A stretch of 63,779 nucleotides of DNA, the filler included, from Octopus bimaculoides (taxonomy: Eukaryota): assembly GCF_001194135.2 (NCBI RefSeq). It is 3 parts of 2 records of this genome, joined end to end, with 100 filler letters (N's around TTAATTAATTAA, not from the genome) between each part and the next. Parts side by side here need not be neighbours in the genome. Positions count along the whole stretch, not along the records: positions 1 to 29,226 come from NC_068982.1; 2 more parts are not named here. The stretch is one strand, 5' to 3'. The notes below the pieces were generated by a model. That model did no database searches. It worked only from the letters and a program-made list of their open reading frames with translations, and was not told the DNA's origin. This document shows, in pieces, positions 1 to 63,779 of this stretch (position 1 is the first letter of the stretch; each line of letters begins with the position of its first letter). Position numbers and translations under genes: made by a program.

Positions 1-2854
1 ATATGGGTACAGGACATCACCGACAGTAAACAACATGAAATACGAAAACAAATGAATTCAATACGCAAATAACGAGAGAAACAAATGGAAAACAGGACAT
101 GTAACATAAAGAACGATCCTTCATGAGTTGTCGGATGTCTATCTACTCCACATTTCGAGCATTGAACGACAGTATGACTCTTCGAAGACAGTTGCTCCCA
201 TAAATATCAACATAAAATTTTGGATTTATTGGGGGTCAAAGTTGGGAACAAAAACAGGACAATGGAGACATACAAGGAAACCGAACGCAAACAAACATGG
301 AGGGTCGTTAGACCAGAACGAGGGTAAAATAACGAACGCTGGAAAAATATTTTCTTTAATAGGGGAAAAGATAGAAGAGAGAGATAGAATACGTCCAGTC
401 CTTAGGACAGTCACGTGAGGAAAAGAAAGATGAACGATGGTCACGTTTGAGCAACGAGAGAGAGAAAAAGAGAAAGGCAGAGAGATAGAAAACGGTGACG
501 GGGAGAAAAAGATTAGGGAGACCGTTTACTATCTGTCTGTCTGTCTCTCTCCGTTTCTCCCTATATATATATAATGCACTGTTCCGTGACAAAAAAGTGC
601 TCCATCAGGAGAGAGAAAAGTATTTACTTAAAGGACACAATACATGTCTTTAAGTGCTACTAATAGTTTCATATGTTGAGAAATATCTCAAACATATTCA
701 TCAAGCACAAGCCACATATAAGGAATCTTAAAAAATAAAATAAGGAAAGAAATGTGGAAAAGCTGAGTTGACGCGGGAAGAGCTATTCTAAGAGTGCGTT
801 CTACTTCATCTTCGAAACGCCTAGTTTAGAATAGAGGCAGCTGATGAAGGAAAAATTCCATATTTGGCTTGTCTGTTTTCCTATGTGTTCATTCTGTTGT
901 CCGAAAAAAGTTCGCTTTTTGTGCTTTGTTTATGTTCCCGTTCCTTTTTTGTCCACGTTTTTTTGACGTCCTGTACCCGGATATGCATCTATATATATAC
1001 ATGTAGATGTAGGTATGTACATATATGTATGTATATATGTATATGCTCACATATCATTTGTNNNNNNNNNNNNNNNNNNNNNNNNNNNNNNNNNNNNNNN
1101 NNNNNNNNNNNNNNNNNNNNNNNNNNNNNNNNNNNNNNNNNNNNNNNNNNNNNNNNNNNNNNNNNNNNNNNNNNNNNNNNNNNNNNNNNNNNNNNNNNNN
1201 NNNNNNNNNNNNNNNNNNNNNNNNNNNNNNNNNNNNNNNNNNNNNNNNNNNNNNNNNNNNNNNNNNNNNNNNNNNNNNNNNNNNNNNNNNNNNNNNNNNN
1301 NNNNNNNNNNNNNNNNNNNNNNNNNNNNNNNNNNNNNNNNNNNNNNNNNNNNNNNNNNNNNNNNNNNNNNNNNNNNNNNNNNNNNNNNNNNNNNNNNNNN
1401 NTATATAAGTTTGCATGTGGCTATGTATCTGTACATGCATGTATGCATGTAACCATGCACATGTGGATCTGTATTTTTTTACTTACGTTTGTGTGCATAT
1501 ACATATGTTTGATTATCTACATTTGTGTATTTGCATATATCTAGAAACGTTAAACTTCTGCAATGAATTATATGTTTTTACAGTGCAATTAACGGTTTGT
1601 AGTTGTAATATCCTGTTTGAGCGTGTTCTTTCTCAAGATTGGTGCCGAGGCAATAAGTTACACTTGACTTAGAATTGAAGATAATTTCGTTTCACACTCT
1701 TATTTTGAAGACAACTAAGCAGCATAATTTTCAAATTGATAATATGAATAAAACTCCGCTTTTAATCTCTTTGGAAACAGTACGGTTGACATAAAAAGAA
1801 AACAGTTTGTGTGAGGATCATAGAATATGAACGAATTCATTTTACTGTGATATTTGTTTGTATGAAAGTAGGATTTAAGTCAATGTTATTTAGGATGAGC
1901 GTATTGTAAAAGGTGGAGAAATTGCTATCTGTAGGGTTAGTTTACATTCCGAAGGGTGGATGGAGGAAAATGGTATGATGCTGTAATTAAGTCAAGATGG
2001 CCTTTGTATATGTGAAATCAATCCTAATAATGTAGTCAGTTCCGGGAACACAAAACAGAAAATGTGAAAATGAAACAAGCAATGATACCAGTCAACCCAA
2101 ACATTTTTACTTGAATATTTGCTCGGGAAACCATTAAAGGAAAAGAGATGTCAGACGTGGATGACATGTACATCTTCGGACACAAAAGAACTGACGAAAG
2201 GTAGAAACTTGAAGAAGCTATGCTTGTTTCTTGAGATATTGGGCGTAGAGAATGATTAAATGATATTCCGGCTGAAAAAGTGATAAAGGATTTCCTGAAG
2301 ACGGGAATATGACCCAAGATAGATAGGCTTATGGTTCAGCCTGTGACTAAGATGAGAAGGAACAAGAAAATAATACAGAAGTAATACCAGCATATGGAAC
2401 ATAGATAAAATTTGATATAGATGTAACGGGAGAATCTTTTTTTTTTTTGTGCCAGTAACGAAGATCTGAATTTAGTGGATTTTAACTGGATTTTAGGTTA
2501 TAATTTTTTGTTATTAATTGAAATTTCATAATTATGCTTTGCCTACTTGGATTTAATTTGCCTTTGTGTCTTCTCTGATATTACAATATACATTTTAGCC
2601 ATATATTATTTATGCAGTAGCTTTCCGTAATCACGTTCGTAATTTATTTTCAAGATAAATGCAGCCAACGAGGCGACTAATTTAATTGTCTCACACAACT
2701 AATAACAGGAAATATAGAAAGTCATTTTGAATAAGATCTCTTGTTCTGGTATTTTCATTGTTTTTCAGGTAGATTTGTATTCTAAACTTTTGTATCAATA
2801 CGTCCCTGTAAATCATGGTGTACGACTTGCATACTTGCACTTCTTTTGGTTTTA

Positions 2855-3227
2855 TGTTCTGCGTTCAAATACCAACGCTGTCGACTTTGCTTTTTATCTT
2901 TTAAGCATCACTGAAGTAAGTACCTGTCGAGCACTGTGGTCAGTGTCATCGGCTATCCCCTCCCCTAAAATTTCAGGCCTTTTGCCTACAGTAGAAAAGA
3001 TTATTATAACTATTAAGGTGGCGAGCTGGCTGAATCGTTAGCAGGTCGGACAAAATGCTCAACGGCATTTCATCCGTCTTCACGTTCTGTGTTTAAATTT
3101 TGCAGAGGTCGACTTCGCCTTTTATCCTTTCGGTGTCAATAAAATAAGTGCCAGTTGAACATTGGTGTCAATGTAATCAACTCAACCACTTCTTCGAAAT
3201 TGCTCGCCTTGTGCCAAAATTCGAAAC

Positions 3228-3275
<48 letters not shown>

Positions 3276-3484
3276 GGTAGTGAGCTGGCAGAATCGTTAG
3301 CACGCCAGATGAAATGCTTATCGGTTTCCGTCCGTCTTTACATTCTAAATTCAAATTCTGCCGGGGTTTACTATGCCTGTCATACTTTCGGGGTCGATAA
3401 AATAAGTACCAGTCGAGAACTGGGGGTCAGTGTAATCGACTACCCTCCTCCCTCGAAATTTCAGGCATTGTACCTATCGAAAGG

Positions 3485-3530
<46 letters not shown>
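2855..3530 (+). mobile_element. Tandem trio of SINE family B copies, followed by ATT-type tails (long after copies 2 and 3, short after copy 1)
   Basis: Three head-to-tail homologous units (~2855-3000 5'-truncated, 3015-3230, 3274-3485). Shared head aagg(t/c)ggcgagctggcagaatcgttagca, B-box-like gagttcaaattc and core catcctttcggggtcgataaaataagtaccag. Homologous copies recur across the window. Confidence 0.8.
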
Positions 3531-3531
<1 letters not shown>

Positions 3532-6500
3532 AAATACATACATGAACATTGAAATGCCAGTATAGCAGGAATAGCATCATATCCCTGGATAATCCCCTAC
3601 AAGGTTCTTGCAGCACCATCATTTTTAATAAGCCATTTTCTTTTCTCTCTAAACATCCTTATCTTTTTTTTATATATATATTTTTTCATCTTTTTGTCAT
3701 ATTGTTTATCTTTTATGTATTTTTGTATTTGTCTATTAACCACCAAAGATTCAACTAAAGTGTCGTCATAGATAATCGTATATTTGTTATTACGTGTCGA
3801 AAGCATGACCTAGCGCTACACATTATTCATTCTAGAATACAAATAAACTCAACACATTCCAATATAATATTTATAAACAACTCTAGGTCAGCTGTCAATT
3901 ATTATTGACCAATTAAGTGTGGCTTTGATCAGAATCCTTGTTGTAATTATATATAGATTAGGCGTAAAGTTGCTGTTGATGTAATTGAGCCTTGGTCAGC
4001 GCTGATTGTGCACACCTATAATCAAATGCAATCTGTAATTAGTTCTCTCATAATGTATAACACAGTGTGTAAAAAAAAATATTTCTTGTCTTTGGTCAGT
4101 AAGTGTTATTTCCTCTCTGATTATCAACAAATCAAAGGAAATGACTACTATTCCCTTCAAACTTTGCTTTTGAGAAGTAGACATCAAGGTTTTGAAAATA
4201 ACCTATTTTCCATTACCTTTCAGACAGATTCAGCGCTGAGTAGCTGAAGCAGAAATATCGTTATAGCAAATATTCTACTCAATACCAGATTTGCTTGTCA
4301 GTTGATTGACCTTAACTTCTTGAGCACATCCCTTATTGGCTGACAATACATGCATCTCTGATCATGAGCAGGAGTAGTGGAAGAGCATCATAGCTATGTG
4401 TTGAGATGGATTCTTTGGGGTTTGAATAAATGTAAGAAAAGCAAAGTTTGAAGGAAATATTAACCTTTTTCCATACTTTCTAGGTGTAAGCAAGTGAAAA
4501 ATAACGGTTGCTGCCCAAGGAAAAAAAATCGTGTTACACAGTGTAATCCAAGCTAGAATGACGTTTATCGGTCTACTGCGGGTGGGGAATTTTGAAATGA
4601 CTCTATTTTAATACCTGTTTCTAAAGTTTGTACTCGGAAAACCCGCAGCAGAAATGGCCATTTTAAAAGTCAAATANNNNNNNNNNNNNNNNNNNNNNNN
4701 NNNNNNNNNNNNNNNNNNNNNNNNNNNNNNNNNNNNNNNNNNNNNNNNNNNNNNNNNNNNNNNNNNNNNNNNNNNNNNNNNNNNNNNNNNNNNNNNNNNN
4801 NNNNNNNNNNNNNNNNNNNNNNNNNNNNNNNNNNNNNNNNNNNNNNNNNNNNNNNNNNNNNNNNNNNNNNNNNNNNNNNNNNNNNNNNNNNNNNNNNNNN
4901 NNNNNNNNNNNNNNNNNNNNNNNNNNNNNNNNNNNNNNNNNNNNNNNNNNNNNNNNNNNNNNNNNNNNNNNNNNNNNNNNNNNNNNNNNNNNNNNNNNNN
5001 NNNNNNNNNNNNNNNNNNNNNNNNNNNNNNNNNNNNNNNNNNNNNNNNNNNNNNNNNNNNNNNNNNNNNNNNNNNNNNNNNNNNNNNNNNNNNNNNNNNN
5101 NNNNNNNNNNNNNNNNNNNNNNNNNNNNNNNNNNNNNNNNNNNNNNNNNNNNNNNNNNNNNNNNNNNNNNNNNNNNNNNNNNNNNNNNNNNNNNNNNNNN
5201 NNNNNNNNNNNNNNNNNNNNNNNNNNNNNNNNNNNNNNNNNNNNNNNNNNNNNNNNNNNNNNNNNNNNNNNNNNNNNNNNATATATATATATATATATAT
5301 ATTGATAGACAGATATTGTCTGCTAACTGAAGTATGGAATATGTTCATAAGCAGAAAAAGTAAGAAGGTAATGGGGATATTATTGATTAAATGAGATCTA
5401 TGTATTAAAAATTCAAAATCCATCTCGATCCGATTCATTTCATTCTGGAGAGAATATGAAGTTTCCATGAGAAACTATAGATGATACATGTTATCATGTG
5501 TAGTGCAGAGTACTTTAATTCGGGAGTTGTTGTTTAGGAGAAATGAGATTTGATATGATTATTTATGTTTTAAATAAATAACATTTGCACTTGAATATCG
5601 TAAAGTAATAATTAGATTGTCATATTCATATTAGTGTAAAACATTTTGATTCTTGATGAACGAAGCAACTAAGTCAACAGGGAAAAAAATGAGTCGTTGG
5701 AATCTTTTAGTGATGCAGAGTATTCTACGAACACTTTACAAATTACTGATTTTTGCGATGAAATATATTAAATAATAAAAAGAGAAATCCTTATCTGTGT
5801 AATCATATGATGCCATTTACGACGGAGAAAAACAATAATGGAATATATAAATAAGATCTGCGAGTATGACGTCTTAATGTTGTTATATTCTATTTAATAT
5901 CAAATATTTTTAGAATTCCTTGAATCCTTTTTATATTCATCGTTGAACTATAGCGTTTTATTTCTACTATGAAGTAGAAATAAACGCTTCAAGATATGTT
6001 TGAATATATTTAATTTGTATTTAGGAGCGGGAAAATATTTCATAATGTCGATAACAGCTTAATTTAAGACGCAATTTAATCTCAGATTCGTGTTTTCACT
6101 GGTTTAGTATTAATAGCTGGGAGAAAAGGATTTCGAATTACTGTTGACACATTGTCATATTTACCTACCTGCGGCGAGTTGCCATCTTTAGTGAAAGAAA
6201 AGTCTAACATTTTTTATAAGTACGCCATTTTGCCTTTGTCGGTTCTGAATTCAATTCTCGAAAGGCTTTGCATTTCATCCCCTCGACGTCAATAAAATTA
6301 GAACAAGTAGTAAACTGAAACTGAAATTTAATCAACAATATTTCTTTAATATAAAAGGTCTCCTGCTTCGTAAAAGATTTTTCTTAATCCCGAAATCAGT
6401 TAATGGTAACTTCACATATAATTTCTAAGAATAGCTTGTTTTATGTAGCGTTAGATCTGATGTTATATGAGAAACCGTTTCAGAAACATCTATTGGTAGA

Positions 6501-7812
6501 ATACTTGAACCATTTTTGTCCTGTGTAAAAAAGCAACAACAAACAAAACACACACACACACACACAAAGAAAAAAGTTGTGACAATTAGATTAGATAGAA
6601 AAATAAGCATCCATGTTCCCCTTGTAAAGTTTGTCTATTCGATTCATCAAATGTACCCGTTCATTAAACAAACTACTCAACCTGTAAGAACGCTTTTATA
6701 TGATTACTTTTAACACTTACAATAGAGATGGGCGTCAAAGCTGGGTAGTCAACTTTGAAGAATTTTTTTTTTCCTTTTGCTCTCAGTTTTCTGATTCATA
6801 TCGAAAGCTCTGTCGTTGCTTTCATCTTCTCGGGATCGATATTGCCTTTCATTTCTCTAGAATCGATAAATTAAGTACCTGCATGGTATTAGGATATATT
6901 CAATCAACTATATTCCCCGAACAAAATAGCCCTTGTTCCTTTACAAAATAAAATAAAAAATATCAAGAAATAAAACATATATGCACAAACAAACACACAA
7001 AAAACTAAAATAAAATGCTCTTGTTAGATAGAAATTGGTTCCTAAAGTGAATAAAAAGCAGAACTCTGATCCTAACATTAGGCAGTTGTAATTTTGTTGC
7101 CGATGAAATTCGAATGTGTCTATTGTGATAACACAGTTGTGTAGTTCTGTTAATTAAGAAACGTAATTCAGTCTAGTTTTGGTTCTTATATCAGAATAAT
7201 ATAACTGTTGAAATTAACTTTAGCACGATACAGTTTTGTTGCTTGGGTAGCACTATCATTCCTCCGATGCTTTGTTGGTAACAGAGTCGTTAGAAAGTCG
7301 GGCAAAATGCCTTACTGTATTTGTTCTGAATCGCTGTGCTGTGAGTTCAAATTTCGACGAGATCAAATTTGTTTTCAATCGTTTCGAAACCGATAAAATA
7401 TTACCAGTCCAAAGCAGTGTGTTGGCGGGATTATAAGAATGTCAGACAGGATGTTGTTTGTTCTGGCTCTTTGCGTTTTGCGTTCAAAATCCCGCTGTGA
7501 TCTATCTACATGGATGGTAGCCTTTATCCGTGAATATTTTACTTAATTTTTTTCAATACCTTAAAAATGTGACGGAAACTTAAAAACAAAAAAATTGTTT
7601 TTAGTTTTCATAAAGTTAGTAAACAGTCTTAGAATTTGCAATTCGATTTTTAAGAACAATGTTTTCTTACTGTGTATCTTTATAGACAAATAAATGACAA
7701 GCAATATTCGTAGCCACTTTAACATGGCTGTCTGTTCGAGCGGATTCTACTGCGATTTTTTTAACCCCAAGAGGACATCTCCTCTGGCTGGTTAACGATG
7801 CACAGCTGTATC

Positions 7813-7927
7813 CGATAAAATTGCGAGCAGGGGAGCGAACCCCTACCACCTCTTAGCGATGGGACCGGTAGACCAGTCCTGGTTTCGGACTATTTCTGTC
7901 ACTCCTCAGTACTGGACACCTCGTCTG
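7813..7927 (-). repeat. Left inverted terminal repeat (~115 bp) of the Tx1 cassette, carrying a hammerhead motif
   Basis: Reverse complement of 9311-9424 with scattered substitutions (attgcgagcaggggagcgaacccctacca...gtagaccagtcctggtttcg...cagtactg...tcgtctg). Confidence 0.9.
7858..7925 (-). ncRNA. Type I hammerhead ribozyme copy (predicted, more degenerate)
   Basis: Minus strand reads ccagta CTGAGGA gtgacagaaatagtcc GAAA ccag ga ctgg TC taccgg. Core and stem III are intact; stem II is weak. Confidence 0.6.
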
Positions 7928-9305
7928 TTTCTGCATATGCGGATGACGTTACCATCACTGTGTCTGTTGAAGCTCAGCTACATTGTGTACAGAATGCGAT
8001 CAACGGACATGAGGCGGCGGCAGGGGCAAAAATTAGCAAGGACAAGTCCATCGGCTTNNNNNNNNNNNNNNNNNNNNNNNNNNNNNNNNNNNNNNNNNNN
8101 NNNNNNNNNNNNNNNNNNNNNNNNNNNNNNNNNNNNNNNNNNNNNNNNNNNNNNNNNNNNNNNNNNNNNNNNNNNNNNNNNNNNNNNNNNNNNNNNNNNN
8201 NNNNNNNNNNNNNNNNNNNNNNNNNNNNNNNNNNNNNNNNNNNNNNNNNNNNNNNNNNNNNNNNNNNNNNNNNNNNNNNNNNNNNNNNNNNNNNNNNNNN
8301 NNNNNNNNNNNNNNNNNNGGGTTAGGGATGCCGTAGCTGATGATGCACAGACATGTGCCGAGGCACCTCTGGCTCTACCTGGAAGGTGAACAGGTGTGGA
8401 ATCCGCTGGCAGAGACGTTCTTTCCGCGACGGGCCTCCTTGGCAAAAAGAGTGCCGACAGGCACTTGGGCTAATCTACAAGGCGGGCAAGGCCAGCAGCA
8501 GGAGTACTACCTCGATACTCTATAGCGGGATGGTAGAGATCAAGAGGGATGACGTCTTAGGAGAGACTCTGGGGCTCGATGGGGGTAGTTAGCCAACCTG
8601 TACAAAAGAACTTTCAGGCCGGGACACCTGGATAACTGACCTGGCAGTGCTATAGAAGTGCTTTACCTGTTCGTGATAAACTGTCTAGGCATGGAATGTC
8701 TGTGCCACCGGCATGTCCAAGGTGCGGGCAGGACGAGGAAACCGTTCTGCACGCCCTTGTTCAGTGTCCAGAGCTTTCGGGCTTGATAATTTACGCAGAA
8801 CAAGTGCTGTCACATCTGGGAAGAGTACAGCTATCAGCTGAGTCCATGATTAAGATTGCGCTGCCACCCGGACTGTCAAAGGAAGGTAAGGGGTATTTCT
8901 CATGCACAGTTGCAGTACTGAAAGATTGTATATGGAAATCTAGAATGAAAGGTGTCGCGACAGGAACATTCATCTCCGGCCCTGGCTTGCTATACTACTT
9001 CAGATATCTGAAGAGCAAGATAGGGCTGGAGAAAAGACGCCTATCGCGAAGTGTATACGGGAAAAGATGGAAAGATGTGGAAAGAAAGTTAGGGGTGAAT
9101 GACCCTGCGTAATTTCAACCATAGTAAACTAGTACGGTGCAGCCGGTGGACTTCACGGCCAAGTTTTAAAATTTTTTGAATCATATTTTAAATACATCAT
9201 CATATTTTTAAAATTCATTTATGAACCCATGAACACTTTTTCTTTGTGATGTCCTGTATTGTTCTCTCTATGTCCTGTAAATACTATCATAATAAAGAAT
9301 ATATC
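7927..9305 (+). mobile_element. 5'-truncated L1/Tx1-clade LINE (RT C-terminal half, CCHC knuckle, 3' UTR), degenerate and interrupted by a gap
   Basis: Translates VSAYADDVTITVS...AGAKISKDKS from 7927 (RT YADD motif), GLGMP...HLWLYLEGEQVW after the gap, and CPRCGQDEETVLHALVQCP...KDCIWKSR...KRW in ORF 8696-9112. AATAAA at ~9292. Confidence 0.85.
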
Positions 9306-9310
9306 TCTAG

Positions 9311-9424
9311 CAGACGAGATGTCAGTACTGAAGAGTGATAGAAATAGCTCGAAACCAGGACTGGTCTACTGATCCCGTCACTAGGAGATGGTAGGGGTTC
9401 GCTCCCCTGCTCGCAATGTTATCG
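9311..9424 (+). repeat. Right inverted terminal repeat (~114 bp) of the Tx1 cassette
   Basis: Direct alignment with the reverse complement of 7813-7927. Confidence 0.9.
9313..9379 (+). ncRNA. Type I hammerhead ribozyme (predicted)
   Basis: Stem I tcagta(9322-27)/tactga(9367-72), core CTGAAGA, stem II gtgata-GAAA-tagctc (2 mismatches), GAAA, stem III ccag-ga-ctgg, GTC cleavage triplet (9364-66). Stem I extends through a bulge (gacg/cgtc). Confidence 0.75.
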
Positions 9425-9586
9425 AATGACAAGCATTTTAAGTCTACTCTTTGACAAGTTTTACAAACCAAGGTTTAATTTCTTTTCTTTCTCCAAAGCA
9501 ATTCACATTACCGAATCAATATACAAAAGTGAATTGCTTCTTTTTATGCATGCGCGCGCACACACATAGACACAGACAGACAGACA

Positions 9587-9624
<38 letters not shown>

Positions 9625-10419
9625 CGGTATATTGTTGTTCAGGAAAGCCAGGTGTTATTCTCACTTGTGGTCGGAATACTTTCTAGGCAATTTAATTGCA
9701 TCCAGGGAAAGCAAGTAATCCAGCCCCAGATTGGTTCCATAGTAGGAGTACGACTCAAAAGATGATTTATAAATGAAATTAAGCTTTATCAACATTTCTG
9801 AACCTCCTTCACCATATTCTGCTCGATTGATAGTAAAAAGGATTTATCATCCACATTTTATTTTCCGAGTTCTGTGGATACGTTTGAAGGAAACGTTTCA
9901 AAATTTCTAAAGAGCAGCCCACTTAGGCCATTAGTCTCTCCTGGAACATGGGCTCCACATCAGGTTCTTTTTCTTCCCACTCATACTCACTCATTCAAGA
10001 AGTTCCTTTACAAAAGCTACATTGCTACAGTGTGATCCTTTTCTCGTGGTTTCTATTTTCTCAAAGACATCGAAAGATGTCACCTCCTTAATGAAATGAA
10101 TTTGTCATTATGAAATGACAAATTGAGATGATTCTAACGTTTAAAAAAACATGTAACGCAAGTTGGATAACCAAATATCATTGATTTAGTGCCAAATTTC
10201 TCTGTAAAGTAGACAAGATATTTCAGTTTTTAGGGACAATGATGGTGAAACTAGAGTTACCCAATGAAACTCATCATAATAAGCTGAAGTCACTAGAATA
10301 ACTCTACAGGAAAAAACAGGATACTTCTACAAGAAAATAGTGCAATCTAATGTTGAATTGCCTAAAATCTCCTTAATAATTTGCTTAATGCAAAGAAGGG
10401 CTGGTAGACTGAAGTACTG

Positions 10420-10477
<58 letters not shown>

Positions 10478-11879
10478 AATTCTAGTTGTTGCAGAAAACT
10501 AACTACATTAGTAACATGAAATAAAGTTACAATTCATCAGTTACCTACAGCGAATGTTCAGTGTTACCATTTATATATATGTATGATCCCACCAGCTCGT
10601 CTGATCTCTTCTTAAAGATTATATGAGGGAAACACGCTACGACTTGGAAAGTAAGAAACTTCGGGTAGAGAAAAATGCATTTCAGCTTTCCAGCTCCACT
10701 GGATTTAAACCAATACTACTTCAGCAATGCCATTTTTAAGCATTAGAAATATGCCTAAGTAAATAAGTCATTGACATTTCTTCATCTCTCTACTTTCATT
10801 CACCCAAAAAATAAATTCATCCTCCCTTGGGTTAACTAGTCACCAGTTTAAGAAGCACTGGCTTACACTATGTAAGGATTCGGATTAGTTTGAATATATT
10901 TTGTAGTAGGTTATCTTCGCTCCAGCACCTCCAGTATGTAAGCTGACTTTCCTTTGTCTCCCTTCTAATTCCCTATAGATCAATCTACCTCTTTTCATAA
11001 CATCGATGACGTCATAACAAGCCTAAAAGGATTATGTTGACTTTTTTTGTTCAACATTAACCAAAGATTCTTATTTCAGCTGTAAGACTGTAAGAAACCC
11101 ATCTTTGTTGTTTTCAAGAATGTTTATCGTCAAACTGCAAACGTTTACGCTTGCTAGTTATAAATACAGCAAAATATCTCAATTAAAGAAATTATTTCAT
11201 TATTTCTTATTTTGGCTTTTATTCAAAACTTTCTTGTTACTATTTTTGCGTTTTGCAATTTTTCCTGTTAATCCTTCTTTTCCAAATATAATCCACGTAA
11301 GGAGGCTTAATGTCAGATATATTTAACGATGTTATACTTTTATTTTGAATAGGTGAATGTTAGGATTAGGTTGACATTCAATTGCTAAATTTCTGATGTA
11401 GTCTGAATTATTCTCAAATATATTTTTTATAAAGCATTTCTCGCGATGACTATCTCTAATGACAGAAAATTCTAAATAATAGGGTCGCATACTAAATACG
11501 AATAGAGTAGAATCTCACGTACGTAAGGTCGATTAACTGAGATTAAGTATGAAGAAAATATGTAAAGTCCCCAGGAGGGAGTTTCTGCCCGATAATTGCA
11601 TAGATGTTTTCTGTTAGTCGTTGTTTTTCAAACTCACTAAATCACATACGAGAAAGCCTACAGAATGTGTATTTAGAATGCAAAACACTCTCCTGGGATA
11701 TTAGCATTCAACCATACAGTTGACATTCATAATTAGTATTGCTACATTCCCTCAAATGTCCATCTCTCTCACCTCTCTCTCATTTTTCCCTCTCTCTCTC
11801 TCATTCTTCTCTCCCCCCCTCTCTCTCTCTCTATATATATATATATACACACACTCACATATATATTCTTTTATCCTTT

Positions 11880-12085
11880 TTATTCTTTTAGTCATTTAAC
11901 TGCGGCCATGGTGGAGCATCGCCTTTAGTCGAACAAATCGACCCCAGGACTTATTCTTTGTAAGCCTAGTACTTATTCTATAGGTCGCTTTTGCCAAACC
12001 GCTAAGTTACGGGGACGTAGACACGCCAACATTGGACATTGGTTGTCAATCGATGGTGGGGGTGGTCCAACACAAACATACATAC
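11880..12085 (-). mobile_element. SINE family A, 3' part
   Basis: Matches the reverse complement of the 3' half of the full-length copy at 32779-33187 (gcggccatg..gagca..gcctttagtcga.caaatcgaccccaggacttattctttgtaagcctagtac). Confidence 0.85.
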
Positions 12086-12959
12086 ACTTATATNNNNNNN
12101 NNNNNNNNNNNNNNNNNNNNNNNNNNNNNNNNNNNNNNNNNNNNNNNNNNNNNNNNNNNNNNNNNNNNNNNNNNNNNNNNNNNNNNNNNNNNNNNNNNNN
12201 NNNNNNNNNNNNNNNNNNNNNNNNNNNNNNNNNNNNNNNNNNNNNNNNNNNNNNNNNNNNNNNNNNNNNNNNNNNNNNNNNNNNNNNNNNNNNNNNNNNN
12301 NNNNNNNNNNNNNNNNNNNNNNNNNNNNNNNNNNNNNNNNNNNNNNNNNNNNNNNNNNNNNNNNNNNNNNNNNNNNNNNNNNNNNNNNNNNNNNNNNNNN
12401 NNNNNNNNNNNNNNNNNNNNNNNNNNNNNNNNNNNNNNNNNNNNNNNNNNNNNNNNNNNNNNNNNNNNNNNNNNNNNNNNNNNNNNNNNAGCTGAAACAT
12501 ATTATAGATTAGAGATATAGAAATATAAAAATATATGAATATATGAATACTAAAAATATACATGGACATATAAATATATGAATATATAAACAGAATAATA
12601 ATAGAATATAGATAAAAACGTTTTTAAAAAGAAATGAACGAATATCTAGCGTAAATATCATTTTTCGCTGATGAAGGAGATATTCTCAGAAAATGAATCT
12701 TAAGATTCAGTTGTTATTTGGATGAATGAACCCCACAAATGATCGTTGGAATGCTTTAGTTTGTAGCTCTTCCCGCAAAGTAAATTAAATGAAATTTGTG
12801 ATGCGGAGGAATTAAGTGGCAAACAGAAAACACGACAATAGGCACAAGCATGGTTGTGTGGTAACAATTTTGCTTCCCAAGCACATGGTTCAGGAAAGCT
12901 TACTAACTTCCTACTTCCAGGTCTTTGGATCTTACAATTCCATATTCTTTCTACTGGAA

Positions 12960-23750: not shown

Positions 23751-26700
23751 TACATTATGCTTTTCAGACAAAATACATCTCCACGAACTTCATATTTGAT
23801 CGTCAAATTGTCCACTCTCGGTCAGCTTAGAAGTTTCACCTCCCTTCTACTTGAAAATTCTTCACAATTCAAATGAAACACTAACCTCGGTAATCCCCAA
23901 AAGTTATCCAGATAGGCAAATCTAAGGGAGATTTTAAAAGGTCAAAGACACTGCCCTTCTAGTTCACTGTTACAATGGCATATACCAATAAGTAAATGCA
24001 TGCATACATACATGCAAAGCAGATACACTTGTGTATCTCCCAACATTTAATACAACTTTACTGGGCTGATATTTATTGTGTGTCATGCAAAGATAATTTT
24101 TTTTTTCAAGGAAACACGAGTAACAAAAGAAAGAAAAAAAGAAGTCTGAATAATAAACATAAAATCTATAAAAGAAAAATGTGATATTAATCTCTTTTTT
24201 ATCGTATATTTTTATCTCTGATATCTAAGCTAAAAATACGGCGTGCTTTCCGTCTATCAAAAAGCAGAACGACTGCTCCTACTGGCGTTTAGTTGATTCA
24301 AATTATAACAAACTGTTTTACTGAACCTTATATCTCTTGCAAGTGTATGCTGACCTATAACATTCGAACTATAAAGACTGATGTTTGAAAAGTAATAGGG
24401 CTTAACATCTTACGTTCTTCTGTTAGTGTAAGGAAGATAATAAATAATGTTTTATCTTAATCTGTAACTAATACACTCTAGCTAAACACTAATTAACGCA
24501 AGAGAGTTGTTTGTCGGTGTGCAGTGAGATACTAACGTTTCAAGTGGTGCACTTTATCGAGTTAAGTCTACCAATTCTTGCGGTGGTCCTTAATTTATTT
24601 ACACTGATAGTCTAGACACCAGGTGTCCCTTATGTAAGGCACCATTTAAACATTCCATATTTAAATGATAACTTACTTATGTGGGGATGCTGCTGTATGT
24701 TTCCTGATACATAAGCTGAGCATTGACATTAAAAAAAATTACAAGTGTGTCTGAGTGTATGAACAAGTAAATTAGATAAATCCTCCGTTGGTTTCGACGA
24801 CGACTGTTATTCCATTTGTTTTATCAACGGGGCTGCTTACCTATGGAATTATAGTGTAATTGGCTGAATATTCCATAGATACAAGTATCGTAACGTGATT
24901 TTTTAGCATAGTCAGCATGATACAGTGTGTGACAAAATACGGTCCTTTGAATAACAAGAGCAATTTATCAGACGGGCTTCTACACAGTTTCCTTCTCCTA
25001 AATACCACTTACAGAATATTGATCAATCCTAGACATTCAGACAAAGTGTCGTGCAGTAGGACTGAATCCGAATCACCTGTTTCCGAAGCAAATCCACGCA
25101 CATACACTAACATGTTATTCAATTACTTATTCTGTTGTGTAGTCGAAACTATATGTAACCCTGCTCTTACATTACCTTGATTGCATGGTTTAATCTGCAA
25201 TTTGTAAACTAAACTTCAGTGGCTGTAACTGCATATGGTAGACAATGAGGTATATGGAAAATGCTAATAGTAGTTTTTTTAACATCAGCAGGCGTCCGCA
25301 GATTTCTGAAAGAGAGTGGTTGAGTACCCACTCTGCATTTTCGAGACTTGATATTAGATTCCGACATAGTTGACCTCGGTGAGTTTTGAACCCAGAGCAC
25401 TGGCGGATGGAAAGTATATTCTCCAATCCATCACTCTATCGTATACATTATTTTAGTGCCTGGATTTCTACCACTCTATTAGTAAAACTAACACTGTAAT
25501 ATGTATTTGGCGATTCTATATATATATATATATATAGTCGTAAGTACGTTGTTTAAATCTATGAAAGAACTAATGAACAAGAGACACTCCATCGTGATTC
25601 AATTAACTAAAGTATATAGATTACATTAATATGATATGCAGTAAGCTTTATACAACTAAAGGATATATCTTATGCTTCTACATGTCAAACTGTAAGATAT
25701 GAACCTAATAAAAGAAAAAGAAAATAAAAAATACCGAATATAAGAACATTTTCAAAGAAAAATAAAGATGCTGAGATTAGTTTTGTAAAATTTTATTCTG
25801 GTTTTATCCGAGATTGCATGTTGGGGCTAAGCAACTTGCATCATAATTCAGTTGGATTAGTTACTTGTATAACAGACACTTATATTCACTTTTGTAGTAA
25901 TATTTATTTTCTAGTAATAACAATATTATACCAGATAGTTTACATAGATCTACGACTTGGTCATTGATATTCTACTTTGATGTGTGGTGATTATCTATAG
26001 TGATACATTGAAGTAGAGTGTCACTATAAACTCGAGATAAACGACTAGGTCATAGACGTACGACGACGAAAGTCTTTCATATGCAATATTATTTCAAAAT
26101 ATTAATAAAACAGAAATAAAGATAACAATTTATGTGCTTTTTTTAGTCGTTAATATGTCTTTTCCACAAAGTAATTGCTATTCCATATTTTTTTTATAAA
26201 ATGCAACGAAATATCAGATATTACAATATTATTTTTAATCAATATATTATTTTAAAACGAAGTACATTCTAAGAGGATTAATATATTAAAAGGATATTTC
26301 CCCCATTAACTATCAAAGATGACGCATATTGCTAAAGAACATTCTTTGTAAGGTTTCATTCTCGGCAAGATAAAATGCTATATAATCTGATGAAATTATA
26401 ACCACGTTTATATATGAATAGTATTTACATAGATATCATATTGATATGCATGTACATAACACCTTATCAAAAGACATCGGACAAACTTTGCAAGTTAACG
26501 TATTTAATGCTGCGGAGGAAGAAAAAGACCGAGAAGTCGACGTTTCGAACTGTGCCTCTTTCACTAAGTTAGGAAAAGTGAAAAAGGAATAGAATAAAAA
26601 TGGAGAAAAATAGGAAAGAATATGTTTGAGTACCACTATATAATGGCAGTCTGAAAGTATAAGAGTGAATACGTTGTTTTCAGCAAGGAATATGAAAGGC

Positions 26701-27039
26701 AAACGAAAGTAAGTGAGGCAAGAGAGGGTGGGGGGAAAATGGCATCGTGAAGTGAAGTGTATCAGAAGTAATTTTTTAATACACAAATATAAACAGGGAT
26801 AGACACATGCACCGTCCATTAACTCTTTACCTCACTCGACATTCACTCATACATCTTATGCATACGTCATTTCATATCACAATCTGATGTGCTATGTTAC
26901 GCTCGCTTGTCATGCTTACTACTCTTACATTTGACTTTAACCAAAGAACTGTGTTATGGCGAAAGTGGTAATAATAGTAGTAGTATTAAGACAATTATTA
27001 TTGCTGTTGTTGTTGTTATTATTATTATCATCATCACAA

Positions 27040-27040
27040 T

Positions 27041-27114
<74 letters not shown>

Positions 27115-27140
27115 ATAATAATAATAATAATAATAATGAT
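27040..27140. repeat. (TAC)n-(TAA)n compound microsatellite
   Basis: Direct reading; explains the poly-T/poly-L ORFs at 26889-27245. Confidence 0.95.
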
Positions 27141-28269
27141 AATAATTATGATAATTATAAATATTATAATGATAACAATAAAAGTAATGATTTCAAATTT
27201 TGGTACAAGGCCAGCAAGTTTGTGGAAGTGAGTACGTCGATGTAATCGACCCCAATGTTCAAATGGTATTTATTTTNNNNNNNNNNNNNNNNNNNNNNNN
27301 NNNNNNNNNNNNNNNNNNNNNNNNNNNNNNNNNNNNNNNNNNNNNNNNGTGTGTGTGTGTGCGTGCATGTGTGTGTGTGTGTTGGTGTTTTGATGAGGCT
27401 GCCGACGTGCTCAAAGAGATATTTGCAGCTGTGGAGTAATACGAAATATTTGTTGTTTGTAGATGTATTCAGTTTATGATTATCGTTTGTTCTGTTCGAG
27501 CACGTGCACGAAGGTGTATCAATTTATGAATATCTGCGCATATACGTGTGTCGGTTATGTTGATGGCTTTTGTGTGTGCAGTGTTTCTGCAATGTTTAAG
27601 CGACGGATGTTGAGGCTGCGGCAAAGGGAAAAAAGAAAGAGAATAAAGGAAAGAGAAAGACGAAGTGTTTGAGAAAGTTGTAAGAGGAGAAAGAGAGGAA
27701 AATGACTGAAAAAAAAAAAAAAAAGTAAGTGGAGCATAGCTGCCGATCAATAGTGACATTTTATTGACACACTACAGCATACATTCCAAAGATAGGTGCG
27801 TGAAGTACGGAATTCACTTACAATGCGTTCCTCTCTATAAATTAATCTGGCAGAGATCAATAGAAGGAACGGTAAAAATAATCAAAATAGAGACAAGGCA
27901 ATATTGAAATTGTAGAACATCTTTTAAGACGAAAATAATTTTCCTGTTCATCTATTGTTTCTTTCTTATTTTAAAACTGTTAATCTCGCTTTAATTATAC
28001 CATCGAAACGATTAAATAGTGCAATGTTTATTGCTTAGTTACGGCTTACTTTTGATACTTTTAATATATAATTTTATGTCTTGCTTATTGATGATGTTCT
28101 TGTTCTTGTCTTTTTAGTTTTGTTTCTAATCTTTTTTTTTTAATTATTTTTAATGCTGCGTTATTTTATAATTACTCTTCATTTAGGTTACTGATGACAT
28201 ATTCATGTTACTGCCGTTGTCATTGCTATGTGCGTTTATATATGTGTGTGTATTATATACATATACGTA

Positions 28270-28371
<102 letters not shown>

Positions 28372-28384
28372 CGTGTGTCTTTTG

Positions 28385-28580
28385 TCTTCTACTTACTTCG
28401 GACGTTGGATTACAGTTACGCTAGGGCACCGTCTTGAAGGGTTTAGTTGAACAAATCGCCCCCAATTCTTAACTCTTTTTAGCTTCGTACTTATTCTATC
28501 GTCCTCTGTTGTCCATCCGCAAGATTACAGGGACGTAAAGAAACCAACGCCAGTTGTCAGGTGGTGATGGGGGACAATAA
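28385..28580 (-). mobile_element. SINE family A 3' part, old
   Basis: gggcaccgtcttgaagggtttagttgaacaaatcg.cccca...gtacttattctatcg...acagggacgtaaa. Confidence 0.65.
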
Positions 28581-28673
28581 AAAACGCAAAAACACACACT
28601 CATGGATACATGCATACATGTTTCTCTCTCTTTCTCTGCCTGTTTCTTTGTCTCTTTCTCTGTCTCTATCTGC

Positions 28674-28921
28674 GCGGAGGCGCGTGGATTAGTGGTTAGG
28701 GTGTCAGCACCATGATCGTAAGATTGTTGTTTCAATTCCTGGACCGGGCGACGCGTTGTGTTCTTGAGCAAAACACTTCATTTCACGTTGCTCCAGTCAA
28801 CTTAGCTGGCAAAAATGAGTAACGCTGCGATGGGCTGGCGTCCCGTCCAGCTGGGGTACACATACGCCATTGAAACCGGCAAACCGGGCCCATGAGCCTG
28901 GCTAGGCTTTAGAAGGGCGCA
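28674..28921 (+). mobile_element. tRNA-derived SINE family C
   Basis: A-box-like gtggattagtggttagg and B-box-like gtttcaattcct, then ttcttgagcaaaacacttcatttcacgttgctccagtc, resembling conserved SINE central domains. A short match to it occurs near 16647. Confidence 0.7.
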
Positions 28922-29047
28922 AACACTCTATCTTTATCTGTCTCTGTTTCTAGCCCCACTCTCTCTATACATATATGCTTATACATGAATGTTCATCTTC
29001 CGAATAATTTCAATTTTTGTCTCTTTCTCCTTCTCTCTATCTCCCCC

Positions 29048-29113
<66 letters not shown>

Positions 29114-29118
29114 AATCA

Positions 29119-29176
<58 letters not shown>
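29048..29176. repeat. (TCTA)n microsatellite
   Basis: Direct reading. Confidence 0.95.
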
Positions 29177-29178
<2 letters not shown>

Positions 29179-29226
29179 CTCTCTCTCTATATATAATTAA
29201 CATAATATGGTAAAAATTCGATATTA

Positions 29227-29326
29227 NNNNNNNNNNNNNNNNNNNNNNNNNNNNNNNNNNNNNNNNNNNNTTAATTAATTAANNNNNNNNNNNNNNNNNN
29301 NNNNNNNNNNNNNNNNNNNNNNNNNN
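29227..29326. other. Artificial scaffold spacer (44 N + TTAATTAATTAA + 44 N)
   Basis: Exactly 100 bp with a six-frame-stop linker. An identical construct is at 48007-48106. Confidence 0.9.
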
Positions 29327-29463
29327 ATATATATACATGTATACATATTTATATATGTATACATAAATGTATATATATATGTATGTATACATATAATATA
29401 TGTATGTGTATATATATATATATGTATGTGTGTATATATATATAATGTATATATGTATATATA

Positions 29464-29660
29464 TCATCATCATCATCGTTTAACGTCCGCTTTCCATGCT
29501 AGCATGGGTTGGACGATTTGACTGAGGACTGGTGAAACCGGATGGCAACACCAGGCTCCAATCTAATTTGGCAGAGTTTCTACAGCTGGATGCCCTTCCT
29601 AACGCCAACCACTCAGAGAGTGTAGTGGGTGCTTTTACGTGTCACCTGCACGAAAACGAT
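29464..29660 (-). mobile_element. RTE 3'-tail fragment or RTE-related SINE
   Basis: catcatcatcatcgtttaacgtccgctttccatgctagcatgggtt...ggatgcccttcctaacgccaaccact, homologous to the 3' end of the RTE at 34675. (ATG)n tail on the minus strand. Confidence 0.8.
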
Positions 29661-30038
29661 ATATATATATATATATGGTATAAAAATCAGTATAGCCTTT
29701 GTTTTGTATGTTTGTTTATAATTTATAACCACTTTATTGATAATACTGTAATGATTATTATTCAAGAAGAGAGAGAGAGAGAAGAGATATTTATCTCCGT
29801 ATACTGTTTACTAATTCATATATTTATTTATTGAATTTCAATAATAAACTAAAAGTATAAAAAAACAAAACATGAAATCAAACCAAAGACTTTCAAATAA
29901 GAGAGGTACAGAGATAATGATAATAATAATGATAATAAATTATTTTCAAAAATATGTGAAAAAAATTGTCATTTATTTATTTGTCATTACTTGATGACAA
30001 TATGTTTCATTTTTAAAAAAGATGTATGCATCCTTTTG

Positions 30039-30074
<36 letters not shown>

Positions 30075-30356
30075 CACAGTAATCCCTCAACTATCACAGG
30101 TGTTGCATTAAAAAAAAACCTGCAACAGGTGATAATTCACGAAGTAGAAACTTATTGTACTATATGTTTTTTTTTTTATCACTTTTATTGCATATGTTTA
30201 TTTTATTATAAATGCAAAACAATACCATGAATGAATTGACATAAGCTTAAATAATAAATGGCGATATGGTGAAGGATTACTGTGTATATATTGAATAATG
30301 AGTGAGTGAATGTGTGTGTATATGTATAGATATTTACACATGTAATTGTATATATT

Positions 30357-30573
30357 CAAGGGGGTGCTGAAAAGTTCCTGTCTTTGGGTAAAAGAAAATA
30401 CAGGAGGATCAGTTAATTAAGATTTTATTCAACATATTCCCCTCTCAGATTCACACACTTATTTCAGTGGTCTTTCAGTTTTTCTAAGCCCTGTAAAAGA
30501 AGTTGGAAGGTTAAGCCTCCAGCCAGGCCTTTCATGATACCCTTAAAGCCAGGAACTTTTCAGCACCCCTTCA
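30357..30573. mobile_element. Mariner-type MITE
   Basis: TIRs caagggggtgctgaaaagttcctg.cttt / aaagccaggaacttttcagcaccccttca in a TA-rich context. Confidence 0.8.
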
Positions 30574-30582
30574 TATATAAAG

Positions 30583-30636
<54 letters not shown>

Positions 30637-30649
30637 ATGTGTGTGTGTG

Positions 30650-33640
30650 TAGCAACTTCAACGGTCATGTTGGGCAACACACCAATGGATTTTATCGTGT
30701 ACATGGTGGTTTTGGCTTTGGCACTAGAAATGAGGAGGGAACAAGGCTCCTGGAGTTCTGTGATGCAAATGATTTATTGGTTTGCAACACTAACTTCAGG
30801 AAATGAGCCAGCCGTCTAATTACTTATCAACCTGATGGGCACTCTAACAAGAAACGGGAATAGACAGATATTTATAAATGCAAATCCTTTCCCAGTGAGG
30901 AATGTACAACTCAACATAAGTTAGTGGAAAGTGACTTCAGACTTAGAGCTGGATGGACACAGATGCAAGTCAGTCTGGAAAAGAAAGTTATGGAAGATCA
31001 AAGACCCATCAAACAGTCAGAGGTTTAGAGATATTCTGATTAAAGTATTCGATGAGAAAGAGGAGCAGGTTATGATGCATAATGTAGAGGATGCCTGGAA
31101 GTTCTTACAAGACGACCTTCTGAAGGCTGCAGACCAAATCCGTGGCTAAGGCAACGTCCTACTAGATGGAGAGTGACCTGGTGGTGAAACAATGAAGTAG
31201 ATAGAGCCTTACAAATGAAGAGACAGGCTTGGAAAGACTGGAGAGATGGAAGCAGCAAAGATTTGTATTGGGTAGCCAAGAGGAAGCTAGGTGACAGGTG
31301 CATCTAGCAAGGGCAGAAGCAGAAAGGATGAGGTTTGCAAATATCTTACTGCTTGAAGACCAGCATGAAGAGGTTTGCCAATATCATACAGCATGAAGAT
31401 GAGGTGTTGCAGATTGTGAGACAGTTGTGCTGGACAGAATCAAGATGTGAGACAGAATTGTATATGTATGAATAATATGTTTGCACTCAGTAACTCTGAA
31501 AAGAAAGAAGTTTGGAAGTGCCACTGTGAAAGGCGATTAAATGAGGAGAATGAGTGGGAGAGGGGGAATCTCCCCTATGTGAACCCAACAGAGGGATCAG
31601 CTATTCATGTTGACAGCAGTATAATAGATAAGGCAACTAAGGATATGAAGACAGGGAAAGCCCCTGGTCTATCGGGAGTTACTGCTGAGATGCTTAAAAT
31701 GTCTGGCAAAGTAGGATATGGTCTAGTCACCCATATTGTTAGTCAGATTATTCATCAAGGTGTCATCCCCAGTCAACTGCTACAAGGGTAAGGGAGATGC
31801 TTACGATAGAAGTAATTATAGAGGCATCAAGTTGCTGGACCATGTCATGAAAGTTATAGAAAGAGCTATAGCCCAATTAATTAGGAACAGAATCAGATTA
31901 GATGAAATGTTGTTTAACTTTGTGCCAGGGAGAAGCAGCACTGACATTATCTTTATAGTCAGACAACTGCAGGAAAAGTATTTGACTCAGAGTAAACCAT
32001 TGTACTTGGCATTTGTTGACATGGAGAAAACCTTTGAGAGAGTACTCCACTGTATGATATGGTGGACTCTGAGGAATCTAGGGATAGATGAATGGCTTGT
32101 AGAAGCTATACAAGCCACGTGCAGAGGTTTTGTCAGTAAGGTGAAGGTTAACTATGACTATAGTGATGAATTTAGTGTACAGGTAGGCATTCATCAGAGC
32201 TGGGTTCTCAGTCCCCTCCTATTCAGCATCGTCCTCTGGGTTATAACAGAGGAATTCAAAACTGGCTGCCCCTGGGAACTGCTATATACTGACGATCTTG
32301 CTCTTTTAGCAGATTCTGTAACAGAACTAGAAAAGAAATTTCAGGTGTGTAAGCAAAACCTGAAATCAAAGGGCCTTAAGGTTAACTTAGCAAAGACTAA
32401 GGTTCCACTAAGTAAGAAAATGGACAGGACCCTTCCCCCATCAGGTAAATGGCCTTGCTCAATATGTGGGAAAGGTGTAGGCAGAAATTCCATATTATGT
32501 GCCCAGTGCAAGCTATGGACACACAAGAGGAGCAGTGGAATAATAGGAAGATTATCAGAGAAGGCAGTGTTTGTATGTGGAAGATGCACAGGAGCCATAA
32601 AAACTACAGATTCCCAAGAAATCAATTTCCTCAAATGTCCTGGAGGCTCTTTAAAGGTAGAGGATAATTTCTGTTACTTAAGGAACCTAAAAGGCAGTGG
32701 AGGAGGAAGCACAGAAAGTGTAATTGTTAGAATAAGAATAGAATGGAGAATATTTATTGAGCTTTTACTTTTGTTGACGTAGGAGTGGCTGTGTGGTAAG
32801 TAGCTTGCTTACCAACCACATGGTCCCGGGTTCAGTCCCACTGCGTGGCATCTTGGGCAAGTGTCTTCTACTATAGCCTCGGGCCGACCAAAGCCTTGTG
32901 AGTAGATTTGGTAGACGGAAACTGAAAGAAGCCCGTCGTATATATGTATATATATATATGTATGTATGTATGTGTTTGTGTGTCTGTGTTTGTCCCCCCA
33001 ACATCGCTTGACAACCGATGCTGGTGTGTTTATGTCCCCGTAACTTAGCGGTTCGGCAAAAGAGACCGATAGAATAAGTACTAGGCTTCTAAAAGAATAA
33101 GTCCTGAGGTCGATTTGCTCGACTAAAGGCGGTGCTCCAGCATGGCCGCAGTTAAAAGACTGAAACAAGTAAAAGAGTAAAAGAGTAAACTAAAGGTCTT
33201 TCTCTCTCTCTGAGCAAAAGGAAGATTGTATGATGCATGTATACAAACAGCAATTCTACATGGTAGTGAGATTTAGGCTCTGAATGCAGAAGACATGCAT
33301 GGGCTAGAGAAAAATGAAGCTAGTAGGATCCACAGGATGTGCAATGTCAGTGTACATGTATGACAGAGTGTTTGTGTACTGAGAGAAAAGTTGAGTATTG
33401 GAGGAATTAGATGCAGTATGTGAGAGAGAAGACTGCACTGGTTTGGCCACATGAAGACAAATGCATACAGAAGTGCCAGTCACTTAAAGTGGGTAGAACT
33501 CATAGAAGGAGATCCAGGAAGACATGGGACAAAATACTGAAGGCCAATCTCAAAACACTGAGCTGAGATGATGGGGTAGTGAGATGAATGGTGATATGCC
33601 GTGCTTGAAATGACCCGTCCATTTCAGCAGAATTGAGGTT
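30650..33640 (+). mobile_element. RTE-clade LINE, degenerate, 5'-truncated (APE C-half, RT, PHD-like finger), interrupted by a SINE
   Basis: NFNGHVG...NEEGTRLLEFCDANDLLVCNTNFRK (APE); KAPGLSG; YRGIKLLDHVMKVIER; AFVDMEKTF; LLYTDDL; CSIC...CAQCKLWTHKR...CGRC. After the SINE: KGLSL..KGRLYDACIQTAILHGSE. Several stops and frameshifts. Confidence 0.92.
32779..33187 (+). mobile_element. Full-length tRNA-derived SINE family A nested in the RTE
   Basis: Head ggagtggctgtgtggtaag (A-box) ... gggttcagtccc (B-box), internal TA/TG tract, tail gaaacaagtaaaagagtaaaagagta. The RTE frame (LLT|TKGLSL) resumes after it. Confidence 0.92.
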
Positions 33641-33924
33641 CTATCAAGCCTTCCTCAACAATTCATCACCCATTCTTCTATCAATCTTCTGTTGAATTCT
33701 ATTTCCTTCCTTTACACCCTCATCCTCTGCTGAAATGATATTCTCCACGTTCACCTCAATCCCAATTTTTAATCATTTGTTAAACTATTCTCCCTCTAAT
33801 GCACTTGCCTACACATCCACATTTTCTCCTCTATTCTGTCTCTCTCCTTTACCTTGTACCTTGACCTCATATCTCTGTCTCTCACTCTCTCTCTCCCACT
33901 CTCACTCTCACTCTCTAAATAAAT

Positions 33925-34228
33925 CTACCCCAGTACTCATTTTTGTTACTTTTTACCGAAACGCTAAGTTACAGGAATGTAAACATGTGAACACCTGTTG
34001 TCAAGCGGTGGCGAGGGGACAAACAAAGAAAGACACACACACACAAACATATATACTTACCTACACACACACACACAACGAGCCGTTCAGCTTCCGTTTA
34101 CAAAATCCACTGACAAGGTTTTGGTTGGCCCGAGGCTATAGTAGAAGACACTTGCCCAAGATGCTACGCAGTGGGACTGAACCCGGAACCATGTAGTTGG
34201 GAAGCAAGCTTCTTACCACACAGTCACT
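33925..34228 (-). mobile_element. SINE family A, 3'-incomplete
   Basis: cccgaggctatagtagaagacacttgcccaag...gggactgaacccggaaccatg...cttaccacacagtcact. Confidence 0.88.
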
Positions 34229-34674
34229 ACATTTCCCCTTTCTCTCCCTTGCAGAGAATAAGGTGTGATAGAAGGGATATCTCTCTGTGTGTTTCTAGCA
34301 AGTCGAGCGATCCTGTAGAAGCATCCTCATATACCGGCGCATGGATATTACAGTTATTGTAAGGGAAGTAACTCTGCTAATTTTAGTAGTCGATTACAAT
34401 TACTAGTTATTTCCCTTACAACGCAATATTATCTTATCAAATATTACACCTTTACTTCGTTTTTGCATTTGGTTTGCAAGATTATGTGAATTCGTTTGAA
34501 ACAAATTTTTGCTGTGTTTAGGGAGAGTAATTATATTATTTTCGTATTAGATTACACTTGCGTCGCACGTACATATATACACTCGTTTTGTGTGCGTATA
34601 TGTGTATGTTTTTTATACATCATCGTTGCAAACGTTTACGTATACTCGTACATGGTGTGTGTGTGTGTGTGTGA

Positions 34675-35882
34675 TCATTATCATCATCACCATCATCCTT
34701 TAACGTCAGCTTTCCATGCTGGCATGGGTTAGACAGTTTAACTGGAACTGGTAAGCCGGAGAGCTGCACCAGGTACCAGTCTGATTTGGCATGGTTTCTA
34801 TGGCTGGATGCCCTTCCTAACGCCAACCACTCCAAGAGTATAATAAGTGCTTTCTACGTGCCACCAGCACGGGTACCATTTACATGACACTGACAACAGC
34901 CACAACTACGGTTTCACTTGGCTTGATGAGCCTTCTCAAGCACAGCATATCGCCAAGTTCTCGGTCACTTGTCTTCGCTTCGTTGAGGCCCAATATTCGA
35001 AGATCATGTTTCACCACCTCGTCCCATGTCTTCCAGGGTCTACCTCTTCCAAAGGTTCCCTCTATGATTAGTGATCGGCACTTCTTTACACAGCTGTTCT
35101 CGTCCGTACACATCAAATGACCATACCAGCGCATTCGTCTCTCTTGCACACATCTGATGCCTCTTATGCCCAGTTTTTCTCTCAAGACACTTACGCTCAT
35201 GTGGACTGACATTGCACATCCAGTGAAGCATTTCTTTCAAGCCTTCGCATGTCCCCTGTCATCACAGTGCATGTTTCACTGCCATGGAGCATGGCTGTTC
35301 GCACACAGGCAATATACAGTCTACCTTTCATTCTTAGGGGGAGGCCTTTTGTTACCAACAGAGGTAGAAGCTATCTGAACTTTGCCTAGCTTATTCTTAT
35401 TCTAGCAGTTACGCTCTCACGGCATCCACCTCCACTGCTGACTAGGTAACTCCTCTTGGCATTTGATGGCGTCTATTTTCTTTACATTTGTAGTGTTTAT
35501 TGTACCTGTGCATCTGCCACACACAAAAACTATTCTCCTTGTTAAACTTCATTTGATATTGCTGCACCTCTTATGTGTCCATAGCTTGCATCAAGTACAT
35601 CTTATGGAGTTTCTACATATGCCTTTTCTACATATCAAGTAGAGCCATCTACCTGAAGGGATTTGTGACTTATCTGCTTTCCTACTTACTAAGACTTTGA
35701 TAGTACAGCCCTCACCAACCACTCAATAATCCCTAATTTCTACATTGACCACCACATAGAGAGTGGGGGGAACCTATCAAAAGCTTACTCCATGTCAACA
35801 AAAGCCAAGAACAGGAGTTTACTTTTGGTTAGGTACTTCTCCTGCAGCTGCTTTACCAGGAATATAGCGTCATACTTACATA
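34675..35882 (-). mobile_element. RTE-clade LINE, 5'-truncated and internally deleted, with (ATG)n tail
   Basis: Minus strand DAIFLVKQLQEKYLTKSKLLFLAFVDME, CKLWTHKRCSNIK, VLREKLGIRGIRCVQERRMRWYGHLM...GRGRPWKTWDEVVKHDL, then 3' UTR and tgatgatg tail. Confidence 0.9.
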
Positions 35883-35922
35883 AGGGTTTGTATATATTAT
35901 ATGTGTGTCTATACATATATAT

Positions 35923-36065
35923 ATCAAAATAAGCAACAAGGATATCCAGAGGTAATGCAGTGCGATCGCTTCATGCAACTCCATTTAATTGAACAAAGCA
36001 ATCACTACATCAATTTAAAATGCAAAGCAATCCTCAGCTGCACAAAGACATAGAATTTAATTAAA
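35923..36065 (+). mobile_element. Solo arm of the foldback element seen at 48133-48509
   Basis: atcaaaataagcaacaaggatatccagaggtaatgcag...tccatttaattgaaca...gacatagaatttaattaaat matches the reverse complement of 48360-48509. Confidence 0.8.
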
Positions 36066-37224
36066 TAACTTCTTAAACCTATAATATAACCCTTAGTTTA
36101 TATAAAGAAAGATTAGTATAAAATATGAATGTTCTATAACTTAAATATTCCTTTAGCCGATACCGGACGTCAGTCTTTTATTGATATTAGCTAAATATGT
36201 AAATATATAATTTTTAGTCTAATATATTTTGAATTATTATACTTTTGCTATAAATCTTCTCTATTGGTGTTAATAAGCTACATATACTTTACCTTAGTAT
36301 TAGTAATTAGACTATTTTATTCTTTTCCTATGGTTTTCTGCTCTACTTGATTATTTTATTTAATTTCTTTATTTTATAATTAGCCTTTATTTCTTCATAA
36401 AATTAAGCTAATCTTTGTATCTCTATAAATTCATACTTAGTTTATATAAGGCTATACTGGTATATTCATTACTTATAAAAAAATTGCTTAGATTATAATT
36501 TTATTAATATATAATTAGAATGTTCTTTTACCTCAATACTCCTTTATTAATACCAGTATATACCAATTAATCAATATTCACAGATACCATCTGATGAGTT
36601 AGTATTTAAGTGTACAATATGTATAAATATTAAACTATTTCTGGATAATTTCTTTTCCTCCCTCTATCGTGGTAAAAGTTTGGTATATACTCAAAAGTAT
36701 CCATAAATTTCTATCCTTTTGTTAAAATATTCTTCTTAATAACCCTCTGAATAGCCCTAAACTTTAACTGATTACTATATAGCAACATTGTTTAAAACAT
36801 TTAACTATAGTACTACATGATAAGACTTCCCCTGTTTCATTATCAATGGTCTGCTAGTGGGCAACCCTCTTAGTTGTCAGCTAACATCTTGTTTTAAGTT
36901 TTCCTTTACCAAACCTCATGATATTGCTTATCCGGGAAGGCCTTGAAATCAATGTTACCATCTGGGGACTATCTCTGACCCAGTGATAATAAAAATACTC
37001 AAATGAGGTCTGCAACCAAATAACTTTACTCAAAATAACACTTTGCAACTGAATTAGTGGAGGCAAAGACGCCTCTCCTTTACTTGAAGATTTATGCACC
37101 ACATTGCAGAAACCACAATCTAAGCAAACTCTTACACTGTTTTACCATTGAATTACAAATAACGCTCATCTTGTATGCTCGAGTGACTCTACATCTTCCA
37201 AGAGTACAATTGTATTCGTCTTGG

Positions 37225-37925
37225 CTTAGGAAAAATGACTAAATTGTGGGGTTTAAGCCTCCATTAAGGGGTCTTACTAACTCCTAAGAAGTTGAAATTT
37301 TAGAAATATTACTTCATTTGTGTCTAATATCTATGGTTAAAATTTCAACAACAGCAAAAATATATGAATTTTCATGGGAGTTATGGCCTCATTTATGCCC
37401 CTTCACTTTCAAACATATACTGCATTACATCTGTCCTTATGCATAGAATATAATTTCCAAATTTCATAAAGATCCATTCAGTACTTTTGACCTAGTTTTG
37501 GATCATAGAAAATGACTAAAATTTGGGAGTTAAGGCCCCCATTAGTGGGGTCATAGAATCATCATGAGAAGTGGAAACTTTGGGAATACTTCTTGATATG
37601 TGTCAATTACCTATGGTTGAAATTTCATTAACATCGGAAATTTATGAATTTTCATGAGGGTGGGTTCTGCCTCCTTTAAGCCACCTCAAATTCAAACCAA
37701 ACATACTGCATTATACCCACCCTTATTCATTGAATCTAAGTTCCAAATATCATAAGGATCCATTCAGTAATTTTGGCCCATGAAATTGTATGAAACATAC
37801 AGCATTACCCTACTCCCTAGGCTTGGATTTTGTGTTCCAAATTTCATTAGGATCGGTGCAGTAGTTTTCGAATCTATAAGTAACACACGAATACTCATAA
37901 ATACATTGACTTTTATATAATAGAT
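37225..37925 (+). mobile_element. Non-autonomous element with two diverged ~280-bp tandem units (Helitron/HINE-like, tentative)
   Basis: aaaatgactaaa..tgggg..taag.c.ccatta recurs at ~37232 and ~37510, and ggatccattcagta at ~37470 and ~37757. Ends in ...gacttttatataatagat. The class assignment is inference. Confidence 0.45.
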
Positions 37926-38139
37926 ATAAATATGCACATAAACATACATGTGTGTGTGTGTGTGTGTGTTATATATACACAGAAAGACAGATTGATAGAT
38001 ACAATTGAATGGGCAAACAAAATATGAGACTGCCTTGAAAAATGTTTTGCCGAATTATATATACATGTATATATATACATCTATATATATACACCTATAC
38101 ATATATATACATATACATGTAGATCTATACATATACATA

Positions 38140-38207
<68 letters not shown>

Positions 38208-38614
38208 AGATATATACATACATGTATATTGTAGATATATACATACATGTATGTATGTATGTATGTATGTATGTATGTATGTATGCTTGTATATATGTGA
38301 GATGATAGTTTCACTATTAATACTGAAACTTTTAAAGTGAAAGTATCTGACATTACAATAGAGAGATGTTATTGTTGCACTTTTGACACGTAATACTGAA
38401 ACAGTGGAAGAGATAAGAGATTGCACTGGGCTCGCATTAGGCAAGAAGTTGAAAAGGTTTTTGGCCCATGACACTGCATGAACCCTAAGTAAGGCATGTG
38501 TAAAATTTGAATGAAATGGGTTGGGTAGTTCTCGAGTTTTACGGATTAATAGACAGACAGACAGACAGACAAACAGACACACACAAATAGACACACACAC
38601 ACACATTCTCATAT

Positions 38615-38651
<37 letters not shown>

Positions 38652-38719
38652 CCTTTCTTCCCTTGCCTGTCTTAATATAATAGCATTCAGATAATTAATG
38701 AGCCAGTTGTGAACTGAGT

Positions 38720-38826
38720 CAATAAGTACTAGGCTTACAAGGAATAAGTCCTGGGGTCGATTTGCTCGACAAAAGGCGGTGCTCCAGCATGGCCGCAGTC
38801 AAGTGACTGAAACAAGTAAAAGAATA
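38720..38826 (+). mobile_element. SINE family A, 3' end
   Basis: ataagtactaggcttacaaggaataagtcctggggtcgatttgctcgac...gactgaaacaagtaaaagaata. Confidence 0.88.
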
Positions 38827-39661
38827 TATATANNNNNNNNNNNNNNNNNNNNNNNNNNNNNNNNNNNNNNNNNNNNNNNNNNNNNNNNNNNNNNNNNNNN
38901 NNNNNNNNNNNNNNNNNNNNNNNNNNNNNNNNNNNNNNNNNNNNNNNNNNNNNNNNNNNNNNNNNNNNNNNNNNNNNNNNNNNNNNNNNNNNNNNNNNNN
39001 NNNNNNNNNNNNNNNNNNNNNNNNNNNNNNNNNNNNNNNNNNNNNNNNNNNNNNNNNNNNNNNNNNNNNNNNNNNNNNNNNNNNNNNNNNNNNNNNNNNN
39101 NNNNNNNNNNNNNNNNNNNNNNNNNNNNNNNNNNNNNNNNNNNNNNNNNNNNNNNNNNNNNNNNNNNNNNNNNNNNNNNNNNNNNNNNNNNNNNNNNNNN
39201 NNNNNNNNNNNNNNNNNNNNNNNNNNNNNNNNNNNNNNNNNNNNNNNNNNNNNNNNNNNNNNNNNNNNNNNNNNNNNNNNNNNNNNNNNNNNNNNNNNNN
39301 NNNNNNNNNNNNNNNNNNNNNNNNNNNNNNNNNNNNNNNNNNNNNNNNNNNNNNNNNNNNNNNNNNNNNNNNNNNNNNNNNNNNNNNNNNNNNNNNNNNN
39401 NNNNNNNNNNNNNNNNNNNNNNNNNNNNNNNNNNNNNNNNNNNNNNNNNNNNNNNNNNNNNNNNNNNNNNNNNNNNNNNNNNNNNNNNNNNNNNNNNNNN
39501 NNNNNNNNNNNNNNNNNNNNNNNNNNNNNNNNNNNNNNNNNNNNNNNNNNNNNNNNNNNNNNNNNNNNNNNNNNNNNNNNNNNNNNNNNNNNNNNNNNNN
39601 NNNNNNNNNNNNNNNNNNNNNNNNNNNNNNNNNNNNNNNNNNNNNNNNNNNNNNNNNNNNN

Positions 39662-39674
39662 GAGAGAGAGAGGG

Positions 39675-39706
<32 letters not shown>

Positions 39707-39814
39707 GGTTGAAGACAGAGAGAGAGAGAGAGGGTTGAAGACAGAGAGACAGAGAGAGAGGAGAAGACAGAGAGACAGAGAGGAGAGAGAGAGGGGAAGA
39801 CAGAGAGACAGAGA

Positions 39815-39850
<36 letters not shown>
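39662..39850. repeat. Degenerate (GA)n tract
   Basis: Direct reading; a similar tract is at 40545-40660. Confidence 0.9.
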
Positions 39851-39853
<3 letters not shown>

Positions 39854-40012
39854 AAGAGAGATATGGAAGACAAATTGAGAAGAAAGATATTGTAACAAAA
39901 TGTCGCAAACAGGAAAATAGAAAAGAATATGAAAAGGAGAGAAGGAAGGAAAGAGTTTAACTTTTCATCCTCAATATGTGTGTGTTTATGTGTCTGCTAC
40001 TTTCGTACATTG

Positions 40013-40048
<36 letters not shown>

Positions 40049-41136
40049 TGTACATACACACACACGAATATATATTAATTAATTATCATCTGTCATGATT
40101 TAGATTTAGTCGTTTGCTGGTTGCGTCTATGTATAAAAGTGTGTGGGGAAAGAGAGTGAGATAGAGACAGAGACACAGAGAAAATAAACAGAGTGAGAGA
40201 CTGGACGGGAAAGAGTCTGAACAACACCGATTTCCTCATTAAAAAATCTCCCTTTTTGGCTCGGGATAGATAACACGTTAAGTACAAATTTATAGGTATT
40301 AAAGAAGAAATAAATATCTTTGAATGAAATGAATATGGTACTTCACCTTCAATGCTTGAATTTAGACATCTTCATGAAATATACGAGGATCATGTAAAAT
40401 TGATATGACGGTGAGCAATTAACAGACGAGAAATTCTTTTGAAAATTATCGTCTGCTCCAAACTGGAGAAAAGGAGTAATTCGGCTTTTTCCGGATAACT
40501 TCGGTTTAACGTTCTCTGTGAAGTAACTGAGTGTACGTTACAGAAAGAGAGGAGGAGGGAGAGAGAGGGGGGAGAGAGAGAGGGAGAGAGAGAGAGGGAG
40601 AGAGAGAGAGAGGTGGGAAGAGAGAGGGGCAGAGAGAGAGGGGAAGAGAGATATGGAAGACAAAAAAGAGTGGAACTTTTAGGATTTGTAGAGGTTTAAA
40701 TTTTTGAGAGAAAAGAAATTTTTGCCTAATCGTTTGAATTCCCGTGTTATATGGGGTACTTAAACCAAAATTCCGCCGAAATTTGACTGCTATTTCCAAC
40801 AGGTAGAGCAACCATGTGCAGTATACGTGTAATGGGAAGTAACGTTATTAATTGTTGAATGCCATTACAGTAACAAATACAAAAGGGTTTTTTTCCCTAT
40901 ATTTTGCAGTATTTAATTATGTTTCTTAGCGTTCTGAGTTCAAACCTCGTTGATATCGAATTTGCTTTTGATAACATAATTGCAGGTCAACTTCAGAGGT
41001 TCATCAATGCCATAGCCCTATATCTCCTCACAACACCTTCAGACGCGCACGTTTAAAAATGCGTCGCCTTCTATGAGAATGCAAAAATATAAATCTTATT
41101 TCTTTATTGCCTACAAGGAGCTAAACATAGAGGGTA

Positions 41137-41583
41137 CGGATCTATTTTAAAACGGGGGCCACAGTTTTCATTAATGTTTTACGTAGTGTTTTTGGTACCG
41201 AAAGACTTTCAAACTTCGTATACTTATCTATTTTGTGTTATAGAACAGAAAAATATTTTTGTATTCGAATTTATTTCATGTAAAAAATTGTCTTATTTCG
41301 ATAATTTCAACCAATCACTGACAAGTATTCAGTTGTTTACATTTACTCCTTTGGCTGATTAATAGATGTAAAGCGTATTTAATCTCCATACCTTCGTTTT
41401 ATTTGCTTTTTTCATTTTAAATTTGCTTTAACCCTAACCCCAACCCTAGGGNNNNNNNNNNATTTCTTTTTTTTAAAGAAGACTAAGAGAAAAAGATGTT
41501 TTATATGACACATTCTACCAGTGTTCCAAGTTTCAAAGTGTTTCGTTAATGAAAAATGTGGCCCCCGTTTTAAAAAAGATCCG
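41137..41583. mobile_element. MITE with TIR cggatct.ttttaaaacgggggccac and central (CCCTAA)n, inserted into a SINE B
   Basis: The two ends are reverse complements. SINE B tail sequence lies at 41096-41134 and continues at 41584. Confidence 0.8.
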
Positions 41584-41782
41584 AGGGGACAAACAAGGAC
41601 AGACAAAGGGATTAAGTCGATTACATCGACCCCAGTGCGTAACTGGTACTTAATTTATCGACACCGAAAGGATGAAAGGCAAAGTCGACCTCGGCGGAAT
41701 TTGAACTCAGAACGTAGTGGCAGACGAAATACCGCTAAGCATTTCGCCCGGCATGCTAACGATTCTGCCAGCTCGCCGCCTT
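41584..41782 (-). mobile_element. SINE family B (its 3' tail lies at 41096-41134, beyond the MITE)
   Basis: Near-consensus reverse complement ending gattctgccagctcgccgcctt. Confidence 0.9.
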
Positions 41783-42101
41783 GCACAATACAAAAATATA
41801 AATCTATTCAACTTATATATAGTAGTCTTACAGGATTTGTTAATAGACCACATGATAGTTATCTCCCCTGGAAAATACTACCGCAAATATATAAAGTTGA
41901 TTTCAAATATAAAAATTAAATCATTATAACTTTAGCATAAAATTTACAATAATTATTGGGAATAAATTTTTCTCTTTCCGAAAATATCTCCAAGAAAATA
42001 CCGGAACGTTTGGAAAAACGTCCCAATTATCATCGATGACTTAGAACACAAGGGAGATAATTCCATAAAATTTATAAGATTAAGAAATTATATATGTTAA
42101 T

Positions 42102-42265
42102 AAGTTAAAGAAGTGATTTTTAAAATTCTCAATCGCAGAATAATGCTAATAATATAGCCTGAACAGGATAAACTACCCCTATTTTGCACAGAAAAGTGTA
42201 GGTGGCTAGCTACATTATTAGCATTATTCTGCGATTGAGAATTTAAAAAATCACTTCTTTAACTT
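42102..42265. mobile_element. Short MITE/foldback with ~52-bp near-perfect TIRs
   Basis: aagttaaagaagtgatttttaaaattctcaatcgcagaataatgctaataat / attattagcattattctgcgattgagaatttaaaaaatcacttctttaactt. Confidence 0.8.
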
Positions 42266-43069
42266 TCTAAGACATCTCAACGCTTCTAAAGGCAAACTTC
42301 GTTTGTTTGTTTACGTTTGTCGTAATTTGAATTTAACATATGTCAATATTTTTCGTGTTCTTAAAACACTTACACAATTATACTTCTATCAATATGTAGC
42401 ATGCTAGAAAATGTTATTTTAGTATTTGCAATATTCTTCAAGTTCTAAATTCATGCACACACAGTAGTGTAGGCTAAGATTGGATTGAAAGCAGTATTTA
42501 ACATGAACTCTTACCTGCCTACGGCTCTTCGACTCAAACTTGGTAAAATTCAAAATCCACTGGTGTAGGAATTCCAAGTACCTTACAGGTAAACTCACAC
42601 ACATTTCATATATATATATATATATAAATAAGGTACAGAGACCCCCTTTCGGTCATGAATGACCATAAGATTGCACCAAGAAAGTTCTCCTGCCGATCAT
42701 ATTTACGAGGAATGATCGCATGTAACATGCTGCAAAATATCTGGTTCGAGCAGCTGCTTTCTCTCTCTTGGAGGTCTTCTCCATAGTTCAGTTCAAGAGA
42801 GCGGAAATGAAACACCCTATTATCTGAGCAGAATTGTTGTTAGCAAGATTATCCTTTGTTTTTGTCTATTGCTCTCAGAAAAGACAGCTCACGATATTAG
42901 TTGTTTCAAAATCGCTCAATTTACACACAAAGTATCTTAATTCATTTTTGTCAATGACTTGTACTCTTGGATCACTTATGACCTGCTTTGAGCACAAAGT
43001 AAGTAATCCCTATTTCCGTTAGTGTCGTGAGCATTTAGGGAGGGGGAGATTAATCTTAAATTATATGAA

Positions 43070-43533
43070 CCCATTGCGTGCCATGACCCCATTTGGGGGT
43101 CTGCTAAAAAAAAGTCTCACCACCGGTTGTTCGAGGTGTTTTTAACAATATTTGTAGTTGTCACCATTAGCTCTAGCTATGGCTAATTCTAGAGGACATT
43201 TTGTCATAAATCGCAATTTTTGAACTACAAAATTGACTGTTTCGAAAACATTGTTTTGCATCTCCCATTTATCCCATTCATTCATATTTCATACACATTC
43301 GCATTTGATACTATAGTTTCAGAAAAACTAAAATGTTTATTATTGCAATTGAACAGAAAAGGATAAACATGCTTTTTTTTCAGCGTTCTCCATTTGGGAC
43401 TTATTGAAAAATTTATCATTATCTCCAAAATAATTCACATATGAGGAAAATTTAAATACTATATACTATTTTAACTCCTAAGACACCTGGTAAAACCAAA
43501 AAATATGAATAAAAAAATTTGGCAGTTAATGGG
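43070..43533. mobile_element. piggyBac-type MITE (tentative)
   Basis: Imperfect TIRs cccattgcgtgcc / ggcagttaatggg followed by TTAA. The left TSD is degenerate. Confidence 0.55.
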
Positions 43534-43634
43534 TTAAGGTGAGAGTAGTGATAAAGCCAAAAAGTACTTTCTCAGATACAATCAATATTTACTACTTATT
43601 CGAAATATATATGTACACGTGTGGTGTATATTGG

Positions 43635-43809
43635 TTTCAAGTCGGATTAAATCGACCTCAATGCTCAAATGGTACTTATTTTATCGACCCCGAAAAGTTG
43701 AAAGGCGAAGTCGACCCCAGCAGAATTTGAACACGGAACATAAAGACGGACAAAATACCTCTAGGCATTTTTGCCGGTATGCTAACAATTCTGAAGCTCG
43801 CCGCCTTAA
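43635..43809 (-). mobile_element. SINE family B
   Basis: ggtacttattttatcgaccccgaaaag...gtcgacccc..cagaatttgaac...gctcgccgcctt. Confidence 0.82.
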
Positions 43810-44460
43810 TATGGCATAGATTGACAATTAAAATATTCATGTCTATATATTACAGTTTATATAATCTTCGGTTATACGTATTGTAATTAAAATACATAAA
43901 TAGCCTCATCTTCATTCACTGGGTATATTTACAGTGTTTACAATCTACACTAAGTTTCAAAAGTGATTTAATCCTGAGTAAGTGCACATGATATCTGACT
44001 GGAATTAAACAAAACGTATTTGGGGAATTACTGTTAAAAATGATTATAATTTTCCACATTATTAACCTCGCTATTAGAATATAGATTTATGGGATACCTA
44101 TTTTACTCGGTCGGAAATCTCGGTCATTCGAAGATTAAGAAATCTTATTTTCATAATTGAATATTATTGGGAATTGTCTAAAACAGTTAAAATATTTTGT
44201 GTATTGTAGGAGTATAAGCAATTTAACAACAAAATCATATATAGATCCTGCTAGAGAACCAATGATCACACTTGGTAATTTCACGTAAATATTAAGATGG
44301 AATTTTTTCGATTGTTTGTAAACATCCTTGCTCCAATTCTCCTTATAAGTTCTAGTCGATTTATATTCTAGCTAAGTGACTAACTGCGATTTACAATAGG
44401 GGTACATGAGAGTCTATCTCAATCGTCATCAGCTGCAAAAAAAAAAAAAAAAAAAAGCGA

Positions 44461-44700
44461 GTAATCACGGGTTAGTAACCGCAAAGTTCTTGTCATCATG
44501 AGCAGCTCGCCTTACTGGGGTGTCAGGTGATACCCGTAAAGGTGCTTGGCTTTTCCAACGCCTTAGCCTCACCATCGCTCGTGATAATGCTGCGAGCGTG
44601 GCTTGCTTTAGTAGGTTCTGTTGCACCTTGAGGTGTGCGACCAACTGAAGCACTTAGTACTGCTTTGATGTATTTTTCTTTGTCTTTCTTTTGTATTGTA
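44461..44700 (+). mobile_element. 3'-terminal fragment of a CRE-like (RLE) non-LTR retrotransposon
   Basis: Translates AKFLSS*AARLTGVSGDTRKGAWLFQRLSLTIARDNAASV, matching the FLFQRLSxAxQRGNAxxV-type C-terminus of CRE-clade ORFs. Confidence 0.65.
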
Positions 44701-45104
44701 TATATATATATATAATAATACGACTCTTAAAGGGATACATTCAAGACTGATTCTTTTCATTAACTTATTGCTCGTAAATACTGGACGTAGCTTCAACTAA
44801 TTTCCAATTGGTTATTGAGCAACGTCAGTGAATAAATGCTTCGATTAGGCAAAAATGTACATAGAGAGGTTCCTAAGAAGTTACCACACCAACACACAAA
44901 TACACGTGCGTTTGTGGGAGAGTATGTACATATCTTCTTGACAGTGTGTATAAATCATAATGGTTTAGTGGTTAAAGATACTATTAGGCTTCACTTCAAC
45001 TTTATTGTTATTATTCTTATTTGTGTTAGATCAAAAATAAAGGTTCCTAGCTTGAATTGAATCCTATCTAGAAACATTTGCATGTGTACGCGCGCGCAAG
45101 TACA

Positions 45105-45270
45105 GGAATGGTTGTGCGGTTAGAAAATTTGCTTCTCAACTAAGCGGTTTAGGGTTCAGTTCCACAGTGCAATACCTTGAGTAAGTACCTTCTACTATAG
45201 CCCCAGGTTGATTAAAGCCTTGTGAGTGAATTTGACAGACAGAAAGTGAAAAATCCCATTTTGTGTGTGT
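45105..45270 (+). mobile_element. SINE family A, 5' part, diverged
   Basis: ggaatggttgtgcggttag...gggttcagttcc...cttctactatagcccc...aaagccttgtgagtgaattt. Confidence 0.75.
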
Positions 45271-46188
45271 ACGTATGTGTGTACCCACATGCACATTTGT
45301 ACTTCAACGAAAATAAAAATCACCTAAAGATGGCAATATTGTTATCGTTTTTTGTCAAAGGGTCATCTCTTAGTTTTGTGCCTTTGAGGCAGACAATAAT
45401 TTAGTCCCAAAAGTTATAATCCATTTTATCAACCCTGAAAGGGATGAAAGCAGGAACGAACTGAGCCGTCGGTCAATCGACACTGCCTGAGGGCCCCGCA
45501 CTCTACTAAAACACACATTCAAAGGGGCCCGGTAAACATTTATGTCCGAAATTGTCTCAGTGCTTCTCTAGTACTTTATCTTAACCTCTAGAGCGATGAA
45601 AAACTAAGTTAACCTTGGTAGGATTTGAGCTCAGAATGTAAACAGTTGAAATACCATAAAGCATTTTATCTTGCCAATCCACTGCTGCTGGCATCATGGA
45701 AGGAATAAAAAAGGAAAACTAGTGCATCTGTTTTCACCTAATAGTGTTTAAGCAGAGTTAAAGAAGACAGTTGAGTAAAACCACCAGATGTTATTATGGA
45801 AGTGTTGCATAAGGGAAATCAGTTTTCAACAACATGAGTGTGCTGCTAATTGTAATATATATATATATATATACACACACACAGGGTGGGGGCAGAGAGG
45901 ATGGACGTTTTTGAAATGGCTATTACTCAACCCCAGGGGGAGGGACATATGTCCCACAGGTACCATTCGGTCTGTGGTGTTTTAGCATTTCCTTTTGTCT
46001 TTTCAGGTGTGTGTATATATATATATATATACACACATACATCCTAGCAAACAACAGCGTTGTATTTGATATAACTGTCACGATAGGAAAATATGAGAAG
46101 AGTTTGTGTGTGTGTGTGGTCGTGAGAGAGAGAGAGAGTTTTGAGACACAATACCCAACCAGAGCCATGCTCCTGGCAGAACATAAAA

Positions 46189-46409
46189 CCCTTTGAGTAT
46201 TTCCATCACTCTATCAAATGTAATATTTATTAATTCATGTTGTTCAGGATTAATCATGCATTATCTTGTAGCTTTGAGATCTTGATGAGATTACTGTTTA
46301 TATTTAGAATGACATTGTAGGATTGGTGTGAGAGGTCAGATCTGGATGGCTAGAATGTAAAATAGGCAGAAGATTTTGTTCGGATATGGCTGCTTTAAAT
46401 GATAATGGG
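46189..46409. mobile_element. piggyBac-type MITE, copy 1
   Basis: Ends ccctt.../...aatggg|TTAA. Homologous along its length to 47546-47761 (tttagaatgacat.gtagga...gtgtgagagg..gatctgg). Confidence 0.7.
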
Positions 46410-47545
46410 TTAACCTTTTCTTCAATCATGGTGCTTATGAAACAAACTACCTTTGTCATATTTGGGGATGGTTACCCCCCCCCCCCCACTCCAATTAACC
46501 ATATGCACTATATACTCGTTCATCACTTCAGCTTTGTTATCATTTTTATTTTAGTATCCTTTGTCTGAAATCTTTTGTCACACACCCTGTGACCTCTTCA
46601 GCAACTCTCCATCCCATGTGTTTCCTCCTATTCTGTTTAATCCATTCTGTCTTTCTGTCATATGCATTGTTATCTGTGGATTTGTTTGCATCTGTATTGT
46701 GTGTGTGTGTGTGTGTGTGTGTGGAAGCATATGCGTATAGTGTGTTTTGGGTGCATGTATATGGGTTTGCTTACTATGCTGTACCCGTGTTTTATTCATT
46801 TGTTTTTTTTTTATACGGTTATTTACTAATTTCCTTCTCTTTCCATCTTAAGTATGTGTGGTGTGTGTACGTGTGTGTATGTATATAGGTTTATGTATTC
46901 TACTGTGCCTGTGCCCTTTTTTTTTCCTTCTGCCTTTAGTTGTCCTCCACCACACTACACAACATGACAAAGACAGAATGAGAGAAGGAAAAAGAAAAAA
47001 AAAAAGACCATCCCCAAATTAACAATATGTTTCAACACATGATTTCACATCAGGAATCATGCAAAAATACATAAACATACTTTTGTGCTACAATTCATGT
47101 TGAAAAACAATTCATTAGGAGGATTTGATTGAAAAAAAAAAAAAGTTAACTTTGTCATTATTAAAATTGGTCTTTGTAATGCAACAAAAAGTTTCTAATC
47201 TAAAATTGACAGAGGGTTTTGGTTTAAAGATGGATGCTTTAAAAGAAGCAGGTATTATATTGTTGAACCAGGGAGATGGGGGGAGGGACACCTGAGGAAG
47301 GTTGATAAGGAAATGATTAAATCACATGGTCTCAGTATATATTAGGTGGTCAAATAAACACAACATAATCTGGCTTTGACTCTGTGCTTTTACATAGACA
47401 ATCACTTGAACAATGCATTATGCATAAAGGCAACATATCCAAAAGTGTACAACACCTGAAAGCTGATGTAAAGCAATCTGTGAGTCGCTATGATTACTTT
47501 GTTGACCATCTTGGATCTAAGATGTAGATTTGTTGCTTAGCTCAA

Positions 47546-47761
47546 CCCTTTAACAATCAGATTAACCCGTCAAGTGCTATGCTTATTTATTCACATGGTT
47601 TTGAATTGATTCTGAATTATCTCCTAACTTCAAGATTGCAATGAAATGGTTGTACATTTTCAGAATGACATGGTAGGATATGTGTGAGAGGCTGGATCTG
47701 GCTGGTTTGGACATAAAACAGGTAGAATATTTGGGCAGGATATGTTTAAAATCCAAAAGGG
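47546..47761. mobile_element. piggyBac-type MITE, copy 2
   Basis: tcaa|ccctttaaca...aaaaggg|TTAA; homologous to 46189-46409. Confidence 0.7.
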
Positions 47762-48006
47762 TTAAAACCAATATCTGGCTCTAGGGTGCCTTTTTAGTGA
47801 AGTTTGTATTCGAGGCAAGCATGTAAGTATTCATACCAGGTCTCTAGCTGAAGGATAAATTAATCTCCAAGTTGTAGGAGTTTTTTTTTTTTTATAATTT
47901 CTCATTCATTAGTTCCAGAAGCTCAGGCAAGAATAAGAACAAAAAGGAAAAAAAAAAGAAAGAAAAAAACTGATGGACAATAGTCTTCTTCCTGTGACCC
48001 CTAAAG

Positions 48007-48106
48007 NNNNNNNNNNNNNNNNNNNNNNNNNNNNNNNNNNNNNNNNNNNNTTAATTAATTAANNNNNNNNNNNNNNNNNNNNNNNNNNNNNNNNNNNNNN
48101 NNNNNN
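48007..48106. other. Artificial scaffold spacer (44 N + TTAATTAATTAA + 44 N)
   Basis: Identical to 29227-29326. Confidence 0.9.
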
Positions 48107-48132
48107 TATATATATATATATATATATATATT

Positions 48133-48509
48133 AGACAAAATGAGATAATAAAGCCATGGTTGTGAGGAGTTTTCAAGCAATTCCATTTAATTGAACAATG
48201 CAATCATTACATCAGTTTAAATACAGAGCAATCCTCACCTGCATAAAGACAGAATTTAACTAACTTAAATTAAAACAGATGGACACCTGAGTATAATTTT
48301 GCCTAAAACCTCCAAGAAGATAAGGAGATTTTAGGTAAAATTATAGCAAGGTGTCCATCTGTTTTAATTTAATTAAATTCTATGTCTCTGCGCAGCTAAG
48401 GATTGCTCTGCATTTATATTGATTTAATGATTGCATTGTTCAATTAAATGGAGTTGCTTGAAACGATCGTACTGCATTACCTCTAGATATCCTTGTGGCT
48501 TATTTTGAT
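48133..48509. mobile_element. Foldback element, palindromic over most of its length
   Basis: Arms pair from ttcaagcaa.tccatttaattgaacaatgcaatc inward through aaacagatggacacct/aggtgtccatctgttt and tataattttgcctaaaacctcc/ggagattttaggtaaaattata around a ~10-nt loop. Confidence 0.85.
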
Positions 48510-48591
48510 TTTAATTACCTAATTTTGAAATTGTATGGATAGTACCGTACTAAATTCTGTAAACCTCAACTTAAGTACCATATTCATCTGA

Positions 48592-48631
<40 letters not shown>

Positions 48632-48654
48632 ATATATTTGTGTATGTGTGTCTT

Positions 48655-48857
48655 TGTGTTTGTCACCCACCATCGTTTGACAACCGATGTTGGCATGTTT
48701 ATGTCCCCATAACTTTGCGGTTTAGCACATGGATCTGATAGATTAAGTACTAGGCTTACCAACAATAAGTCCTGGGGTCGATTTCTTCAGCTAAAACTCT
48801 TTAAGGTGGTGCTTCAACATGGTCGCAGTCAAAATGACTGAAACGTGTAAAAGAATA
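48655..48857 (+). mobile_element. SINE family A, 3' part
   Basis: catcgtttgacaaccgatg...taagtactaggctta...aataagtcctggggtcgattt...gactgaaac. Confidence 0.85.
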
Positions 48858-50896
48858 ACGAATATATTTGTACAGACAAACTACATCAATGATGCACTCA
48901 ATAAGTAAGTTATTGGATATGTTCCCGTGAAGCTTTCTTATTAATTAATTGCTACATCATATACACAGGAATGAGGAAAGAGTAAAGTGGAGCAGCTATT
49001 TTAACATCTACATTATCCCTTTTGCAAATACAATCAGTCATAAATCTGATAGGAGATTAAAAGTCGACGATGCTTTCTACTAGCAAGGGGCATTCAGTCA
49101 CATACTTTAAATATTACAGAATTTCAGTGTTCAAAAAACAGTTATTTATAACTGAAAGATTGTATGAAGGTAGAGAATGAAAGAGTATGAAACAGAAAGA
49201 GAAATAGAGGATACATAGAAATAGGAAAAACTAAAATATACCTGATTTATATGTGTATGCACAAAATTAAGTCGGACATCAGTCGCTAAACTCGGTAGAT
49301 GAAATGAAAACAATTTTGTTGACCGAATTTTCTTGATTGATGAATGTAAATAATTAGTGACAGATAACAAGAACAATCTGAACGAAGATAATTAAATACA
49401 ATAGAGTAATGTAAATTCAAGTAAGTAAATCTAAGTCTGTTGATTCTCGAGAGTGCTCATAGGGTAATATTTAAAATAACTAAAAGTTATAGGTTTAAGT
49501 CTCCTTGAAGACTTATGTTTACTTCTCTGTTTATACAGCATTTCTACTTGCAGCACATGCACACACGAAATGTTCTCCACAATATCGACAGTAAGGTTCT
49601 CATTTAGTTTTGCGCCTAGTATTAAAAAATTACTAGTAAGTAACGCTATGAGCTCGGGCAGAGGCAGAATATGCATGTAGAGATTTATTATTTTTTCATT
49701 ATGTTTCGTACAGTTTCTTTTTATGATCCTTGGGTCAACGAGAGTCTACATGTAACTCCAACATAAAAGTGGCTATGCTCCTCGGCCAGCACATTTGAAG
49801 AGTCATTAATATTCCTTAGTGCAATAGTTGTCATGAATCCGACAGTAACATTCTAGTGAATTATATAACACACCCAGCATCGTAATGCTCGATAATATAT
49901 ATTGTAAAAAAGGACGATTGGATTATCTGGTAGTGCTATAATAGTTTCATTAAGAGTTTTTATTGTGACTCAGAGATACAGTCAGGTAAAAATAATGCAC
50001 AATATTCATAAACTTATGTAATACGTTGCGCAAGTCAAAAACCACAAGGCTTACCACATGCACATGCGAACAGTAACGCGCTCACTAACTACTGAAGTTT
50101 TGAATGAGTATCACTAACATTTAAGAAATGTAAAGTCGGTTGAAATACATTCAGAATAAATTAGTAAATTATAGAATAAAAATAGGCATCGGCTCAAGAC
50201 TAAAAATGTGAAGACTTGGCAATAAATAACTTAGGCAATAACTCATGCAAATTTTACTGTGAATTTGTTATAGGTAGATTTTACTTTAATATATAGCTAA
50301 TTCTTGTATTATTCTATTTATTGTACAAACTAATTATGTACTACTATTATATTTTATAACCTATTTTCAAATTTCTGTTTATTAATTAGTAACTAAAAAA
50401 ATTAATTTTTTTTAAAGTGCAAAAATATTTTAAATTTTTAATAGAATAATTACCATGAAGGATTGTATTGAATATAATTTATAAAGGATCGTGGGCAAGG
50501 CCAAAACAATGCGAAATAAATGCAAGGTAAATCACAAGAAAACAAATATGTAAATTAATGTCGACGTACCTTGTATTCAATATTTCAGGGTTATGACCCC
50601 ATTTTCAAGAAATTGGCGAATATTGCCGATGTGCGTGTGTGGAGTGGACGCTCACTCTACAACAAGCTCACGAATTCGTAAAGAGTCTCTCTTCATCACA
50701 AAATACAGACTCCTTTTGAACGCATCTACAACAAATGACATATCCACCACGATATTAGAATAACACAGATGCAAAAATTTTTAAATGATACATTCAAAAG
50801 AGATACCCAAGAATTCATTAAAAACAGTCCCAAATACTGCTTTTCAGGGCACTTGATCATTTTACATCCTACCACTATCATAGCACTCTCGCATTC

Positions 50897-50966
50897 TCTT
50901 CTTCTTCTTCTTCTTCTTCTTCTTCTTCTTCTTCTTCTTCTTCTTCTTCTTCTTCTTCTTCTTCTC
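50897..50966. repeat. (CTT)n microsatellite
   Basis: Direct reading. Confidence 0.95.
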
Positions 50967-51124
50967 TGCCAAGAATTCACAACGACCTCGAACCCACAAG
51001 AGTAAACGAGAGAGACAGAGACCGGCAGAAACAAGGGAAATGCCCCTTGTATTTGAATACTATGCAAATATTCTTTTTAAAAACTTTTCATTTAATTTTT
51101 CGAAAATTTAATAGTTTTCCATAC

Positions 51125-51166
51125 TTACAGTTGAAAAAGTCTCGATGACCGAAACCGGTACTGAAA
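51125..51166 (+). ncRNA. Degenerate minimal type I hammerhead-like motif (Penelope pLTR type)
   Basis: ttacag TTGAAAA agtc-tcgat-gacc GAAA CCGG TA ctgaaa. Topology fits, with a palindromic stem III, but the core deviates from CTGANGA at 2 positions. Confidence 0.4.
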
Positions 51167-51212
51167 TGTTTCTTATAAAAGTATTTTAGCATTTTCTGCC
51201 TTGACTTTTTTT

Positions 51213-51250
<38 letters not shown>

Positions 51251-52568
51251 TGGCTCTCCTGGGAGAGATTATTAGAGAATGTGAAATAAATATGTACATG
51301 GTACAATCAATCATTTAGAGTGTAAGATACATTGATGTGTAAATGTTACAATATTGAATGGTGGGAATAGATGTGAACAATAGTTATTCAGTAGAACAGA
51401 AAGGGGGGAAAATTACACCTACTGTATTCAAAACAGATATTCGGTAAAATCGAAACAAATCTATTCAGTATTTAATGTTTGATTTCTGCTCTGAGAGTTC
51501 TTCAAAGCTGTTCCGAAAATTTATTCCTGCATGGATCAATGAAATAGGTGAGCATGAGCCACAGAGATCAATCTTCTTAAAACCTTCCTCTTCCTAACAA
51601 TTTGACGTATTTAGTGAAGGAAAATCTTTATTTGCAAGTAAAGGAAGTAAAATAGCAGAAAGCAATTCCTTTACATCACTTCAAATCATTAGGAGAGTCG
51701 ATTGTTCCTAAAATAGATACTTTGATGGTGATTCAATCAATTGTTCGCACTTGGTATCGAAAAATTAGTGAACGAGTGCCAAAGGAAAATATTATCATTT
51801 GAAAGACATTTTTGCTTCGAATCATAAATTTTATTTCGCTCGTCACTGCAATCGAAATTAGAAGGTTAGTAATACCCTCCAAATATACAACTCAGCATGT
51901 TTTTGAAAGTTATCATATAAACCAGCTACTGGGCCGACCAACTACTTCCGAATTTGGTATCATGAATAAAATATCTTAGTTCATCATTTTTGATAATTTA
52001 CTGCGTCAAAATATTCACTAGGTTATCTATATAGAACTGAAAAACTCATTCCCAAATGACATAGATATATATATTAACGACACCTAAATAGAACAATGAA
52101 CGATTTGGAAGTTTGCAGGTGCAGTATTCAGCTTGTTTACAGCGCTGTAGACATAATAAGATTGCAGTAAACCAAACTGTGAAGATATAACAATTTTAGT
52201 TGAAAACAGCTTTGCATGACAATATTGTTGAATTTATAGTAAACAGTTCAAATTTCTGTCTCCTCTAAANNNNNNNNNNNNNNNNNNNNNNNNNNNNNNN
52301 NNNNNNNNNNNNNNNNNNNNNNNNNNNNNNNNNNNNNNNNNNNNNNNNNNNNNNNNNNNNNNNNNNNNNNNNNNNNNNNNNNNNNNNNNNNNNNNNNNNN
52401 NNNNNNNNNNNNNNNNNNNNNNNNNNNNNNNNNNNNNNNNNNNNNNNNNNNNNNNNNNNNNNNNNNNNNNNNNNNNNNNNNNNNNNNNNNNNNNNNNNNN
52501 NNNNNNNNNNNNNNNNNNNNNNNNNNNNNNNNNNNNNNNNNNNNNNNNNNNNNNNNNNNNNNNNTATA

Positions 52569-52609
<41 letters not shown>

Positions 52610-54089
52610 GCGTGTGTATGTGCGCACAAGTGTAATGAACTCGAAATTCTCCGATTCTCTTTTTTAAAGAACAATTTTGTATCAACAGAGAAAAATAAAT
52701 AATTTGGGCGTGCATTTTCATTACAGCAAATTATATCGGATATCTGAAGCACCATAGAATTGGTATTACCCACAGTTTAAATGCACGAAATAGTATATCA
52801 AAATAATTTATTAACCTGCCTTCTTCAATGTTACCGACACAAGGTTTTAACAGCTGTCAAAACACTGTTTTGCATGTCACTTCTACCAACGTTCCTAGTG
52901 GTGGACTATGCAACCTTGGAGTTTCAAAGGGAAGATTGATGAGGTTAGTGATTTAAATGTTTGTGTACATATATCAATAGTATACTAAGTACAAATTTCA
53001 ATAATCATTCAGTATGTTTATAGCTTATCAATGAGCCAACTTATATTGACTACAGAAATCGAAATAAGCAATTCTTACTTAGCTTCACGTCAGGTATGAT
53101 CAAATAGATTCATTATCAAAGTTGTTCATGTTCAGATTATGACCAATAATTTTTCAGCAGGTATAATCTATTTAGCACTACATTTCCCTATTTCTTATTT
53201 ATTTCTCAAGACCGTATAGTGTAATCTAAACCAAATTTGTCTGCAATTTCTTGTAAGTTATGCAATTGCTTGGATTCTTCTTTGTTTGGTAGATATGGTA
53301 TTGCCTGAATCCAATGTTCCTCACGAAAGAGAAATTCTCAGTTGGTCCGGTTTCCAATTGTAGCCATTTTATCTTCACTTACAGTATTAAAATATCAATG
53401 ATAGGGCCATGACAATTCCTCAAATGCAGTAGACATTGTAATCATATGAACAATCACAATCCCTTAATGGTTATATTAATTTTTTTATTTTCTTCATGGT
53501 TTCATAAGATATTTAACTAAATTTCTTGGTTGAGATTCTCTTGAAAATGACAAATTAATCCGAGTATTTACAACATAATTCAAAATTCATTCAGAATTGT
53601 AATCTGTCACTTTGTATTCATTTGGAATGGAATAACTAATCTCGTGTTTTTTACAATATTTAAGTCGTTTTCTCTATTTGTAATCAAATTCTTAACATAA
53701 ATCATATAAGCCTATCGCCATATCCTTACATTTGCAAAGTTAGAGAGAGGATGAGGAGAGAAACAAGGAGAGAGAGACACAAGTATAATGTGCATACAAA
53801 AGGTAGATGTTTATGTAACTGAAATGGTATTATCTATAGGGAATATTACTTGTAGGTATTCTTCAGAGGTTTAGTCAAAATATCTTTGGAATCAAAATCA
53901 ATCCATGGTTACATAATATAGATTTCTTACAATATTGATTTCTTCCACATATTCTTGTCATCAGTAAATGAGAAGGTTTTTTACAAAATCTTCCAGACTG
54001 CGAACCATAATTTGTGTCCGCTTTACCATGACGACCACAAAAGAATACAGTGCTTTATATTTTCTTTCATTAGAGTTATTAATATTGGG

Positions 54090-54622
54090 GATCAAATTTT
54101 GGCACATGGCCAGCAAATTAAGAGGACAGAGTAAGTCAATTACATCGACCCCAGTGTTCAACTGGTACTTATTTTATCGACTCCGAATGGGTAAAAGGTA
54201 AAGTCAATCTTAGTGGATTTTGAACTCATAACATAATAATGGACGAAATACGGTTAAGCATTTTGCCCGGCGTGCTAACATTTCTACCAGCTTTGCTGCT
54301 TTATTAGTGTTATCAATATTGCGTACATTCTAAGGCGGCGAGATGGTAGAATCGTTAGCATACCGGGCGAAATGTTTCTTTGTTTACGATCTCAGTTCAA
54401 ATTCCGACGAGGTCGACTTTGCCTTTCATCTTTTCAGGGTCGATTCATTAAGTACCAGTTACGCAATGGGGTCGATGTAATCGACTTAATCCCTTTGTCT
54501 GTCCTTGTTTGTCCCCTCTATGTTTAGCCCCTTGTGGGCAATAAAGAAATAAGAAACGTTAGCGCGCCGGGCGAAATGCTTAGCGGTATTTCGTCTGTTT
54601 TTATGTTCTGAGTTCAAATTCA
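54090..54622. mobile_element. Cluster of SINE family B: minus copy (54090-54303), plus copy (54331-54553), and tandem second head (54555-54622)
   Basis: Consensus matches; the plus copy tail aagaaataagaaac runs directly into gttagcgcgccgggcgaaatgcttagcgg. Confidence 0.88.
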
Positions 54623-54624
54623 TC

Positions 54625-54941
54625 TACCGGGATGCTCAGGTAGTAACACTCCTTGGCCACAGCATTAATTTGCTTGCTCCATCTACACAGTGCGTGGTGG
54701 TCTCTTTCTGGATATCGACAGGCTGGAACCGGACCAGAATCTCTGAGCCTACCGGTTATAACGCTGTCACCGTCGAGGGCTTCAGTTTCATTACCACCGC
54801 TATTCACAATATTTTGTTTTTTGGTTGTCACTGATATGAGGTAGTGATTATCAGGTTGCGCAATTACCAGAGTTTTTTATTGTGACACCATCAATAGATG
54901 TATCATTAATCAGCCCATAAGGAGACTCCATCCGTTTCCTT

Positions 54942-54945
<4 letters not shown>
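54625..54945 (-). mobile_element. Probable 5' end/N-terminus of an R4/Dong-like LINE
   Basis: Translates RWSKQINAVAKECYYLSIP, resembling the W..E.N..MECYY.S.P N-terminal motif I recall for this clade. It begins just after a (TAA)n tract on the minus strand. Confidence 0.45.
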
Positions 54946-54972
<27 letters not shown>

Positions 54973-55149
54973 CATCACTGATATCACTGATATTATTATT
55001 TTCATGTGTAGTAGCAGCAGTGGTTGCAGCAACAACAGTAGCATGGGTGGGGGTAGTGGTAAGGGTGGTAGTTGGACCTCAGATTCCTGTGCTATCATAA
55101 TAGTAGTATTTGTAGTATTATTATAGTATTAGTAGTATTTAGTATCAGC

Positions 55150-55545
55150 AGCTACAGCAAATGCATTTCCAAATAGTTTTGCTTTCTCTGTTCAAGTACT
55201 TCATCTTTTCTTTTTCCTCCTAGTATATTTGCATTGCCCACTGCTGCTAGCAGTTCTTCAGAGCGTCCGTTAACATACTGATTGAGACTTTTCACTTCCA
55301 CGTTCACACAGTCTTCCACACTTAATAATCCCCTTCCTCCACTTATACGTTTCATGTACAGCCTGTCTACATCTGCCCTGCTTTGCAAAGCCTTACACAT
55401 TGTCACTACCTTCTGAGTTTTTCGATAAATATCTTGCAGGTCCTCTTTGTTCCAATTTAGAAGAACTACCATATATCTCATAATTGATACTGTCTTTGAA
55501 TTTATTGCCTTTACAATGTTTTCAGAACTTTACTAAGCCCAGTTC
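55150..55545 (-). mobile_element. R4/Dong-like RLE LINE fragment (RT thumb region)
   Basis: ENIVKAINS...RYMVVLLNWNKEDL...RKTQK...RADVDRLYMKRISGGRGLLSVEDC. Confidence 0.8.
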
Positions 55546-56157
55546 TTGTACTCAAGCACTTGGCCTCTTTGAATTGGCAAATCCCTGAGGGTCTCGCAAG
55601 CCTTCACTTCTCTCTCTGGCTTCTGGTCGTACCAAGTCTTACTTGTCTCTAACTCCCACTTTACACATTTTCCAATGCAGAATTCTTTTCACAGCTAATA
55701 CTGGTTTTGGGCAAGTCTGCGACATTCATTCAGAATATGGGAAATCGTTTAATCAGAACCGTTGAAAATTCGGCACAATGGAGACACTTGCTCATTTCTA
55801 AGACTGACCCTTCAACATCTTGATCTCGCGCTGCAAGTATAGTGTTCTCAGTCCTCTTTTTAAATGCTCCTTTCTTTAGCCAGTTCCACCTATGTTGTCC
55901 TGCACCCTCACTTGGAGATACATCGAAGTGATTATGCAGTTCCTCGTTAAATAGTGCTTTTTCATGTCCTTGTAATTCATGTTTTGTTCTTTTCCTTTTT
56001 CCCTCTTTCGCCAACTACCACTAGCAAGGTTTCCTCACTTTGGATTAGATGTTTCAGCAAGATCCTATGTTCTATATGCACACAGTCTACCACACTTATC
56101 AATCCTCTTCCTCCAATTGTTCATTTCACGTATAGACGATCAGAGTCTGCACGGAGT
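55546..56157 (-). mobile_element. Second R4/Dong-like RLE LINE fragment (thumb to CCHC)
   Basis: RADSDRLYVK*TIGGRGLISVVDC...WNWLKKG.FKKRTENTILAARDQ...HILNECRRLAQ...RILHWKMC...TWYDQKPE. Confidence 0.78.
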
Positions 56158-56167
56158 NNNNNNNNNN

Positions 56168-56229
<62 letters not shown>

Positions 56230-56232
<3 letters not shown>

Positions 56233-56385
56233 TACGGTCTTTCGGCTTCCTTCTTTTGAATCCACTCACAAAGCTTTGGTCGATTGAAGACTATGGTAGA
56301 ATACACTTGCTCAAAGTGCCACGCAATGGGACTGAACGTTGAACCATGTAGTTGGAAAATATACGTTTTATCACGTACCCATACA
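56230..56385 (-). mobile_element. SINE family A, 5' part
   Basis: tccactcacaaagctttggtcg...cacttgctcaaagtgccacgcaatgggactgaac. Confidence 0.8.
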
Positions 56386-57910
56386 ATTTTTGTGAAAGAC
56401 CGAAAGCTGGCCTTATTTCGTAGATAAAGGCAGGTTCCAGTCTACCATAAAAACACAGGGGCCCTCATGGAAAATGTAACCTTCCGTTGCATTGCCAGGA
56501 ACATAGAAACCTTTCTTGTACTATCAAAACAAGTATTAGAGACAGCAAAGTTAGATGTTTTAAGTGAAATATCTTTCATTGGTAATTTGTAGAATGAGGG
56601 AATATGACACTAATTGTGTCATGATTCAAACAGGGAAAAGAGTAAAAGTGTAAGCTCTGGTAGTACACGGGACGCTTATCTATAACCTGAGCACGCAGTA
56701 ATTTGGGAAGAGGAACGCAAAGGACGCAGTCAGGGATATTACCGACGATTTCGGCACGTGAAACATTTATCGATATATGTCAGTTGGAATCACCATGAAT
56801 ACTCCAGTGTAAGACCAGGAAACAAAACTGGGACTAATTCCCGCAGACGATAGTGAGAAGACGTTCAAAGTCAGCACAAAAGATAGACAACCCAGCTGTT
56901 GCATCCATGTGTGTTCAAATCTCATCTGAAGGATCTCGATCTCTGTACAGGGTACCTAAAAGAAAAATGTGTCGAAAATAAATCATAAAATTTATTGAAC
57001 GAGCATGTGAGTCAGCAAATGAAATTGTCCGCTTGTTCTTATCGCAAACATATAATTACGAAACCTATTGATCCAAGATTACTCTGTTTTCCAAATGTAA
57101 GTGCATAACCAGTAATAGCGGCTTAATTACACTTCGTAATGAGAGTATGCCCTTTCTCGCAGACCAGTCTCATTACTTTCCCACCCGCGTCTACAAGTAG
57201 AAGCTTGAGAAATGGACGAGAGATTAGCCAAAGAGGATATTTATTGTCTTAAATCTTTTCAGTCTTGTTCACCATACTATTTCTTTCACAAGACAGAGGA
57301 AACTACTCCTTTTGTCTGACATAAGAAAGTGATGGAGTGATCCTCACAATAATCTCGGCTAATAGCCGCATCATTCAAATATGCAATAACAACAAATATT
57401 CGTTGTAACTCATCATTTCAATAGAGCTTGTTCGCTGAATGAGTATGAGCTAAGGAGTTTTGTTTCACTGAGCACCTTTCAAACAGGCTCAGCTAAAAGT
57501 GCTACTGTGACTGTAGAGTTTATCTACGAAGGGCAATACGCTCATGATTGTATTATCTTTAGCAAAATTTTGGCAGGAAACTATTGATGCTTTCTTTATC
57601 CACATCATTTCCAACAGTACCAACACTCACCTTCTAACACAACTAAGAATATTCGTCTTCTGTTGCTAATTCCGATACGCATGTGCCAAAAGAAAAAAAA
57701 AAGAAGAAATGAACAAGTGTGGCATGTATTCAAAAAGCTCTTGGATTAGACCATTCAGAGTAGACGCTGTCGACTGTATTTCACTTTCTCTTATCGAATT
57801 TTCACAACACTGCAACTGTTTTCGCTTCATGTCGTGTTCAGAGTAAGGTGGAGGATGGTATCATTTTAATGCTGTATGGACACCATATTACACATTTTCT
57901 AATCCCAACT

Positions 57911-58110
57911 AAAACATAATGTTGATGATATACTATTAGCTATGTATTAATAATTCTACACACTGGGATGTCTGCTACTCTAAATAGAAAAAGAAAGTGT
58001 TTTCAGAATGTTACATGTTTTCTACTTCGCGAGTAAAACATAACGCTGGTGATATGCTATTAGCTATCTATTAATAACCCTATTATCTAGGATGTCTGCT
58101 ACTCCAAAGA
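57911..58110. repeat. Diverged tandem duplication (~125-bp period)
   Basis: aaaacataa.g.tg.tgatat.ctattagctat.tattaataa...ggatgtctgctactc occurs twice. Confidence 0.75.
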
Positions 58111-58972
58111 ACAATGCCTCTCTTAGTGTAGTGGTTTTGTAGCTATTTCTTAACAAGAAGTTTCATAGATATTGCAGTATTACATTATAAAACCATACTT
58201 TAGCTATTAGAATGCAATTAAAGCACGATACGAGTGTTTTGCATTTCATTACAATCCTCTATTCACAACTTCATAATAATGCATTTGTTCTGAACGAAAA
58301 CATTGCGAAACGGGAAAAAGAAAGAATATTAAATAAAAAACAGTTTACATGTTTCATATTTTTTAAGATCAGTTTCATACAAATATATTTGTAAAATTTA
58401 TCGAAAGCGTTCTCTTTAATACGCATACAGTGCAAAATTATTTTTTTCCGATTTATAACTGATTAAATGCCATCGGTAAAATTTCAAGCTCAGTTATAAA
58501 TGGATTCTCGCCTTATTCCGATCATGCTTATCTTTCAAAAATCTTCCATCATGAGATCTTTGATTTAGTCATCTCTACATCAGTGGTATCTACCCAGTGC
58601 AGATAAACCACTGAAAGTTTAGATTTTCTTAAATGTATCCATGATGGATATTTAATCTAACACATCTGAAACACTCTGAATCAGACAACAAAGTTAAGAG
58701 TTTTTATAATCAACTACGGCCAGGAAAATAGATTGGAGAGAGATAGGCTCCATCACAGGACTGACATGCTCTCGATAGTGCACGTAAGGGTGTATTTCTG
58801 AATGCTAACACGAAACTGCAAGGTTATGAAGCTCACCACTAACACCGCATTATAGTTTTCTTTTATTGTGCTCTATTACTCCGTTGTGCTCTTGCTCATA
58901 TTTCGAAATAGATATTTTAGATATTTCGTCACAATATCTTATTATCCTTTAACAGAAAGCATTGAATTATAT

Positions 58973-59172
58973 TACTCTTTACTTGTTTCAGTCATTTGAC
59001 TGCGGACATGCTGGAGCACCGCCTTTAGTCGAGCAAATCGACCCCAGGACTTATTCTTTAGAAGCCTAGTACTTATTCTATCGGTCTATTTGGCCGAACC
59101 GCTAAGTTACGGGACGTAAACACACCACCATCGGTTGTCAAGCGATGTTGGGGGACAAACACAGACACACAA

Positions 59173-59271
<99 letters not shown>

Positions 59272-59425
59272 TACGACGGGCTTCTTTCAGTTTCCGTCTA
59301 CCATATCCACTCACAAGGTTTTGGTCGGCCCGAGGCTATAGTAGAAGACACTTGCCCAAGGTGCCACGCAGTGGGACTGAACCCGGAACCATATGGTTGG
59401 TAAGCAAGCTACTTACCACACAGCC
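58973..59425 (-). mobile_element. Full-length SINE family A, young-looking
   Basis: Near-identical reverse complement of 32779-33187 apart from the internal CA/TA tract. Confidence 0.93.
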
Positions 59426-60164
59426 GTTCTGTTAACAATATAACTAAAATATTCTTATTGTAAACTGTGCACTGAGAACTACAAAGTAACCTGACAGAAT
59501 GAAATACTGTTGATGCTCTACGTTGATAAAAAGGGATAATATTTGTAGTGGAGTAAATTTAGTGAGAGAAGAGTCTAAAGTTTTAAGGAAATTTTCGTCG
59601 ACGAGATACAAAATATTTATTGGTTTTGAAGAATAAACAATTCAGAATCCATGAGAAAGTAGAATAAAGGAGGTATTGTGAAAAAGAAAAGAAATATTAG
59701 GGATGAGGCAATGACGGAGAAACAGTTTTGACATACAACACTCGCACGTACATACACATCTATTGATTTCTGCCTGCCTTTCCTCTCACTCTCTATAATG
59801 TTCATTATATAAATATAAACTAATACACCTGTTTGTTGTATATACACCTGTCTTCGTCTTTTGCATTTGTGTAAATTCAAACAATATATATATATATATC
59901 TTATATGATAAATCAACATTTGTGTGTGAGTATGTGTGTGGGTATGTGTGTGCTTGTGTGCGTGGGTAGGTTCGTTAACGATTCGAAAACTTAGTTGCTG
60001 GTTTTGACATATGGGGTATCAAAATATTCAGTAATCTTTCGGCTACAAAATGAACTTTATTTTGATTTACATATTTGCATTACAAAAATGTAACATTATA
60101 ATCTTCCTATAAGTCAATTATCGTAAGCGAAATTTTATACCACGACGACGACGTCACATTTTCT

Positions 60165-60860
60165 ATATGAGTATGTGTCTCTGAGCGTGTGTGTTTGCGC
60201 GTTCGTTACGTACGTTAGGCCGATGTCTGAGATGTTTGTGTCTCCCTGTATACATACATTTTTGTGACGACTGATACATACAGACAAGCATCTAAAGACA
60301 GAGTCAGACACACAGAGGGACGGAGATAGGACTGATGTATGCGTGAAGGTATGTCTGTGTGTGTCTGTCTTTGTATATGCATATGACTGTATGTCAGAGT
60401 GTATGTGTGTGCGTATATATATGTGATAATTTGTATACGGTTTGGCCTAAAACAATAAAACACACACGCACAAACATCTACACATACATCTACATATGTG
60501 CTTTAGTGTGTATGTGTCTATGAGTGTGTGTGTTTGCGCGTTCGTTACGTAGGCTTGGCCAATGACTGTGAGGAATATGTGCTTGAGTGTGGGACTGTAT
60601 GTGTGTGTCAGTAGACATATATTTTTGTGACGACTAACACAGACACACACATACATTTAAAGAGAAGAGAGACACACTCTGAGGGAAAGAGATAAGCCTG
60701 AGCTGTGCGTGAATGTGTGCTTGTGTGTCTCTTTCTTCGAATATGTATGTGAGTATATGTCAGAGTGTATGTGTGTGCGAGTGTATGCGGGATAATTTTT
60801 ATATGTTAGGCCTCAGACAATTAAACATACACACACACATCTACACATACATATACAAAT
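60165..60860. repeat. Diverged tandem duplication (~340-365-bp period), TG-rich
   Basis: tgtgtttgcgcgttcgttacgta at ~60190 and ~60530; tatgtcagagtgtatgtgtgtgcg...acatctacacatacat at ~60390 and ~60757. Confidence 0.75.
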
Positions 60861-61789
60861 GTAGTGAGACATGACAGAACTGTTTCGTTGCTGTGACGTA
60901 ATTTAGTTGTGCTTGAGCAGATGCCAGACAGGTAGATTTGGTGATGTAGTAATACAAGCAACAAATTCCACCCAACAGTGAAACGCGCCGATTTTGAAAG
61001 AGTTTAGCGAAGTAGAACGCTTTAGCGGCTCTTTCAATATAATTACAGAAATGTTATTCCCGTCCTTATAACCAGTTTGAAGGTAATGCTTTTTTAACGG
61101 TTCTAGCGTCCTTATCGTATTCCTGCTATGCAGCTTTGACAGAGTTAGTATACCAACGCCGCGCAACCTTTTTACTGCGTTAATCAGTATTTATTCTACA
61201 GCCTATAAATTTACATAGTTAAAATATATAGTAAGTAATGTCAAATTAATTTATGTCTTGCTACATATATCCTTCAGCATATGTTTTAAATTCATTAACG
61301 TTCACAGCATATTCCTTTGTACACACTTTGATCAGCGTTCGTTTAAAAATTGTAAAATAATAGATTATTTTTGTATGAAAAATTGAATTATGCCTTCTGA
61401 ATTTTCTAGGAGCTTCACTTTCTCCACCGTGATATTCAATTCTGAATTTTATAACATTTAGTACGTGTTCCCAATACATGTTGACTTCCTGTACTTTGTT
61501 ACATTGGTGAGGCATTGAAATTGTTGCTAAGGTGATGACTTTCCGACGCTGGGATATTTCTTTTGGAAATACTCCCTAAAAAAAAACTTTTATAGCATAA
61601 CTATCCAACAGAATGTATGTGTTGCACCTATACTGACTACATTTCGTTTCGCTTGAACTTTGTGTACGTTTTGCTGTTTTCAATATTATCAATTATATGA
61701 ATGTGTTTGTGCCTCTGAGTGTGTGTGTACTTATGCGTTGGTTAGGTCTATAGTAAGCTATAGTAAAGGCCATTTTATGCCGTTTTAAT

Positions 61790-63420
61790 GAGCCCACATC
61801 AAATAAGGTAGCCATCCTTATGGTAGGCGATCCCCATAAAAATCGTGGTATTCTCATTTGTGCTCGAGATAACAACCTTAAATGTGATTCGGAGACTCAT
61901 CCCTCTAATAATGCTCTCTAGTATCCTCTTATTTTGTGGAATGGACAAGATGGGTATCATTTCAATATTCCACAGATTAAACCTGCAACAGGAGAGCCAA
62001 TTACAAACTACGTCTATTCTTACCAACTGATGTTAAGACCAGAACAATAAAATCAATTACACACGTATCGCGATTCATTTCAACAATACCTCTGGAGGTA
62101 TGTATGCTAAAGTTGAGAGTCAGCATCTCCTCTACATTTGTACCAGTCAAAAGAAGTTATGGGCTAAAAATTATGTTCATCTCCAAAGATGCACTGTGGA
62201 CAGATGGTGATATTCGAAACATAGGGCAACTTATAATCCTCTCATCATCATTCACAGGTGGTCCTCGATATATGCACGAACGAGGCACAACATGCTATGA
62301 AATATGTCAGGACATATTGAAAACCAAATCTTGTTGTCACTTTCACCTGCATTCCTAAATAGAAATAAATAAAATCTAACCTTCTTACAGTGTTGCATTT
62401 CTGGTATTGAAGATACCCTCCTGAATGGGGGAAGAACTGCTCATTTCATGTTCAAGATCCCTCTAAACCTTGCAATGAAAGATCTCAAATGTGCAACATT
62501 TCCAAAGACCCTGCAATAAACTTGCCTCATTGTTTGGGATGAGTGCACTCTCACATCGTGGAGCTCCAGAGGTACTTGACCGTATCCTCCAAGACATAAA
62601 AAACAATAGCACTCTCTCTTTCAGATTTTCGTTAAACGTTGCCAGTTATCCCCCAAATGATCAAAAGCTGATTAGGTCAATGCATGCTTTAAAAATCATA
62701 CTTTTGGAGACATGTGAAAAAACTTCATCTTACAAGCAACATCAGAGTACTTCTACAAGGTGATCATACGAGCTTCTTAAGATTGGTAATGGGATATTGA
62801 CATACAACTTCAGCTACATGAAATGAAATTACATGCGGTCAAATTTATCTCTCAATTATACTGATGTAAACTGGCTATGTGAAATTGCTATAGTAGCTCC
62901 AGCTAATGAAATGGTTGATAAACTCAATCATGAACTTCTTCAAAAGTTAGCAGATACATCAGAAAAGACTTTTCAGTCAACTGACAACAGTCGATCACGA
63001 TCGGTTTTTTCAATACCCTGTTGAATTTCTGAACATTTTAAAACCCACTGGGATACCATCGCATAACTTGACACTAAAACTGGGTGCCCCCATTGTAATG
63101 AATCACGCATAATTGTTACTTCTATAACGTCCCATGTCCTACAGGCAACAGTCGTAACAGGTTGTCACAAAGGAGAAAATGTCTTTGTTTCAAAAATCTT
63201 CTCATACCTACATTTGTTCCATTTTAAATTTGAGATGCTTCAGCTTCCAGTCAAACTAAGTTTTATTATTTCAATTAGCAAATATCAGGGTCAATCCCTC
63301 GAGATAGTTGCACTTGATCTCTCTTCTACACGATTCTCCCACGGCCAGATCTATTTTGCTTGCTGGTGAGTTGGAAGCAGCAACAATTTATTCATTTCGA
63401 CACCAACAAAAAAATCACCC
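61790..63420 (+). mobile_element. Degenerate, internally deleted Helitron RepHel (Rep N-region plus PIF1 helicase)
   Basis: YPLILWNGQDGYHF; AKVESQ; ILSSSFTGGPRYMHER; GGRTAHFMFKIPL; SHRGAPEVLDRILQDIK; LKIGNG; YPVEFLNILKPTGIPSHNLTLKLGAP; QLPVKLSF...QGQSL...FSHGQIY. Many frameshifts. Confidence 0.88.
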
Positions 63421-63779
63421 TGACGTTCATCAACATTGAAAGCTTTTCAGTTCTAAATTTTATTATCATTACAATTTGGATATTTTTCAATAAAATATAG
63501 ATATTCTGAAATAATTATCAGAATATATCTTTAGATTCAATGTTTACTAATCTGAATAAGAACAGCAAGCTTCCAGCAGGAAAAATATCACAAAAACTGT
63601 TACTCAGAGAATCACGTTCCCCCTCGTCGGACGAACGGGAACATGAAACAATTTGTATGATATTTTTGCAGCTGTTTAAATAAATCATATTACTCTACCT
63701 CTGGTATTTAACAACTATCTTTTTCACATTGTTTCGCATTTATGCATTTATGTACTTACTCTGGTATATATATATATAT

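What the first reader, a model, noticed from the sequence alone, without database searches (positions are those of the whole stretch)
7813..9424. L1/Tx1 retroelement fragment bracketed by inverted hammerhead-ribozyme terminal repeats
Seen: a ~115-bp repeat sits directly after the LINE 3' UTR and AATAAA (9311-9424). Its reverse complement (7813-7927) abuts the exact 5' truncation point, just before the YADD codons. Both copies carry a hammerhead fold. Established: hammerhead-bearing terminal repeats and an inverted copy at the 5' truncation are hallmarks of Penelope-like elements and retrozymes. Non-LTR LINEs with ribozymes usually use 5' HDV-like ones, and L1 twin-priming inverts sequence without duplicating the 3' end. 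Inference: this is either a Tx1 lineage with its own hammerhead terminal repeat (for example processing tandem transcripts), or a Tx1 RNA trans-mobilised by Penelope machinery via a pLTR/retrozyme tag. I do not know of this arrangement being described.
Basis: partly seen in the sequence, partly recalled or inferred. Interest (0 to 1): 0.85.

Follow-up and report, generated by a model that had tools for sequence, protein, structure and literature searches.

The report
LINE fragment between inverted hammerhead repeats
A dead, 5'-truncated L1-like retrotransposon piece sits between two inverted 118-base repeats that each carry a hammerhead-ribozyme-like motif, a layout that best matches the known way Penelope-like retroelements frame and copy foreign sequence, so it is an interesting fossil but probably not a new kind of element.

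Summary
The repeat is real. Arms 7810-7927 (-) and 9311-9427 (+) align over 118 nt at 88% identity and are the only copies in 29 kb. Their 5' "heads" face inward. One head abuts the LINE truncation point, 8 nt before the YADD codons. The other lies 14 nt after the LINE AATAAA.

Both arms keep every invariant hammerhead core base and have helices I and III. Helix II is weak, Rfam scores are far below threshold, and the canonical fold is not the energy minimum. The motif is credible but decayed and unproven.

The assembly gap lies inside one colinear LINE ORF2. Two relatives span it, and about 320 nt are expected against 261 N.

An 11-bp direct repeat (7693-7703 and 9425-9435) may bound a single insertion, 7704-9424. 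Under that reading the left arm has a 106-nt extension.

Related LINE copies show no hammerhead after their 3' UTR.

Inverted hammerhead-bearing terminal repeats, a target-site duplication, an extension on one arm and an unrelated passenger are the published Penelope-like (pLTR) capture architecture. I favour that reading (confidence about 0.5) over a Tx1 lineage with its own hammerhead tail (about 0.12).

The source genome could not be searched, so family membership remains untested.

The parts
7693..7703 (.). Candidate left target-site duplication, AATGACAAGCA.
   Evidence: It is an exact 11-nt direct repeat of 9425-9435 (family D3). Shuffles give p about 8e-4 for a match of 11 nt or more at this anchoring. 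One caution: a 13-mer that spans the right arm end and this repeat also occurs at 18875.
7704..7809 (-). A 106-nt extension downstream (in the repeat's own sense) of the left arm. It belongs to the insertion only if the target-site duplication is real.
   Evidence: It lies between the candidate duplication and the left arm. The right arm has no counterpart. The 224-nt unit 7704-7927 (-) folds with z = -3.4. It contains a weak second 'head' motif, CAGAGGAGATGTCC (p 0.05-0.12).
7810..7927 (-). Left arm of the inverted repeat. The hammerhead-bearing unit is sense on the minus strand, and its 5' head at 7927 abuts the LINE truncation point.
   Evidence: 118 columns at 88% identity to 9311-9427. 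Differences between the arms are 12 transitions, 1 transversion and 1 indel.
7863..7917 (-). Hammerhead-like motif in the left arm. It has CUGAGGA, helix II of 4 bp with a bulged U, GAAA, helix III of 4 bp, and GUC. The predicted cut is between 7871 and 7870.
   Evidence: Descriptor hit. Helix I is interrupted (3 bp, a mismatch, then 2 bp). The canonical fold scores -4.3 against a minimum free energy of -16.7 kcal/mol. There is no Rfam hammerhead hit.
7830..7843 (-). GGGGUUCGCUCCCC hairpin downstream of the hammerhead, left arm.
   Evidence: Identical in both arms. Predicted as a hairpin in every fold.
7928..8057 (+). L1-like LINE ORF2 fragment covering the reverse-transcriptase motif YADD (7936-7947) and downstream sequence, up to the assembly gap.
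   Evidence: RVT_1 E = 2.3e-4, 21.4 bits, below the 29.6 cut-off because the piece is short. It aligns to relatives L002 and L006. No upstream reverse-transcriptase sequence exists elsewhere in the window, so the 5' truncation is real.
8058..8318 (.). Assembly gap inside the LINE ORF2.
   Evidence: Relatives L002 and L006 span it. About 320 nt (about 107 codons) are expected, against 261 N.
8319..9112 (+). LINE ORF2 C-terminal part. 8319-8695 is broken by stops and frameshifts. 8696-9112 is the last open stretch (138 aa) and includes the CCHC zf-RVT region (about 8636-8773).
   Evidence: Three-frame translation. zf-RVT scores 39 bits against a 27.5 cut-off. Relatives are 55-66% identical at the amino-acid level and 69-77% at the nucleotide level. 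A relative's thumb region matches human L1 ORF2p at E about 2e-4.
9113..9296 (+). LINE 3' UTR ending in AATAAA (9291-9296). A conserved block at about 9132-9160 sits just after the stop codon.
   Evidence: Aligns to the L001 and L003 3' UTRs. Homology to L001 ends at AATAAA plus about 8 nt. No poly(A) follows.
9297..9310 (+). A 14-nt spacer, GAATATATCTCTAG, of uncertain origin. It could be the LINE tail, the head of the unit, or filler.
9311..9424 (+). Right arm of the inverted repeat, with the hammerhead-bearing unit on the same strand as the LINE. Bases 9425-9427 are ambiguous between the arm and the target-site duplication.
9321..9373 (+). Hammerhead-like motif in the right arm. It has helix I of 7 bp, CUGAAGA, a weak helix II, GAAA, helix III of 4 bp, and GUC. 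The predicted cut is 9366/9367.
   Evidence: Descriptor hit. The minimum-free-energy fold is a three-way junction but with helix II shifted in register. The canonical fold scores -5.0 against -10.6 kcal/mol. Rfam RAGATH-1-hammerhead gives 16.3 bits, E = 1.5, in the correct register.
9394..9407 (+). GGGGUUCGCUCCCC hairpin, right arm. It ends 17 nt before the insertion end.
9425..9435 (.). Candidate right target-site duplication, AATGACAAGCA.

Best explanation
Bases 7704-9424 are the fossil of a Penelope-like (PLE) or retrozyme-type retroelement insertion. The L1-like LINE piece inside it is a passenger.

The 118-nt unit is a type-I hammerhead followed by a GC hairpin. It behaves as a pseudo-LTR-like terminal repeat. 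One copy lies in sense at the 3' end. A second copy lies head-to-head at the 5' end and carries a 106-nt extension.

Inferred mechanism:
1. Both strands of a staggered, AT-rich target were nicked.
2. Each nick primed reverse transcription of a hammerhead-unit RNA, starting downstream of the hairpin. This gave two converging cDNAs that each ran to the head of the unit (CAGACGAG).
3. The 1.4-kb LINE 3' portion was then included in one of two ways. Either the reverse transcriptase jumped end-to-end from the unit's head onto a LINE RNA during the same event, or a LINE cDNA later filled a break at the palindromic centre of a head-to-head repeat pair.
4. Repair left an 8-11-bp target-site duplication.

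Shown here: the repeat, its orientation, its sharp junctions with the LINE, the hammerhead core, the candidate duplication, and the dead state of the LINE ORF.

Inferred, not shown: the enzyme responsible, one event versus two, and ribozyme activity.
For: - The inverted repeat is real and confined to this locus.
- Both heads face inward and start at the same base, CAGACGAG. One is 0-3 nt from the LINE truncation point. The other is 14 nt after the LINE AATAAA, with no poly(A) between.
- There is no homology past either end of the arms.
- The hammerhead core is present in both arms and rare by chance: 0.007-0.03 expected per window.
- Helix I of 6-7 bp and helix II of 4 bp with a bulged 5' base match the published description of metazoan and PLE hammerheads (PMC4209133).
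- An 11-bp direct repeat flanks 7704-9424, p about 8e-4 in shuffles.
- One arm has a structured 3' extension.
- The LINE is dead and truncated. The two related LINE 3' ends that could be read lack any hammerhead.
- The unit is not an abundant dispersed repeat here, whereas a SINE-like family has at least 5 copies in the same 29 kb.
- Literature: PLE inserts commonly carry an inverted 5'-truncated copy, hammerhead-bearing pLTRs and a tail on one end (PMC8557442).
- Literature: 5'-truncated copies flanked by inverted pLTRs, and unrelated sequences captured between pLTRs with 8-10-bp duplications, are described in rotifers (PMC3846280).
- Literature: PLE protein nicks and extends both strands, and starts reverse transcription internally in a stem-loop downstream of the hammerhead (PMC11167929).
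Against: - No PLE reverse transcriptase or GIY-YIG ORF is linked to the unit. No autonomous PLE from this genome could be examined, so calling the unit a pLTR rests on analogy.
- No other copy of the unit was found in any searchable collection.
- Metazoan PLE hammerheads usually have a minimal helix III or none. Here helix III is 4 bp, closer to retrozyme-type hammerheads.
- The extension is 106 nt, against the published 30-40 nt.
- The duplication is weakened by a 13-mer that spans the arm/duplication boundary and recurs at 18875.
- Rfam does not call a hammerhead, and the canonical fold is energetically disfavoured in both arms.
- An assembly gap lies in the middle of the structure.
Confidence: 0.5

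Rival explanations
1. The hammerhead unit is the native 3' module of this L1/Tx1-like LINE lineage, for example to trim read-through or tandem transcripts. The inverted 5' copy arose when the LINE's own machinery primed a second cDNA from the other DNA strand.
For: The unit lies in the same sense as the LINE, only 14 nt past the end of the LINE 3' UTR, with no poly(A) between them. The candidate duplication encloses both the LINE and the arms. L1-type reverse transcriptases are known to make 5' inversions (twin priming; established knowledge).
Against: The two related LINE 3' ends that could be read (L001, L003) diverge from the window at or before AATAAA and contain no hammerhead. AATAAA lies upstream of the unit, so normal transcripts would end before it. 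The most conserved LINE 3' UTR block lies just after the stop codon. Twin priming inverts sequence from upstream, not the 3' terminus. The left arm ends exactly at the head of the unit rather than at a random point in a LINE-plus-unit RNA. No paper in the library links hammerheads with Tx1.
Confidence: 0.12
2. The unit is a separate SINE-like or retrozyme-like RNA mobilised by the LINE's own reverse transcriptase. The enzyme started on the unit RNA, ran to its 5' end and jumped onto its own mRNA, giving a chimeric copy. The inverted arm came from a second priming on the other strand.
For: Both junctions lie at the head of the unit, as expected for run-off and end-to-end template jumps. The LINE segment begins at or near its natural 3' end. 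The literature leaves open whether LINEs or PLEs mobilise metazoan retrozymes (PMC7229834).
Against: The unit's 3' end shares nothing with the LINE 3' UTR. Both-strand priming is documented for PLE protein, not for L1 or R2. Later work ties animal retrozymes to PLE pLTRs (bioRxiv 10.64898/2026.07.22.740005). This is a single locus.
Confidence: 0.12
3. Coincidence or a DNA-level structure. The unit is an independent dispersed repeat (SINE or MITE end) that landed twice next to an older LINE fragment, or the arms are terminal inverted repeats of a DNA transposon that captured a LINE piece.
For: The arms share both their inner and outer boundaries within alignment resolution, like a discrete module. 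The genome is repeat-rich.
Against: The window has only these two copies, and both abut the ends of the LINE within 14 nt. No direct repeat lies immediately outside the arms, as a DNA transposon with terminal inverted repeats would leave. The heads, not the tails, face the passenger. Two independent hits at both LINE ends are very unlikely.
Confidence: 0.08
4. Assembly artefact. The contig left of the gap (inverted arm plus the reverse-transcriptase piece) and the contig right of it were wrongly joined, or a chimeric contig created the arm/LINE junction.
For: A 261-N gap lies between the two halves, and the scaffold has ten gaps in 29 kb. PLE-type inverted structures are known to trouble short-read assemblies.
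Against: The two halves are colinear parts of one ORF2, with a gap size within about 60 nt of that expected from relatives. The arms are 12% diverged, so they are not a collapsed duplicate. The candidate duplication pairs the two outer flanks.
Confidence: 0.08

Closest known systems
Penelope-like element insertion units with pseudo-LTRs, including pLTR-framed capture of unrelated sequence (Adineta vaga Pen families, PMC3846280; general architecture, PMC8557442)
   Same: Hammerhead motif inside the terminal repeat. Head-to-head inverted repeat at the 5' end of a 5'-truncated body. Target-site duplication of about 8-11 bp. Extension on only one inverted arm. AT-rich target. Body unrelated to the repeats.
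   Different: No PLE ORF is linked. The passenger is a LINE fragment rather than a host gene. The extension is 106 nt, not about 31-40. There is no direct pLTR pair. Helix III is 4 bp rather than minimal.
Metazoan non-LTR retrozymes (type-I hammerhead repeats of 170-400 nt; PMC7229834)
   Same: Type-I hammerhead with helix I of about 6 bp and helix II of about 4 bp. A highly structured unit of about 224 nt if the extension is counted. Larger target-site duplications than plant retrozymes.
   Different: There is no tandem array at this locus. The two copies are inverted. No circular-RNA evidence is available.
L1 twin-priming 5' inversions and L1 chimeric retrocopies made by template switching (established L1 biology)
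   Same: 5'-truncated LINE with an inverted segment at its 5' end inside one target-site duplication. Sharp junctions with no or minimal microhomology.
   Different: The inverted segment duplicates the 3'-terminal unit instead of upstream LINE sequence. There is no poly(A). The non-LINE part is at the 3' end, not the 5' end.
Ribozyme-bearing LINEs and SINE-like elements (HDV-like ribozymes at the 5' end of R2 and L1Tc; hammerhead in schistosome SINE-like elements; review PMC6765202)
   Same: A self-cleaving ribozyme motif physically joined to non-LTR retroelement sequence.
   Different: The known LINE ribozymes are HDV-like and sit at the 5' end. Here a hammerhead-like motif lies 3' of the LINE and is duplicated in inverted orientation.

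Membership tests
Hammerhead ribozyme, type I (Rfam RF00163 / clan CL00010) | Invariant core CUGANGA ... GAAA ... U-H at the three-way junction | tested here: met
   Both arms have CUGA(A/G)GA, GAAA and GUC in the right order and spacing. These are the only two such sites in 29 kb, with 0.007-0.03 expected.
Hammerhead ribozyme, type I (Rfam RF00163 / clan CL00010) | Three helices (I, II, III) closing the core | tested here: inconclusive
   Helix I is 7 bp in the right arm and interrupted in the left. Helix III is 4 bp in both. Helix II is weak, at 0.0 and -0.9 kcal/mol. The canonical fold scores -5.0 and -4.3 against minimum free energies of -10.6 and -16.7.
Hammerhead ribozyme, type I (Rfam RF00163 / clan CL00010) | Score at or above the Rfam gathering threshold | tested here: not met
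   Hammerhead_1 gives 11.7 bits against 34 and is mis-registered. RAGATH-1-hammerhead gives 16.3 against 56.3. The left arm has no hit.
Hammerhead ribozyme, type I (Rfam RF00163 / clan CL00010) | Self-cleavage after H17 | not testable with these tools
   This needs in vitro transcription or mapping of RNA ends at 9366/9367.
Penelope-like element insertion (pLTR architecture) | Terminal repeats (direct and/or inverted) that carry a hammerhead motif | tested here: met
   Inverted 118-nt arms, each with the motif.
Penelope-like element insertion (pLTR architecture) | Target-site duplication of variable length around the whole unit | tested here: inconclusive
   An 11-bp repeat at 7693-7703 and 9425-9435, p about 8e-4 by shuffles. 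A boundary-spanning 13-mer recurs at 18875.
Penelope-like element insertion (pLTR architecture) | Optional 30-40-bp tail at the 3' end of one repeat | tested here: inconclusive
   One arm has an extension, but it is 106 nt.
Penelope-like element insertion (pLTR architecture) | ORF with a telomerase-like reverse transcriptase and a GIY-YIG endonuclease | tested here: not met
   The body between the arms is an L1-like ORF2 fragment with RVT_1 and zf-RVT. This is compatible only with a captured or non-autonomous unit.
Penelope-like element insertion (pLTR architecture) | Sequence identity between the repeat and the pLTR of an autonomous PLE in the same genome | not testable with these tools
   The source genome is in no searchable collection. 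All scans for the unit were negative.
Metazoan non-LTR retrozyme | Head-to-tail tandem repeats of 170-400 nt, each with a type-I hammerhead | tested here: not met
   There is no tandem array at the locus. Only a weak second head motif is present in the extension.
L1-superfamily LINE (L1/Tx1) | ORF2 with a reverse-transcriptase domain and a C-terminal CCHC zf-RVT region | tested here: met
   zf-RVT scores 39 bits against a 27.5 cut-off. The RVT_1 fragment scores 21.4 bits, E = 2.3e-4. A relative's thumb region matches human L1 ORF2p at E about 2e-4.
L1-superfamily LINE (L1/Tx1) | Placement in the Tx1 clade specifically (phylogeny, target specificity) | not tested
   Only about 350 codons of a broken ORF are available, and no phylogeny was made.
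L1 twin-priming inversion | The inverted 5' segment derives from LINE sequence upstream of the direct segment | tested here: not met
   The inverted segment is a copy of the unit that lies 3' of the LINE. No LINE sequence is inverted.
DNA transposon or MITE with terminal inverted repeats | Short target-site duplication immediately outside both terminal inverted repeats | tested here: not met
   The flanks ...CAGCTGT|arm and arm|GACAAGC share no direct repeat.

The most novel reading that the evidence does not exclude
The hammerhead unit and this L1/Tx1-like LINE are functional partners. Either the LINE lineage has acquired a hammerhead-bearing 3' module of its own, or its reverse transcriptase mobilises hammerhead (retrozyme-like) RNAs and this chimera is the footprint of a template jump between the two RNAs. 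That would be the first physical link between a LINE and hammerhead retroelements. It would bear on the open question of what mobilises animal retrozymes.
Probability: 0.2. Interest if true: 0.7.

Novelty: new member of a known kind. Interest (0 to 1): 0.35.

Why it matters
If the favoured reading is right, this locus is one more example, in a different animal lineage and with a LINE as passenger, of hammerhead-bearing pseudo-LTRs acting as the cis-signals that let Penelope-type machinery copy foreign sequence. Until now that behaviour has been documented mainly in rotifers.

It also flags a 118-nt hammerhead unit that annotation pipelines and Rfam thresholds would miss.

If one of the minority readings is right, it would tie a LINE to hammerhead retroelements. 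It would also give a concrete test of whether LINEs or PLEs mobilise animal retrozymes.

As it stands this is a single decayed copy in a gapped draft assembly. Its value is as a lead for a genome-wide survey, not as a result in itself.

Tried and rejected
Searches that led nowhere:
- **Other copies of the unit.** I ran exact and gapped DNA patterns against metagenome contigs, viral contigs and prokaryotic genomes. I also ran a peptide search with the one open frame across the unit. All found nothing.
- **The window's own LINE ORF.** It is not on record in the gene-position index, so the source genome could not be reached.
- **An SRA accession in the literature.** The only match was an unrelated prefix.
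- **Rfam on the whole window.** At E up to 1 it returned only microsatellite-driven microRNA look-alikes, all far below threshold.
- **tRNA.** ARAGORN found none, so the tRNA-like look of the GGGGTTCGCTCCCC hairpin is not a tRNA-derived SINE head.

Ideas considered and rejected:
- **Classical twin priming.** The inverted piece is not upstream LINE sequence.
- **A LINE split by an antisense SINE insertion.** No upstream reverse-transcriptase sequence lies to the left of the arm.
- **A DNA transposon with terminal inverted repeats.** No adjacent target-site duplication is present.
- **A snap-back copy of the right flank.** The extension does not match the right flank in reverse.
- **Longer arms hidden by indels.** The extension alignments are no better than shuffles.
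- **A second hammerhead in the 106-nt extension.** Only a weak match to the head of the unit is present.

Not done: a six-frame Pfam scan of the whole window for PLE domains. It could not have changed the main question, because no further copy of the unit exists in the window.
Full report
**The repeat and its junctions.** The sequence at 7500-9800 contains an inverted repeat. Its ungapped core is 7810-7914 and 9323-9427 (105 nt, 89% complementary). With one single-base indel it extends to 7810-7927 and 9311-9427 (118 columns, 88.1%).

Two conserved blocks of 20 and 28 nt occur only at these two places in the 29-kb piece, with none expected in shuffles. Alignment of the sequences beyond either end of the arms is no better than shuffled controls. 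The repeat is therefore sharply bounded.

Read in the sense of the motif it carries, each arm begins with CAGACGAG, and these heads face each other across about 1.4 kb. The left head (7927) lies 0-3 nt from the first base that aligns to related LINE copies, and 8 nt before the YADD codons at 7936-7947. The right head (9311) lies 14 nt after the LINE's AATAAA (9291-9296), with no poly(A) in between.

**The gap.** The gap at 8058-8318 was tested first, as asked.
- The 130 nt before it encode ...VSAYADDVTITV...KSIG. This is a reverse-transcriptase fragment (RVT_1, E = 2.3e-4, below the cut-off because it is short).
- The sequence after it encodes the rest of an L1-like ORF2 and ends with a CCHC zf-RVT region (39 bits against a 27.5 cut-off).
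- Six related protein fragments (55-66% identity) were found in two Logan runs and two ENA metagenomes, and their contigs were fetched.
- Two of the contigs, L002 and L006, run contiguously across the region missing from the window. Pre-gap sequence aligns upstream of post-gap sequence, in the same orientation.
- L002 and the intact L004 protein predict about 320 nt missing, against 261 N. L006, which seems to carry a deletion, predicts about 80 nt fewer.

The two sides are therefore parts of one colinear LINE fragment. The frame across the gap cannot be known. It does not matter, because 8319-8695 has several stops and frameshifts.

No upstream reverse-transcriptase sequence exists elsewhere in the window, so the 5' truncation at about 7928 is genuine and not a split by a nested insertion. 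A relative's thumb region matches human L1 ORF2p (E about 2e-4). The element belongs to the L1 superfamily. Tx1 membership specifically was not tested.

**The hammerhead.** By direct reading, the right arm has:
- helix I: GUCAGUA paired with UACUGAU
- core: CUGAAGA
- helix II: a 16-nt segment
- core: GAAA
- helix III: ACCA(GGAC)UGGU
- cleavage triplet: GUC, with the cut predicted at 9366/9367

The left arm has the same core with CUGAGGA. A descriptor requiring the core, helix I and a 4-bp helix III finds only these two sites on both strands of the window. Three hundred dinucleotide shuffles give 0.03 sites (helix I of 3 bp or more) or 0.007 sites (5 bp or more) per window.

Against this:
- Helix II is weak: 0.0 kcal/mol in the right arm and -0.9 in the left, where it forms 4 bp with a bulged U.
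- Helix I is interrupted in the left arm.
- The canonical pairing scores -5.0 and -4.3 kcal/mol, against minimum free energies of -10.6 and -16.7.
- Rfam gives only sub-threshold hits.

The dimensions match the published description of metazoan type-I hammerheads: helix I of about 6 bp, helix II of about 4 bp, and a bulged base at the 5' side of helix II (PMC4209133). I conclude that this is a credible hammerhead-derived motif in two decayed copies. Activity is unproven.

The arms differ by 12 transitions, 1 transversion and 1 indel. One helix I pair differs on both sides (U-A in one arm, C-G in the other), which is weak support for structural constraint.

**Outer limits.** Directly after the right arm, AATGACAAGCA (9425-9435) repeats 7693-7703 exactly. 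With the right end anchored, shuffles of the left flank give a match of 11 nt or more in 0.08% of trials.

If this is a target-site duplication, the insertion is 7704-9424, and the left arm carries a 106-nt extension at its 3' end that the right arm lacks. The resulting 224-nt unit is strongly structured (z = -3.4).

One caution: the 13-mer TATCGAATGACAA, which spans the arm/duplication boundary, also occurs at 18875. I treat the duplication as probable, not certain. No direct repeat lies immediately outside the arms, which argues against a DNA transposon with terminal inverted repeats.

**Is the unit part of the LINE?**
- The window's 3' UTR aligns with relatives L001 and L003. Homology to L001 ends at AATAAA plus about 8 nt. 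L001 then continues for 38 nt of A/T-rich sequence with no similarity to the unit.
- L003 diverges earlier and has no hammerhead in 200 nt. A relaxed hammerhead descriptor finds nothing convincing in any related contig.
- The most conserved UTR block lies just after the stop codon (about 9132-9160). I infer that this block is a candidate for what the LINE's enzyme recognises.
- Only two relatives were informative, and both come from another species. This is evidence against a hammerhead tail native to the LINE, not proof.
- The unit is not an abundant dispersed repeat in the window, unlike a SINE-like family with (ATT)n tails that has at least five copies there. Chance juxtaposition is therefore unlikely.

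**Mechanism.** Classical L1 twin priming inverts upstream LINE sequence and cannot duplicate the 3' terminus (established knowledge). Here no LINE sequence is inverted.

The layout is the one described for Penelope-like elements:
- Insertions are often 5'-truncated, bounded by hammerhead-bearing pseudo-LTRs, and carry an inverted copy at the 5' end and an extension on one end (PMC8557442).
- In Adineta vaga, 5'-truncated copies flanked by inverted pLTRs, host genes, and other unrelated sequences framed by pLTRs with 8-10-bp duplications are documented. The authors conclude that the repeats are the cis-acting signals for mobilisation in trans (PMC3846280).
- A purified PLE protein nicks and extends both target strands. 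It starts reverse transcription internally, in a stem-loop downstream of the hammerhead. Two alternative start sites explain the tail (PMC11167929).

Mapped onto this locus, two converging cDNAs of a hammerhead-unit RNA were primed from the two strands. One started just after the GC hairpin (9424) and the other 106 nt further downstream (7704). Each ran to the head of the unit.

The LINE piece was then joined in one of two ways. Either an end-to-end template jump onto a LINE RNA occurred during the same event, or a LINE cDNA later filled a break at the palindromic centre of a head-to-head pair. Both routes explain why both junctions lie at the head of the unit and why there is no poly(A) or LINE-type duplication at the LINE's own ends. 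I cannot separate them from one locus.

**Limits.**
- No PLE ORF, no second copy of the unit and no source genome were available. All scans for the unit were negative.
- The 4-bp helix III resembles retrozyme-type hammerheads more than the minimal PLE type. A recent preprint derives animal retrozymes from PLE pLTRs, which blurs that distinction.
- The extension is longer than published tails.
- I put the PLE/retrozyme-type framing of a passenger LINE at about 0.5. The rivals are a LINE lineage with its own hammerhead tail (0.12), a chimera made by the LINE's reverse transcriptase (0.12), coincidence or a DNA-level structure (0.08), and misassembly (0.08).

**Novelty and interest.** No paper in the library links hammerheads to Tx1. 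The review of ribozymes in retrotransposons lists HDV-like ribozymes at LINE 5' ends and hammerheads in PLEs, retrozymes and schistosome SINE-like elements (PMC6765202).

The arrangement itself, pLTR-framed foreign sequence, is already described. Under the favoured reading this is a new instance of a known kind, with a LINE as the passenger. It is a useful lead for a genome-wide survey and a modestly interesting fossil. Interest: 0.35.

Noticed in passing
window 3014-3228, 3273-3474, 12993-13150 (-), 23019-23152, 27191-27276 (-): A SINE-like repeat family of about 215 nt with (ATT)n tails. It has at least five copies in 29 kb, two of them head-to-tail at 3000-3530. A similar sequence follows an (ATT)n run in the related contig L005. 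From memory it resembles cephalopod SINEs, which is unverified.
   Followed up: partly
window 21396-21506 (-), next to the gap 20683-21394: The ORF fragment MKNLITEQWKAGKSYRKISETLCIPFSTISSFIQRYK matches the Sleeping Beauty/Tc1 transposase HTH domain (PF25787, E = 4.8e-9, 36.3 bits against a cut-off of 43). It is probably a Tc1/mariner remnant cut by the gap.
   Followed up: partly
window 18875-18887: The 13-mer TATCGAATGACAA, which spans the right-arm end and the candidate target-site duplication at 9420-9432, recurs here in a partly similar context (CAATATCGAATGACAAAG). This may be chance, or a hint that the boundary sequence belongs to a repeat.
   Followed up: partly
window 7810-7927 versus 9311-9427: The two arms differ almost only by transitions (12:1), mostly G in the left arm against A in the right, and only 3 are in CpG context. 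This could reflect deamination or editing of a structured RNA or cDNA rather than neutral decay. It cannot be polarised without an outgroup.
   Followed up: partly
window about 7742-7786 (-): Inside the 106-nt extension, CAGAGGAGATGTCC... resembles the head of the unit (CAGACGAGATGTC). It may be the start of a degenerate second tandem unit. The alignment is only marginally better than shuffles (p 0.05-0.12).
   Followed up: partly
window about 9132-9160 (+): The block GTACGGTGCAGCCGGTGGACTTCACGGCC, just after the LINE stop codon, is the best-conserved part of the 3' UTR across the window, L001 and L003. It is a candidate recognition element for this LINE's reverse transcriptase.
   Followed up: no
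window 23158-23217 versus L002 2069-2127: The Logan contig that carries a related LINE copy shares a second, unrelated 60-nt repeat (85% identity) with the window. This suggests the Logan runs SRR11869391 and SRR11869384 come from an organism related to the window's source.
   Followed up: no
window 979-1061, 13190-13313, 14343-14414, 16056-16937, 18193-18817, 22241-22410: Many Rfam microRNA look-alike hits (mir-297, mir-466, mir-3149 and others) are all far below their gathering scores. They sit on (CA)n, (TA)n and (CATA)n microsatellites and are artefacts of low-complexity sequence.
   Followed up: yes
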